IMG/VR virus record: IMGVR_UViG_3300045988_122132
Reading direction: 5' to 3' (one strand)
Length of the DNA: 35,776 nucleotides
DNA from: a virus
Part shown: positions 1-35,776 of the stretch, in pieces
How the letters are laid out: the number at the start of each line of letters is the position of its first letter
Position numbering within the stretch: position 1 is the stretch's first letter
Program-made: the position numbers and the translations under genes
The notes under the pieces: generated by a model
What the model was told of the DNA's origin: nothing
What the model saw: the letters and a program-made list of their open reading frames with translations, nothing else
Database searches by the model: none

Positions 1-141
1 GCTTTTTTTGGTCTGCCGCCTTTGCGCCCGTTTTCGGCCTTTTTTTCGAGTTCGGCCTGTGCCCGGTCTATATTTTGCTTTGCTATTGGCCACACAAATC
101 GCTCGGCTCCCGAAAGCGTCCCCGCTTCGCCCGTCGATGCA
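1..141. repeat. Terminal direct repeat, copy 1 (identical to 35636..35776)
   Basis: A base-by-base read shows that gctttttttggtctgccgcc...ccgtcgatgca occurs at both ends of the window. Confidence 0.95.
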
Positions 142-236
142 TATTGCAGCATCGACATGAAAAGACGGCCCCGCTCGGCATCCGAAAGCGCCTCCATGGC
201 CTCGGCAAAGTCTGTATAGACTTTAAGATACTTCAT
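1..236 (-). CDS. Replisome organizer / DnaD-like replication initiation protein, N-terminal part (gene wraps the junction)
   Basis: ATG at 236..234 preceded by AAAAAGGAGAAG. It translates to MKYLKVYTDFAEAMEALSDAERGRLFMSMLQYASTGEAGTLSGAERFVWPIAKQNIDRAQ. After removing the 141-nt duplicate it continues in frame into 35224..35776, giving 648 nt in total. Confidence 0.75.
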   Translation of the reverse strand, partial: MKYLKVYTDFAEAMEALSDAERGRLFMSMLQYASTGEAGTLSGAERFVWPIAKQNIDRAQAELEKKAENGRKGGRPKK

Positions 237-301
237 AGCCTTGCTTCTCCTTTTTCGTTGGGGCGGTATCACAGCTCCGCCCCGGCGCTGTTTTTATCTT
301 C

Positions 302-354
302 AAGCGACCAGACCATAATCTATATAGATTAAATTTGCTAACGTGCGGTCGCTT
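302..354. promoter_or_regulatory. Nested palindromic element in the non-coding gap upstream of the replisome organizer gene
   Basis: Inverted repeat AAGCGACC (302..309) / GGTCGCTT (347..354) encloses a perfect 16-bp palindrome TAATCTATATAGATTA (316..331). A second hairpin GGGGCGG-N10-CCGCCCC lies at about 261..284. Confidence 0.4.
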
Positions 355-376
355 AAAAGCTTTTTTCCGCCGCGGC

Positions 377-405
377 TTGTGTAAACGGCATTGATGTGAT
401 ATAAT
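377..405 (+). promoter_or_regulatory. Candidate antisense promoter (extended -10)
   Basis: TTGTGT (377..382), 17-nt spacer, then TGaTATAAT (397..405). It points opposite to the early genes, and no plausible plus-strand CDS lies downstream. Confidence 0.3.
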
Positions 406-450
406 ATCAATGCGGTCTTTAAGACTGCGGCTTTATCTGGCTCACCGTTG

Positions 451-579
451 TTAACTCCCTCGGTGGGCTTTCTTTTTGTCCTTCGCCGCCTCCTTGCGGC
501 AGATGTCAAAAGCAATCGCCAGCAGTATAGCCTCGCCAGCCAGCATGTACACCCATAATGCGATATACCATACGTTCAT
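451..579 (-). CDS. Small membrane protein (42 aa, hypothetical)
   Basis: Encodes MNVWYIALWVYMLAGEAILLAIAFDICRKEAAKDKKKAHRGS, with one hydrophobic helix and a basic tail. Its start overlaps the upstream stop as ATGA. It is too short to appear in the ORF track. Confidence 0.4.
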   Translation of the reverse strand: MNVWYIALWVYMLAGEAILLAIAFDICRKEAAKDKKKAHRGS

Positions 580-710
580 CTTTTCTTACGCCTTTCTGCG
601 TCTATGTGTGCTGACCGCACCCAATACGCTTCCTTCTGTCCGCGCAGTTTGTCCTTCCTTCTGTCCGCCACGGCGCGGGCGATAAATTCAGCCCTTGTCA
701 GCTTCGCCAT
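576..710 (-). CDS. Small basic protein (44 aa, hypothetical)
   Basis: Encodes MAKLTRAEFIARAVADRRKDKLRGQKEAYWVRSAHIDAERRKKR. The ATG lies 4 nt after the stop of the upstream gene, and its own stop overlaps the next start, suggesting translational coupling. Confidence 0.35.
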   Translation of the reverse strand: MAKLTRAEFIARAVADRRKDKLRGQKEAYWVRSAHIDAERRKKR

Positions 711-713
711 AGT

Positions 714-1013
714 CTACCTCCCTATAATGGCAAAATCGGGGTATTTTTGCTTGCGCGTCTTGCCCGTCTCTGCCATGTGCGCCATGCTCCGCACCATCAC
801 CAGCGGCTTTTCCCCGCCTGTGCCCGTAAGCCGCCCGTCGGCCAGCATCCGCCGCACAGTAACGGGGCTGACATTCAGCAGTTCAGCGGCCTGTGCGGTG
901 GGGACGTATTCTCCGTGCGCGTGTACCATGCGATCTTCCACCGCCGCGGCATCGTTTATACGCTCGTCCACGGCTTGCTGTATCATCTCCCGCATCATCT
1001 TTTCAAAATCCAC
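714..1013 (-). CDS. Excisionase-type (MerR/Xis-like) helix-turn-helix DNA-binding protein
   Basis: The segment TAQAAELLNVSPVTVRRMLADGRL is typical of excisionase-family HTH domains. The gene sits in the early operon. Confidence 0.65.
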   Translation of the reverse strand: MDFEKMMREMIQQAVDERINDAAAVEDRMVHAHGEYVPTAQAAELLNVSPVTVRRMLADGRLTGTGGEKPLVMVRSMAHMAETGKTRKQKYPDFAIIGR

Positions 1014-1386
1014 TGCCCTCGCCCTCCCATTGTAGCTCTGTGATCTTTACTCCACGGTATATGGTCGCTGCCCGCTTCCACTTCTCGCCCACCGGCTCTT
1101 GCTCTTCCTCCCACTTCTCCCCGGTGATGCGCTCAAAGGCTTTCCTGCCCGATAGGAGCTGGATGTGCTGCCCGTGCTCTCGATCCATGATACCGTGGTC
1201 ATAGTCGAGGGTCGCGCAGGGTATAATCCCGCACTCCCTCAGCAGCCCATCAGCTACGCGCATGGCGAATATGGCTTTCACTATCATCCGGCACGCCCTA
1301 TCAAGCTTCTCCCTGTCGCTCTCGCGCTCACAGTCGCAGCGCTCCCCGCTGTCAAGGTTTGCCCCGCAATTTTCACATTTCCTCAT
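1003..1386 (-). CDS. Hypothetical early protein with N-terminal Cys4 zinc ribbon
   Basis: Starts MRKCENCGANLDSGERCDCE, giving a CxxC...CxC pattern. Strong RBS GAAGGAGGAAAGAGGAAATG. Confidence 0.6.
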   Translation of the reverse strand: MRKCENCGANLDSGERCDCERESDREKLDRACRMIVKAIFAMRVADGLLRECGIIPCATLDYDHGIMDREHGQHIQLLSGRKAFERITGEKWEEEQEPVGEKWKRAATIYRGVKITELQWEGEGSGF

Positions 1387-1419
1387 TTCCTCTTTCCTCC
1401 TTCTTTATGCGTCTTACTT

Positions 1420-1436
1420 TGACACTTATAGTGTCA
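1420..1436. promoter_or_regulatory. Operator-like palindrome TGACAC-N5-GTGTCA
   Basis: TGACACTTATAGTGTCA lies 4 nt downstream of the cro-like stop codon. It has the same half-sites and spacing as the site at 1687..1703. Confidence 0.5.
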
Positions 1437-1439
1437 CAT

Positions 1440-1646
1440 TTAGGCAAAAAATATATCTTGCACGGAGTGCCCGTAGTACGATGCGATTTCCATTTTTACT
1501 TCATCGCGCGGGGTTCTCGCGCCAAGCTCATACATACCAAGCGCAGCTGATGATATACCGATCTCGGCGGCGGCTGTGTCTCTCGATACTCCTTTTGCCT
1601 TGCGATAAGCTCTAAGCCTCATCCCAACCGCAGTTTTGTCTGGCAT
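1440..1646 (-). CDS. Cro-like XRE-family HTH regulator
   Basis: The segment GMRLRAYRKAKGVSRDTAAAEIGISSAALGMYELGARTP is an HTH_3 pattern. The gene is divergent from a second XRE gene. RBS AAGGAGGAAAAAAGATG. Confidence 0.85.
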   Translation of the reverse strand: MPDKTAVGMRLRAYRKAKGVSRDTAAAEIGISSAALGMYELGARTPRDEVKMEIASYYGHSVQDIFFA

Positions 1647-1675
1647 CTTTTTTCCTCCTTTTGGTTTATGGGTAC

Positions 1676-1704
1676 ATTATACATCTTGACACTATATGTG
1701 TCAA
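1676..1704 (-). promoter_or_regulatory. Consensus sigma-70-type early promoter for the cro-like operon
   Basis: The minus strand reads TTGACA (1704..1699), then an exactly 17-nt spacer, then TATAAT (1681..1676). Confidence 0.65.
1686..1704. promoter_or_regulatory. Operator palindrome overlapping the early promoter -35 and spacer
   Basis: TTGACAC-TATAT-GTGTCAA is a perfect inverted repeat. Confidence 0.6.
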
Positions 1705-1726
1705 CACCTTTTGTGACATTTTCTTC

Positions 1727-1755
1727 TTGCTTTTTGTCACGACTTGTGACATAAT
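1727..1755 (+). promoter_or_regulatory. Candidate repressor-gene promoter with embedded operator
   Basis: TTGCTT (1727..1732), 17-nt spacer, then TGaCATAAT (1747..1755). The palindrome TGTCAC-N5-GTGACA (1735..1751) fills the spacer. An extra half-site GTGACA lies at 1713..1718. Confidence 0.45.
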
Positions 1756-1781
1756 ATATAGAGAAAGGGGTGATTATATAT

Positions 1782-2093
1782 ATGGGCGGGTTAAATGACA
1801 GGATAAAGGAGCTGCGCATACTAAACAAGGACACCCAAGCAGATTTGGCAGAAAAACTCGGAATGTCGCGCAGCTACATATCTATGCTCGAGTGCGGCAA
1901 GCGCGAACCTCAGCGCGAAGAGCTCGAAGCTATTGCCGATATATACAACGTTGATATGAATTACTTATACGGGAAACAAAGCGAAATGAACTCACACCGG
2001 CTCGTTACTGATGCAGAGTTTCAGTTAATACTTGCTTATCGCAAGGCATCGCCGGAAGCCCGCGCGATAATCGATCGGATTGTAGAACGTTGA
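1782..2093 (+). CDS. CI-like XRE-family repressor
   Basis: Encodes MGGLNDRIKELRILNKDTQADLAEKLGMSRSYISMLECGKREP, an HTH_3 pattern. I prefer the ATG at 1782 (RBS AAAGGGGTGA) over the GTG at 1770 in the ORF track. Confidence 0.85.
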   Translation: MGGLNDRIKELRILNKDTQADLAEKLGMSRSYISMLECGKREPQREELEAIADIYNVDMNYLYGKQSEMNSHRLVTDAEFQLILAYRKASPEARAIIDRIVER

Positions 2094-2157
2094 TGATTTC
2101 GGCAAGCTTCTGGGGGTCGCGAATGGCATTAAGCAGCGCGTTTTCTTTTTTGGTCAT
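2005..2157 (-). CDS. Small hypothetical protein (50 aa), convergent with and overlapping the repressor 3' end
   Basis: ACGGAGGATAATACGATG is a very good RBS. It encodes MTKKENALLNAIRDPQKLAEIINVLQ.... Only this distal part of the 130-aa track ORF has a start signal. Confidence 0.35.
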   Translation of the reverse strand: MTKKENALLNAIRDPQKLAEIINVLQSDRLSRGLPAMPCDKQVLTETLHQ

Positions 2158-2334
2158 CGTATTATCCTCCGTGAAAAAATTGTTAAGATATGATACCATA
2201 TCACAGACACCATACATCATATAATCTATGGTAGGTGGAGGGGGCGACGGAGAAGCAAGGTAAGGATGCGCCGCCCCCGGGTGCGCCCCTATGCGCAAGT
2301 ATAAAATACTACACACACGGCAAAATTGATATCG

Positions 2335-2411
2335 CCAAAAATGGAAAAGCGCGCCAGAAACGGAATTAGCGCATCCGAAAATGGAAAAAGGCAACACCGA
2401 AAATGGAAAAG
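2335..2411 (+). repeat. Three direct repeats CC(A/G)AAAATGGAAAA(A)G upstream of the membrane-HTH gene
   Basis: Copies at 2335..2349, 2375..2390 and 2397..2411, with start-to-start spacings of 40 and 22 nt. Confidence 0.5.
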
Positions 2412-2421
2412 GGGGAGAGAA

Positions 2422-2892
2422 ATGGGCATTTTTGAGGACAATAATCGGAAATACGCAGATGCGTTTACACGAATGCGTGAAAAGCGAGGGATCTCCTTAC
2501 AGGACGTGTCAAAGCGCAGCGGCATAGCCGCCTCCACGCTTACCCGCACGCTGCAAGGCACAACCGGAACGCCAATGGCAACTTATGAAATACTTGTTAC
2601 CCAAGGCTTAGGCGCGACAATGTATGAATTTATGGATGAGATTTACGGCCCCGTGCCGCAGGGGGCCGAAGCGCCTACACAGAGGTATACAGCCGCAGTC
2701 AGGCTACTGCTTGCCGAAAAGGATAGGCGCATACAGCATCTTGGCAAATGGCTTCGGTGGGCGGTGATATACAGCGTAAGCGTAACCGGCATATTGATAG
2801 GCTTTTCCTTGTATGACGTGCTCAGCCCCGCCGCGGGATGGCTCAGGCGGCACGCAGAAGCCGCGCAGAGCATGAAAGGCTCGATTTTATAA
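2422..2892 (+). CDS. Membrane-anchored XRE-like HTH protein
   Basis: RBS AAGGGGGAGAGAAATG. The HTH segment is MREKRGISLQDVSKRSGIAASTLTRTLQG. A C-terminal hydrophobic helix WAVIYSVSVTGILIGFSLYDVL follows. Confidence 0.7.
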   Translation: MGIFEDNNRKYADAFTRMREKRGISLQDVSKRSGIAASTLTRTLQGTTGTPMATYEILVTQGLGATMYEFMDEIYGPVPQGAEAPTQRYTAAVRLLLAEKDRRIQHLGKWLRWAVIYSVSVTGILIGFSLYDVLSPAAGWLRRHAEAAQSMKGSIL

Positions 2893-2911
2893 AAAGATAG
2901 GAGGAAACGAC

Positions 2912-3847
2912 ATGACAAAAAAGCTTGCAAAAGTCCGCGAAAACAAGGGCAAGGCCGTGAATGCGCTGCCGGAGGATTATGTGGCGCTGGACTTGGAGAC
3001 AACAGGGCTTGACCCGGAATGGGATAGCATCATTGAGATAGGCATGGTGCGCGTCCGCCGCGGCGAGGTAGTGGCGGAGTATAGCACGCTTGTGAACCCG
3101 GGCATGCCGATAGATGATTTTATCGCCGAGCTGACGGGCATCACAAACGATATGCTTGCAGCCGCCCCGGCGCTGCCGGAGGTGCTTCCCGCCGCCCGTG
3201 AATTTCTGGGCGACGATATCATTTTAGGCCATAATATCAATTTTGATATCAATTTTATCTATGATAATTGCGAGTGCCAAGGCTTGAAGCCCGTAAGCAA
3301 TGGCTATATAGACACCATGCGCATATCGCGGCGAGTGCTGCCCGACTTGAAGCACCACAGGCTCGGGGACATTGTGAATGCGCTTGGCGTTGACCATGCG
3401 CAGGCTCACCGCGCCATAGGTGACTGCCATGCCACGATCGGCTGCTATAAGGCATTGCTGGCACATATAGACGCGGGCGCGGGACGAGAGGCGTACATCA
3501 CGGAGGTAAGCCGCCACGGCGCACAAAGGCCAGACTTGCACGCACTTACGGCAGACGGTACGGCGGTGGACGAGATGCACCCGCTGTATGGCAAGCATTG
3601 CGTATTTACTGGCACGCTTGCCAAAATGGTGCGCCTGGACGCGGCGCAGGCCGTGGTAAATGTCGGTGGGCTGTGCGACAACGGGGTTACCAAGGACACC
3701 AATTTTTTGATTTTGGGCGCGAGCGATTACAGCAAAATCAAGGACGGCAAAAGCAACAAGCTGAAACGGGCTGAAAGCCTGATCGCCAAAGGCGCAGACT
3801 TGCAGATAATATCGGAGAATGTATTTTACGATTTGATGAATTTATAA
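2912..3847 (+). CDS. DnaQ-like DEDDh 3'-5' exonuclease fused to a C-terminal BRCT domain
   Basis: Exo I is ALDLETTG, Exo II is GHNINFD and Exo III is HRAIGDCHAT. The C-terminal segment CVFTGTLAKMVRLDAAQAVVNVGGLCDNGVTKDTNFLILG resembles the ligase-type BRCT. Confidence 0.85.
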   Translation: MTKKLAKVRENKGKAVNALPEDYVALDLETTGLDPEWDSIIEIGMVRVRRGEVVAEYSTLVNPGMPIDDFIAELTGITNDMLAAAPALPEVLPAAREFLGDDIILGHNINFDINFIYDNCECQGLKPVSNGYIDTMRISRRVLPDLKHHRLGDIVNALGVDHAQAHRAIGDCHATIGCYKALLAHIDAGAGREAYITEVSRHGAQRPDLHALTADGTAVDEMHPLYGKHCVFTGTLAKMVRLDAAQAVVNVGGLCDNGVTKDTNFLILGASDYSKIKDGKSNKLKRAESLIAKGADLQIISENVFYDLMNL

Positions 3848-3954
3848 AAAATCCGTGCAGATTGCCGCTGCACGGTACAAAGGAAAGGGAGCGAGATATA
3901 GCCGAACTACGCTCGCCCCTATTATATCATAAAATCACAAAGGGGGCAATGAAA

Positions 3955-5097
3955 ATGGCAAAGCAAAAAGACGGAAGATACCGTGCAAAAATAACCGTAG
4001 GCACGGACGCGAACGGCAAAAGCATAGTCAAGTATGTATCAGGGCGGACGAAAAAGGAGCTTGAAGCGGCTAAGGCGGCGGCGCGTGAAAAGTACATCAC
4101 GGGGGCAAACGCCGTGCCGGAGGGGATACTTTTTGACCGATACGCGCTAAGCTGGTATGAGGTGTATAAGCAGCCGCATATAGGCGTGTCCGCGCAAATG
4201 TCATACCGCACGGCACTATATAAGCATATCTTCCCCGCGTTGGCGGGGCGAAGGCTGACGGCAATCACCACGGAGGACTTGCAGCGGCTGCTGAACACCA
4301 AGGCCGACACGTGCGCCGCCATAATAGGCAACATATCTACAATCCTGCGCGGGGTATTTCAGCGGGCGTATAGTCAGGGGCTTATCCCGCGTGACATCAC
4401 GGTCGGGCTTACAATCCCGTCCAAGCCCAAGGAGACGCGCAGGGCATTAACGGACGCGGAGACGGATGCGGTTCTGCGCCTGATGGATGAGGACGGCACG
4501 CTAATGCTTGCCCTGCTGTACTACACGGGTATGCGCTACGGCGAGGCTTGCGGCCTGCAATGGCGGCACGTTGACTTCAAAGCGGGGACAATCCGCATAG
4601 AGCAGCAGGCGGCGGGCAAGACGGGGGAGATAGATGCACCCAAAACGGATAAGTCCGTGCGGACGATACCCATGCCGCGCGAACTGGCGGACAAGCTGCG
4701 CCCCGTGCGCGGGCTGCCGCAGTCGTATGTAGTGCCGTCGTCCACAGGGTCATATCACCGCAATGCGACGCGATACCGCCTATGGGACGACTTAATGGCG
4801 CGGCTGTACGATATCGCGCCGGAGATTGACGCGATTGAAAAGGGCGGGCGGATGATATCGGTCATAACCCCGCATTACCTTCGGCATAATTATGCCAGCG
4901 TGCTGTATAACGCGGGCGTGGACGTGCTTTCCGCCCAAAGATATTTAGGCCACGCTAACGCAAAAATCACCCTCGAAATTTATTCACACCTTTCGGCACA
5001 GAAGGAAAAATACAGTGCAGAGCAGTTACAGGGCGCGTTTGAGAAAAGTTGCCGTAAAGTTGCCAGTCCCAAAGCGCACGGCAACGGCGGCAATTAA
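3955..5097 (+). CDS. int: Tyrosine recombinase (phage integrase) with N-terminal arm-binding domain
   Basis: The catalytic pattern is present: TGMRYGEACGLQW (R), HYLRHNYAS (HxxR) and LGHANAKITLEIYSH (H...Y). N-terminus DGRYRAKITVGTDANGKSIVKYVSGRTKKELE. The ATG at 3955 has better spacing from GGGGG than the ATG at 3949. Confidence 0.9.
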   Translation: MAKQKDGRYRAKITVGTDANGKSIVKYVSGRTKKELEAAKAAAREKYITGANAVPEGILFDRYALSWYEVYKQPHIGVSAQMSYRTALYKHIFPALAGRRLTAITTEDLQRLLNTKADTCAAIIGNISTILRGVFQRAYSQGLIPRDITVGLTIPSKPKETRRALTDAETDAVLRLMDEDGTLMLALLYYTGMRYGEACGLQWRHVDFKAGTIRIEQQAAGKTGEIDAPKTDKSVRTIPMPRELADKLRPVRGLPQSYVVPSSTGSYHRNATRYRLWDDLMARLYDIAPEIDAIEKGGRMISVITPHYLRHNYASVLYNAGVDVLSAQRYLGHANAKITLEIYSHLSAQKEKYSAEQLQGAFEKSCRKVASPKAHGNGGN

Positions 5098-5283
5098 AAA
5101 ATGCCTAATTTACTAAGAAAAAGCACCCATTTTTATGAGTGCTTTTCTTCTTTGGTATCCGGCAGCTACTTGGATTTTTTGCCCACCAAAGTACGCCATT
5201 GCGCCGAAAAACATAGATATTTAGGCATTTTCACAAACAGCCGTTAGCGCGAGCGCGCAATAAAAAGTTGCCGCAAAGTTGCC
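5044..5283. other. Candidate attP region (arm-type repeats flanking a core)
   Basis: A 21-nt direct repeat AAAAGTTGCCG(T/C)AAAGTTGCC occurs at 5044..5064 (inside the int 3' end) and at 5263..5283. Each copy is a tandem AAAGTTGCC dimer. An inverted repeat AAAATGCCTAA occurs at about 5099..5109 and 5219..5229. Confidence 0.45.
5118..5150 (+). terminator. Rho-independent terminator after int
   Basis: GCACCCAT-TTTT-ATGAGTGC is an 8-bp stem with one mismatch (5123..5142). It is followed by TTTTCTTCTTT and preceded by an A-run. Confidence 0.7.
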
Positions 5284-5302
5284 GGGGGTTGGTGTAAATA
5301 GG

Positions 5303-5611
5303 TTACGCCTTATACATCTCCTGATACCTTTTTACACGTTCCGTCTTGTCTATCTGCTTGCCGTGTAAATAGTTATACAGCGTCAGCATATCGGCGGGCG
5401 GGTCGCCATGCTTGGCCTTGTAGTCCGATATGGCGCGGACTACAAGGTCGTGCAGCATGGATGCGTGGGTCAGCTCCTGCCCCGATATGGTGTACAGGGT
5501 CTGCGCTACGGTCGGCATATCGTCCTTGACCGCAAGCGCCCACTTAGCATACTTTTCAGCGTCCGCGACTTCTTCACAAATCTGGTCGGACAAATCGTTA
5601 ATCAGTTTCAT
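5303..5611 (-). CDS. Cargo protein E: small all-helical protein, possibly ferritin-like (hypothetical)
   Basis: 102 aa containing EEVADAEKY and GQELTHASMLH, an E...ExxH-like pattern. Its start overlaps the upstream stop as ATGA. Confidence 0.6.
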   Translation of the reverse strand: MKLINDLSDQICEEVADAEKYAKWALAVKDDMPTVAQTLYTISGQELTHASMLHDLVVRAISDYKAKHGDPPADMLTLYNYLHGKQIDKTERVKRYQEMYKA

Positions 5612-6018
5612 TTCTTTGCTGCCTCCGCCACGGTGGCGACGGCTCCGCCAGTCAGACCCGTCAAGTCGTTATTCGGCGCACAAGGCGGGTTGCCGAACAG
5701 CTTAAAAGTCCCGCCCGTGGGGGTGGTGGATACCACGGTGCTGTATTTGGTGCGCTTGCGCATGCTGCACGCGGTGACTTGTGCGCAGCAACGGTTTATC
5801 AGGGGATACTGCGCCGTGCCTGTACCGATGGTGATATATACGGGCGCGGATATGGTGGTGGTATCGGGTATGCTCTGCGCCACGACGATGCAATACTTCC
5901 CACCGTTGGCGTACACGCCTGCGGGCAGATTGATAATAAGCCCAGTACCCGCCACAAATGTCACGGACTGGGATATAATCAGGTGGGGGCAAAGCTGGCA
6001 TATATTCTTACAAGCCAT
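5608..6018 (-). CDS. Cargo protein D: Cys-rich, probably beta-rich small protein (hypothetical)
   Basis: 136 aa with 8 Cys, including MACKNICQLCP and NRCCAQVTAC. The sequence is rich in T, V, I and G. RBS GAAAGGAGAAAATTATG. Confidence 0.6.
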   Translation of the reverse strand: MACKNICQLCPHLIISQSVTFVAGTGLIINLPAGVYANGGKYCIVVAQSIPDTTTISAPVYITIGTGTAQYPLINRCCAQVTACSMRKRTKYSTVVSTTPTGGTFKLFGNPPCAPNNDLTGLTGGAVATVAEAAKK

Positions 6019-6040
6019 AATTTTCTCCTTTCATAATTAA

Positions 6041-6060
6041 GGGGCGGTCTAAGCCGCCCC
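6041..6060 (-). terminator. GC hairpin between cargo genes C and D (possible attenuator)
   Basis: GGGGCGG-N6-CCGCCCC. On the minus strand it is followed by TTAATTAT and then the RBS of gene D. Confidence 0.35.
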
Positions 6061-6095
6061 GATAGTCACGGCAATGCCGGATAGTGTGTCATGTC

Positions 6096-6722
6096 TTAGC
6101 AGCAGCTATTGCCGCAGCCGCAGCCGGAGCCGCAAAACGGGCTATTCCCGGCGTTGTAAGTGTAGCCGTTGGGGTAGCGTACCACGCCCGTCAGCTGCTC
6201 GCGCACAAACAGCTGGTTATTAGCCTGCTCAAGCTGGGCTATGCGCTGCTCAAGCTGCGCCTTTTCGAGCGCCGCGAATTTTGCGTCGATGTTGGCGTTG
6301 ATGGCATCCATGCCACGCTGTACGGCGCAGCAGCACTCCGCCATCTGGGACTGTATGCCGTTCGCGGACTGCATCACGGTCATATTCGTGCCGTTCTGCG
6401 CGAGGGCCATTTCCTTCCCAAGCTGGCCGATATTGCCCTGCATATCGTAGCCAAGGCTGCATATGCCGTTGCCAATGTTGGTCAAGCGGTCATTAAGCTG
6501 GCCAAAATGCTGGCCGAAAAGGATTTCCTGCTGCGTCGCTGCGGTCGCGTACTGGCCGTAGTCACCGTTGCCACGGTTGCCCCAGCCGCCAAAGCCTCCG
6601 CCCATCATAGCCAAAAGCACGATAAGAGCGAATATCCAAAAACCTCCGCCCATGCTGCCGCCAAGGCCGTCGTTTTTGTCCGTTACGGCGGCGATATCCG
6701 CCAAAGAGGGTACATTATCCAT
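6096..6722 (-). CDS. Cargo protein C: membrane-anchored Q/N-rich protein with C-terminal Cys cluster (hypothetical)
   Basis: 208 aa. A Gly-flanked TM helix GGGFWIFALIVLLAMMGGGFGGWG is followed by AECCCAVQ and a heptad-like segment LEKAQLEQRIAQLEQANNQL. The C-terminus is FCGSGCGCGNSCC. RBS GAAGGAGAAAGACAATG. Confidence 0.65.
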   Translation of the reverse strand: MDNVPSLADIAAVTDKNDGLGGSMGGGFWIFALIVLLAMMGGGFGGWGNRGNGDYGQYATAATQQEILFGQHFGQLNDRLTNIGNGICSLGYDMQGNIGQLGKEMALAQNGTNMTVMQSANGIQSQMAECCCAVQRGMDAINANIDAKFAALEKAQLEQRIAQLEQANNQLFVREQLTGVVRYPNGYTYNAGNSPFCGSGCGCGNSCC

Positions 6723-6774
6723 TGTCTTTCTCCTTCATAATTTTATTTTTTTTGGTATATAAATCGCGCGTGAT

Positions 6775-6990
6775 TTATCGTATCTGGGACAAGATGCTTT
6801 CTGGGTCTATACCTTTTTGCTGGCACAGGCTGTAAAACATCTGCTGGGGGTCACGCCCGCCGAGCATCCGCATTACCTGCTGCATTTGCGCGGGCATCCC
6901 CATCATGCTTTTGGCCTGGGCGATTAGCTGCGGAGATATTTGCGGGGTCTGCTGGCTTCCAGCTTTCATTGCTTGCAATATGGGATTCAT
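6775..6990 (-). CDS. Cargo protein B: small Q/M-rich protein (hypothetical)
   Basis: 71 aa. RBS GGAGGA lies 8 nt before the ATG, and a TAA sits immediately upstream in the same frame. Confidence 0.55.
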   Translation of the reverse strand: MNPILQAMKAGSQQTPQISPQLIAQAKSMMGMPAQMQQVMRMLGGRDPQQMFYSLCQQKGIDPESILSQIR

Positions 6991-7285
6991 TTAATTTATC
7001 CTCCAATTTTGATATTCGTGCCGCGAGGTCGTTAATGTCCACAGGCGGCGCCGGCTGATACGGCGTGATGGTGTACGGGGTTAGTGTAGGATACCCCGCG
7101 CTGTCGGTACACTTGTGCCAGACTATGGGCGCGGTGGTGTCCAGCAGCAGGATGCTGCTATTGGGCGCAAGGCTGTACGCCTTCGCCCCGCCCTCGCCAT
7201 TGACTTGGGGGACTTGGGCGCGCACGGGCTGCTGATACTGTTGGGGCTGCTGATAGCCGCCAAAAAAGGGATTGGGATTCCACAC
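6851..7285 (-). CDS. Cargo protein A: protein with Q/P/Y-rich N-terminus (hypothetical)
   Basis: GTG start with RBS ATAAGGAGGCGATAAAAGTG. The N-terminus is MWNPNPFFGGYQQPQQYQQP, and a heptad-like INDLAARISKLEDKLN follows. The last 140 nt overlap gene B in another frame. Confidence 0.55.
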   Translation of the reverse strand: MWNPNPFFGGYQQPQQYQQPVRAQVPQVNGEGGAKAYSLAPNSSILLLDTTAPIVWHKCTDSAGYPTLTPYTITPYQPAPPVDINDLAARISKLEDKLNESHIASNESWKPADPANISAANRPGQKHDGDARANAAGNADARRA

Positions 7286-7326
7286 TTTTATCGCCTCCTT
7301 ATGGCCTTATTTTCTCAAAAAATTAG

Positions 7327-7347
7327 CCCCGCGCCCTGTGCGCGGGG
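7327..7347 (-). terminator. Intrinsic-terminator-like hairpin in the leader of the cargo operon
   Basis: CCCCGCGC-cctgt-GCGCGGGG is an 8-bp stem. On the minus strand it is followed by CTAATTTTTTGAG, only about 40 nt before the gene A start. Confidence 0.5.
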
Positions 7348-7409
7348 AGGGAATTTACCGGGCATTTAATGAGCAAAAATATTTTTTCAAAAAAAGTATG
7401 CAAAACCCC

Positions 7410-7438
7410 TTGACGTAGGTATATACCTATGGTATAAT
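7410..7438 (+). promoter_or_regulatory. Accessory promoter P1 with palindromic operator in the spacer
   Basis: TTGACG (7410..7415), 17-nt spacer, TATAAT (7433..7438). The spacer contains the perfect palindrome TAGGTATATACCTA (7416..7429). Confidence 0.7.
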
Positions 7439-7489
7439 AAGGCCATAAGATAAAGCAAGGGGCCAAAGCCCCAGAGGGAGTTAAAAATC

Positions 7490-7909
7490 ATGAAGTACGA
7501 TGTAACATTTTCCTGCGGACACACTGCAACGATAGAGCTGTTTGGCCCCGGCAAAGAGCGCGAGCGCAAAATCAGCTGGTATGAGACGCACGGCGAATGC
7601 CCCGAATGCTACAAGGCTCGCAAGCAGGCAGAGCGCGAGGCGATTGACGCACAGGCGGCGCAGGAAAGCAAGGAAAAACAGTGGCCCGAACTGAGCGGAA
7701 CCCCGAAGCAGGTCGCATGGGCAAACGCAATCCGCAAGGAAAAGATAGATGAAATAATGGCCGTTGGCGCCAACGAAAACGGAATGCGCTGCATCGCATG
7801 GATTATACAGACCTATACCACGGCAAAATTTTGGATAGATAATCGTGACAGGTCATTGCGCGGCGAGTGGGGCCGCGAGGTAATCAACACTTATAATGCA
7901 ACAAAATAA
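7490..7909 (+). CDS. Zn-ribbon protein, paralog 1 (hypothetical)
   Basis: 139 aa starting MKYDVTFSCGHTATIELFG...GECPECYK. The N-terminal motif is shared with the next gene. RBS GGGAG. Confidence 0.65.
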   Translation: MKYDVTFSCGHTATIELFGPGKERERKISWYETHGECPECYKARKQAEREAIDAQAAQESKEKQWPELSGTPKQVAWANAIRKEKIDEIMAVGANENGMRCIAWIIQTYTTAKFWIDNRDRSLRGEWGREVINTYNATK

Positions 7910-7928
7910 AAAAGAAAAGGAGAACGCC

Positions 7929-8585
7929 ATGAAATACGAAATGGAATATGCCTGTGGGCATACCACTACGGTGGATTGCACGATGGACGACCGCGACCAC
8001 ATGCGCGACTTGATAGGCCGCACATTCTGCCCCGATTGCTGGGGTAGGATGTGCGCAAGCGGAGATTTTGTACCGATGCGCATGAGTTGCGCAGAGCGCG
8101 ACGCTGATTACTGGTCATGCAGAGCCAAGCCCGATAGCTATGACAGCAAGACCGATACCATAGTAATCAATGTGCATAAGGACTTGCTGCGAGAAAAGGC
8201 CGAGATCGCCGCGTTAAAGGTATCAAGCGCGGCCATAGAGGGCATGAGCGAGGTGCGTGCGGCAAAAAACGCATGGGACGACTATAAGGCCGCAATCAGG
8301 CATTGGCAATTTATAGACCATTGTGGATGTGAAAAACCGGAAGAGCCCGCCGTGAAAATGGCAGAGATAGAATCTAAATATCCCCGGGCAGCTGCATTTT
8401 TTACTGCGGAAGAATTTACGCGGGGTGTCGATATAGATAAATGCGTCGCAGGGCGCAGGGCGATGGAAAAGATTTTGCGCAGCGAGGACTATGCCGAGGC
8501 TATCAGGGGCATGGAAGCAGAGTGGGAGCCCTGGCCATCGTACAGCAAGCTTGTGGAGTGGATGAAAAATGAAAAAAGAGTTTGA
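7929..8585 (+). CDS. Zn-ribbon protein, paralog 2 (hypothetical)
   Basis: 218 aa starting MKYEMEYACGHTTTVDCT...FCPDCWG. RBS AAAAGGAGAACGCCATG. The track ORF start at 7896 lies inside the previous gene. Confidence 0.65.
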   Translation: MKYEMEYACGHTTTVDCTMDDRDHMRDLIGRTFCPDCWGRMCASGDFVPMRMSCAERDADYWSCRAKPDSYDSKTDTIVINVHKDLLREKAEIAALKVSSAAIEGMSEVRAAKNAWDDYKAAIRHWQFIDHCGCEKPEEPAVKMAEIESKYPRAAAFFTAEEFTRGVDIDKCVAGRRAMEKILRSEDYAEAIRGMEAEWEPWPSYSKLVEWMKNEKRV

Positions 8586-8763
8586 GCGGCAAGCCCGCTA
8601 CGACAAAAAAAGCACCAAGGGCATATACCTTAAGCTTAACATCGGCACAGATGGCGACATCCTCGCCCGTCTTGCCGATGTGCCCAGCACGCAAGGATAT
8701 ATCAAGGGCCTGATACGCGCCGACATAAAAAATCAAAAAATCAGCAAAAACCCCTTGACGTAG
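8569..8763 (+). CDS. Small ribbon-helix-helix-like (Arc/CopG-type) protein
   Basis: 64 aa. KGIYLKLNIGTDGDILARLADVPSTQGYIKGLIRADI fits a strand-helix-helix pattern. Its stop codon TAG lies within TTGACGTAG of promoter P2. Confidence 0.5.
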   Translation: MKKEFERQARYDKKSTKGIYLKLNIGTDGDILARLADVPSTQGYIKGLIRADIKNQKISKNPLT

Positions 8764-8783
8764 GTATATACCTATGGTATAAT
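8755..8783 (+). promoter_or_regulatory. Accessory promoter P2, a duplicate of P1
   Basis: TTGACG (8755..8760), 17-nt spacer, TATAAT (8778..8783), with the same palindrome at 8761..8774. The 38-nt core 8747..8784 is identical to 7402..7439. Confidence 0.7.
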
Positions 8784-8829
8784 AGGTCATACGATAAAGC
8801 AAGGGCGGCAAGCCCGAAGGGAGTTAAAA

Positions 8830-9114
8830 ATGAAGGTTTACAAAGCGATTGAAGGCACTGAGACTTATGAGCAGTACGGCGAAGATTTTATCTCCATGTG
8901 GCGGGTGGCAGAAAAAGGGTTCCCCTGCAGCGAAGTCCGCGCGGCTACGGCAGATGAGCTTATAGCGGCTATAGACGACGATGCCGAATGGGAGCCGAAC
9001 CTCGTCGAGGCTCTGTGCTACGACCTGGGCATAGACTTTGACAGCTACGAGGATTGCGAATCCGCCTATGACGCGGCAGTAGCCAAGCACGCCGCCGAGA
9101 CGCTGAGCCGCTAA
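8830..9114 (+). CDS. Small strongly acidic protein (hypothetical; DNA-mimic or anti-defence candidate)
   Basis: 94 aa with 23 D/E against 7 K/R by hand count. It is the first gene after P2. Confidence 0.65.
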   Translation: MKVYKAIEGTETYEQYGEDFISMWRVAEKGFPCSEVRAATADELIAAIDDDAEWEPNLVEALCYDLGIDFDSYEDCESAYDAAVAKHAAETLSR

Positions 9115-9159
9115 GACGCAGAGGACAAGGGGCGGCGTTGCCGCCCTAAAGGAGAAAAA

Positions 9160-9522
9160 ATGGGAAGCACAACGCAAAAACCGGATATACCGCCAGTAGA
9201 TAGTACGGTAGCGGCTGTAGTGGATATGTGGGCGAGTGGGAGCAGCATGAAGGGAATTGTGCGCCAGCTCGGCTTAAGCTTGTCTAAAGTCCGGCGTATA
9301 CTGGTAGATAATGGCTTGGTGGACACAGATGAATCTTTGCTGTACGCAGACGGATACACACCTGCCGAGATTGCCCAGATGATGGGCAAGACGAAAAATG
9401 CAGTACAAGGCCGAATCCCATACGAAAAGGGCATGTATAACAGGGATAGCCCCACAACAAACGCCATGCGCATAAGGGCATGCAGGGTTCGCGCGGCTAA
9501 AAATACCGCCCCCCAAAAATAA
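9160..9522 (+). CDS. HTH DNA-binding protein (two HTH-like segments)
   Basis: The two segments are MKGIVRQLGLSLSKVRRILVDNGL and GYTPAEIAQMMGKTKNAVQGRI. It is the last gene of the P2 unit. RBS AAAGGAGAAAAAATG. Confidence 0.65.
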   Translation: MGSTTQKPDIPPVDSTVAAVVDMWASGSSMKGIVRQLGLSLSKVRRILVDNGLVDTDESLLYADGYTPAEIAQMMGKTKNAVQGRIPYEKGMYNRDSPTTNAMRIRACRVRAAKNTAPQK

Positions 9523-9526
9523 AAAA

Positions 9527-9542
9527 GCCCCCGTCAGGGGGC
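9527..9542. terminator. Bidirectional terminator where the accessory cluster and late operon converge
   Basis: GCCCCC-GTCA-GGGGGC, flanked by an A-run upstream and AT/T-rich sequence downstream. Confidence 0.65.
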
Positions 9543-9773
9543 ATATTTTATTATGGTTCTTTCCGCTGCCTTGTATCGGCGGCGAATTTGGTCATACTCT
9601 AACGGCGCATCGGTGTACCGCGCCTGATACTCCGCTGTCAAACGGTCATACGGCACGCCGTCAAGCAAATGCCGCGCCACAAGCCAGCGGTCGCGCTCAC
9701 AGAAAATCCGCTGATAGATTATCCCTTCCCACTCCGCGCGGGATAGGGTCTGCAAAATATTTTTGTCCACCAC
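9534..9773 (-). CDS. Small HTH-like protein (hypothetical), last gene of the late strand
   Basis: 79 aa. The track start is a GTG with no RBS. An ATG at 9790 with GGAGGTG 8 nt upstream is in another frame and stops after 23 codons (9719..9790). The true start is therefore ambiguous: either a leader peptide exists or there is a 1-nt indel. Confidence 0.45.
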   Translation of the reverse strand: MVDKNILQTLSRAEWEGIIYQRIFCERDRWLVARHLLDGVPYDRLTAEYQARYTDAPLEYDQIRRRYKAAERTIIKYAP

Positions 9774-9840
9774 ACAGGCCGGCTTCTCATCGGCCTATCA
9801 CCTCCGGCAATTTTTGTGTCGCAGAGGGGCGGCGGCAATT

Positions 9841-10119
9841 TTATTTCTTGTCGCGGGCTATCGCGTCATATGCGCCATTGGCGGCAAGGGACACCACCAC
9901 GGCATTTATCACGCACAGCGCCCCCGCCTCAAGGGTCAGGCCGCCCGTGAAAAAGGTCGCGGCTATAAGCACCACAAGCGCGATTACATAGCTGGTCAGG
10001 CGCGTGGGTATTTTGTCGATAAAGCCCACGCCCTTGATAAGCTGGGTTACAAGGCTGGTTGCAAGGGTCGCCCCCGCATAGGTCAAAAGCACCGCCCAAG
10101 TGAAAAATTCGTTCGTCAT
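9841..10119 (-). CDS. Holin (about three predicted TM helices)
   Basis: 92 aa with hydrophobic segments FFTWAVLLTYAGATLATSLV, YVIALVVLIAATFFTGGL and GALCVINAVVVSLAA, plus a charged C-terminus. It lies next to the endolysin. Confidence 0.75.
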   Translation of the reverse strand: MTNEFFTWAVLLTYAGATLATSLVTQLIKGVGFIDKIPTRLTSYVIALVVLIAATFFTGGLTLEAGALCVINAVVVSLAANGAYDAIARDKK

Positions 10120-10122
10120 TTT

Positions 10123-10437
10123 TTATCTCCTTTCGATTATGTGTTGCAAAAGTTCTGCACGGGCGTTTTTCAGCCCGTCAATCCCGTTACCGTCTATCTC
10201 GTGATTTATCAGGGCCACAAGGCCGGTTATAATAGCTTGGTTTGTGACTTCCTGTTGCGCAAATTTTGTGTTGATATCCTCAAACCGCTTCAAATCGTTT
10301 GAATCATGCTCAAGCACTTTATCAAGCTTCTCCCGCATAGATAATGCGGGGGCTATGATTTCCCTTACCGCCTTTATGCCCTGCGCGATAAGCACGATAG
10401 CCCCCAGTATTGATGCACACCATCCCCACCATTCCAC
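10123..10437 (-). CDS. Lysis-cassette membrane protein (N-terminal TM plus coiled coil)
   Basis: 104 aa starting MEWWGWCASILGAIVLIAQGI, located between the endolysin and holin. Confidence 0.55.
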   Translation of the reverse strand: MEWWGWCASILGAIVLIAQGIKAVREIIAPALSMREKLDKVLEHDSNDLKRFEDINTKFAQQEVTNQAIITGLVALINHEIDGNGIDGLKNARAELLQHIIERR

Positions 10438-10440
10438 GGG

Positions 10441-11118
10441 CTACACCTCCGTATGCGCTGTTGCAAAGGCCTTTACAGCCGTCATTGTGGCCTTGCCACA
10501 GATTCCATCGGCCTTGCCGCAATCGTAGCCACAGGCGTTCAATGCGGCCTGCATAAGCTTCACGTTTTCGCCGCGCATCATGGGCGAGGTCAATCTAAAG
10601 ACGGTTGGGGCGGTATCCTCGGCCAGCGCGGGGTGTCTGCCCTGGTGCGTCCAGCCGCCGAGGCACAAGTGAAGATTTACCACGCCGTAATCGCGGCCTT
10701 TAGCCTCTATCACCATGCCGTTGCCGACGTATACGCCTACATGTCCCATTTTGCCCTTGGCGAAGCTGTACCTAAATACCAAATCCCCCGGCTGCATCTG
10801 CCATGCGCCCAGCTTGCCCTGCTGCTTGCACTGCCTGTATAAGCCTTGGGCACTTGTGTCGCCGTCAATCAGCCCCTTGATATCGCGAAGCCAATGAACG
10901 ATAAGGCCGCTGCAATCAAAGGCGTACAGCGGCGTTTTGGTGGCTTTTTTGATGTATGCAAGGGCGCGGTCGGTCTCGCGGCGTGAGGTTTCCTTGCGCC
11001 GTACCCATTTTTCGAGGTCGGCGCGGTTGTCTACCCTTTCGCCCTGCGCGCCCCAGACGTAAGCGTCGCCGATGTGGCCTTCAAGGTAAGCCAAAAATTC
11101 CTTCACCTTTTCGCCCAT
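10441..11118 (-). CDS. Endolysin: NlpC/P60 endopeptidase with C-terminal peptidoglycan-binding domain
   Basis: Catalytic Cys context AFDCSGLIVHW and His context GHVGVYVGNG. The C-terminal VKLMQAALNACGYDCGKADGICGKATMTAVKAF resembles PG_binding_1. Confidence 0.85.
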   Translation of the reverse strand: MGEKVKEFLAYLEGHIGDAYVWGAQGERVDNRADLEKWVRRKETSRRETDRALAYIKKATKTPLYAFDCSGLIVHWLRDIKGLIDGDTSAQGLYRQCKQQGKLGAWQMQPGDLVFRYSFAKGKMGHVGVYVGNGMVIEAKGRDYGVVNLHLCLGGWTHQGRHPALAEDTAPTVFRLTSPMMRGENVKLMQAALNACGYDCGKADGICGKATMTAVKAFATAHTEV

Positions 11119-11846
11119 ACTCTTACTCCCAAGGTCAGCGCGGCAAGAATCATTATATAGCCTATATACACGGGGGCGGAGCCGGTCTGCGGCAAGTCGG
11201 GTGTGCGCACTACCACGCCATCAGCACCCCAAACCGCCGTGGCCTCGGCTTTGATGTGCTGCCCGAGATTTGCCACAAGCGCAGCATCGTCCATATATAT
11301 CTTGCCCGCGTAGATGTCGTCAAGCGTCATACTCAGCACGTTCAACTCGCGGGTCAGGTCGGCAAGGCCGCCCGCTATGGATACATCTACCGCCGCGCCA
11401 TTGCGGCGGACGAATGTCAAGCTGCCTATGGTCACGGTATCTCCGCTTATGGTCACGGGCTTGCCGTCATAGGTCAGCTCCGCCAATGGGGTGGTATACT
11501 TGTATACCGCCCGCACGGCGGGGTATGCGCCTGTGACTATCGCGGCGACTACATCGCCGTCAAGATACAGCACGTCCATATCCGTAAGATTGATTGTGCC
11601 CTGCACGGGATTGCCTTCGGCATCCAAAAATTTTGCCGTAAAGTACACCACCGTGCCCACCGTTGCAGCCTTGCCCGGCGCAGGGATATAGGCCGCGCCG
11701 CTGGTGGTCGCCACCTTGTCCAGTTTGGTGACAGTCACGGTGTAAGTCGGGGGTGGATTGTCGGCGCGTCCCCAGCCCATAGCCAGTGCGCCCGTGCATA
11801 TGCACAGCAGCACAATGGCAAGCACCATTGCAATGTATCTTTTCAT
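11103..11846 (-). CDS. Secreted LPXTG cell-wall-anchored surface protein
   Basis: Signal peptide MKRYIAMVLAIVLLCICTGALA. The C-terminal sorting signal is LPQTG, a hydrophobic stretch APVYIGYIMILAALTLGV, then the basic tail RVWAKR. Confidence 0.75.
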   Translation of the reverse strand: MKRYIAMVLAIVLLCICTGALAMGWGRADNPPPTYTVTVTKLDKVATTSGAAYIPAPGKAATVGTVVYFTAKFLDAEGNPVQGTINLTDMDVLYLDGDVVAAIVTGAYPAVRAVYKYTTPLAELTYDGKPVTISGDTVTIGSLTFVRRNGAAVDVSIAGGLADLTRELNVLSMTLDDIYAGKIYMDDAALVANLGQHIKAEATAVWGADGVVVRTPDLPQTGSAPVYIGYIMILAALTLGVRVWAKR

Positions 11847-11850
11847 TATT

Positions 11851-12048
11851 TTAGCCCTCCTTTGGCTTTATAATCTCTCTGACAGTCTCCAAAAAGGCCG
11901 CAAGCTTTGATACGCTTGGCAGCCCCGTCATGCCATCCACGGCGGCGCGGATGCGGTCAAGCTTGGCTTGCAGCTCGTCCCGCTCCGCGCGGTCAGCCTT
12001 TATCCTGCGGTTGTAGGCAAGGATTTTTTCGCGCAGCTCGTCTGTCAT
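11851..12048 (-). CDS. Small coiled-coil protein (hypothetical, tail-fibre associated)
   Basis: 65 aa. Its start overlaps the upstream stop as ATGA. Confidence 0.5.
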   Translation of the reverse strand: MTDELREKILAYNRRIKADRAERDELQAKLDRIRAAVDGMTGLPSVSKLAAFLETVREIIKPKEG

Positions 12049-12209
12049 TCCGTCGCCCCCGATAAAAGCATATTTAACGCTTCTTCAAGCGTTGCTATTC
12101 TTTCTTCCGCTGTGGGCTCGGGCGTGGGCTGTTCTGCCGCAAGCGCTTCAAGCTCCGCTATTTCTTCTGCGGTCATGTCGCGGATTATACCATTTTCACA
12201 TATTTTCAT
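12045..12209 (-). CDS. Small acidic protein after the tail fibre (XkdX-like position, hypothetical)
   Basis: 54 aa starting MKICENGIIRDMTAEEIAELEALAAEQPTPEP. ATGA overlaps occur at both ends. It is too short to appear in the ORF track. Confidence 0.45.
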   Translation of the reverse strand: MKICENGIIRDMTAEEIAELEALAAEQPTPEPTAEERIATLEEALNMLLSGATE

Positions 12210-13435
12210 GCGCGTACTCCGTAAATTTCAAACATCGTTCCAGCGCCAAGAACCCCAGCTTGATACCCTGATATTCCTAACGACGTATAAGCAAGTAATT
12301 TCTTCGCAGTATCGCGAGGAGCATAGTTATATAATATTTTATGAGTTGCTGCATAAGATAGGCCATTCTTGATTGTAGTAGAATTCCCCGCCACGAAAAT
12401 CGAGGTTATGCGCGGGATTCCTACTATAATTTCCCCTGCAACATCAAAACTGTAGTATGCCTCACCGTTTGCTGCCAATCCATTAGCAAAGGTCTCTGTT
12501 AGTTGGAAAGTAGGTGTGTTAAAAACACGAATCCAGCCGGTAGAGTTGTTGGTATTCCCGTACACCTTGCCAACAAGACGGAATTTTTTCAGGGTATAAG
12601 GTAGCCCATCTTCGTCTGTTGTCAAGTATATGGATGTCACATCTTCGGGCGCGGTAACAGCACCAATGTATTCCCATTCTTCCCCGCCCGGCATATCCAC
12701 CGCCTCCCATTCGGTCGGCTTGCCGTCCTGCACGGCCTTGACCTTGATTATCTGGCCGGGTGCGGCAGCGGTCAGGCCGAGGGATATAGCCGTATCAGCC
12801 TTGGCAAGGCTTGTCTGCACATCTTCCGCAAGGTCGGATTTGGGTATGCCGGATGCTGGTTTGGTGTACGCTGTTCCCGCTTTTTCAGCTCCGATATTCG
12901 TTCTGGCCTGTGACTTCTGTTCTTCCGTCAGGGTTTGTGGGGTGTAAATCACTGCGTCGGCAGTGCCGCCGCTTTCAGCGGCTTCATTTATCGCCGCCAC
13001 AAGACTACTCTTGTCCTCTGTGGTCAGGTCGGCAAGGTCGCCCATGTCTGCCCGCAGTTGCTCCGCCACCGTCGGCGGGATTGCGGGGAAGGGATTACCC
13101 TCCGTGCCGCCTGTCGGGGCTACGCTGATATGCGCAATGTTTGTGGTAATGCGTGGGATTACTTCGCCGTCCCGCGCGGAGTTGCCCACAAGCCATACGT
13201 GCCAGTCGCCCGCCGAAAGGTTAAGCTGCTGCTTAGCGGTTATCTCCCCGTTTGTCACGGTCACTTCGTGCACCGTGCAACCCTGCCCAAAAAGCGCCTT
13301 AATCTCGCGCCCTGTCCAGTCCTCGGTTTCGCACACCACTTTTGCGGTAAGGTACTGCACGGATTCAGCCGCAAGGGGGAGATATTCGGCGGTCAGGGTT
13401 TGGTGGTTGGCGGTTAGGGTGATGTTGTAGGTCAT
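12206..13435 (-). CDS. Tail fibre / receptor-binding protein
   Basis: 409 aa at the end of the tail module. The C-terminal part of about 120 aa is encoded by visibly AT-richer DNA. Confidence 0.7.
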   Translation of the reverse strand: MTYNITLTANHQTLTAEYLPLAAESVQYLTAKVVCETEDWTGREIKALFGQGCTVHEVTVTNGEITAKQQLNLSAGDWHVWLVGNSARDGEVIPRITTNIAHISVAPTGGTEGNPFPAIPPTVAEQLRADMGDLADLTTEDKSSLVAAINEAAESGGTADAVIYTPQTLTEEQKSQARTNIGAEKAGTAYTKPASGIPKSDLAEDVQTSLAKADTAISLGLTAAAPGQIIKVKAVQDGKPTEWEAVDMPGGEEWEYIGAVTAPEDVTSIYLTTDEDGLPYTLKKFRLVGKVYGNTNNSTGWIRVFNTPTFQLTETFANGLAANGEAYYSFDVAGEIIVGIPRITSIFVAGNSTTIKNGLSYAATHKILYNYAPRDTAKKLLAYTSLGISGYQAGVLGAGTMFEIYGVRA

Positions 13436-13444
13436 GTGTCCTCC

Positions 13445-13903
13445 TTATTCGTTGGTCAGCTTGGTGCGCGTGCCCGTGCCGACCTGATACCACAGGGCAT
13501 TGCTATATTGTGCCCATAGCTGTATATCCTTCGTTTTGTCGTTGGGGGCAAAGGCGTTTTTCAGCTTGGCTGTCCGCAGCGACGTTATACTTATGCTGAT
13601 ATTCGCGCTTCCGTCAAAGTTAGCTGTACCTTCTACGTCGCCAGTCAGTCGGATTTGTCGGGCAGTACTAAGCTTATTCGCGCTGCCTGCGGTGCTTGCC
13701 GTCCCTGCATTGATTGCCTTTATTGGCCGGCCTACCACATATTCAACAACATATGTGCCGTTATCCTCCAAAATTCGCACGCGGTCGCCCGCGTTAAAAA
13801 CAACGCCGCTGTTAACCTTATAATGCTTTTGGGATTCGCTGCCGTCGTCAAATGCCAGCGTCACCCCGTCGTCGTGCACGGCCTTTATGGTAGCAAAATT
13901 CAT
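13445..13903 (-). CDS. Tail fibre / baseplate-associated protein
   Basis: Start moved to the ATG at 13903 (RBS AAGGAGAATAACGGAATG; ATGA overlap). It contains the tail-fibre repeat motif ANKLSTARQIRLTGDVEGTANFDGSANISI. Confidence 0.65.
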   Translation of the reverse strand: MNFATIKAVHDDGVTLAFDDGSESQKHYKVNSGVVFNAGDRVRILEDNGTYVVEYVVGRPIKAINAGTASTAGSANKLSTARQIRLTGDVEGTANFDGSANISISITSLRTAKLKNAFAPNDKTKDIQLWAQYSNALWYQVGTGTRTKLTNE

Positions 13904-14994
13904 TCCGTTATTCTCCTTGCTTTGTGCTTCATCTTCCCGCCCGCACGCAGCTCCATGCTCCACGCGGTCTCTTGGTAAATCTCGTTTATGCCAAGCACGT
14001 CATGCTCAAATTGGTACACGTCTTTATAGCCGTGCATCGGCATAAGGCCCGTGGCAAAGTCTATGCCGTGCAAATCCGCCTCGGCTTCGATGGCACGGCG
14101 GCGCACATACGCATCAAGCTCCGCCTGTGTGCTTATGTCGCGTAGTTCGATTACTTCCGTCACTACTTGCCTGTTTTTGGTGCTTAATGGCGACTGCGGG
14201 TCGGCGTTTTCATACACCGCGCGCATGGGCGCGACTTCGGGGGACGATACATAGGCGATAAATCTGTTTGGCGTGTCAAAGTAGTCTACAGCCTCCTTGG
14301 CCTCGCCCATTATCACGCTGTCCTGCTTGGTGCTGTACTTGTACGCAATGTCGCTAAGCTCGATATCTCGCTGCTTGCGCGCGATAAAGATTCCGTTTGC
14401 GTCGGGGTGTATGGGCGTGTAATTTATTGCCGCCAAAAGCTCATTGATTATATCCAGCCTATATGCTCCTGGGGCATACTCAACCGCCTCGGCAATAGTG
14501 TCCTCCGCACCCTCGACGTTTGCGCGGGTTATGCCCGCACCGTACAGCACATTAAGCACTATGTCCGTGTAGCGCGTCCCTGCCGGATAGTATAGCCGCG
14601 TGGATATGCCGTCCGTCTTTAACAGTTGGTTAAGGTCGTATGCCTCTACTGTGCGCGATACCGTTTTCGCTTTCGCCACGCGCTCAGGCGACGACAGCAC
14701 AAAAACACCCAGCGGCCATTCTGCCCACGTATCACCCATGCGCAGCCCAAAGACGGGGCGGACACGCGCGCTGAGATAGTCTATTTCCTCGTCGTGCATT
14801 TCAAACAGCGCCGTGCGCATAATCGCTGCGGCGCTGTCAAATGTTATAGTCCCGCTGGATACGGTCGTTATGTCGCGCTTGTACTGCAAGTCGCGCCCCA
14901 GCAGTTCGTAGCGCACGCGGATTTGCCGCGTGGGTGCTACAAGCGCCGCCTGTATCTCTGCATCTGTATATCCTGCCCGTGCAAACTGCATCAT
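13900..14994 (-). CDS. Tail tip (Tal/hub-like) structural protein
   Basis: 364 aa, second gene after the tape measure. It is translationally coupled at both ends. Confidence 0.6.
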   Translation of the reverse strand: MMQFARAGYTDAEIQAALVAPTRQIRVRYELLGRDLQYKRDITTVSSGTITFDSAAAIMRTALFEMHDEEIDYLSARVRPVFGLRMGDTWAEWPLGVFVLSSPERVAKAKTVSRTVEAYDLNQLLKTDGISTRLYYPAGTRYTDIVLNVLYGAGITRANVEGAEDTIAEAVEYAPGAYRLDIINELLAAINYTPIHPDANGIFIARKQRDIELSDIAYKYSTKQDSVIMGEAKEAVDYFDTPNRFIAYVSSPEVAPMRAVYENADPQSPLSTKNRQVVTEVIELRDISTQAELDAYVRRRAIEAEADLHGIDFATGLMPMHGYKDVYQFEHDVLGINEIYQETAWSMELRAGGKMKHKARRITE

Positions 14995-16850
14995 ACTACC
15001 TCGCTATATTCGACTTCGTTTATGATAAACGACAGATTATATATCATGCCGTAGTAGTCTGCGGGCTGGTCGGAGGGGCTTATGCACACGCCGTACATTT
15101 TCATGCGTGCATTTCGATACAATATCGTTTTGCGCTGCCGTATCACCCGTTCAAGCGCCTTGTATGCGTCCTTGTCATTTGTGGCAAAGGATACCGTCAC
15201 AGACCTCTGGGCAAGCTGCCCAAATTCTGCCACGGGCTTTTCACGCCCCGAGTATTCCATCATGCTAACGTCATAATCGGTATAATACCTGTCCTGCACG
15301 TTGTAGCGCACTTCAAACGGATGCGAGGGGTCGTCCACGGGCGTAAGCCATCCCGTCGTCAGTTCAAACGTCGTGCGCTGCTGCGCGCCCTTGCTTTCGC
15401 CGCTGTCACTTACGGCTATAACCTTATATCGCACTTCGCCATCCATCACAGACCAGTCCTTATATTTTTTTGTCGTGGTGCTGCCGATGCGTATAAAATC
15501 CGTGTCGCCGGGGGCAAAGCGGTATATATCGTACCGCAGTATCCCCGTTTGATTATGGCTTATTATTATTTCAATGCCATCTTTTTTTTTTGAAAGGAAG
15601 AAGCTTGGCGTGGTCGGGATTATGTAATTTGCCGTTATGGCATCCTCTGCCCACGCACTGTAGTGCGCCGCCTCGTCCCGCGCCGATACGCGCACGGTGT
15701 ACTGCTCCCCGTTTTCAAGCGCGACGGGGATATCGTAAAATTGGTCGCTGCTCTCCGCTGTGATGTCCACTATGTAGGTCGCGCCCTTTAGGATTTGCAC
15801 CTTGTATGCGCTCTGCGTAAAGGTGGTCGTCCATATCAAGCGCGGTTTTGCCGATGTGAAAACGCTTGTCACTATACTTGGCGCGGTCGGTGCCGTGCCG
15901 TAGTATGCATATGCTTGGTCGCTGTAATCGCTGGGCGCGTCGTCTGTGTCTATGGTCTGCACGCGCCAGTAAAAATTACCGCTGGGGATTTTGGCAATCG
16001 GCACATCGGCATATTGGTTGGTGCTTGTCGCGGTGATTGTCTCCCACGTCAGGCCGTCACCCGATATTTGCAGATTGTAGCCCTTTTGCGGCAGATTGCT
16101 CTGCGGGCTGGGGTTATGCGCCCAGCTGAAGCGCACCACGCCGCCGCTTGGCGCGACCGTCTCGCCCAGTATCGGGCTTTTTACGGCTGGGGTTTGCGGG
16201 CAGTCTGCAATTACCGTTTCTATAAAGCTACGGTTTGATAGCTCATAGTCAGTATAATTCGTCCAAAAATGTGAATAGAAGTCATAAGCATAGTACTCTA
16301 ATGTGCCGTCTCTATATTTATACGCCACTTTGCCGGGGACACGATTTTCTATTGGATTATTTTCTGGCGTATATGCTGACATCTGGGCAAGATATATGCT
16401 GCCGTCGCTGGGCAAATCTTCTCCCTGTGGTAGCTCAAGTGTTATCCAGTCCCCGCTCGCTATCTCGCTCGGCATGGCGTTATACTCTTTTGCTACGCTC
16501 GCATAGCCAGCAACGTACTGCATGTAAGCAAAGCCTCTCGCGGGTATCGCCGGCGTTGGATTAACCTCGACCTCCCACGGGAACGTATTTATAGATTGCG
16601 TTGTGTATCCATCCGGTGGCGTTACAGATCGGGTAAATCTATTGCCATACTTTTCATTGGATGTACCCAGGTGTAGCTTTATAACGTGGGATATTACCTT
16701 CTTCCCCGCGGGGACAATAAGTCCGCTATAATCAAGCCTTGTTATCCCCTTTACATACTTCTGGCATTGTTCGGCAGAGCCGTCTACCCGGATTATGCTG
16801 TCTAACCCGATGCCGCCTGTAAAATATGTTTTTATGGTCGTTTTTGCCAT
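14991..16850 (-). CDS. Distal-tail (Dit-like) protein with FN3-like repeat insertions
   Basis: 619 aa immediately after the tape measure (TAATG overlap). It has repeated beta-rich modules of about 90 aa, and the C-terminal part resembles siphovirus distal tail proteins. Confidence 0.6.
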   Translation of the reverse strand: MAKTTIKTYFTGGIGLDSIIRVDGSAEQCQKYVKGITRLDYSGLIVPAGKKVISHVIKLHLGTSNEKYGNRFTRSVTPPDGYTTQSINTFPWEVEVNPTPAIPARGFAYMQYVAGYASVAKEYNAMPSEIASGDWITLELPQGEDLPSDGSIYLAQMSAYTPENNPIENRVPGKVAYKYRDGTLEYYAYDFYSHFWTNYTDYELSNRSFIETVIADCPQTPAVKSPILGETVAPSGGVVRFSWAHNPSPQSNLPQKGYNLQISGDGLTWETITATSTNQYADVPIAKIPSGNFYWRVQTIDTDDAPSDYSDQAYAYYGTAPTAPSIVTSVFTSAKPRLIWTTTFTQSAYKVQILKGATYIVDITAESSDQFYDIPVALENGEQYTVRVSARDEAAHYSAWAEDAITANYIIPTTPSFFLSKKKDGIEIIISHNQTGILRYDIYRFAPGDTDFIRIGSTTTKKYKDWSVMDGEVRYKVIAVSDSGESKGAQQRTTFELTTGWLTPVDDPSHPFEVRYNVQDRYYTDYDVSMMEYSGREKPVAEFGQLAQRSVTVSFATNDKDAYKALERVIRQRKTILYRNARMKMYGVCISPSDQPADYYGMIYNLSFIINEVEYSEVV

Positions 16851-18589
16851 TATTTCGCCCTTTCTGCCTGCCTTGCGCGTTTGAATGTTGCCGTCATTGC
16901 CGCCACGGTTTCCATGTCGCGCGATTGCACGGTCAAATAATAGTTATTCGTGCTGCCCATTCTGCGGCTGTCCTCTGCGCTGTATACCCTGCTCCCCTGC
17001 GGCAAGGATACCAGCTCCGGCCCGCGTTCGCCTACCCAAGTCAGCCCGCCGGGCCAGTAGTCCGTGCCGTCCGCGTTGCGGCCTATATTTCTCCCAAAGC
17101 CGCCGCTCCACGCCCGGGCGCTTGCTCCCTCGTCGCTAAAAACCTTGGCTATGTTTTCGCCATAGCGAGTAAGATTGCTGTCATCAAAGCCCTTGCCGCT
17201 GATAAGGTTAAATAGCTGCTTAAACAGCTCTATTACTATTGCTATCGTGTTGGCTACTATGGTCAGCGCGTCGGCCAGAACGCCCAGCGCAAGCGCAAGG
17301 GTTTGCAGCACAGGCACGCCATCCTCTGCCGTGCCGAAAAGCACATCAAAAAGCGGCTCGAGCGCGGATACCACGTCAAGCAGCGCACCGAAAACCTCTA
17401 AAATGCCCGACCCTTCGGCGGCTTCTTGCAGCCGCACGAATAGGTCGGTTCCTTTTTTCATTAGGTTTTCGACTGCCGGGGCCATGCCAACGGCAATTTG
17501 ATTCTTGAGGGCTTCGCCTGAGCGGTTCATTCGCTGTAGCTGGTCGTCAACCGCGCCTAAAGCATCTAATGCCTCTTCGCCCATTACATAGCCTACATCG
17601 TGCGCCTCTTGGGTGAGTTCGCGCAAGCCGTCGCTACCGGCTTTTATCAATGGGTTTAGGTCGCGTGCGGAACGCCCGAAGATGGTCATTGCTATCGCGT
17701 CGCGCTCAGTTTCGTTGCTTATAGCCCCAAGCGCGTCTATTGCATCGCCAAAGACATCTTGTGCATCGCGCAGCGTGCCGTCCGCATTTTGCACGCTAAT
17801 GCCCAGCTTGTCAAAGGCTTCCGCTTGCTCTTTGCTGCCGCGCCGTGCCGCGTCCATGCTCCTTATCATTTTTGCTTGGCTTGAAGTCAGCGTATCCAGC
17901 GATACATCCACAAGCTCGGCGGCATACTGATATTCTTGTAGCGCTTCGGTCGATAGCCCCGTCACCACGGATTGCGTAAGTATTTCATCCGCGTATGCCG
18001 CTGATTCTATAGTTAGGTTTATAAGCGCTTTTTCGGCTTCTACAACCGCCGCGGCCACTGCGGCAAAGCTCCCCGCAAGCACAAGTGTCTGCGCATCAAG
18101 GTTAAGCATCCCGTTAAGGGTGTTGGTCATTTCCTTTGGCAGACTTATGCCGAATTTGCCGCCGATATCGTTAAGCGCGTCGCCAAGGTCTTGGGTGTTT
18201 TCTTCTGCCTTGCTTTCTTCTTGCCCAAAGTTTTCTACGGCATCCTTGCTTTCTTCGAGCGCGCGTTTTTGTTTCAGCAGGGCGGCTTCGGTGTCTTTTA
18301 CTGCTTTGGCCATGCGCATGGTGCGGGCATCATTTTCGCCGTATGCTTCCGTCAGTTTTTTTAATCGTTCCTGCTGCAGCTCCTGCTTCTTCGTCAATTC
18401 ACCGACAATTTTATTAAGATTTTTGTTTGTTGTGGTTAATGCCTCGAGGCTATCCTCATTGCCCTTGAATTGTTCCTGTAGCCTTTTGCTTTCAGCGTTA
18501 AGTATATTCAGGCTACCGTTTATGTTGCCAAGCGCTTGCCTATATTCTTTTTCGCCCTCTGCGATAAATCGTGTTCTAATATTCGGCAT
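16850..18589 (-). CDS. Tail tape measure protein
   Basis: 579 aa, Ala/Leu/Glu-rich and helical, with a Gly-rich C-terminus. It follows the G/T chaperone pair. Confidence 0.85.
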   Translation of the reverse strand: MPNIRTRFIAEGEKEYRQALGNINGSLNILNAESKRLQEQFKGNEDSLEALTTTNKNLNKIVGELTKKQELQQERLKKLTEAYGENDARTMRMAKAVKDTEAALLKQKRALEESKDAVENFGQEESKAEENTQDLGDALNDIGGKFGISLPKEMTNTLNGMLNLDAQTLVLAGSFAAVAAAVVEAEKALINLTIESAAYADEILTQSVVTGLSTEALQEYQYAAELVDVSLDTLTSSQAKMIRSMDAARRGSKEQAEAFDKLGISVQNADGTLRDAQDVFGDAIDALGAISNETERDAIAMTIFGRSARDLNPLIKAGSDGLRELTQEAHDVGYVMGEEALDALGAVDDQLQRMNRSGEALKNQIAVGMAPAVENLMKKGTDLFVRLQEAAEGSGILEVFGALLDVVSALEPLFDVLFGTAEDGVPVLQTLALALGVLADALTIVANTIAIVIELFKQLFNLISGKGFDDSNLTRYGENIAKVFSDEGASARAWSGGFGRNIGRNADGTDYWPGGLTWVGERGPELVSLPQGSRVYSAEDSRRMGSTNNYYLTVQSRDMETVAAMTATFKRARQAERAK

Positions 18590-18593
18590 CGCT

Positions 18594-19099
18594 TTATACT
18601 CCTAAATAGTCTGCAAGGCTTACGGGCTTTTCAGCCTCTTTCGCCTTGCCTATCTCTTTATACGCTGTTAATATTTTCGCTATGCGGTATGGCGTTGCAG
18701 TTGCCCAAAAATCACGCTCGGGCAGCCGTAACGCCATCACCCACACAGCAAGATACCATGCAAAATTCAGCGGTTCGCCGCTGTCTCCGTTTTTTTTTCT
18801 GTGTCCTCGCCTTTCAGCGCATCGGTCACAAGGGGCAGCACAACGCCGCTTATACAGCCCAGCTGGCTTATAGGGATTTCGCGCCCTACCTCGCGCACGG
18901 TCAAGTCGCCGTCCGTAGCGTCATTTATCATTGCCGTCAAAAATGTCAGCGTTGCCCGTATGGTGCTGCCCTTAAAGGCGCGGGATATGTCGCCGCCGTA
19001 GGCTTCTTGCACATCCGCCAAAACGTTCATGTTGCAGCACAGCTTTATTTTTTCTCCGCGCCACTCAAACGGTGCGGTTTTAAGCCTAATGTCGTCCAT
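18594..19099 (-). CDS. Tail assembly chaperone, -1 frameshift product (gpGT-like)
   Basis: A slip on GAAAAAAAAAC (18790..18798) opens the -1 frame. That frame reads NGDSGEPLNFAWYLAVWVMALRLPERDFWATATPYRIAKILTAYKEIGKAKEAEKPVSLADYLGV without a stop, down to the TAA at 18594..18596. Confidence 0.65.
18767..19099 (-). CDS. Tail assembly chaperone (gpG-like)
   Basis: 110 aa between the major tail and tape measure genes. It ends just after an A9 slippery run. Confidence 0.75.
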   Translation of the reverse strand: MDDIRLKTAPFEWRGEKIKLCCNMNVLADVQEAYGGDISRAFKGSTIRATLTFLTAMINDATDGDLTVREVGREIPISQLGCISGVVLPLVTDALKGEDTEKKTETAANR

Positions 19100-19108
19100 G
19101 TGGCCTCC

Positions 19109-19690
19109 TTACGCGCTCGCGCCAAAGCAAGCATTTATCCATGCTATAGCCCCAGCGGCATCGTCAAGCACGGCCACCTCCATGATGTCCTGCGTTTCCG
19201 CATCACTTGGCAAAAACTCGCCCGTCGTTGTCGGGGTCTGAAATTGTATGTTTTCGCCTTTGGTCTGCAAATTCATCGCAGGCTGGCCGAAAAGCACCTT
19301 ATGCACAAAGCAAGCCGTTACCTTGTTCGAGCCGTCCCGCATATCGGGCGCATAAAAGCCAAGGCCGACATACTTGGGCGTATCCTTCGCTGTAGTCAAA
19401 AGGCTTTTGGTTGCCGTGGTGGATATGGTGCGGGATTTTTCGGTTACGCCGAACATCAGCTTCTGGGCATCGTCGGGTATGTACTTCACGCCCGCGGATA
19501 TCGTGCCGCCCGTCACCTGTTTCATATATTCGGCAAGCTTACCCTCTGCATATAGTCTGCCCTCGGCGGACGTAAGATTAAGCTGCACGGTCATAGCGTC
19601 ACCCATACTCGTGAGAGTGTCGTATGTCACCGTGCCGCTTGCGTTTTTGTACTCGGCCACTTTCAGGCCGCGCAAGTCAAAAGTAGGCAT
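19109..19690 (-). CDS. Major tail protein
   Basis: 193 aa in the position and size expected for a siphovirus major tail protein. N-terminus MPTFDLRGLKVAEYKNASGTVTYD. Confidence 0.8.
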   Translation of the reverse strand: MPTFDLRGLKVAEYKNASGTVTYDTLTSMGDAMTVQLNLTSAEGRLYAEGKLAEYMKQVTGGTISAGVKYIPDDAQKLMFGVTEKSRTISTTATKSLLTTAKDTPKYVGLGFYAPDMRDGSNKVTACFVHKVLFGQPAMNLQTKGENIQFQTPTTTGEFLPSDAETQDIMEVAVLDDAAGAIAWINACFGASA

Positions 19691-20116
19691 TTAATTTAGT
19701 CCTTTCTCCTTCAGGTATTGTTCTGTTTTCTTCTCCATCAGTTCTTCGTATTCTTTGCGGGCTTGTTCTTCCGCTTCCGTCCAAAAATGCGTACCGCGGC
19801 AATTCGACCGCCCGTAGTTCAGGACATATGCGATATAGCTGTTTGCGGTGCCCTTCGAGTTTCTTTTTCTTTTCCCAGTAGCTTTGACCTCGCTGTATTT
19901 TTGCCCGTCCTTGTCTTTGCCTTTTGTGATTTTGATAGACCTTAACAGCTCGCCCGTTCTGACGTGATGGTGCCGCGTTATGCTTTCCTCGATTTTTTTC
20001 TTTGCGATTTCACCGCCATCTACAAGCAAATTGTCCACAAAGTCCGCTATGCCGTCCTCGGTCGTGTGCAAGGCGTTTTGTATGGCGTCTATGCCATCCA
20101 CATACATCTTAGCCAT
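19691..20116 (-). CDS. HK97 gp10-like neck/tail component
   Basis: 141 aa. Contains RHHHVRTGELLRSIK and a basic K/R-rich loop. It lies in the head-tail joining block. Confidence 0.6.
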   Translation of the reverse strand: MAKMYVDGIDAIQNALHTTEDGIADFVDNLLVDGGEIAKKKIEESITRHHHVRTGELLRSIKITKGKDKDGQKYSEVKATGKRKRNSKGTANSYIAYVLNYGRSNCRGTHFWTEAEEQARKEYEELMEKKTEQYLKEKGLN

Positions 20117-20432
20117 ATATACCGCCTATATGCGTCGCCGTCATGGGGATATGATATAGCCCCGTATCCGGCTCGTAGTCCTCGGCGTTCACGGTGCAAG
20201 TCCATCCCGCCGCCTGCAAAAGTCGCTTGATTTCAAGCAGCTTCGCCTCAAACGGCACGATCTTGGTATAGTAGTCCACGGCGTACAGCACAGACGTTTC
20301 AGCCTCGGTTCCTTCGGCGTACAACGTTGTCGATTGGGTGATAAGCTGATAGGTTACATACTCGGTCGCGTCGCCCATGTAGGGCGGGTGGCATACGGTG
20401 TATTTGTCTTGCAATATTTCCGCAATCGTCAT
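20109..20432 (-). CDS. Head-tail joining / tail completion protein (hypothetical structural)
   Basis: 107 aa; assigned by position in the connector block and overlapping stop/start codons. Confidence 0.5.
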   Translation of the reverse strand: MTIAEILQDKYTVCHPPYMGDATEYVTYQLITQSTTLYAEGTEAETSVLYAVDYYTKIVPFEAKLLEIKRLLQAAGWTCTVNAEDYEPDTGLYHIPMTATHIGGIYG

Positions 20433-20782
20433 GCCGTCACCACCCTTTGTACTTTGATCTCCAAAAATTCGCAGCGGTCGTTGACGTTGTTGATGCTTAT
20501 CACCTCATATGGTTCCGTGTCTCTCTCCCGCCATATGCGGCTTTTGACCGTCACCAACGGCGAATAGCGCATGATTATCGTTGCGGGTTCGCGTAAACGC
20601 AGCTCAGCGGCCTGGTATATCTCCGCGCCGTGCGCGTTAACCCACTTGCACCACACAGGCCGCGAAAATGCGTTCACAAATTCTTCGCGGCTAAAGCCGT
20701 CCCTTATGGTATATACGGGGTTTTTTACGGTGATTTTTGTTCGCATCTCGCCCGCGTTTGCGCGTGCCGCCATCAAAACCAC
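20429..20782 (-). CDS. Head-tail adaptor (head closure) protein
   Basis: MRTKITVKNPVYTIRDGFSREEFVNAFSRPVWCKWVNAHGAEIYQAAE resembles SPP1-family adaptors. Alternative starts are at 20773 and 20746. Confidence 0.65.
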   Translation of the reverse strand: MVLMAARANAGEMRTKITVKNPVYTIRDGFSREEFVNAFSRPVWCKWVNAHGAEIYQAAELRLREPATIIMRYSPLVTVKSRIWRERDTEPYEVISINNVNDRCEFLEIKVQRVVTA

Positions 20783-21273
20783 CAGCCTTTGTATTGCCGC
20801 AGCATGGCCTGCGCCGCCGTGTCAACCTCGCTTGTATTTGCGGTTGTTACGGCCTCGCGGTTGGCGTACCAATGCCCAATCAGCAGCAGCATTGCCTGCC
20901 GTACCATAAACGGCACATGCCCGCCCGCCGTGTATGTGATAGTCGCATTAGGTTCGTTGACCGTCACCGTTCCGCGCCGCAAGTCCGCCGTATACTCCAC
21001 GGCCTTGCCGTCTACCGTCACGCCGTCAATACTTTTTACCGGGCAACGCGGCAGTTCGGTTGTTCCTGCCGCGTCCGTCAATGCGGTTATTTTCTGTGGC
21101 GCAAACGCGCGGCCCGTATAGTTTTCGCAGTATTCCCGCGCCGCAGCGATAAGCGGCAAAATTATCAGCATATCCTCGCTGTTATCGTCGGGGTTAATGC
21201 GTAGATGCATCTTTGCCGCGTCGAGCGTTACAGCCTCGTTTATTATTGTTTGCGTCAAAATTTGTGCCGCCAT
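20773..21273 (-). CDS. gp6-like head-tail connector protein
   Basis: 166 aa; first gene after the capsid gene. Contains the typical LDAAKMHLRI...LIAAAREYCENYTGRAF pattern. Confidence 0.65.
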   Translation of the reverse strand: MAAQILTQTIINEAVTLDAAKMHLRINPDDNSEDMLIILPLIAAAREYCENYTGRAFAPQKITALTDAAGTTELPRCPVKSIDGVTVDGKAVEYTADLRRGTVTVNEPNATITYTAGGHVPFMVRQAMLLLIGHWYANREAVTTANTSEVDTAAQAMLRQYKGWWF

Positions 21274-21291
21274 ATCTAACCTCCGTTCTTA

Positions 21292-21312
21292 CGCGGGGCA
21301 AAACGCCCCGCG
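21292..21312 (-). terminator. Stem-loop downstream of the major capsid gene
   Basis: CGCGGGGC-aaaac-GCCCCGCG is an 8-bp stem with no clear U-tract. It is more likely a partial terminator or mRNA stabiliser. Confidence 0.4.
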
Positions 21313-21320
21313 TGTTCGTC

Positions 21321-22511
21321 TTATGAGCCCTTAATTTTAAGGCGGGCAAACGCTTCGCCTACTACGGGCGCGCCGTCGCCGAAGTACTCGACCAGATAGC
21401 CGATTGAGTTATTCGGCGCATACAGCTCGTTGAGCACCTGTATGTACAGGCCGTCGCCGTCGCAAATCATATAGCCCGTCCTAAAGTCACCGTATACCGC
21501 GGCGTACTTGCCCGCCGTGTAGGTGTTGGGTGCGTATTCGCTCATGTACACGGGTGCTCCGAGCAGCCTGTCAGGCTGTCCCATCTGTACGGACGGCTGC
21601 CATATATACTGGCCGTCGCTGCCCTTGAGCTTGGCCAACGTCTTGCACAGGTCGCGGTGCATCACCCAGGACGCATTGCGCGTATACTGCCCCTTAACCG
21701 CGTACTTGGTTTCGATCATATCGTCTGCGGTTATTGCAGCCGCGGCGCTCGTAATGTCGCGGGCTTCAGGTACTCCGTTCGCGCTTGCAACAAAAACGCC
21801 GAGCGGGCCGTTAGTGCCCGCGCCGTTCATGTAGGCATTCTCCTGCGCGGCTTCGACCTTATAGAGTATCCTGTCAAGCACCGTCTGGTCGGGCGAGGGC
21901 GCGTGCCGCATAAGGGTTCGGGATATCTTTATCAGCTTCGCAAGGCGCTGGGGTTTGAACTCCCTGCGGCCAAACGAAATAGTTGCTTCTTCGGGCGCTG
22001 CCGCAATTTCGGTTGTCCATTCGATGTCGGACGCATCGGCGGTGAGCGTCGGGTAACCAAGGCTCTGCGCATTGCCGATGGGGCCGACAACATCGCAAAT
22101 CTGGCGCATAAACATATCGTCTTTCAGTCCGGCTATCAGCCTGTTTACAAACTCAACGGGGGCGGTCAGATAACCCGCGTTGGCATTCGTGCCGAGGGTC
22201 TGTGTGGTATTGCGATACGCAGCTATGTCGCCCTGGTCGCCCCGCAAGGCGCGGCCAAACATATCCACGATTTTGTTTTTGGCATTGTCCCGCTGTACAT
22301 CGGCCACTTCTCCGGCGGCGCGCTCGCGTTCAAGCTGCTTCTGTTCGCGGGTTATGCTCGCATTAAGCTTGTCAAACTCTTTTTCAAGCCTGTCATACGT
22401 TGCCTTATCGTCCGCGTTCATTTCCTCCGCATCATTGCGGTTCATCACCTCGCGCAGCTGGGCGGTTATCTTCGCCCTCTCCTGCATCATCTCATAAATT
22501 TCTTTTGCCAT
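21321..22511 (-). CDS. Major capsid protein, HK97 family
   Basis: 396 aa with an N-terminal coiled-coil delta-like region followed by the capsid body. It follows a ClpP-like prohead protease. Confidence 0.85.
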   Translation of the reverse strand: MAKEIYEMMQERAKITAQLREVMNRNDAEEMNADDKATYDRLEKEFDKLNASITREQKQLERERAAGEVADVQRDNAKNKIVDMFGRALRGDQGDIAAYRNTTQTLGTNANAGYLTAPVEFVNRLIAGLKDDMFMRQICDVVGPIGNAQSLGYPTLTADASDIEWTTEIAAAPEEATISFGRREFKPQRLAKLIKISRTLMRHAPSPDQTVLDRILYKVEAAQENAYMNGAGTNGPLGVFVASANGVPEARDITSAAAAITADDMIETKYAVKGQYTRNASWVMHRDLCKTLAKLKGSDGQYIWQPSVQMGQPDRLLGAPVYMSEYAPNTYTAGKYAAVYGDFRTGYMICDGDGLYIQVLNELYAPNNSIGYLVEYFGDGAPVVGEAFARLKIKGS

Positions 22512-22512
22512 T

Positions 22513-23232
22513 TCATACCTCCAAAATTTTTAATCTCATGGCCTTAAACCTTTCGCGCTGTTCCGCCAGCGCTGCGTTTGCTGTATCTGTTGTGGGCTGG
22601 ATTTCTCCCCCATTATCAGGCTCGTTTATATCGGGCGCATGCTTATAGCGGGCAAATATTTTGCCCGTGTTTGCGCACGCCGCTATTTTTTTATTCTCAA
22701 TCAGCTCATCCGCGAAAGCCGCTTCTTTTGCTTCCTTGCCGCTCATCCACGTCTCCGCGCTCATCATGGCTGCTATTTCATCCTTGTCCTTGCCCGTGCG
22801 GGCGGCGTATATGTCCGCAATCTGCCCGTTAAGTCGTTCAAGCTCGTCAGCGGTTTTCCGCAAATCCTCTGCGCCGCCGCCTGTATATGTCCATGCGTTA
22901 TGTATCATCAGCGTTGCATTTTCGGGCATTTTTATGATGTCGCCCGCCATTGCTATGACGGATGCAGCGGAGGCCGCAAGGCCGTCTATGTGGACGGTCT
23001 TTTCCGCCTTGTGTCGCCGTAAAATGTTGTAAATGCTGAATCCTGCAAAAATATCGCCGCCGGGACTGTTTATGTAGACATCAAGCGCGGATATATCCCC
23101 AAGCGCCGCAAGGTCTTTCTGAAATTGAGCGGGAGTCACTTCGTCGCCCCACCATGAAATATCGCTAATTTCGCCGTACAAAAAAAGCTCCCCTGCATTG
23201 CCGAGAGCCTTAAAATCCCAAAATTTATGCAC
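22513..23232 (-). CDS. Prohead (head maturation) protease, ClpP-like
   Basis: The segment INSPGGDIFAGFSIYNILRRH...GLAASAASVIAMAG is a ClpP/S14-type serine protease pattern. Confidence 0.85.
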   Translation of the reverse strand: MHKFWDFKALGNAGELFLYGEISDISWWGDEVTPAQFQKDLAALGDISALDVYINSPGGDIFAGFSIYNILRRHKAEKTVHIDGLAASAASVIAMAGDIIKMPENATLMIHNAWTYTGGGAEDLRKTADELERLNGQIADIYAARTGKDKDEIAAMMSAETWMSGKEAKEAAFADELIENKKIAACANTGKIFARYKHAPDINEPDNGGEIQPTTDTANAALAEQRERFKAMRLKILEV

Positions 23233-24490
23233 CCTTTATTTCTCCTTTCGCTTGTGCGCTCTTCGGCGCGTTAAGTTTCGCATTTTCCAACGGCAACATG
23301 TTTCCGTTGATAAAGTATATCTTCCCCAGCCCATCAGGCAGCGGGTTCATATCCTCGAGCTCGCGTATATCGTCCGCGTTCATTATGCCGTTCTGCCGCA
23401 TCGAGTTATAATAGCTCGTGCGTGACGCGGTATCGCCGCGCAAGAGGCCGTTTGTGTTAAATTTGTAGTAATATTCGCTCTGCTCTGCCGTTGTCAGCAA
23501 GTCGCGGTAAAGCGCTTGCTCTATGCGCACGGATAGCGGGTTTATGCAATCGCGCACAAATTCCGCGCTTTGCTGCTCGATGTTGCTGAATGTTGCCTTC
23601 TCCAGGTCCATGCACATATGCGGCGGCACGCCAAATATCCTGCATATTTCCGTTACCGCCCACTTGCGGCTGTCAAGCAGCTGCGTTTTCTGCATGTCCC
23701 TGTCCCACGGCTGTGCCGTGGAGCCGTTCTCTAAAAACATCCATTTGCCCGCATTCTCCACGCCCGCATAATTGGCCTTAAAGTCCTCCTTGAAACGTTC
23801 GTACGCGCTGTCGGATAATTCGCCGGGGTATGTTATATACCCGCCCGGTGATGTACCGCTGAATCCGCGCTGTGCATACTTTGTCATGCTGTCGTTTAGG
23901 CCAAGCACCCCCGCCGCTATGTCCATCGGGTCTTCCGGCGTTCGGTTTGCGAATCTAAACCCCGGTATAAACACAAAATCGCCATCCCTCAGCGTTTCGG
24001 TTATGCCGTCCGCCGTGGCGTATATGTACTGCTCCCCGTTGCGGCTGTTGGTATAGACTTGCGAACAGTTTGCCGTGGGCAGATTTTTAAGCGCTGTTAT
24101 TACTCCGCTGCGGTTGCGCACTATGCGCAGATATCCGCCGCGTGTCAGCAGTATATTTGCCACAAGCATCTGCATCATTTCATACGCCGTCGTGGTCGGG
24201 TTTGGCAGTATATTTGTAATCTTGTATAACGGATGGTCTTTGGCCTTCTGCTTGCCGTCGTTACGGTCGCGGTACATATGCAGCGGCAGCGCCGCCATTG
24301 TCTTACTTATCAGGTCAACGCACCTGAAAACCGCCGCAACCTGTAATGCTGTATCCGCGCTTATGGAGCCCCCATTGCCCATAAGGTAATCCTGCCATGC
24401 CGTATCGCTGGATACAGGCGGCAGTTTTTCTACATTTGCCGCGCGTATCTCAATTATTTTGCCGAATAGCTTGATTTTTTTCATTCTCAC
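23225..24490 (-). CDS. Portal protein, HK97 family
   Basis: 421 aa between TerL and the protease. An alternative ATG at 24484 gives MKKIKLF. Confidence 0.85.
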   Translation of the reverse strand: MRMKKIKLFGKIIEIRAANVEKLPPVSSDTAWQDYLMGNGGSISADTALQVAAVFRCVDLISKTMAALPLHMYRDRNDGKQKAKDHPLYKITNILPNPTTTAYEMMQMLVANILLTRGGYLRIVRNRSGVITALKNLPTANCSQVYTNSRNGEQYIYATADGITETLRDGDFVFIPGFRFANRTPEDPMDIAAGVLGLNDSMTKYAQRGFSGTSPGGYITYPGELSDSAYERFKEDFKANYAGVENAGKWMFLENGSTAQPWDRDMQKTQLLDSRKWAVTEICRIFGVPPHMCMDLEKATFSNIEQQSAEFVRDCINPLSVRIEQALYRDLLTTAEQSEYYYKFNTNGLLRGDTASRTSYYNSMRQNGIMNADDIRELEDMNPLPDGLGKIYFINGNMLPLENAKLNAPKSAQAKGEIKGA

Positions 24491-24491
24491 C

Positions 24492-26045
24492 TCATATTAC
24501 GCGCAAGCCGCGCTGTTCGTATACGCTTCGTTTGGGTTCCAGTTTGACCGCCGCCGCCATTGCGTCTATAAGCGCGCACATGGGGTCAATTCGCTCGATG
24601 CTCTTGTTTTTCATCGGCTTGATGTTCTCGTTGCCGTCCTGCGCTACCACCACGTTGCCAAATGTCCAGCGCCCGCACGGGTTATGCTCGTGCGTTATCT
24701 CGCCGTCCAGCATCAGGCGCTCCAGCTCCTTCATTGCGGGGGACATTCCCGCCATTGTCTGTGGTATGGTTATAACCTTCTGCTGTGTTACTTCCTGCTG
24801 CATCAGCGGGCGCAGGGAATCAATTCGCCATTGGTCGGCAGCAATATACTTTACATTGTAGTCCAGCATCAGCTTATCAAGATAATTTGCTATATAGGCG
24901 TAGTCGACGCAGTTGCCGGGCGTTGCGTGCATATGCTCCGCTTTAACCCATCTGCCAAATGGTACATGGTCACGCTGCTCGCGTTCGCGCATATTGTCCT
25001 CCGGTATCCACGCATCCACAAAAAACCGCCATTCCGTCTGCTCCGGTAACGGCGGGAATAGCACCGCCACGCCCGTAAGGTCGGTTGTGCTTGATAGGTC
25101 GATACCTACATAGCACTCGCGCCCCAGCATATCGGATTTATGCCAGTCGCCTTCGGTATCGTCCCATAGCGTAATCGGCATCCACCCCGTGCGTTTCAGC
25201 GATATCCATTGATTCAGTCGCAGCCAGCGGAAAAGCTTCTCAGCCGCAGGGCTATTCCGCGCCTTTAATGCCTCGCTGCGCACATTCTCTATTTTTATCG
25301 ACACGCCGAGCGACGGATTAGCCAAATACCAATTAGCTTCGTCATATATATCTGCCGTCTCCGGAACGGTATATATTTTTGCGTAAAAGGTTGGGTCTAC
25401 AAGTTCGCCGCTTATAATTTTTGTGGCTATGTCGTGCTGCTCCCAGCCCACGCTTTTGCGGTCAGGGTCGTCGCCTGCCGTAGTGATGCACCAGATAAGC
25501 TGTTCGTCTCGCGCCGCGCCCGTGCCGAAGGTCAGCACGTCCCACAAGTCGCGCTTGGGGTGCGCGTGCAGCTCATCAATTATTACCACGGACGGGTTAA
25601 GTCCGTGCTTCGTGGCCGCTTCCGCCGAAAGCACCTTGAAGCGCGTATGCGTGCGGAGATTTAGCATCTCTTTCGTGCTGTCCTTGATTTTTATAATCTT
25701 TGATAGCACCTTGCTCTGTTCTACCATGCTCTTTGCCGCGTTAAATGCTATGGACGCTTGATTGCGGTCGGCTGCGCCGCAGTATATTTCGCCACCCGCC
25801 GCATCCATCACAAGATGGTAAAGACTGAGCGCGGCTATAAGCTCGGTTTTGCCGTTCTTCTTGGCTATCTCCAGATAACCCGTTCGATATTGGCGCTTCC
25901 CGTCCTCATTCACTGTGCCGTATACGGCATTTATAACGTCAATTTCCCACGGCAGCAGCACAAAAGGTTTCCCGTAAAAATCACCCGTATGCTTTAACGC
26001 CTGCACAAATTCTATAACCGCAAGCGCTTTTTTTGTGTCAACCAC
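24492..26045 (-). CDS. terL: Terminase large subunit
   Basis: Walker-A-like LEIAKKNGKTELIAA, Walker B VVIIDELH and a C-terminal nuclease fold region. The GTG start overlaps the TerS stop. Confidence 0.9.
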   Translation of the reverse strand: MVDTKKALAVIEFVQALKHTGDFYGKPFVLLPWEIDVINAVYGTVNEDGKRQYRTGYLEIAKKNGKTELIAALSLYHLVMDAAGGEIYCGAADRNQASIAFNAAKSMVEQSKVLSKIIKIKDSTKEMLNLRTHTRFKVLSAEAATKHGLNPSVVIIDELHAHPKRDLWDVLTFGTGAARDEQLIWCITTAGDDPDRKSVGWEQHDIATKIISGELVDPTFYAKIYTVPETADIYDEANWYLANPSLGVSIKIENVRSEALKARNSPAAEKLFRWLRLNQWISLKRTGWMPITLWDDTEGDWHKSDMLGRECYVGIDLSSTTDLTGVAVLFPPLPEQTEWRFFVDAWIPEDNMREREQRDHVPFGRWVKAEHMHATPGNCVDYAYIANYLDKLMLDYNVKYIAADQWRIDSLRPLMQQEVTQQKVITIPQTMAGMSPAMKELERLMLDGEITHEHNPCGRWTFGNVVVAQDGNENIKPMKNKSIERIDPMCALIDAMAAAVKLEPKRSVYEQRGLRVI

Positions 26046-26532
26046 CGTATTTGTTCAGATAGGCCGCCATTGGGTCGCTTTCTGCTTCCTTCTTGGCGGC
26101 TGCAACTCCCATCCTCGCGCGGCCTACTGGGGACAGGCACAACTGCTCCGCGTATTTCGCTATGTTCTGCCCCTCCCGCCGCATTATAGTAATATACGGG
26201 TTTTCTGCGGGTCTGCCGTCCGCATTCATATAGACCAGCGGGCGGTTCTGGTATTCCTCTTGCGCCCTGCGGTATATTGCTACGCTTTCGCAGTACGCCA
26301 TAAGGGTCGATATGTCCAAGTCATTGATTATCTTCGCGTCAAGCTGGCGATACAGCTTAACTATGCGTTTCCACTCTTTTTTCGCCTCGCTTGATATGGT
26401 TTTGGGCGGCGTTAATTTATCGGTACAGCCTTCCGGTTCGCCATTCTGTCGCCCGTCAAGCGTTTCTTTTGTGTGCCTCGCCTTGGCGTTGTCCACCAGT
26501 TTCAGCGGGGTTGGTTTTCTCCCGGTCGGCAT
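26038..26532 (-). CDS. terS: Terminase small subunit (P27-like)
   Basis: 164 aa starting MPTGRKPTPLKLVDNAKARHTKE, directly upstream of TerL. Confidence 0.75.
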   Translation of the reverse strand: MPTGRKPTPLKLVDNAKARHTKETLDGRQNGEPEGCTDKLTPPKTISSEAKKEWKRIVKLYRQLDAKIINDLDISTLMAYCESVAIYRRAQEEYQNRPLVYMNADGRPAENPYITIMRREGQNIAKYAEQLCLSPVGRARMGVAAAKKEAESDPMAAYLNKYGG

Positions 26533-26550
26533 ACTGTTCTCCTTTCCGCG

Positions 26551-26697
26551 TTATTTGTGCCTATAGTATTCCTTGCGCTCGCGCAGCAGCCGTTTAAGAT
26601 ACTTCTGCGCGTCCCTGCGTGCACAGCCCGTGCTTTTGTCAATCCGTGCGCGGGCTTCTACTATCTTTTCGTTGTGTTCGTTTATTGCTTTATTCAT
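26551..26697 (-). CDS. Small basic helical protein (48 aa, hypothetical)
   Basis: Encodes MNKAINEHNEKIVEARARIDKSTGCARRDAQKYLKRLLRERKEYYRHK. Its start overlaps the radical SAM stop by 8 nt. Confidence 0.4.
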   Translation of the reverse strand: MNKAINEHNEKIVEARARIDKSTGCARRDAQKYLKRLLRERKEYYRHK

Positions 26698-28027
26698 ATT
26701 TGCGTGTCCATAGCCTTTCTACTTGCGCGTATGTGCGCAGATATCGGCTCGGCAAGTCCGCGGGGGTAAAGCCGCCGAAAAGTTTATCCATGTCAAACAG
26801 CTTAGCTAACACGGCCTCTTTCTCCGCGTTGCTTGCCCGCCAGAACTTCGGTGCACGGCACAGGCGTTCTATGTTTTCGCTATCGTTCTCGCTTCCCCTG
26901 TGTGCTAATGCGGATAGCATGACGGTCGGCAAGCCTTCTGTTCCGCTGCTTTCGACTGACCATAAGGATTTGCCTTGATATATCAGATTGCCTTTTAGTC
27001 CATTCCCAATCGTCCGGGATATTTCACCCCTAAAGTTACGCTTTGCCATCGGCGCACACGCCATAGGCGTGGCGGGCATTGCCCTGAACGGCGTGTTATG
27101 CAGGACAATAGACCATTGTTTTTCGCGTTTCTCCGCTATATCATCCGCAAGTCTTATATCCTCGGCAAACTCGCGCCAATCATCCTCTGTTTCAGACGGA
27201 TAGCCGCAAATGTTGAAAAACTTGATTTGATGTGGCTTGCCGCTGTAATTAAGCATGGCGCTCAGAAATTGCCGCAGGTTCTCACGCGTTATGGGTTTGT
27301 TCACCATTTTGCGCAACCGCTCGCTGAATCCGTCTATGGCCGTTGTACGCAAATGTGCCCAGTCTATTTCCTCTTTCCCGTTTATCATATCAAGCATGGC
27401 GCGTTCCTTATCTTCCATGCCGTCAAACAAGCCGCCGGGCATTTTGTATACGTCGCCCAGGGACGATATGAATTTTCGCTGCCATGTATAGCCGCAAAAA
27501 AAGCATTTGTGGTTGCACCCTATTGCCCGTTCTATGTATTCCTTCTTGTCGGTCAAACGTATCCGGTGTGGGTATATACAATCCGTTTGCGCCACTCTAT
27601 ATATTTTGTCAGGCGAAAAGGTTCTAACATCTATTACGCTTTCGTGGTCGTATCCGCCGTCGCGTTCTATGCCATCGATAAGCGGGGTCATAATGTGTTC
27701 GCCGCGTCCTATTACTGCAAAGTCGAACCAGCGCAGGAATGGCGTAACGTGCAATACGCCCGCCCCGCCGACAATAACCTTGTAATTGCCTTTGCGCCAT
27801 CTCACACGCTCCTTGACAAATGTCCACCAGTCGCAATCGCTTGTAAGGCTAACCAGCACTATATCATATTCATGCACCGTGGCTATTCCGGCATACTCTA
27901 CGCTATGCCCTGTGCGTTCCAAGCTGTCTATTATCACTTTTAGCCCGGCAAACTGGCGCGTATCTAAGCACTCTTTCTTATATGCCGTCTTTGCGTATTG
28001 TTCTTGTACGTATGCACATATCCTCAT
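26690..28027 (-). CDS. Radical SAM enzyme with B12-binding-like N-terminal domain (function unknown)
   Basis: CX3CX2C cluster motif in AIGCNHKCFFCGYTW. The N-terminal Rossmann-like segment is YDIVLVSLTSDCDW...KVIVGGAGV. I prefer the ATG at 28027, just after the ParB-like stop, over the 471-aa track ORF. Confidence 0.8.
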   Translation of the reverse strand: MRICAYVQEQYAKTAYKKECLDTRQFAGLKVIIDSLERTGHSVEYAGIATVHEYDIVLVSLTSDCDWWTFVKERVRWRKGNYKVIVGGAGVLHVTPFLRWFDFAVIGRGEHIMTPLIDGIERDGGYDHESVIDVRTFSPDKIYRVAQTDCIYPHRIRLTDKKEYIERAIGCNHKCFFCGYTWQRKFISSLGDVYKMPGGLFDGMEDKERAMLDMINGKEEIDWAHLRTTAIDGFSERLRKMVNKPITRENLRQFLSAMLNYSGKPHQIKFFNICGYPSETEDDWREFAEDIRLADDIAEKREKQWSIVLHNTPFRAMPATPMACAPMAKRNFRGEISRTIGNGLKGNLIYQGKSLWSVESSGTEGLPTVMLSALAHRGSENDSENIERLCRAPKFWRASNAEKEAVLAKLFDMDKLFGGFTPADLPSRYLRTYAQVERLWTRKYE

Positions 28028-28028
28028 G

Positions 28029-28499
28029 CTATACCTCAAACACAAATCCGCACTTAGGACATTTAACAGGCTCTTTTTCATTACTGCCGCCGTCCCCGCA
28101 ATCAAGCAATGAATCCACGTCCACCGCCTCTATCTCGTCGAAGCCGAACTCCGTCATGTCAAACCCCGTCAGGCCGTCCATCTCTGCGGGCAACAAATTC
28201 CAATCCCATTCGGCAAGCTCGCCCACCTTGTTGTCGGCAAGGCGGTACGCCTTGACCTGTTCCGGCGTTAGGTCGCTTGCCACTACGCACGGCACTTCGT
28301 CTAACCCATTTTTCTTGGCCGCCTTTAGCCGTGTATCTCCCGCGATTACTTCGTCGTTAACGTCAATCACTATGGGCTGCTTAAATCCAAAGGCCTTAAT
28401 GCTTGCCGCTACCGCGTCAACCGCCTTGTCGTTCTTGCGCGGGTTGTTCTTGTACGGCTTCAGCTCCGCAACCTTTCTCATCACAATCTGGCTATCCAT
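28029..28499 (-). CDS. ParB-like nuclease-domain protein with C-terminal zinc ribbon
   Basis: LKPYKNNPRKNDKAVDAVAASIKAFGFKQPIVID...GDTRLKAAKKNGL is a ParB N-terminal domain pattern. The C-terminus carries CPKCG. Confidence 0.8.
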   Translation of the reverse strand: MDSQIVMRKVAELKPYKNNPRKNDKAVDAVAASIKAFGFKQPIVIDVNDEVIAGDTRLKAAKKNGLDEVPCVVASDLTPEQVKAYRLADNKVGELAEWDWNLLPAEMDGLTGFDMTEFGFDEIEAVDVDSLLDCGDGGSNEKEPVKCPKCGFVFEV

Positions 28500-28902
28500 T
28501 TATCCCATATGCTCCCTTCAACTTTTTATGTCCCTTCACGCTGTTGCAATGTATGCACGCAGGCTGATGGTTGGTCGTGTCCCAAAACTTTGGGTCGCTC
28601 GCGCCGTCGGGCGGGTCAATGTGGTCAACGCATTGCGCCACAATCGCACAGCCATCGTCCAGCCGCAGGGCGCAAAGCTGGTTCTCCGGTCGGGATAAAA
28701 ACCACTTTGAATATCTGTCCCATCGTGCATCGTACCCGCGTTCCCGCGACGTGCCGCGCCTGCCGTCGCGCCTGCGCAGCTGTTCAAGTTTTTTCTCGCG
28801 TTCCGCTGCTTCGCCCGCCTCGCGGTGGTCGGCGCAATATTTGTCGGTCGTGACATTGTTGCAGTTAGGCCATGCGCAGAAGTGCGCCGGTTTCTGCGCC
28901 AT
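28492..28902 (-). CDS. HNH endonuclease
   Basis: CVDHIDP...NHQPACIHCNSVKG is an HNH motif. The N-terminus has a Cys/His cluster. The location is packaging-proximal. Confidence 0.8.
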   Translation of the reverse strand: MAQKPAHFCAWPNCNNVTTDKYCADHREAGEAAEREKKLEQLRRRDGRRGTSRERGYDARWDRYSKWFLSRPENQLCALRLDDGCAIVAQCVDHIDPPDGASDPKFWDTTNHQPACIHCNSVKGHKKLKGAYGING

Positions 28903-28903
28903 T

Positions 28904-29017
28904 TTATCGCCGCCCCCTCCTTGCCGGATACGGGCACTCCTTCACCCCGCACCGCCTTTTACCCTTGTCATAGTGCTTGCACTCTTTACAGGTGGCGGGT
29001 GTGTGTATCCACGTCAC
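28904..29017 (-). CDS. Tiny Cys-rich zinc-ribbon protein (37 aa, hypothetical)
   Basis: The GTG start overlaps the methylase stop (GGGTGACG). It encodes VTWIHTPATCKECKHYDKGKRRCGVKECPYPARRGRR and fills an otherwise non-coding gap. Confidence 0.3.
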   Translation of the reverse strand: MTWIHTPATCKECKHYDKGKRRCGVKECPYPARRGRR

Positions 29018-29856
29018 CCAAGCCGCCTTATTATTTCCTTTTCCCTCTCCGATAGCTCCCATATTTTTGCCCCTGCTTTCTCTGCTGCTGCTTTCTCTGC
29101 TGCTTTCTCTGCTGCTGCTTTCTCTGCTGCTGCTTTCTCTGCTGCTGCTTTCTCTGACAAGAGGAAGCCGCCGCCGAAAACCTTCTTTCCTGCGTCCCTT
29201 TGACTATCCAACGTGCTGATAAAGGCGCAATCCTCGGCGCGTATCCTTAACGACTGCCCGTATTTTGCAATGCGCTGTATTCTCGCCGCCGTCAGAACAT
29301 GGTCGTGGTACTCGTATTTCGGCAGCGACTTTGTAACCTTCTCGCGGTTTTCATCATCGGCCGCTTTTATTGCTTCATATAAGTCGGGCGCAACCATGAT
29401 TTTGTATTGCCCCATGTTTGTGGCAAAGCTCGTGTCTACGCTCGCGCCGTTATCGTACATTATCGATAGCCCGCATATGACATAATTTATACCGTCCAAG
29501 CCGCTGCCTGAAAAAATCGTTTTGGCGGGCCCGAAAAGAAAAAAGCGTATGCCGCGTTGATTGTACCAACGGCAGATCTCGGCAAAGATCGAAAAAGGCG
29601 GGTTGTCTATCACCGCACAATTCCCGCTGTAATCCTCTTTCTTGTAATCCCCGCCGGGGTAAAACGGGCGTATAATCCGCGCTCCCTCCAAGCCGTATTC
29701 CTTAACCGCCCAATCAAGAACGGCGGCATATACGTTATCGGGCGTGTAGCAATCATCCGTTGTTTTCTTCGGCTTGAATTTTTCAACGAATGCGGCATAT
29801 TCGCCCGTCATTTCCATCTGGTCGCCAAGCGCCATTTTCTCTTTGAAGCTGTCCAT
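29014..29856 (-). CDS. N6-adenine DNA methyltransferase (DNPPF motif) with C-terminal EKAAA repeat
   Basis: Catalytic motif IV VIDNPPFS, plus the TTDDCYTP region. The C-terminal low-complexity repeat is EKAAAEKAAAEKAAAEKAAEKAAAEKA. Confidence 0.75.
   Translation of the reverse strand: MDSFKEKMALGDQMEMTGEYAAFVEKFKPKKTTDDCYTPDNVYAAVLDWAVKEYGLEGARIIRPFYPGGDYKKEDYSGNCAVIDNPPFSIFAEICRWYNQRGIRFFLFGPAKTIFSGSGLDGINYVICGLSIMYDNGASVDTSFATNMGQYKIMVAPDLYEAIKAADDENREKVTKSLPKYEYHDHVLTAARIQRIAKYGQSLRIRAEDCAFISTLDSQRDAGKKVFGGGFLLSEKAAAEKAAAEKAAAEKAAEKAAAEKAGAKIWELSEREKEIIRRLG
29074..29156. repeat. Coding tandem repeat, 15-nt unit (one 12-nt unit)
   Basis: tgctgctttctctgc is iterated about 5.5 times and encodes (EKAAA)n on the minus strand. 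Confidence 0.85.
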
Positions 29857-29871
29857 TCCTTCCCCCTATGC

Positions 29872-29899
29872 AAAAGGGCTCCCATGCGGAAGCCCTTTT
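29872..29899 (-). terminator. Strong hairpin between the late regulator and the methylase gene
   Basis: AAAAGGGCTcCC-atgc-GGaAGCCCTTTT has 11 paired positions and A/T runs on both sides, so it is symmetric. Confidence 0.5.
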
Positions 29900-29923
29900 C
29901 GATGATATAAGTATATCACATAA

Positions 29924-29942
29924 ATCGTGTTGTATCGTGTTG
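29924..29942. promoter_or_regulatory. Tandem 9-mer ATCGTGTTG x2 (10-bp period), candidate late-activator site
   Basis: Copies at 29924..29932 and 29934..29942. On the minus strand they precede a TATACT -10-like hexamer and the hairpin. Confidence 0.35.
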
Positions 29943-29945
29943 ACT

Positions 29946-30440
29946 TTATGGGGCAATGCGATTTATAAGCCGCTCCACGCCGTGCCGTTCTAAAGCCTTT
30001 GCCCAATCCTGCGACACGTGCATCCGCTGTGCCACCTTTTCCCAGTAGCCACTCTTCGCCACGCCATACTCCACATACCGCAGTTTTATCACCTCGCACT
30101 CCAGCGGCGGCAGACACATCACCTCGAACTCTATCATGCTCGCGTGATAATTCAGCTCTTGCAGCTCAGCTTCAAGGCGCTGCTTTTTTCGTTCAAGCCG
30201 CTTTATTTCGCGGGTGGCTTTTACCGCCGCATTGTATGTGGCATCAGATACCCCACTGCCGTGCGGCATACCCGTAAGGCGCTGCGGGTGAAGGTCGTAC
30301 TGGCTTTCAATCTCTTCGTCCACCGTCACAAGCTGCCGCTCCTTGTCCGTGCGCGTGCGCTCCGTGTTGCCCCAGTACATCAGCAGCCTCCTTACTGCCG
30401 CGCGTTCGTTTTGTCTCTTTTCCTTATCGCTTTTATCCAT
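29946..30440 (-). CDS. Late-gene transcriptional regulator (sigma-70 region-4-like, RinA/ArpU-like)
   Basis: 164 aa containing GMPHGSGVSDATYN, a coiled coil, and then LECEVIKLRYVEYGV...VAQRMHVSQDWAKALERHG (HTH). It lies upstream of the packaging genes. Confidence 0.6.
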   Translation of the reverse strand: MDKSDKEKRQNERAAVRRLLMYWGNTERTRTDKERQLVTVDEEIESQYDLHPQRLTGMPHGSGVSDATYNAAVKATREIKRLERKKQRLEAELQELNYHASMIEFEVMCLPPLECEVIKLRYVEYGVAKSGYWEKVAQRMHVSQDWAKALERHGVERLINRIAP

Positions 30441-30560
30441 TCTACTGCCTCACCTGATTTTTCACAAAAATCGAAATTTTTTTGTTCCGTTGAGGGGCCC
30501 GCGGTACGGGCCGCCACGGCGCAGGGATTTTGATACCCCCTCCCGCCGCGGCATCATAGT

Positions 30561-31436
30561 CTAACCCCGCACAAATTCCGGGCACTGCCGCACATGGTAC
30601 GATTGCGTCGGCTTGTCGCTGTATAGCCGCGTCTCGTCTGCGTCCCAACCCTTGACGGGCTTAAAGCTCCTGCTCCATGAGCACCCGCGCTTGCCGCACT
30701 TATCCGGCACGGCATTGGCGCAAGACCAGCACAGTGACTGGGAGTATAGGGTCTTCGCGCAGGGGCTTGCGCCGTCATAATACCTATGCGCATCGCCTGT
30801 CGGCGCGCGAAGCGCCAAGTGCGCCATCATCCTGCGCAAGGTCGCGGTAGTCACGCCGATATGCTCGGCAATCTCCGTCCATTTCCCCCCCTGATTGCGC
30901 ATCTGCTTCACATCGTCCCAGCCTGGCCAGTCAGGGTAAAGCATTGCGTTTAATCTGTCGTACCTGCTGGGGCCGATGTCAATGCCACGCCTGCCCGCAC
31001 GCTTTTGCAGCGTTGGGCCACTTATGCCATACGGCTCCGCGATATCGCCCCATGTCTTGCCCGCCTCACGCTGCTTGCACACGTCATCCCAGTCCACTGG
31101 TGTCAGGGTGGGCTTGCGCACTAAGCGCGTATCTATGCCATGCTCTTGCGCGTAGCTGTGTAGCCGGTCACGCGATACATGATACTTCGCGGCTATGTCA
31201 GCCCATTTCATGCCCTCCGTGCGCAGACGCTGTATATCCTCTATGGACGGCAGTGAGTTATAGTCTGTGCGCCTTGGTATATCCACACCCGCCAGCCTTG
31301 CATACTTTGCCAGTGTGGTACCCGTTATGCCGTACAATTCACCCACTTGGTCAAGATTCGCGCCCGCCTCGCGCCGCCGCTTGATATCTTCCCAATCCGC
31401 CATGGTGATGTCGTTTATCGTCCGTATCTTTTTCAT
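30561..31436 (-). CDS. Protein with four tandem HTH modules and a C-terminal Cys-rich domain (hypothetical DNA-binding)
   Basis: Four repeats of the form W(E/D)D(I/V)xx(R/Q)(R)xxG..W..IAE.YG(I/V)(T/S)..TL..xA...GID. The C-terminus is CWSCANAVPDKCGKRGCSW...RQCPEF. Confidence 0.65.
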   Translation of the reverse strand: MKKIRTINDITMADWEDIKRRREAGANLDQVGELYGITGTTLAKYARLAGVDIPRRTDYNSLPSIEDIQRLRTEGMKWADIAAKYHVSRDRLHSYAQEHGIDTRLVRKPTLTPVDWDDVCKQREAGKTWGDIAEPYGISGPTLQKRAGRRGIDIGPSRYDRLNAMLYPDWPGWDDVKQMRNQGGKWTEIAEHIGVTTATLRRMMAHLALRAPTGDAHRYYDGASPCAKTLYSQSLCWSCANAVPDKCGKRGCSWSRSFKPVKGWDADETRLYSDKPTQSYHVRQCPEFVRG

Positions 31437-31714
31437 AATCTTTCGCCCCAGCTACAAAAGTCGTTATCTGTCTCCCATGCGTGCTGCTCTCCGCATTCAC
31501 AGCCATAATACATGGCGCAATCCTCCTTACCCCGGCGAATGCAGTTTTCACATCGTACCACCTCCACTACATCGGCGGCGGGGATACTGTCGAGGAGGTC
31601 TATACAGTCCCGTAAACAGTCTGCCTTATCATTGTCCCCTTCTAATAAGCAATCTGTGATCCATATTCTAAGTCGTTCCTTAGCCGCTTCGAGTTCTATA
31701 TATTTTTTGCTCAT
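31433..31714 (-). CDS. Hypothetical Cys-rich protein
   Basis: Start at the ATG at 31714 (RBS AGGAGGTACTGACAATG). Encodes MSKKYIELEAAKERLR...VVRCENCIRRGKEDCAMYYGCECG. Confidence 0.55.
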   Translation of the reverse strand: MSKKYIELEAAKERLRIWITDCLLEGDNDKADCLRDCIDLLDSIPAADVVEVVRCENCIRRGKEDCAMYYGCECGEQHAWETDNDFCSWGERL

Positions 31715-31716
31715 TG

Positions 31717-31929
31717 TCAGTACCTCCTGCCCCATAAAAAATCTTGAACTTCTTTGGTTAATCGTTTTTGGCTCGATTGGTATGTTTGACTTGTAATTTC
31801 TCTCTGCTCTTTTTTGCCTTGATATAAAACAATCATAATCTCCCTTTCCTTCATTTTTTTTTGAGCTTCTCGTTCATCAAATCCGCATGAGAGTAAGTAG
31901 TTATAATAATCGTTATCGCTTTTGGCCAT
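31717..31929 (-). CDS. Hypothetical protein (70 aa)
   Basis: RBS GGAGGGCAACAATG. Lies in an AT-richer segment and contains an A9 run. Confidence 0.45.
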   Translation of the reverse strand: MAKSDNDYYNYLLSCGFDEREAQKKMKEREIMIVLYQGKKEQREITSQTYQSSQKRLTKEVQDFLWGRRY

Positions 31930-31942
31930 TGTTGCCCTCCAA

Positions 31943-32179
31943 TCATTCCTCCGTTTCATCACGATATTGCACACCTGCGGCCTCCAAAGCTTCGCAGTCC
32001 TCATCGTACACGCCCGCGGGGGCTTTGAAATCGTGGCACATTATGTATGTGTGTACCATGATAAAATCCAGCAAAGAGTCGCAATAATCGCAGTACAGCC
32101 GTTTCGCCTTGCCCCGTGATTCCGCTGCAACGTACAGCCCCGCTTCATGCAAATCATCCGTGCAAAAATATAAATTCAT
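31943..32179 (-). CDS. Hypothetical protein (78 aa)
   Basis: RBS GAAGGAGGTAAAGAAGGCATG. Its start overlaps the upstream stop as ATGA. Confidence 0.5.
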   Translation of the reverse strand: MNLYFCTDDLHEAGLYVAAESRGKAKRLYCDYCDSLLDFIMVHTYIMCHDFKAPAGVYDEDCEALEAAGVQYRDETEE

Positions 32180-32472
32180 GCCTTCTTTACCTCCTTCGGC
32201 AGCTCTGGTAGTGGCATCCAATGCGAAATGTAAGAGGAATCAGATGATAAATCATCAAGCCCGATTAGGGCATTTAGATGCATTGAGATATCGTCAATCC
32301 CGATACTCCAGATTTTTTGCGTTGTGTCAAATTGCGCAATAGTCGTACAGCATCGCTCATACGATTCACCAAAAATATCAGTTCCGTAATGCCAAATTGT
32401 TACGATGCACTCAACATATATGCTTTCGCCATCGCGCTCCGGCAGTCTGTCTTTAACGCTTATCCAATCCAT
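32176..32472 (-). CDS. DUF551-like phage protein
   Basis: The N-terminal MDWISVKDRLPE motif is characteristic of the DUF551 family. Confidence 0.6.
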   Translation of the reverse strand: MDWISVKDRLPERDGESIYVECIVTIWHYGTDIFGESYERCCTTIAQFDTTQKIWSIGIDDISMHLNALIGLDDLSSDSSYISHWMPLPELPKEVKKA

Positions 32473-32475
32473 TCT

Positions 32476-32799
32476 TTAATCCTCCCTTTCTACGCATTTT
32501 TTCTCGCCGTTATTCTTATACCGTGATGCGTCGCCTTTTACTTTTAGTGTGATTTCATCGATAGACATATCCATCATTGCTGCTATACCGCACAATGCGG
32601 CGTACATTCGCCTTGCCTTCTGTAGGTTTTCGTCTTTTGGCTTGGGCGGCGGCGGTGTCTGTTTCAGCCGTTCCACTTTAGGGCGTATCATCGGGGCGGT
32701 GTAGCTGTCCTTTATGCCCCTGTCGGCGTTGTATATCGCCGTATTTTCAGTTGGGCAAATATACCCGCTGGCATTTGTGTAATCTCTTCGCGTTTTCAC
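32476..32799 (-). CDS. Hypothetical protein (107 aa)
   Basis: ORF with coding-like composition, tightly packed between neighbouring genes. Confidence 0.5.
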   Translation of the reverse strand: MKTRRDYTNASGYICPTENTAIYNADRGIKDSYTAPMIRPKVERLKQTPPPPKPKDENLQKARRMYAALCGIAAMMDMSIDEITLKVKGDASRYKNNGEKKCVERED

Positions 32800-32802
32800 T
32801 TT

Positions 32803-33243
32803 TTACGCCCCCTTATACGGGCATTCGCCCTCTGTGTTCCCGACCACGCCGCACCGCGTCAACGCCCTGCGGCGGCCACATTTGCGCACCTCCTTGCCCT
32901 CCAGCTCACAAAACGGGCAAGGGTTTGAAAAATCATCTATCACCAGCGATTCAAAGTCCTCGCGCGGGCAGATATAAAACTCCTTATCTATCCGCGCCGA
33001 AGTCTTAGGTACGGCGATAATCTCGTAAAATCCCGCCTGACGCTGCAAGGCCGTCACTTGCTCCGCGTCCCGCCCCTGTAAAAGGTGCTGTGATATCGTG
33101 GTGGCTGCGCCCATCATCAGCTTTGCTGCGTCCTCGTCCTCTTGGTGCAGCCGCCCGGTCTTGACCAGCACGTCACCAAAGCCAATCACCGAAGCAAGGG
33201 TGATGATAAGCTCCTTCAGATCCTTGTTGATGTATGCTCCCAT
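32803..33243 (-). CDS. Hypothetical protein with C-terminal Cys cluster (146 aa)
   Basis: The C-terminus carries CPFCELEGKEVRKCGRRRALTRCGVVGNTEGECPY. Confidence 0.5.
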   Translation of the reverse strand: MGAYINKDLKELIITLASVIGFGDVLVKTGRLHQEDEDAAKLMMGAATTISQHLLQGRDAEQVTALQRQAGFYEIIAVPKTSARIDKEFYICPREDFESLVIDDFSNPCPFCELEGKEVRKCGRRRALTRCGVVGNTEGECPYKGA

Positions 33244-33256
33244 AGATACTCCTTTT

Positions 33257-33850
33257 TTAATAATTTTTCACGGCCTCTTCGCGCGTGATGAAAAAATGTA
33301 TACCTGCCGCGCATTCGTGCCACCGGTTTTCGTCAAAATCTGGAGCCTCTGCGATTTCGCCGACACGGTAAACAAACCCTCTATCATGGTCGCTTGCGAC
33401 CTTGGTTAAGCCACTCGCGGAACCATCTGGATTAGTTATGCTCAGCACCTTCACCTTGCTACACCTGCATTTCCGTGTCGTCGAACTACTACGCTTCGCG
33501 TCCGCACAAATCTCCAACATGATAATTTTGCCCGCGGCTTTTTTATACCCGATAAACGCGCCTGCCTCAGGGCACTGTAGCGGGTAAAAGGCCGTGTGCG
33601 TATCCCATGCAACTTTGTCAACATTTCTGGCACCGTGCAGGTTGGCATTGCGCAGGTCGGCACCGCGCAGGTCGGCACCGTACAGGTCGGCACCGCGCAG
33701 GTCGGCACCGCGCAGGTCGGCACCGTACAGGTCGGCACCGCGCAGGTTGGCATTGCGCAGGTCGGCGCGTTCCCCGCCATCCTCACCTCTTGCCCATTTT
33801 GCGTGCTTATCGATGATTGCCTTTAATTTCGTATCGGATATTTTTTTCAT
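33257..33850 (-). CDS. Pentapeptide-repeat protein with globular C-terminal domain
   Basis: The N-terminal half is [46 protein letters not shown], matching the A(D/N)LXX repeat. An unassigned domain of about 120 aa follows. Confidence 0.8.
33637..33771. repeat. Nine contiguous 15-nt repeats (higher-order 45-nt unit) encoding the pentapeptide array
   Basis: gcaggtcggcaccgc-type units occur from 33637 to 33771. The variant order is mirror-symmetric: ttggcatt-type units at both ends and gt/ac variants inside. Confidence 0.9.
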
Positions 33851-34229
33851 TGTTTAGATACTCCTTTATCACTTTTATCGCCTCTTCCGCTCCCTTGCAA
33901 ACAACGGCCTTATAGCCTTGCTCCGCAAGCGCGGTTATCCAACTTTTTTGCGCCTCGCTCACCGTGCCGCCCTTTTGCCGTTTTAGCTCGATGTACAGGC
34001 CGTGATATCCTCCACGGCTCACGGGCAAGCACATATCCGGCACGCCTGACTTAACGCCCTGCGCTTTCAGCGCGATTGCGGTCTTGATTGCCCGCTTGCC
34101 GCCGTTGGGTATGGCGTACAGCAGCCCCAGTTCAGGGCGGGCGGCGGTCTCCATTGCCGCCCATTGAAAAATAATTCGCTGCTCTGCGTCCTCCAAGGGC
34201 ACGGTTGGCGGGGTATATGTGCGCCTCAT
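33807..34229 (-). CDS. VRR-NUC domain nuclease
   Basis: The PD-(D/E)xK pattern is GVPDMCLP...[11 protein letters not shown]. Confidence 0.75.
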
Positions 34230-34429
34230 CTTCTCCCTCCCCGTGCCTCAGCGGGTGCATGTGCATCCGCCTGATATATCGGCATTATCTTGCCGTCTAT
34301 CCGCATACGGACAAGCCCTCCGCGCTGGCATGCTGCACGGTATGCCCTGTACAGGTCTTGGCGGCTGGTAGCGGTGTACAGCACGTGTGCAATACCGCAG
34401 TTTATTTCGATTAGCTCAAATGTGTGCAT
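34226..34429 (-). CDS. Hypothetical protein (67 aa)
   Basis: ORF with overlapping start and stop codons on both sides. Confidence 0.45.
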   Translation of the reverse strand: MHTFELIEINCGIAHVLYTATSRQDLYRAYRAACQRGGLVRMRIDGKIMPIYQADAHAPAEARGGRR

Positions 34430-35276
34430 TGGTCGCCCTCCAATTTTTGGCCTTATCGCGCCCTATGTTGTGGCAGTTTTCTCCCGCGTATTCGCGGATT
34501 CTGCCGCCTATGGCCTCATCAATCGCAAAAATTTCGTCGATTGTCCGCTCGCTGGATATGATGGTGATTTTATTGCCCGCGTTGTAGCGGTAATTGATAA
34601 TTTCATACGCCAGCCGGATGTCTGCCGATGTAGGCTGGCTATTAACCCCCGTGGGCTTAAAAAGGTCGTCTATATACAGCACATCGACCGATTTCAGCGG
34701 CCACACAAGTCTTGCATACTGGTCATCATTTGCGCAGGCTTTTAGCCATGCCGCCTCATCTGTCCACAGCATATAGCGGGTGCTTTTGCTGCGGTTAATA
34801 AAGCTTACCGCCAAGGCCGTGCATATGTGCGTTTTCCCCGCGCCGCTCTGCCCGCCGACGAAGAAAAACCCCATATCAGCGTCGCTAAATCTCTCCGCGC
34901 TGGCCTTTATTGCTTTTTGCCAAGGCGTGGTTGCCTTGTATGCGCCAAAGGTGCAGCGGGCGGCAAGATGTGATAGCCCCGACGTTTTCAGCATTTGCCG
35001 AGACCGCCGAATTGTCATGCACGCGCATTCTCGTGATCCCGTCTCAAAGTTGGGGTATCCGTATCGCGCCGTGTTGTCTATGACAGTCTCGACAAAGCCC
35101 TTGTTATGGCATATCGGGCAGTCATAGCCTGTAAGCTTGCCCTCTTGCGCGTTTACCCTGTCGGCCATTTTCTGCGCCCGTGCGAGCTTTTCTTCCGCCG
35201 TCATCTCCGACAACGGCTTATGGTTAGTAGTAATGCCCAAGTGCGCTAAAGTCCTGAGTATTTGGCTTTGCTCCAT
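34416..35276 (-). CDS. DnaC/IstB-like AAA+ helicase loader with N-terminal zinc finger
   Basis: Walker A GGQSGAGKTH, Walker B VDVLYIDDL and N-terminal CPICHNKG. RBS AAAGGAGGACGAGCGCAATG. Confidence 0.85.
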   Translation of the reverse strand: MEQSQILRTLAHLGITTNHKPLSEMTAEEKLARAQKMADRVNAQEGKLTGYDCPICHNKGFVETVIDNTARYGYPNFETGSRECACMTIRRSRQMLKTSGLSHLAARCTFGAYKATTPWQKAIKASAERFSDADMGFFFVGGQSGAGKTHICTALAVSFINRSKSTRYMLWTDEAAWLKACANDDQYARLVWPLKSVDVLYIDDLFKPTGVNSQPTSADIRLAYEIINYRYNAGNKITIISSERTIDEIFAIDEAIGGRIREYAGENCHNIGRDKAKNWRATNAHI

Positions 35277-35776
35277 TGCGCTCGTCCTCCTTTGCGTCTT
35301 TTGCCGCCCACGTTAGGATTGTGGCATAGTGGCTTTCATAGTGCTTTTTAGGCTTATTTTTGAGGTACTGTGATAGCCGCTCTATGCGTTCCGCCCAGTC
35401 TGTGAGGCGGGTTTTGAGTTTGTCTAACTCTGCGTCCGTTAAAAGCACATTGTCAAATTCGCCGTAGGCGTGCTTCGCGGGCTGGGGTTTGCCCCCCTTG
35501 GGGGGCGTATCCCCGTCAGGGGATAGGGGGATAATATTATTATCCTTATCCTTGTCCTTGTCTTTGTCTTTGTTATCTTTCGTTTGCTTTTTTTTGCTTT
35601 CTTTTGCTTTCGGTTGCTTTTCCCCGCTTTCGTTTGCTTTTTTTGGTCTGCCGCCTTTGCGCCCGTTTTCGGCCTTTTTTTCGAGTTCGGCCTGTGCCCG
35701 GTCTATATTTTGCTTTGCTATTGGCCACACAAATCGCTCGGCTCCCGAAAGCGTCCCCGCTTCGCCCGTCGATGCA
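35224..35776 (-). CDS. Replisome organizer / DnaD-like protein, C-terminal part (continues from 236..142 across the junction)
   Basis: The reading frame is open to the window end. It contains a K/D/E-rich linker (KDKDKDKDKD) and a C-terminal DnaD-like segment LLTDAELDKLKTRLTDWAERIERLSQYL...YATILTWAAKD. Confidence 0.75.
   Translation of the reverse strand, partial: ASTGEAGTLSGAERFVWPIAKQNIDRAQAELEKKAENGRKGGRPKKANESGEKQPKAKESKKKQTKDNKDKDKDKDKDNNIIPLSPDGDTPPKGGKPQPAKHAYGEFDNVLLTDAELDKLKTRLTDWAERIERLSQYLKNKPKKHYESHYATILTWAAKDAKEDERNGAKPNTQDFSALGHYY
35491..35580. promoter_or_regulatory. Candidate origin of replication inside the organizer gene linker
   Basis: Three adjacent palindromes: GCCCCCCTTGGGGGGC (35491..35506), TATCCCCGTCAGGGGATA (35508..35525) and GGATAATATTATTATCC (35529..35545). 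These are followed by CTT(A/G)TC hexamer iterations and TTTGCTTT iterations. Confidence 0.4.
35636..35776. repeat. Terminal direct repeat, copy 2 (identical to 1..141)
   Basis: Same 141-nt string as the window start. It lies inside a coding region, so it is most simply a circular-contig overlap. Confidence 0.95.

Follow-up and report, generated by a model that had tools for sequence, protein, structure and literature searches.

Comparison of 87 loci shows that four small genes, designated A, B, C and D, constitute a widespread accessory cassette of fixed order in temperate tailed phages of gut Clostridia. The core unit consists of A–D plus a small HTH gene located upstream, and not of the five genes originally drawn. 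The DNA under study is a viral stretch of 35,776 nucleotides, hereafter the window, whose preliminary description had singled out five genes next to attP as an orphan cargo operon. The word orphan no longer applies: homologues of D and C form 2,212 and 3,397 clusters at 90% identity, respectively, and the A–B–C–D order is fixed in 80 species genomes. The cassette and its flanks are organized as follows.

3862–5097, plus strand: tyrosine integrase gene int, convergent with the cassette; relatives carry PF00589
5098–5302, no strand: attP region, located by comparison with an integrated copy (L120); crossover near 5115, adjoining the end of int
5303–5611, minus strand: gene E, 102 aa, helical, with a ferritin-like half-motif
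5608–6018, minus strand: gene D, 136 aa, eight-cysteine protein modelled as a beta-sandwich
6024–6081, minus strand: conserved twin-hairpin RNA element in the C–D spacer
6096–6722, minus strand: gene C, 208 aa, PHROG 16490
6775–6990, minus strand: gene B, 71 aa, Q/M-rich, helical
6851–7285, minus strand: gene A, GTG start, 144 aa, PHROG 21718
7327–7347, minus strand: GC hairpin and T run, approximately 25 nt upstream of the Shine–Dalgarno sequence of A
7490–9522, plus strand: variable block between the HTH gene and A, on the opposite strand and not part of the cassette
9527–9542, both strands: bidirectional hairpin resembling a terminator, immediately past the HTH gene; on either strand a T run follows GCCCCCTGACGGGGGC
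9534–9773, minus strand: small HTH gene, 79 aa, sigma-70-region-4-like, directly after holin-like genes
9841–11118: lysis genes, separate from A–E

Genes A–E are real. The five co-directional open reading frames lie on the minus strand at the positions first assigned to them. A Shine–Dalgarno sequence, GGAGG or AGGAG, sits 6–9 nt 5' of every gene, and an ATGA overlap joins D and E. Comparison with close relatives reveals purifying selection on all five, with pN/pS equal to 0.07 for the core of A and for B, C and D, and to 0.10 for E; for B the value ranges from 0.04 to 0.07 across calculations. Profile HMMs for the A, B and C families, built without the window proteins, recover these with E values of 2e-14, 1e-10 and 1e-23, respectively. 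Open reading frame coordinates, pN/pS and HMM matches therefore uphold the placement and reality of the genes as first described; the strong ribosome-binding sites, the overlap and all the quoted composition features of A–E are likewise present in the sequence. The surface or envelope reading attached to them is weakened, as neither a signal peptide nor a hydrophobic segment is predicted for A, B, D and E, and C, the only cassette protein with a hydrophobic segment, would be mostly cytoplasmic judging by its K/R counts. The cassette proteins are predicted to be cytoplasmic, apart from the single membrane segment of C, and no profile points to an enzymatic activity of A–D.

Gene D was found in at least 120 species-level representative genomes belonging to Oscillospiraceae, Lachnospiraceae and Christensenellales, and hundreds of contigs carry near-identical D proteins. 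The 87 loci comprise the best 80 of these species-representative genomes, which number at least 120, six contigs and the window. The order is fixed: after holin/endolysin come the small HTH gene, then A, B, C and D, and last a fifth gene that differs between loci. All 87 loci have the cassette running in the same direction as the late genes, always preceded by the holin/endolysin genes. Of the 87, 70 carry the HTH gene 5' of A, 79 have A, 72 have B and 83 have C, and the gene order never changes. Metagenomic phage genomes exhibit the same arrangement, and a search for cultured phages harbouring the cassette retrieved uncultured metagenomic phage genomes only. The initial proposal had been staked on conservation of the genes as a set. 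This is what is observed for A–D, but the five-gene unit survives only in this part, since E is swappable and the HTH gene belongs upstream.

The location of the cassette at one prophage end is documented by the integrated copy L120, which resides on a 270-kb bacterial contig. Here E is followed not by int, but by host McrBC and AddAB genes, and the similarity to the window stops near window position 5115. Because host genes come directly after E, attP is confirmed to lie between E and int, as is the attP-adjacent, cargo-like position suggested at the outset. Close relatives show that the cassette is dispensable for the phage: it is absent from L099, a deletion fuses A–C in L100, and a different two-gene set occupies the same slot in L097 and L116. 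Relatives sharing the same lysis genes lack the cassette or hold another set. A 145-aa protein that replaces A–D in L097 and L116 was considered as a diverged C and discarded, as neither HMM nor hhalign yielded a signal.

Gene E is a swappable fifth gene, a rare alternative to the usual DUF7841, which holds its slot in most cassettes (51 of 87 loci). The E family is confined to 8 clusters, and in L097 and L116 E is kept beside the different two-gene set. The window E is not a diverged DUF7841: it has no Pfam DUF7841 match, and hhalign against the DUF7841 alignment gives a probability of 0.1%. The ferritin-like character ascribed to E stands in part. The protein is helical and contains half of the motif (E13/E14 plus E46-x-x-H49), this single E...ExxH pair is kept in the six E homologues aligned, and weak Pfam and PDB matches align helices A–B of E with the corresponding helices of ferritin. 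However, E is half the usual size of a ferritin or rubrerythrin, lacks the second ExxH and scores 16.3 bits with Pfam Rubrerythrin PF02915 (E = 0.013), below the gathering cutoff of 22.8. Its best PDB sequence match is ferritin BfrB, a weak one (E = 0.42). A hypothetical E dimer could complete a diiron site. Some sources name close relatives of E 'ferritin'.

The N-terminus of the A protein is rich in Q, P and Y; a small conserved domain (approximately 50 aa) and a short amphipathic helix are also present, whereas the tail has a different nature. The last 46 codons (6851–6991) overlap the start of B in a different frame, and across this interval pN/pS is approximately 10 in the frame of A versus 0.04 in that of B. 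The tail is unselected read-on over B; the selected part of A is 6992–7285 and, given the pN/pS of the overlap, the conserved A protein ends near residue 98. The overlap had been missed in the preliminary description. Of the 71 residues of B, 14 are Q and 9 are M. A is a member of PHROG 21718 (E = 1e-11; 3.5e-5 for the A-like protein of locus L001) and C of PHROG 16490 (E = 1.2e-15; 7.4e-31 for its counterpart in L001). Both PHROGs and DUF7841 are annotated as unknown function, so that the matches supply a name and no mechanism.

The C protein starts with a short acidic N-terminus, followed by one Gly-flanked hydrophobic segment, a helical Q/N-rich body and a C-terminal cysteine cluster. Its 9 cysteines include a CCC triplet, shared by 78 of 82 C-family members, and the terminal FCGSGCGCGNSCC; in every member the last 16 residues contain 2–5 cysteines. 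The hydrophobic segment is flanked by 33 K/R residues N-terminally and 75 C-terminally, a modest charge bias that favours an N-out/C-in topology and would place most of C in the cytoplasm. AlphaFold gave an unusable model for C (pLDDT 44, pTM 0.16).

D is the most conserved protein of the cassette, 60–75% identical across host orders, with eight invariant cysteines and a CxxxCxxC motif at the start. It is modelled as a beta-sandwich of only moderate quality (pLDDT 65), in which residues 1–10, holding the invariant C3, C7 and C10, have pLDDT below 50 and the C-terminus is disordered too. Foldseek comparison of the model with the PDB produced 114 matches at E ≤ 10 and none at E ≤ 0.001; the top, non-significant one is a phage baseplate/fibre entry. 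Against the BFVD viral models, fibre and collagen-like C-terminal knobs are retrieved at E = 1e-4 to 1e-2, weak matches with TM about 0.45–0.5 and without a PDB counterpart. Members of the D family are always stand-alone proteins of 120–140 aa, never fused to a shaft.

The spacer between C and D harbours the twin-hairpin element. Hairpin 1 (TC-CGGC-att-GCCG-TGA) maps to 6066–6081 and hairpin 2 to 6041–6060, and the Shine–Dalgarno sequence of D follows. No Rfam covariance model matched the window between 5000 and 10500 at E ≤ 1. The TGA after hairpin 1 is invariant. The idea that it terminates an extension of C made by frameshifting or by (selenocysteine-type) read-through was rejected, as the frames are inconsistent: relative to the stop of C, the TGA is in frame 1, 0 and 2 in 16, 8 and 4 loci, respectively. 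Moreover, the stop codon of C is TAA in the window and in some other loci.

The HTH gene abuts a holin-like gene and shows a pN/pS of 0.09. The 79-aa window protein has no Pfam match and is found by a family HMM built without it (E = 2.3e-14). Members of the family match DUF1492 (0.009), HTH_23 (0.04) and SigV (0.07) weakly, and the family consensus exhibits a region-4-like pattern. Since the gene is kept in L099, which lost the cassette, it may have another job. In the window an opposite-strand insertion of 2.2 kb separates the HTH gene from A; the same block measures 1.0–3.3 kb in close relatives, with different gene content. It is associated with a strong promoter-like site present in two copies, at 7410–7438 and 8755–8783. 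Upstream of A, 26 of 71 distinct loci display a terminator-like hairpin and 18 of 71 promoter-like motifs with an extended -10 box; the promoters that are visible look sigma-A-like rather than like those of sigma-E or sigma-K. In about 10 loci the region upstream of A contains direct repeats with 11-nt spacing, and repeats of any kind occur in 38 of 73, compared with a mean of 15 in shuffles. In many loci the cassette abuts the upstream gene, with no space for a promoter, and promoter motifs across loci provide no consistent signal for expression timing.

Pfam, NCBIfam, PHROGs and PADLOC, interrogated with A–E and their counterparts from L001 and L004, returned only PHROGs of unknown function and sub-threshold noise. 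Nothing significant emerged among PDB sequences, either for the single proteins C, D, E and X or for family profiles of D, C, A and DUF7841. The PADLOC-DB defence models gave weak partial matches only (C with the ZorA coiled-coil tail, 4e-4; D with AbiEi, 1e-3), none of A–E matched holin, spanin or endolysin families, and literature searches on DUF7841, the PHROG identifiers and Cys-rich prophage proteins disclosed nothing relevant. The earlier impression that no virion, lysis, toxin or defence family is recognizable is thus borne out by the Pfam, PHROG, NCBIfam and PADLOC scans, and the remote homology check that had been advised found no characterized family for the core proteins in Pfam, NCBIfam, PADLOC or PDB sequences.

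What the cassette does can be sketched tentatively. Our favoured guess, possible rather than probable, is a membrane-tethered, Cys-bridged C–D assembly made late in infection. The end of the late operon would yield the HTH protein along with holin and endolysin, and the HTH protein would turn on the cassette promoter. C would be held in the membrane by its N-terminal segment, with the helical body and the cysteine cluster in the cytoplasm, and D, a putative beta-sandwich with a free Cys-rich N-terminal arm, may dock on C or on itself through Cys–metal or, after lysis, disulfide bridges. A and B may be small cofactors or chaperones, and the twin-hairpin element would set the C:D ratio. The assembly, part of neither virion nor lysis machinery, would act at or after lysis, for instance on membrane debris or vesicles, or in exclusion or protection. 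Against this guess, a hairpin resembling a terminator intervenes between the HTH gene and A in approximately one-third of the loci, some loci have an extended -10 promoter there, and such a layout is the classic moron design, which fits expression in lysogeny equally well. Moreover, Cys clusters located in a reducing cytoplasm might point to Fe–S or Zn chemistry instead.

A moron expressed in lysogeny from its own promoter, with a membrane-associated superinfection exclusion or anti-phage function, corresponds to the 'exclusion device' of the preliminary description and has a modest chance of being correct. The cassette sits at the prophage end beside attR, the usual site of conversion genes, is dispensable and exchanged for other modules in the slot, and in some loci has a terminator-like hairpin and an extended -10 promoter-like site of its own; C is a predicted membrane protein, and an AcrIC5-like gene among the variable neighbours points to a counter-defence neighbourhood. 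Nevertheless, a single four-gene set that keeps its order in at least 80 host species and has a dedicated HTH gene differs from a typical moron, as does its constant co-directionality with the late genes (87 of 87 loci), many of which leave no promoter space. PADLOC gives only coiled-coil noise, a defence system made of four non-enzymatic proteins would be unusual, and D, with 60–75% identity and a pN/pS of 0.07, is unlike fast-evolving exclusion or defence genes. It is unlikely that the products form a virion-associated or lysis-released fibre-like complex, in which C would be the coiled-coil shaft, D the knob and A and B chaperones, and which would decorate virions or leave at lysis as a bacteriocin-like or decoy particle. 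The cassette does end the late operon, and tail-fibre and collagen-like phage knobs are the best non-family fold matches of D, whose top PDB match, non-significant, is a baseplate/fibre entry. These matches are weak, however, D is stand-alone, and the membrane-type hydrophobic segment of C is foreign to fibres. Since signal peptides are absent, release would need lysis; yet close relatives with the same lysis genes dispense with the cassette, and tail-fibre candidates are already present upstream in the phage.

It is very improbable that the products are spore-coat-, exosporium- or appendage-like proteins, which would assemble in the cytoplasm of the mother cell when a lysogen sporulates, with Cys, Gln and Tyr providing the cross-links. 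The idea is suggested by Q/P/Y-rich A, Cys-rich C and D, the R/D/Y-rich N-termini of DUF7841 proteins, clostridial hosts and, as in coat proteins, missing signal peptides. Like Ena and ExsY/CotY proteins, those of the cassette are small and rich in Cys, and the beta-sandwich core of D with its flexible N-terminal arm and conserved cysteines (C3, C7, C10) recalls Ena subunits. This is a resemblance only: D has no Pfam match at E ≤ 1, DUF3992 (Ena) included, its profile finds nothing in PDB sequences, and no Ena entry is among the 50 Foldseek PDB matches listed for it. C and D have no Pfam or NCBIfam match to the CotZ-type spore coat family (ExsY/CotY/CotZ), nor is there a sequence or fold match to BclA. 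C likewise shares with YjcZ-type proteins only a Gly-flanked hydrophobic segment: it has 208 aa compared with about 30–50 and is unmatched by the NCBIfam/TIGRFAM model. Furthermore, C is membrane-anchored by prediction, the cassette is always in prophages, 3' of lysis genes, the visible promoters look like the sigma-A type, and the hosts include Christensenellales, Butyricicoccus and Agathobaculum, which are generally described as non-sporulating. There is only a slight chance that the cassette is an intracellular metal or redox module, in which C and D would bind Fe–S or Zn and E or DUF7841 would supply or handle the metal. The CxxxCxxC start and eight invariant cysteines of D, the CCC and CGCGC-type tail of C, the predicted cytoplasmic location of all the proteins in strict anaerobes, and E, with its E...ExxH and the 'ferritin' name in some sources, are in accord with this idea. 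Yet E has half a diiron site, comprises 8 clusters and is unrelated to DUF7841, no Fe–S, rubredoxin or SOR family is matched, and the idea does not account for A, B or the coiled-coil body of C. Equally a long shot is a new kind of phage-made, self-assembling, cross-linkable protein structure. The C scaffold and D subunit would be built in the cytoplasm late in infection under the HTH activator, the Q/P/Y-rich and R/D/Y-rich low-complexity partners would join, and the product, freed by lysis, would harden on oxidation and coat or occlude virions or membrane debris. If true, it would be a functional analogue of spore coats or baculovirus occlusion bodies, shielding phages of strict anaerobes in transit between hosts.

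None of the four core proteins has a characterized relative. The fixed order, the HTH gene, the RNA element and the conserved Cys-rich subunit indicate a coherent functional system and not random phage dark matter. The cassette occurs commonly in the gut of humans and animals, and its role can be tested directly in cultured lysogens, among them Anaerotruncus colihominis DSM 17241 and Flintibacter muris DSM 110149. To learn what it does would assign functions to thousands of gut-phage proteins now labelled 'hypothetical', and might uncover a novel means by which temperate phages of anaerobes change their host cell or protect themselves.

The genes A to E occupy five open reading frames on the minus strand of the window, at the positions and with all the sequence features that the preliminary description had quoted. 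Each is preceded by a strong Shine-Dalgarno sequence, and an ATGA overlap joins D and E. Together with a small upstream HTH gene and the elements between them, they are arranged as follows:

5303-5611, minus strand: E
5608-6018, minus strand: D
6024-6081, minus strand: twin-hairpin RNA element in the C-D spacer
6096-6722, minus strand: C
6775-6990, minus strand: B
6851-7285, minus strand: A
7490-9522, plus strand: opposite-strand block of 2.2 kb with its own promoters, an insertion that separates the HTH gene from A
9534-9773, minus strand: small HTH gene, directly after XhlA-like and holin-like genes and an NlpC/P60 endolysin

Comparison with close relatives from IMG/VR gives pN/pS ratios of 0.07 for the core of A and for B, C and D, and of 0.10 for E; A-E are real genes. 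The overlap of A with B spans 140 nt, the last 46 codons of A running beyond the start of B (6851-6991, minus strand). Here pN/pS among the close relatives is 0.04 in the frame of B and about 10 in that of A: substitutions are synonymous for B and replacements for A. Functional A thus ends near residue 98, and its tail is unselected read-on; in more distant relatives A stops just ahead of B.

The genes had been regarded as orphans, a label that the databases contradict: 2,212 homologue clusters are on record for D and 3,397 for C, all of them without a name, and the same five-slot arrangement follows holin and endolysin in other gut phage contigs. A scan of the GTDB species representatives with a D profile returned 120 genomes; the best 80 of these, six metagenomic contigs and the window provide the 87 loci studied here (L001-L087). 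Genes were counted with HMMs built up iteratively, the seeds being the proteins of the window and of two distant loci: A was found in 79 of the 87 loci, B in 72, C in 83, the small HTH gene in 70 and a DUF7841 gene in 51. Missing genes belong mostly to loci at contig ends. Across the 87 loci the order is invariably HTH-A-B-C-D-(DUF7841), so that A-D are kept as a set, and HMMs built without the window proteins recover the HTH protein of the window at 2e-14, A at 2e-14, B at 1e-10 and C at 1e-23. Hosts among the GTDB species representatives are Clostridia, with cultured examples in Anaerotruncus colihominis DSM 17241, Flintibacter muris DSM 110149, Acutalibacter (including sp. 1XD8-33), Muriventricola, Agathobaculum desmolans and Blautia. 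In a few cases a MAG is labelled as belonging to another phylum; such labels sit mostly on short contigs of phage size (that of the Alistipes label measures 112 kb) and are probably binning errors.

The proposed five-gene unit is upheld for A-D, which form the core together with the HTH gene, and falls for E as a fixed member. E is represented by 8 homologue clusters only, fills the same post-D slot in more distant phages and persists where another two-gene set stands in for A-D; it is best regarded as an interchangeable accessory gene outside the core. A kinship of E with DUF7841 was considered and rejected, the two being unrelated. Of the ferritin-like character ascribed to E, the single E...ExxH pair stands, and the Pfam rubrerythrin cutoff is not reached; the protein aligns weakly with helices A-B of ferritin, and some sources use the name 'ferritin' for it.

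Some cassettes carry additional genes. One, of about 75-80 aa, lies between the second hairpin of the RNA element and D (L012, L018, L020, L026, L030, L035 and L038). Another, of 125-130 aa, abuts A on its upstream side in loci with the A subtype of the window (L012, L019, L021, L027, L028, L033, L037, L038, L042, L046, L051, L062, L070 and L081) and is missing from the window itself. Its product has conserved GDC..RA and GHVV..DG..YD.WDSG motifs and no match in Pfam or PDB; by eye, its Cys/His/Asp pattern resembles that of small papain-fold enzymes.

Neither the single proteins A-D nor their family profiles match anything in Pfam, NCBIfam, PADLOC or PDB sequences, in agreement with the earlier impression that they resemble no recognisable phage structural, lysis, toxin or defence family. 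The N-terminus of A is of low complexity and Q/P/Y-rich; the other parts of the protein are a conserved domain of about 50 aa, which occurs as two subtypes, and an amphipathic helix. B is helical, Q/M-rich and about 75 aa long. A belongs to PHROG 21718 and C to PHROG 16490, both of unknown function. C has a single Gly-flanked hydrophobic segment about 30 residues in from its N-terminus, with 33 K/R on the N side and 75 on the C side, an excess that predicts a cytoplasmic location for most of the protein. A CCC triplet is present in 78 of 82 members, and the last 16 residues hold 2-5 Cys in all of them. The AlphaFold model of C was unusable. D is by far the best-conserved protein of the cassette, with 60-75% identity across host orders, where A, B and C from these cassettes reach about 20-25%. 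It is in every case a stand-alone protein of 120-140 aa, with eight Cys that are invariant or nearly so. Its model (pLDDT 65, pTM 0.61) shows a beta-sandwich of eight strands and an N-terminal arm that is Cys-rich and disordered; it has no PDB fold match. In BFVD, family members come first, then other phage proteins that are likewise uncharacterised and in some cases long, and next the knobs at the C-terminus of tail fibres and of collagen-like phage proteins, to which the modelled fold shows a likeness at TM about 0.45-0.5. Outside C, no hydrophobic stretch or signal peptide is predicted in the cassette proteins.

The position next to attP is borne out. In an integrated relative on a 270-kb bacterial contig (L120), host McrBC and AddAB genes come directly after E, int taking this place on phage-sized contigs, and similarity of the integrated copy to the window stops near 5115. 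These observations place attP between E and int and make the cassette the final item before attR. In the A. colihominis type strain (prophage at NZ_CP102255 1.670-1.687 Mb) a GH25 endolysin is followed by the cassette and then by host ruvCAB; at other loci a transposase or Rep3 replicon comes after the cassette. Near the att crossover (window about 5155-5170) lies the 15-nt sequence GTAGCTGCCGGATAC, which is repeated in inverted orientation in the host flank of L120 (about 8600-8620) and may be an integrase-binding or core-type site. Immediately before the integrase (3862-5097, plus strand) and in the same direction stands a DnaQ-like 3'-5' exonuclease with BRCT (2912-3847, plus strand), a pair that recurs in L121 and L122.

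Dispensability was assessed in 26 close relatives with an endolysin 86-94% identical to that of the window. Most of those having enough downstream sequence contain A-E. One (L099) is without any part of A-E and retains the HTH gene; in another (L100) a deletion joins the first ten residues of A (MWNPNPFFGG) to C, downstream of its membrane segment. In L097 and L116 an unrelated gene pair replaces A-D ahead of a retained E: one product has 145 aa, a hydrophobic segment rich in Gly and a coiled coil, the other 113 aa. MT835524, the sole similar record in the phage collection, has the lysis-to-cassette segment in common and 15% of the remaining genome. Together with the variant relatives, this sharing shows the segment to be a mosaic, dispensable module. 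The opposite-strand block likewise differs in length and gene content among close relatives. In the window its strong promoter, TTGACG-17-TATAAT with TG, is duplicated (7410-7438 and 8755-8783), and it codes for an HTH_23 protein of 120 aa as well as for small Cys-rich proteins of 139 and 229 aa; in L120 and L122 the slot is occupied by a gene like AcrIC5, an anti-CRISPR family.

The HTH gene is part of the late/lysis unit, since it comes directly after the holin-like genes. In 26 of 71 distinct loci, the window included (7327-7347, minus strand), a terminator-like hairpin stands between it and A, just 5' of the ribosome-binding site of A; L001, L004 and L011 have an extended -10 box (TGgTAyAAT) in the hairpin loop. 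Farther upstream, sets of three or four direct repeats occur in about ten loci, with an exact 11-nt spacing and a sequence that varies from locus to locus. Repeats of any kind occur in 38 of 73 loci (shuffle mean 15). The direct repeats could be binding sites of the adjacent HTH protein, and the pattern would fit, without proving, a locus-specific DNA-binding activator; the persistence of the HTH gene in L099, where the cassette is gone, is a caveat.

The C-D spacer harbours a second regulatory feature. Across L001-L087, 58 of 69 distinct spacers fold much better than shuffles (median z = -3.4). A small hairpin and an invariant TGA (conserved in 45 of 45 aligned spacers) are separated by an A/U-rich stretch from a hairpin rich in GC, behind which comes the Shine-Dalgarno sequence of D. 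All nine pairs of the second hairpin show compensatory changes, as does the first stem, which varies as CCCG/CGGG, CGGC/GCCG or GCCT/AGGC. Both hairpins share the design UC-stem-loop-stem-U-GA, found 6.7 times per kb in the spacer versus 0.10 per kb elsewhere in the loci, an enrichment of about 65-fold. A role of the TGA as reading-frame stop was rejected, and Rfam has no match to the element. It may set the ratio or stability of A-B-C versus D-E messages, or the translation of D.

The cassette is a widespread, fixed-order, dispensable accessory unit at the prophage end, with invariant Cys clusters and regulatory elements of its own. Its proteins are all predicted to be intracellular, one membrane anchor excepted, and profile searches revealed no recognisable enzymatic domain. 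As a tentative model, the HTH protein would turn the cassette on late, and C and D, helped by A and B, would form an assembly tethered to the membrane, bridged through Cys-metal links or, once lysis has occurred, through disulfides, and working at or after lysis.

The main rival, a moron for exclusion or defence expressed during lysogeny, is only slightly less probable than this model: its position, dispensability and moron-like terminator and promoter features speak for it, whereas the strong conservation of D and the constant co-orientation with the late genes, often in direct abutment, speak against it. Less likely explanations are a fibre-like complex, either part of the virion or released, proteins of the spore-coat kind, and a metal or redox module. 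The database labels of cassette sequences are limited to hypothetical protein, PHROG of unknown function and DUF. As no characterised system was found to have its gene set, its RNA element or any of its core domains, the cassette is rated a new kind of phage accessory system.

Follow-up and report, generated by a model that had tools for sequence, protein, structure and literature searches.

A probable acr-aca-type anti-defence locus of a temperate gut siphophage whose twin promoters contain a palindromic operator

Introduction

The acr-aca operons of Pseudomonas and Pectobacterium phages, with regulators of the Aca1 or Aca2 type, combine a strong promoter and one or more overlapping inverted-repeat operators with small, fast-evolving, often acidic cargo proteins that are shuffled between related elements, and with a small autorepressor gene at the end of the operon. 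The locus described here resembles them in its promoters, operators and cargo, and its first operon ends with the gene of p64, a small basic protein predicted to be a DNA-binding autorepressor. It differs in that its regulator falls outside the HTH Aca families recognised by Pfam and NCBIfam, its operator fills the spacer between the -35 and -10 elements, its promoter-leader unit, an invariant chassis, occurs two or three times in each locus, and its host appears to be a gut Firmicute of the Oscillospirales type.

A closer parallel is Aca14, an RHH Aca of Pasteurella multocida listed as WP_005725436.1 / HDR1349883.1, which represses not only its own operon but also an adjacent anti-defence one and often accompanies AcrIF23 (Feussner et al., NAR 2026, PMC13551039). 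Like the predicted regulator p64, Aca14 is a non-HTH regulator of about 65 residues with AcrIF23-like genes nearby, and its use of the same palindromic site at its own and the adjacent operon is matched here by identical operators at the two promoters. The inverted repeat of Aca14 overlaps the -10 element, whereas the palindrome described here lies in the spacer: its first copy (7416-7429) stops 3 nt short of the -10 hexamer (7433-7438).

Two further systems share parts of this layout. In the immI region of phage P22 (Arc/Mnt/Pant), a small repressor acts at a symmetric operator within a strong promoter, between its -35 and -10 elements, and shuts expression off after a burst. There, a single operon carries antirepressor cargo, whereas the present locus has two operons, and a comparison of p64 with Arc revealed no similarity in sequence. 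Arbiol, Comeau and Krisch reportedly described, in 2010, the PeSL cassettes of T4-type phages, promoter and stem-loop units that flank variable small ORFs and are said to appear to act as recombination joints for modular shuffling. The phages considered here are in contrast temperate Firmicute phages, their unit adds a 5' leader, a ribosome-binding site and a swappable operator, and recombination is deduced from mosaicism only.

To our knowledge, few anti-CRISPR or other anti-defence proteins, and no Aca-type regulators, have been characterised from the uncultured but abundant Clostridia (Oscillospirales) in the human gut. Here we describe positions 7327-9542 of a phage sequence of 35,776 nt (the window, meaning the whole stretch analysed), which we consider to be, with good probability, an anti-defence accessory locus of the acr-aca type in a temperate gut siphophage. 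A locus of this type is an extension of known systems, not a new kind of system.

Anatomy of the locus

The locus occupies a slot with the lysis genes on one side and a small block of attP-adjoining genes on the other, the same placement as that given in a preliminary description of this DNA. A terminator scan marks both of its boundaries: on the left a terminator-like G/C hairpin with a T-run (7327..7347, minus strand), which is the same hairpin as that at the module end in the unrelated prophage L032, and on the right a bidirectional intrinsic terminator (9527..9542) that lies between the cassette and the convergent late/lysis operon. Between them lie two plus-strand operons, P1 driving p139-p218-p64 and P2 driving p94-p120; the five ORFs have the lengths previously given (139, 218, 64, 94 and 120 aa). 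The host was placed only approximately, as a gut Oscillospirales-type Firmicute, from a flanking CitMHS gene whose identity to genes of Acutalibacteraceae and Oscillospiraceae MAGs is 70-80%.

The identical 38-nt core noted earlier was recovered in exactly two plus-strand copies (AAAACCCCTTGACGTAGGTATATACCTATGGTATAATA), at 7402-7439 and 8747-8784; 0 of 100 shuffles gave a match. Each copy holds the near-consensus promoter that had been proposed, with TTGACG, a 17-nt spacer and TATAAT, agreeing with the consensus at 11 of 12 positions and carrying a TGn extended -10. P1 spans 7410..7438 (-35 at 7410-7415, -10 at 7433-7438) and P2, identical to it, 8755..8783 (-35 at 8755-8760, -10 at 8778-8783). 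The spacer contains the perfect 14-bp palindrome TAGGTATATACCTA at both promoters (7416..7429 and 8761..8774), as previously observed, and these are its only perfect copies in the whole window. Both promoters are thereby overlapped by an inverted-repeat operator, as in acr-aca operons.

The two operons are interlocked at P2, where the final two sense codons of p64 (TTG ACG) form the -35 hexamer. The p64 stop codon had been placed inside this hexamer; it is in fact the TAG that makes up the first three bases of the second operator copy. An A/T-rich region upstream of P1 (7374..7409, plus strand), read from the sequence, resembles an UP element and may act as one; it is conserved upstream of promoters of the same operator class (class A, below) in sibling loci.

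Both cores are followed by the leader described earlier, consisting of GATAAAGCAAGGG, a short G/C hairpin and GGGAGTTAAAAAT, and then by an ATG. Leader 1 (7439..7489, plus strand) comprises GATAAAGCAA, a hairpin at 7459-7472 and the Shine-Dalgarno sequence GAGGGAG, and is conserved in all regulator classes; leader 2 (8784..8829, plus strand), recognised by its similarity to leader 1, likewise contains a hairpin (8803-8815) and a Shine-Dalgarno sequence. The leader pattern returned no match in 185,579 species-representative genomes.

Operator classes in sibling loci

About 40 sibling gut phages carry the promoter-leader chassis in the same slot, and it also occurs on one unrelated phage backbone. 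Of the same-slot copies, 28 are IMG/VR stretches between the same flanking genes, and further copies come from ENA and Logan contigs; the module also stands at the end of L032, an unrelated prophage of the P22-portal type. Operator and regulator gene change together across about 70 loci, each locus having a single operator class. Class A (37 loci) pairs the operator TAGGTATATACCTA with the p64 family, class X (15 loci) an inverted repeat over the -35 element with p159-XRE, an XRE-HTH protein, class E (11 loci) CTATwCCGGwATAG with a 61-aa RHH protein, and class F (5 loci) CATACTG..CAGTATG with a 59-aa RHH protein. The rest are fragmentary loci truncated close to a promoter, and among the roughly 70 loci none was seen to combine the operator of one class with the regulator of another.

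The cargo follows no such rule: p139, p94 and p243 each occur behind different operator classes, so the operator goes with the regulator and not with the downstream gene. Compensatory changes keep the operators symmetric in L007 (class X), in L152 compared with L024 and L026 (class E) and in the class F variants, and L017, L039 and L040 have three operator copies each. These patterns suggest that both cargo genes and operator/repressor pairs have been swapped between phages by recombination on a shared chassis.

Cargo proteins

None of the five window proteins directly matches a curated Acr family or reaches the gathering score of PF22147 (AcrIC5), and PADLOC and NCBIfam returned for them no defence or named family except weak HTH matches for p120. 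The preliminary description had recognised none of the five; one can now be related to known proteins. p139 (7490..7909, plus strand) consists of an N-terminal C/H/C/C zinc-ribbon-like hairpin and a C-terminal domain, residues ~55-125, which it shares with AcrIF23 (PDB code 7FIA) and AcrIE7 (PDB codes 9L2Q/9N3X). Searched against the PDB, the p139 family profile matched AcrIF23 (E=1.1e-6) and AcrIE7 (E=6e-4), and the best Foldseek match of the AF2 model (pLDDT 88) was AcrIE7, with a probability of 0.99 over 53 columns. The three proteins have in common the motif (S/T)G(S/T)xKQ.xWA..IR ... AKFWI.NR(D/N). The match is distant, with ~30% identity over a partial domain only, and p139 differs from both proteins by its additional zinc-ribbon-like module; membership of the AcrIF23/AcrIE7 domain family extends only to the C-terminal residues given above. 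Through this domain, the locus encodes a distant homologue of an experimentally validated Acr.

AcrIF23 stops cleavage by Cas2/3 while AcrIE7 binds the ssDNA of the R-loop, and because the two act differently the target of p139 cannot be inferred from them. Distant AcrIF23 homologues are reported beside helicases and nucleases as well (PMC13551039), and in some proteins the domain may therefore have a function other than that of an Acr.

p218 (7929..8585, plus strand; a further open ATG lies upstream at 7896) has a zinc-ribbon N-terminus like that of p139, the two proteins sharing MKY..(F/Y).CGHT.T together with CP(E/D)C, in agreement with the paralogy reported for them. Its family is tiny, without a Pfam or PDB match even when searched with a profile, and its C-terminal domain recurs in a 187-aa cargo protein of L013. 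We regard it as candidate anti-defence cargo.

p94 (8830..9114, plus strand), the most widely shared cargo protein, is found behind all operator classes but F. It is as acidic as first stated, with 23 D/E to 7 K/R, its pI being 4.05, and is a candidate Acr. No PDB sequence matched it, and its AF2 model (pLDDT 76) gave no Foldseek match at E<1; the DNA-mimic surface that had been envisaged for p94 found no counterpart among known Acr or DNA-mimic folds in this comparison. The fifth protein, p120 (9160..9522, plus strand), has two HTH motifs (Pfam HTH_23 and Sigma70_r4_2), which bears out its earlier description as an HTH protein. It has no PDB match and behaves as optional cargo.

The guilt-by-association comparison with sibling loci provides a second link to known anti-CRISPR proteins. 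In class E siblings with the same backbone, a full-length AcrIC5 homologue and an RHH gene replace p139-p218-p64, and the same p94 operon comes next, in the order [P-E]-AcrIC5 homologue-hairpin-RHH61-[P-E]-p94. The 60-aa homologue matches PF22147 with E=3e-23 (82 bits against a cut-off of 27) and PDB entry 7YHR with E=6e-10. It was found in class E loci only and never beside p64 in the loci examined. In sibling phages p94 is either co-regulated with an AcrIC5 homologue or fused to one: P0033 is a natural p94::AcrIC5 fusion behind a class E promoter. AcrIC5 is, like p94, small and very acidic, and the two have only an 11-residue YGEDFI motif in common.

These links weigh against the reading of the locus as a repressor-controlled moron or early locus whose cargo serves as antirepressor (P22 immI-like, Arc/Mnt-ant), in superinfection exclusion or in host takeover. 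A small repressor acting between -35 and -10 is the classical architecture of P22 Arc/Pant, morons in general typically lie, like this locus, behind the lysis genes and close to att, and no cargo protein behind the same operator elsewhere matches a curated Acr directly or any known Pfam family, just as none in the window has a direct Acr match. Cargo of this kind would leave unaccounted for the AcrIC5 homologue and RHH gene in the allelic slot of same-backbone siblings, the fusion of p94 to AcrIC5 and the AcrIF23/AcrIE7-like domain of p139, and we consider it unlikely. The acr-aca-like reading of the preliminary description, by comparison, gains from the AcrIC5 allelism, the p139 homology and the operator-regulator co-variation alike.

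The predicted repressor

p64 (8569..8763, plus strand; pI 9.9) is predicted from operator co-occurrence to be an Aca-like, operator-binding autorepressor. A gene of its family and the operator occur together in 37 loci, unrelated phages included. Homologues ~50-63% identical to p64 are found in unrelated phages whose leaders and cargo differ, and distant homologues keep TTGAC(A/G)-TAGGTATA(T/C)ACCTA-TG(G/A)-TAnnnT upstream of their own operon (L170/171, L172, L173-175, L192, L195, L197 and L201). L184 has an operator-like site with no p64 homologue found within 2.6 kb.

The family is large, with 867 clusters at 50% identity, and PHROG places p64 in a family of unknown function only. The RHH-like character previously attributed to p64 did not reach significance in our searches: p64 has no Pfam match, one weak RHH_7 match was obtained among 55 family members, the family profile found nothing relevant in the PDB, and hhalign comparisons with Arc, p59 and p61 were not significant. 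Its positional analogues p59 and p61/p63 have sub-threshold matches to RHH-clan families. We infer an RHH fold for p64, and the family is probably a new family of Aca-like regulators that resembles Aca14 in the features compared above.

The evidence points to p64 as the cognate regulator. p120 might instead be the repressor of the palindrome, acting as the terminal autorepressor of operon 2 and cross-regulating operon 1, and its two clear HTH motifs and place as the final gene of the P2 operon would suit that role. Of the 37 loci in which the operator accompanies a p64-family gene, only 5 contain p120 or a relative, and operator and p64 homologues persist in phages without any p120, which makes this role highly improbable. 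Of the terminal DNA-binding autorepressor proposed earlier, the part that stands is p64 as the predicted regulator; p120 drops out of that role.

We also rejected, as even less probable, a toxin-antitoxin or addiction module in which p64 would be the RHH antitoxin to p218 or another neighbour. The p218 gene overlaps that of p64, a small basic protein, and RHH antitoxins typically regulate their own synthesis through a palindrome, but the partner of p64 homologues is not conserved: the neighbour may be p218 or a protein of 48, 67, 91 or 53 aa, and the homologue is the first gene in one locus and fused to a C-terminal domain in another. Moreover, no toxin family matched among the window proteins or the cargo behind the same operator elsewhere, and the operator is predicted to govern a second operon too. 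Least probable by our estimate is that a strong promoter was simply duplicated, or copied by gene conversion, in recent times, with no regulatory role for the palindrome. Such an event would yield copies 100% identical over 38 nt, but not the conservation of the palindrome, altered at no more than one central position, in unrelated phages whose leaders differ, nor its nearly constant association with a p64 homologue, nor other regulator classes with their own symmetric sites and compensatory changes.

Proposed mode of action and its reach

With p64 as the repressor of an anti-defence locus, both operons would fire at full strength upon DNA entry. As the product of the last gene of operon 1, p64 would build up until its dimer binds the palindrome, and bound p64 would block RNA polymerase at P1 and P2, repressing its own and the neighbouring operon. 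The effectors of the burst would be the cargo proteins p139, through its AcrIF23/AcrIE7-homologous domain, and p94, with p218 and p120 as further candidates.

More tentatively, and with the balance somewhat against it, the promoter-leader unit could be a mobile expression platform on which operator/repressor pairs are exchanged like immunity types, there being at least four apparently orthogonal pairs, three on one backbone and a fourth on an unrelated one. If so, an incoming phage could fire its anti-defence burst despite the Aca-type repressor of a sibling prophage, a form of heteroimmunity that acts on the control of anti-defence genes; the p64 family would be a new and widespread Aca family of gut Firmicute phages, and the nearly fixed operator TAGGTATAyACCTA would serve as a genomic beacon for anti-defence genes.

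The probable repressor family and its near-invariant operator make a searchable pair for finding anti-defence operons by association. The candidate anti-defence genes encode p94, p218, p139 and p120, together with the sibling cargo p243, p89, p61 and p73. Four operator/repressor pairs on one chassis bear on how cross-repression may be avoided, and are possible orthogonal regulatory parts.

Leader and junction hairpins

Between 7200 and 9700, Rfam covariance models (E<=10) gave no relevant match for the leader or any other part, and the hairpins showed no CRISPR-repeat-like (Racr) signal. The stem of the leader hairpin is invariant across regulator classes while its loops vary; because the stem never varies, covariation is uninformative. 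Its folding z-scores are only -1.4 to -1.7, and on the minus strand the terminator scan reads it as a weak terminator. A reading as integron-like cassettes (attC) was rejected: an integron integrase is absent, and each junction hairpin is a short, perfect stem of G/C pairs.

A third G/C hairpin with a ribosome-binding site (9129-9159), absent from the preliminary description, precedes the p120 gene. The 8-bp hairpin itself (9129..9147, plus strand; -16.3 kcal/mol, z=-2.4) lies just 5' of the p120 ribosome-binding site as an inter-cassette junction element, and similar junctions are present in L001, L024, L032 and L206.

Anatomy of the cassette

The five genes are arranged on the plus strand in a cassette (7327-9542) with two promoters, each lying in a copy of a 38-nt core. 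As the preliminary description had stated, the window contains exactly two copies of this core, at 7402-7439 and 8747-8784, where none would be expected by chance. Both read TTGACG, 17 nt, TATAAT, and also possess a TGn extended -10. The sequence TAGGTATATACCTA, a perfect 14-bp palindrome, occupies most of the spacer of P1 and P2, and a search across the window found no further perfect copy of it. The likeness continues into the leader, which consists of GATAAAGCAAGGG, a G/C hairpin of 4-5 bp, GGGAGTTAAAAAT and the ATG. The sequence thus bears out the near-consensus promoters, palindromic spacer and conserved leader previously ascribed to the locus, and the five open reading frames and the charge count of p94 are also as described. 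P1 is followed by p139 (7490-7909), p218 (7929-8585) and p64 (8569-8763), and P2 by p94 (8830-9114) and p120 (9160-9522), with each number giving the protein length in residues. The end of p64 does run into the P2 -35 element (8755-8760), which is formed by its last two codons, whereas the palindrome opens with the stop codon, formerly placed inside that element.

A bidirectional terminator (9527-9542, both strands) closes the cassette, a terminator-like hairpin on the minus strand (7327-7347) bounds its other side, and a third, stronger hairpin (9129-9147) is located just before the p120 ribosome binding site. The bounding hairpin lies only ~40 nt upstream of a 144-aa minus-strand gene (start 7285), and no obvious promoter is seen between the two (7286-7410).

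A shared promoter-leader unit carries shuffled cargo

A search with the leader returned 28 IMG/VR stretches, and protein look-ups added many ENA and Logan contigs. The repeated unit, here called the chassis, comprises an A/T-rich upstream region, the -35, the 17-nt spacer, the -10 and the leader. Sibling phages, which possess the same backbone, have the same flanks throughout and carry two to three chassis copies in the slot. The genes behind them vary: p139 is exchanged for a 202-aa protein with a common zinc-ribbon N-terminus and another C-terminus, p218 for a 187-aa protein sharing only its C-terminal domain, and p94 for a ~55%-identical relative. Other chassis cargo includes a 227/243-aa protein, 61-aa and 89-aa proteins and further small proteins. 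Cargo domains are often fused among loci: we found a 370-aa p139::p224 fusion (L165 10514-11626), a 292-aa fusion of p94 with a 210-aa protein that itself ends in a second p94-like domain (proteins P0219/P0223), and a 266-aa fusion running from a p94-like N-terminus through a Cys-rich middle to a p73-like C-terminus (L152 1495-2295). An unrelated prophage, which has a P22-type portal, also carries the entire module at its end. Such a mosaic would result if phages recombined at the conserved promoter-leader and at the G/C hairpins of the junctions.

A second promoter type is present in the same phages upstream of HTH_31-exonuclease-integrase genes (L027 ~535; L035; L015 ~1615, in reverse-strand coordinates). 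Its transcript starts with GATAAAGCAA, like the chassis leader, and a separate inverted repeat, GTTCC..N..GGAAC, lies upstream of it; this leader start upstream of such genes is absent from the window.

Operator class follows the encoded regulator

Four promoter classes are found on the chassis. The spacer carries TAGGTATATACCTA in class A, whose regulator belongs to the p64 family, CTATwCCGGwATAG in class E (61/63-aa regulator; the palindrome is perfect in L152) and CATACTG-N2-4-CAGTATG in class F (59-aa regulator). Class X has TTTGTCAAGy-N3-5-rCTTGACAAA over the -35, variable and non-palindromic spacers, and a 159-aa regulator with a C-terminal XRE HTH. In Pfam, the regulators of classes E and F match the RHH-clan families RHH_1, ParG, RepB-RCR_reg, RHH_5 and TacA1, in each case below threshold. 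Setting aside the remaining loci, which are fragments cut near the promoter, a single class was present at all promoters of each locus and matched the regulator encoded there (37 loci for A, 11 for E, five for F and 15 for X). Identical cargo genes are seen behind different operator classes, and the operator therefore tracks the regulator rather than the gene that it drives. The p120 gene, present in only five of the 37 class-A loci, is optional cargo.

In locus L007, TCTGTCAAGCG-AAA-CGCTTGACAGA replaces TTTGTCAAGT-AAAC-ACTTGACAAA, and symmetry-keeping changes of this kind support the prediction that the palindromes are bound by protein. The leader is invariant across regulator classes and therefore does not serve as the RNA site of the regulator. 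Its role may be to make translation or mRNA stability uniform, to provide a recombination joint, or to act as a weak antisense terminator on the minus strand. Read on that strand, the leader hairpin with GATAAAGCAA becomes a hairpin followed by TTGCTTTATC (7459-7472 and 8803-8815), a weak intrinsic-terminator-like site for transcription running antisense through the cassette.

The p64 family

The p64 family is large and uncharacterised (867 clusters at 50% identity), with the consensus RYDKxNT....LKLN..TDADIL..L..V.NKQGYIK.LIR.DI. Homologues of ~50-63% identity occur in unrelated phages which have other lysis genes, leaders and cargo, and in these distant cases the gene stands at the end, in the middle or at the start of an operon of small genes. 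Such operons have the promoter TTGAC(A/G)-TAGGTATA(T/C)ACCTA-TG(G/A)-TAnnnT, and the operator accompanies distant homologues in, for example, L170/171, L172, L173-175, L192, L195, L197 and L201. These comparisons are strong evidence that the p64 family would recognise the palindrome and autoregulate. The sole operator-like TTGACA-TAGGTATATACCTA site with no p64 homologue within 2.6 kb (L184 1750-1778) is followed by a RelB/YoeB-like pair, and its -10 (TAACTT) is poor.

Pfam, PDB and profile-profile comparison returned no RHH support for p64. That it may be RHH-like is suggested only by its strand-helix-helix pattern and the position it has in common with the class-E and class-F RHH proteins.

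Links to anti-CRISPR proteins

None of the five window proteins gave a direct match to an Acr family; searches with p218 and p120 produced no informative matches and the fold search with p94 no match. The family profile of p139 matches AcrIF23 (7FIA, E=1.1e-6) and AcrIE7 (E=6e-4) via the motif (S/T)G(S/T)xKQ.xWA..IR ... AKFWI.NR(D/N). The p139 model (pLDDT 88) has an N-terminal β-hairpin with C9/H11/C37/C40 followed by a helical domain, and in a Foldseek search with it AcrIE7 ranked first and AcrIF23 third. AcrIF23 blocks Cas2/3 cleavage (PMC9270243) and AcrIE7 binds the ssDNA of the R-loop (PMC12002350).

The class-E siblings provide a second link. On the same backbone, they carry a chassis promoter driving a 60-aa protein, a G/C hairpin and ribosome binding site before a 61-aa RHH protein, and a chassis promoter driving p94 with or without p89. 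The 60-aa protein is a full-length AcrIC5 homologue (PF22147, E=3e-23, 82 bits; PDB 7YHR, E=6e-10). The I-C system of Eggerthella lenta is inhibited by the AcrIC5 of Pseudomonas, and orthologues are known from both Firmicutes and Actinobacteria (PMC7913775). The protein P0033 is a natural p94::AcrIC5 fusion with a class-E promoter upstream and the RHH gene downstream. A rearranged remnant (L034 1902-2557) has a class-E chassis promoter that cuts the integrase open reading frame to 39 aa and drives the p94::AcrIC5 fusion gene.

Proposed mechanism and comparison with known systems

From the observed anatomy, operator-regulator co-variation and homologies we propose a mechanism whose binding, timing and targets we infer. 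On entry, both consensus promoters would fire; p64, translated last from the first operon, would then silence P1 and P2 by binding the palindrome in the spacer of each, and the cargo proteins would act on host defence. Because of the AcrIC5 and AcrIF23/AcrIE7 links, their most likely target is type I CRISPR-Cas.

Mechanistically the locus resembles Arc/Pant of P22, and its shuffling recalls the PeSL cassettes of T4-type phages. Acr-aca operons follow the same logic. Among published cases the nearest is Aca14, a ~66-aa RHH Aca which binds an inverted repeat in the promoters of its own and the neighbouring operon and often occurs with AcrIF23 (PMC13551039). In contrast to Aca14, whose operator overlaps the -10, the operator here is in the spacer, the phylum is different, the chassis is repeated in each locus, and regulator/operator pairs are swapped on it. 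The initial observation is real and its acr-aca-like interpretation is supported, the locus being of a known sort. p64 probably represents a new Aca-like regulator family, and the cargo of these gut Clostridia phages includes several new candidates for anti-defence proteins. It is plausible that, on a mobile promoter platform, the control of anti-defence genes has diversified in a manner like heteroimmunity.

Phage and host context

The window is a temperate phage; p139 to p120 are deposited as DAM16684-DAM16688 under "MAG TPA: Caudoviricetes sp.", all annotated as hypothetical but p120 (DUF1670 or CsgD-family). The integrase (3862-5097), preceded by an exonuclease, is followed by four or five minus-strand genes (5303-7285), the plus-strand cassette and the minus-strand late operon, which ends with a 79-aa small gene, holin-like genes and an NlpC/P60 endolysin. 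In bacterial contigs with the integrated prophage, its end falls just past the 102-aa gene, which places the att site at ~5100-5300 and the cassette ~2 kb from a prophage end. A host gene in the flank shares 70-80% identity with genes of Acutalibacteraceae and Oscillospiraceae MAGs. Host defence genes, either McrBC or a ResIII helicase with a restriction-endonuclease domain, directly adjoin some integrated copies (L031 13302-15670; L205 1-1506; L207 1-1002).

Next to both the att site and the cassette lies a p208-p136-p102 block (5303-6722, minus strand; also L032 11594-12691 and L172 5208-6433). It occurs there in two phage backbones that are unrelated, and its orientation with respect to the cassette varies. 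p208 (PHROG 16490) is a membrane protein whose tail is Cys-rich and which also contains a Gly-rich region, and p102 has a weak rubrerythrin-like match. In L172, a p208-like gene follows the p64-homologue operon.

A near-consensus minus-strand promoter (1676-1719; TTGACA, spacer, TATAAT) lies between a 127-aa minus-strand gene and plus-strand genes, in the presumed lysogeny-switch region. The inverted repeat in its spacer, TTGACAC-ATATA-GTGTCAA, probably serves as the immunity operator of the phage itself. A chance pattern match drew attention to a tandem repeat, (GCAGCAGCAGAGAAA)n, at ~29083-29157 inside a minus-strand open reading frame (29014-29856), where it encodes a low-complexity stretch of the (EKAAA)n type.

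Follow-up and report, generated by a model that had tools for sequence, protein, structure and literature searches.

It has been previously reported that a phage ParB-like protein is required by its cognate DNA thymine dioxygenase for action on double-stranded DNA, and that such ParB-dependent dioxygenases modify DNA partially and in a sequence-selective manner (PMC13229309). Phages are also enriched in fusions of the ParB fold to DNA methyltransferases (PMC12704722). Among radical SAM enzymes, MgmA is a cobalamin-dependent protein glutamine C-methylase (PMC11796369). Here, we analyzed a stretch of viral DNA of 35,776 nucleotides (the window) in which a gene for a ParB-like protein directly precedes one for a radical SAM enzyme, upstream of the packaging genes. 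We found no published description of such a pair.

Gene layout and conservation of the ParB and radical SAM pair

The radical SAM gene lies upstream of the genes for TerS and TerL, with the ParB gene on its own 5' side, and every gene that an earlier note on this DNA had named was found where it had placed it, on the minus strand (Table 1). The HNH and ParB genes overlap by 8 nt, and a single nucleotide, with GAGG further upstream, separates the ParB stop codon from the radical SAM ATG. At its 3' end the radical SAM gene runs into a 48-aa ORF, with stop codon and ATG overlapping (ATGAATAA), and a gap of 18 nt, containing an RBS, lies between this ORF and TerS. The coding strand has no terminator-like site from 31600 to 24000; this and the close or overlapping genes would fit joint transcription with the packaging genes.

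Table 1. Features of the locus in window coordinates.
Feature	Position	Strand	Match or motif
Methylase-like ORF, 280 aa	29014-29856	-	DNPPF motif; phrog_21498 ("unknown function")
Cys-rich ORF, 52 aa	28904-29062	-	no family match
HNH endonuclease	28492-28902	-	phrog_144 E 9e-21
ParB-like protein, 156 aa	28029-28499	-	PF02195 E 4e-10; phrog_620 E 8e-53
ParB_N (ParB-CTPase fold), residues 7-84	28248-28481	-	Pfam
ParB C-terminal tail CPKCGFVFEV, residues 147-156, single CxxC knuckle	28032-28061	-	
Radical SAM enzyme, 445 aa from ATG	26690-28027	-	family profile and structure model
N-terminal Rossmann-like domain, residues 1-125	27653-28027	-	PF02310 E 9e-4; PF19864 E 1e-3
CX3CX2C [4Fe-4S]/SAM motif, C171/C175/C178, within GCNHKCFFCGYTW	27494-27517	-	
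Basic ORF, 48 aa, between radical SAM gene and TerS	26551-26697	-	
TerS, P27 family	26038-26532	-	PF05119 E 2e-20; phrog_83
TerL	24492-26045	-	PF03354 and PF20441; phrog_9 E 5e-156

The link of the radical SAM gene to a stand-alone ParB, as proposed earlier, was strongly confirmed by co-occurrence: of 113 unique related loci whose upstream sequence was long enough, 100 have a ParB-like gene immediately upstream, and 4 others have one that is adjacent or swapped in order (104/113). The two ORFs usually overlap by 4-20 nt, and the pairing holds from 99% down to about 22% radical SAM identity, in hosts from Clostridia through Nitrospirota and Pseudomonadota.

The earlier note had further presented the methylase, Zn-ribbon, HNH and ParB genes as one block; the block does not behave as a unit. 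The methylase-like gene had no match in Pfam, its homologues are called methyltransferase in phage records of Porphyromonas, Bacteroides and Eggerthella, and its absence from 98%-identical relatives (L018, L020, L023) marks it as a variable accessory. Residues 16-52 of the 52-aa Cys-rich ORF are conserved in close relatives that do not carry the methylase-like gene. The position of the HNH gene relative to the cassette differs among phages, and the gene goes with the terminase; HNH and P27-type TerS form a standard packaging pair. The 48-aa ORF is confined to loci that share 97-99% identity with the window, and other phages have TerS or a different gene directly 3' of the radical SAM gene. Judged by these gene comparisons, the functional unit is the two-gene ParB and radical SAM cassette, not the whole methylase/Cys-rich/HNH block.

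The recurrent place of the cassette directly before terS and terL (at least 37 of 89 loci have TerL no more than 3 kb downstream) and its position between TerL and portal in one locus group, could reflect a role in packaging or regulation. The pair would then help the terminase by marking the pac/cos region, or act as a sensor of redox state or SAM that times late functions, and there would be no genome-wide modification; the partial, sequence-selective action of ParB-dependent dioxygenases is in keeping with this (PMC13229309). However, the cassette is missing from most phages that share these terminase types, and its occurrence with several distinct terminase and portal families suits a mobile accessory module better than a packaging component. 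We regard such a role as very unlikely.

The radical SAM enzyme

The 445-aa protein is a member of the radical SAM superfamily. When the protein was searched by itself, PF04055 gave 27.5 bits against a cutoff of 29.5, a weak single-sequence match; the assignment is nevertheless secure from the family profile and the structure model. The family comprises 1585 clusters at 50% identity (E<1e-3), the three cysteines of the CX3CX2C motif are invariant in 105/105 diverse members, and the family profile matched MgmA (E 6e-10) and RimO (5.6e-5) in the PDB. An AF2 model (pLDDT 95.4) predicts an N-terminal Rossmann domain, a partial TIM-barrel radical SAM core and an all-helical C-terminal domain. Foldseek searches with this model returned MgmA as the best match (5.9e-11), followed by AprD4, MiaB and RimO, and other class B methylases were absent among the significant matches.

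Class B radical SAM methylases have an N-terminal Rossmann-type cobalamin-binding domain, and use cobalamin and two SAM per turnover (giving 5'-dAH and SAH) to methylate unactivated carbon. The B12-binding-like N-terminus described in the earlier note found support as a resemblance: the Rossmann-like domain has conserved motifs, S60...(27 residues)...G87-G88 (SxL...GG) and G107-R108-x-E110 (GRGE), it matches the corrinoid/B12-binding domains 1y80 and 8jbt in local Foldseek alignments, and it has a sub-cutoff match to PF02310 (E 9e-4). AprD4 has a B12-like domain and yet does not use cobalamin; as it is the second-best fold match, the phage enzyme may or may not depend on cobalamin.

The family has no conserved cysteines outside CX3CX2C, and C4, C20, C65 and C324 of the window's protein vary across it; we therefore rejected a SPASM/twitch peptide maturase. 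Methylthiotransferases have three N-terminal cysteines for an auxiliary [4Fe-4S] cluster and a C-terminal TRAM domain. Here the N-terminal auxiliary-cluster cysteines are unconserved and the C-terminal domain is all-helical, with no TRAM, which excludes MiaB/RimO/MtaB identity. Membership in the QueE/7-deazaguanine, NrdG, viperin-like or thymidine hypermodification groups was likewise rejected, as there was no Pfam, NCBIfam or PHROG match and no partner gene: queC/D/E, dpdA, nrdG, nrdD, viperin-like and hydroxymethylase genes were not found among the window ORFs scanned, in agreement with what had been noted earlier for the known phage radical SAM pathways. The protein had no match in PHROG, PADLOC or PDB sequences, and NCBIfam scores were far under cutoff, so that the term orphan is apt: it falls outside every characterised family in these searches.

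The ParB-fold partner, its tail and the candidate substrates

The 156-aa partner consists of an N-terminal NTPase-fold domain, an acidic linker and the C-terminal sequence CPKCGFVFEV. PF02195 matched it with 39.9 bits (cutoff 26.3), and 48 partner proteins conserve N19 of the NPR box (NNPR) as well as G54 and R57 of the GxxR box (GDTR); it is a ParB-CTPase fold protein. Partition ParB proteins have an HTH parS-binding domain, a C-terminal dimerisation domain and a cognate ParA. We rejected a canonical partition ParB, since the N-terminal domain alone matches, TIGR00180 scored 37 bits against a cutoff of 58, and HTH_ParB was not found. ParA had no match when 36 window ORFs were compared with Pfam, a scan lying mostly outside the tail and lysis region at 9-23 kb.

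Further matches of the ParB protein were to phrog_498 ("DNA methyltransferase"), at its N-terminus, and to PADLOC MTase_II. In cultured phages of Lactobacillus, Streptococcus and Lactococcus, a domain with 54-63% identity to the ParB protein forms the N-terminal part of ParB-N6/N4 DNA methyltransferase fusions, and the fusion carried by phage CR191 (WFD52891) immediately precedes terS, terL and portal. This identity to the fused domain and the shared pre-terminase slot bear out the earlier suggestion that ParB is here split off from a methylase. Furthermore, CPKCG-tailed ParBs precede a C5-cytosine methylase in the L084 group (with the terminase 3' of the methylase) and in L099, and a Dam methylase in L102, with no radical SAM gene in the roughly 5-10 kb of sequence over which each locus was judged. 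The occurrence of tailed ParBs before DNA methylases shows that the radical SAM gene occupies a DNA-methylase slot.

The conserved cysteine feature of the locus proved to be this ParB tail, which had been missed earlier, rather than the separate 52-aa ORF. A CPKCG-type tail ends ParB in 87 of the 100 directly upstream loci, and in near-family partners it is 100% conserved, above the ParB core. In about four to five loci (L013, L035, L036, L066, L067) the ParB domain is lost and a 70-73-aa peptide ending HCPKCGLVFEV is kept directly upstream of the radical SAM gene. Judging from these peptides, the tail looks needed by the enzyme, as substrate or as structural element.

These observations bear on a different reading, in which the enzyme would modify a protein or peptide, acting on the invariant tail (CPKCGFxFEV) or on a packaging or virion protein, in the manner of MgmA, Mmp10 and RiPP radical SAM methylases, with the ParB domain as carrier or "leader" and modified ParB as the functional product. 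The degree of tail conservation and the resemblance of the domainless peptides to a precursor-peptide arrangement speak for it. Two weak matches point the same way, one between the tail and TIGR04165 "Cys-rich peptide" (E 0.01), the other between the enzyme and TIGR04013, and MgmA, the closest solved relative, is itself a protein glutamine C-methylase (PMC11796369). On the other hand, the same tail occurs on the ParBs that precede DNA methylases, and distant radical SAM subfamilies keep the upstream ParB domain with entirely different, cysteine-free tails, which makes the domain, not the tail, the ancient constant. A 95-residue NTPase-fold domain akin to methyltransferase-fused domains would also be an atypical leader. 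We consider a protein or peptide substrate unlikely.

Rather less probable still is a free nucleotide, RNA or small-molecule substrate with an anti-defence or metabolic role. The enzyme might transform a nucleotide in a viperin- or OxsB-like way, destroy an immune signal or deplete SAM, and ParB would supply or sense an NTP. The ParB fold binds CTP, ATP or GTP (PMC12704722), the enzyme structurally resembles AprD4 (small molecule) and MiaB (RNA), and we detected no DNA-binding domain in it. Nonetheless, there was no match to a PADLOC or anti-defence family, and both the DNA-methylase slot and the ParB homology to methyltransferase-fused domains point to DNA. For SAM depletion, a conserved partner and a 445-aa three-domain enzyme would be superfluous.

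A proposed DNA-modification module and its relation to known systems

We tentatively favor the explanation that the radical SAM enzyme, assisted by ParB, modifies the DNA of the phage before it is packaged, and put its chances, on sequence, structural model and analogy, a little short of even. The locus has the traits of a ParB-assisted module: an HTH-less ParB-fold protein adjoins the enzyme, and the pairing is conserved as a cognate one (104/113 loci). The cassette would be a late-expressed DNA-modification module of a temperate gut phage of anaerobes, in which ParB may serve as loader or activator that places the enzyme on double-stranded phage DNA, as the ParB domain of methyltransferase fusions is presumed to load its effector and as has been demonstrated for the ParB partner of phage thymine dioxygenases. 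The [4Fe-4S] cluster and SAM would generate a 5'-deoxyadenosyl radical, with cobalamin possibly bound in the N-terminal Rossmann domain, and a canonical base or sugar would be altered in replicated DNA just ahead of packaging. C-methylation would be the most likely chemistry, and the likely gain would be progeny DNA shielded from host nucleases. As no precursor-pathway genes were found among the window ORFs scanned, any modification would have to be post-replicative, on canonical DNA.

Several points weigh against DNA modification. The closest solved homologue, MgmA, methylates protein, and the structural match to it is moderate (TM about 0.5). The enzyme shows no recognisable DNA-binding domain, and its pI of 8.4 is no more than mildly basic. 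The tail kept without a ParB domain in four to five loci is unexplained by the loader model. A terminase-proximal position is common to many unrelated phage accessory genes.

We also suggest, as a bolder and rather doubtful proposition, that the pair could be the first radical SAM system (probably of the cobalamin type) to put a primary modification directly on the canonical bases or sugars of dsDNA. This would likely be a C-alkylation beyond the reach of classical methyltransferases, with an uncatalogued product; ParB would act as an NTP-gated loader, and its invariant single CxxC as a zinc element like the Rad50 hook, serving either ParB dimerisation or docking of the enzyme. If true, this would be a DNA modification so far undescribed.

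Comparison with described systems places the pair near several of them. The ParB-N6/N4 methyltransferase fusions (phrog_498, CR191) share the ParB domain, the acidic linker and the pre-terS position, but carry their effector as a fused domain, a classical SAM methyltransferase, whereas here a CPKCG-tailed ParB accompanies a separate radical SAM protein. MgmA (QCMT, PDB 9ccb) likewise has a Rossmann domain, a CX3CX2C partial-barrel core and a C-terminal domain, and shares GxGE and GYPxET-type motifs with the phage enzyme at about 16% identity and a TM of about 0.5; however, MgmA is archaeal and acts on protein, while the phage family has an all-helical C-terminal domain, a ParB partner and a place in a phage late operon. 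MiaB and RimO have an N-terminal flavodoxin-like domain and a radical SAM core, with significant fold and profile matches, and MiaB modifies a nucleic-acid base (in RNA), but the phage enzyme does not have their three N-terminal auxiliary-cluster cysteines or TRAM. In the thymidine hypermodification of phages M6 and ViI, a phage radical SAM enzyme also acts post-replicatively on DNA (PMC5889632, PMC8989533). Those pathways need a 5-hmdU precursor, a kinase and PLP enzymes, none of which was among the window ORFs scanned, and we detected no sequence relationship of the phage enzyme to the M6/ViI radical SAM enzymes and no PHROG match. Finally, 5mYOX with its ParB (PMC13229309) resembles the present pair in that an HTH-less ParB-fold protein is paired with an enzyme in a cognate-specific manner. 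The 5mYOX effector is an Fe(II)/2-oxoglutarate dioxygenase that needs oxygen, whereas the present effector is of the oxygen-sensitive radical SAM kind and belongs to phages of anaerobes; the 5mYOX ParB has a C-terminal dimerisation domain where the window's ParB has a CxxC tail; and DNA modification, reported for 5mYOX, is a proposed function of the present pair.

Gene layout around the radical SAM gene

The window holds a genome of about 36 kb of temperate siphovirus type, which also encodes an HTH repressor-like protein, a DnaC/IstB-like loader, a VRR-NUC nuclease, and sigma-like and multi-HTH regulators, and which carries a long late operon on the minus strand (see table). The HNH and ParB genes overlap by 8 nt, a single nucleotide lies between the stop codon of ParB and the ATG of the radical SAM gene, and the radical SAM stop codon overlaps the ATG of the next ORF. 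These junctions are as the earlier note had described them, and its observation as a whole, of an orphan radical SAM gene coupled to a stand-alone ParB-like gene ahead of the terminase, was borne out by the sequence. We found no terminator-like sites on the coding strand of this cassette and packaging region, and a promoter scan gave a result at chance level. Taken together, the tight gene spacing and the lack of terminator-like sites fit expression jointly with the packaging genes.

Features of the window, in order of position
Feature	Position	Strand	Size (aa)	Remarks
Tyrosine integrase	3862-5097			
TerS	26038-26532	-		P27-type; then TerL, portal
Basic ORF	26551-26697	-	48	
Radical SAM protein	26690-28027	-	445	
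ParB-like protein	28029-28499	-	156	
HNH endonuclease	28492-28902	-		
Cys-rich ORF	28904-29062	-	52	49-nt overlap with 3' end of methylase-like gene
Methyltransferase-like protein	29014-29856	-	280	DNPPF motif; phrog_21498
15-nt tandem repeat	29073-29156			5.8 copies; encodes (AAEKA)n low-complexity stretch
Sigma-70 region-4 / Pam3 gp33-like protein	29946-30440		164	directly upstream of cassette region
HTH_7 protein	30561-31436		291	at least 4 repeated resolvase-type HTH_7 motifs
Pentapeptide-repeat + DUF5758 protein	33257-33850			early region
VRR-NUC nuclease	33807-34229			adjoins pentapeptide-repeat protein
DnaC/IstB-like ATPase	34416-35276			adjoins pentapeptide-repeat protein

Homologues of the methyltransferase-like protein carry a methyltransferase annotation in a few phage records, and a Pfam search with it gave no match. 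Its gene is just 88-96% identical among relatives, compared with 97-100% for the neighbouring genes, and the (AAEKA)n stretch lies near the C-terminus of the protein. The Cys-rich ORF has no family match; relatives lacking the methylase conserve only its residues 16-52, so its real start is probably internal. The sigma-70 region-4 and HTH_7 proteins are probably late-gene regulators. Proteins with pentapeptide repeats, one of which is encoded in the early region, are often DNA mimics.

Conservation of the ParB-radical SAM pair

The genome and viral collections yielded 207 related loci, which reduced to 124 unique radical SAM genes, 113 of them with at least 450 nt of upstream sequence. In 100 of these 113 loci, the next gene upstream is a ParB-like ORF, which usually overlaps the radical SAM start by 4-20 nt; ParB is adjacent in 4 more, in one case (L160) in swapped order; 4 loci have only a 70-73-aa peptide upstream, and 5 have neither. 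Furthermore, the pairing is kept in distant radical SAM subfamilies (~22% identity, 75-110 bits). In the swapped locus (L160, 4950-6834), the radical SAM gene comes first and is followed by a ParB whose tail reads CPKCGLQWAK.

The earlier note had set this pair within a methylase, Zn-ribbon, HNH and ParB block. We rejected the view that the block, Cys-rich ORF included, acts as one system, because its genes are present or absent in close relatives and their order varies in distant ones; the conserved unit is the ParB plus the radical SAM gene. Some phages carry the methyltransferase-like gene and others that are otherwise ~98% identical lack it (L018, L020 and L023); in L019 and L021, the Cys-rich ORF and HNH are set apart by ~700 bp of additional sequence. 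The 48-aa ORF was found in near-identical phages only, and the HNH gene precedes ParB in some phages and follows the radical SAM gene in others. An HNH gene adjoining a P27-family TerS is well known as the packaging arrangement of HK97-like cos phages. From these sequence comparisons, the region just upstream of the cassette formed by ParB and radical SAM genes looks like a hot spot of accessory-gene exchange.

TerL was detected within 3 kb downstream in at least 37 of 89 loci, a lower bound because a single TerL profile cannot detect every terminase family. Phages bearing the cassette have several different terminase and portal families, as would be expected if it were a mobile accessory module inserted where the late operon starts, and in five loci (L013, L035, L036, L066 and L067) the cassette sits between TerL and portal. 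That the pair itself has a packaging or regulatory role we consider improbable.

An unnamed radical SAM family and its fold

The radical SAM protein scores 27.5 bits against Pfam Radical_SAM, just below the cutoff, matches the B12-binding domain at E 9e-4, and reaches at best 23-38 bits against NCBIfam models whose cutoffs are 250-460. It matched no PHROG family, no PADLOC entry and, in a single-sequence search, no PDB structure, and tblastn against 50,697 GenBank phage records gave no match. Given the PADLOC result, we ruled out a match in the defence and anti-defence catalogue; the known phage radical SAM pathways were likewise rejected, as the protein matched none of their families and no partner genes turned up among the window ORFs scanned. 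A metagenome-scale protein database, by contrast, holds at least 522 relatives, of which the best 120 are 60-98% identical and have "hypothetical protein" as their sole source name; the one relative in BFVD is labelled only "Fe-S oxidoreductase". Among 1.84 billion cluster representatives, a profile search gave 1585 clusters (50% identity) with E < 1e-3, of which 185 reached E < 1e-30. The gene occurs on contigs that are prophage or viral, with sources in Clostridia (Oscillibacter, Onthomonas, Anaeromicropila), in Collinsella, and in Bacteroidaceae, Hydrogenedentota, Pseudomonadota and Dissulfurispiraceae bins. The protein thus belongs to a large, unnamed, phage-restricted family.

The CX3CX2C motif supplies every cysteine that is invariant across 105 diverse members. 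Conservation extends to S60 and G87-G88, whose spacing is that of the SxL...GG part in the cobalamin-binding signature, to G107-R108-x-E110, and to E166, D232-G233, R239, K244, E279, D283, T320-P321 and R377. Since no other cysteine is invariant, the enzyme has no auxiliary cluster, which excludes methylthiotransferase and SPASM/twitch chemistry; C4, C65 and C324, which had made a methylthiotransferase-like enzyme with such a cluster a candidate, are invariant in close relatives and not across the 105 members.

When compared with the PDB, the family profile matched MgmA best (9ccb, E 6e-10), followed by RimO. An AlphaFold model built from a 104-sequence alignment (pLDDT 95) has a Rossmann domain, a partial barrel and a helical C-terminal domain; it superseded an earlier AF2 model from 20 close sequences, in which the cluster loop was poorly resolved and the fold match weaker. 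A Foldseek search of the PDB with this model ranked MgmA first (E 5.9e-11, TM ~0.5), then AprD4, RNA-bound MiaB and RimO, and its N-terminal domain matched corrinoid and B12-binding proteins locally. MgmA is a cobalamin-dependent glutamine C-methylase of methyl-coenzyme M reductase, and AprD4 is a radical SAM dehydratase with a B12-like domain to which cobalamin does not bind. It has been reported that the Rossmann domain of MgmA binds cobalamin base-off, and its three-domain plan is the same as that of the phage enzyme (PMC11796369). Judged by sequence and model, the phage enzyme falls in the radical SAM clade whose members have an N-terminal Rossmann domain; it appears closest to class B methylases and may use cobalamin.

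The ParB tail and the proposed function

A feature of the ParB partner that had escaped the earlier note is its C-terminal tail. All ParB partners of the near and middle enzyme subfamilies end in CPKCG[F/C]x[F/W/Y], and in the near family the ending CPKCGFxFE(V) is 100% conserved, above the conservation of the ParB core. Its single invariant CxxC knuckle means that the tail is not a full Cys4 zinc ribbon; presumably it resembles the CPxCG zinc hook of Rad50. A Zn or Fe-S site shared between this CxxC and enzyme cysteines was rejected, because the tail-keeping subfamilies have no extra conserved enzyme cysteines. In far subfamilies the ParB domain is kept and the tails are different and cysteine-free.

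An IMG/VR scan for DNA encoding CPKCGFxFE returned 62 sites, about 45 of which are directly followed by a radical SAM gene. At others, a second ParB and then a C5-cytosine methylase come after the ParB (the L084 type, 8 contigs, which go on to HNH, TerL and portal); one site has a C5 methylase as the next gene (L099), one a Dam methylase (L102), and a few have proteins of unknown kind. In L084 (6561-8734) and 7 similar IMG/VR contigs, the tandem ParBs have the tails CPKCGFEFEV and CPCCGFRFN, a 138-aa ORF stands between the methylase and the HNH (NUMOD) endonuclease, and the TerL is T4-type; the L084 locus contains no radical SAM gene. In L121 (4070-4980), a ParB ending in CPKCGFLFER precedes a 303-aa protein without a Pfam match, which may be another alternative effector. 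L100 has only a short radical SAM fragment after its tail-bearing ParB and L111 has such a ParB without a radical SAM gene; both may be pseudogenes or assembly errors.

The five loci with the cassette between TerL and portal encode a 70-73-aa peptide (72 aa in L035, at 5786-6004) that has the tail HCPKCGLVFEV, retains an acidic VDLD stretch and lacks a ParB domain. Such tail-only loci indicate that the enzyme needs the tail in a way that a simple loader model does not explain, and we read the tail as the element by which this ParB subfamily couples to its effector or dimerises. They are also the main support for protein or peptide modification by the radical SAM enzyme, which we regard as unlikely; if the ParB tail were the substrate, the pair would be an unusual viral protein-modifying radical SAM system, likewise new.

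The function best supported, and held tentatively, would be ParB-assisted post-replicative DNA modification. The partner has a ParB N-terminal (CTPase-fold) domain, with the NPR-box asparagine and the GxxR glycine and arginine conserved, followed by an acidic linker with a DLD-like motif; we found no HTH domain in it. Among cultured phages, those of Lactobacillus, Lactococcus and Streptococcus carry its closest relatives, as the N-terminal domain of ParB-N6/N4 DNA methyltransferase fusions (54-63% identity), so the window ParB corresponds to that domain minus the methyltransferase, with the radical SAM gene coming after it. To this domain replacement is added the slot held in common with C5 and Dam methylases. 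It has been previously reported that a phage thymine dioxygenase oxidises dsDNA only with its cognate ParB-like protein (PMC13229309), and that ParB-fold fusions to DNA methyltransferases are enriched in phages (PMC12704722); together, the fusion relation, the methylase slot and these precedents argue for DNA modification. By analogy with MgmA, to which the enzyme is close, the most likely chemistry would be C-methylation by a cobalamin-type mechanism. No precursor-pathway genes were found among the window ORFs scanned, so the substrate would be canonical DNA; a nucleotide, RNA or small molecule in its place seems rather improbable. We infer substrate, cofactor and product alike.

Against restriction-type defences, phages rely mainly on DNA modifications, which have also been the source of many biotechnology enzymes, and oxygen-dependent dioxygenases cannot work in anaerobic gut or sediment bacteria, whose phages the candidate chemistry concerns. 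A large, phage-restricted, ParB-tied family in the DNA-methylase slot is therefore a concrete, cloneable candidate for new DNA chemistry. Specialists would be surprised that so near-obligate a pair is this widespread, and the pair makes a possible new DNA chemistry directly testable. If true, the proposal would give a further case of the recently discovered activation of DNA-modifying enzymes by ParB-fold proteins, and the minimal ParB (~155 aa) is offered for studying the mechanism of such activation.

Iyer et al. in 2013 are said to have been the first to propose that ParB directs DNA-modification machinery. No mention of ParB-radical SAM pairing was found in the full-text literature searched, an earlier one in Iyer et al. 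2013 being possible, and the word "radical" is absent from the ParB-fold survey (PMC12704722). In Lactobacillus phage CR191, a ParB-methyltransferase fusion stands directly before terS, terL and portal. To our knowledge, all known primary post-replicative base modifications are made by classical methyltransferases, dioxygenases, transglycosylases or Mom-like enzymes. Next to these systems, the pair is best filed as a putative ParB-assisted phage DNA-modification module with an unprecedented effector class.
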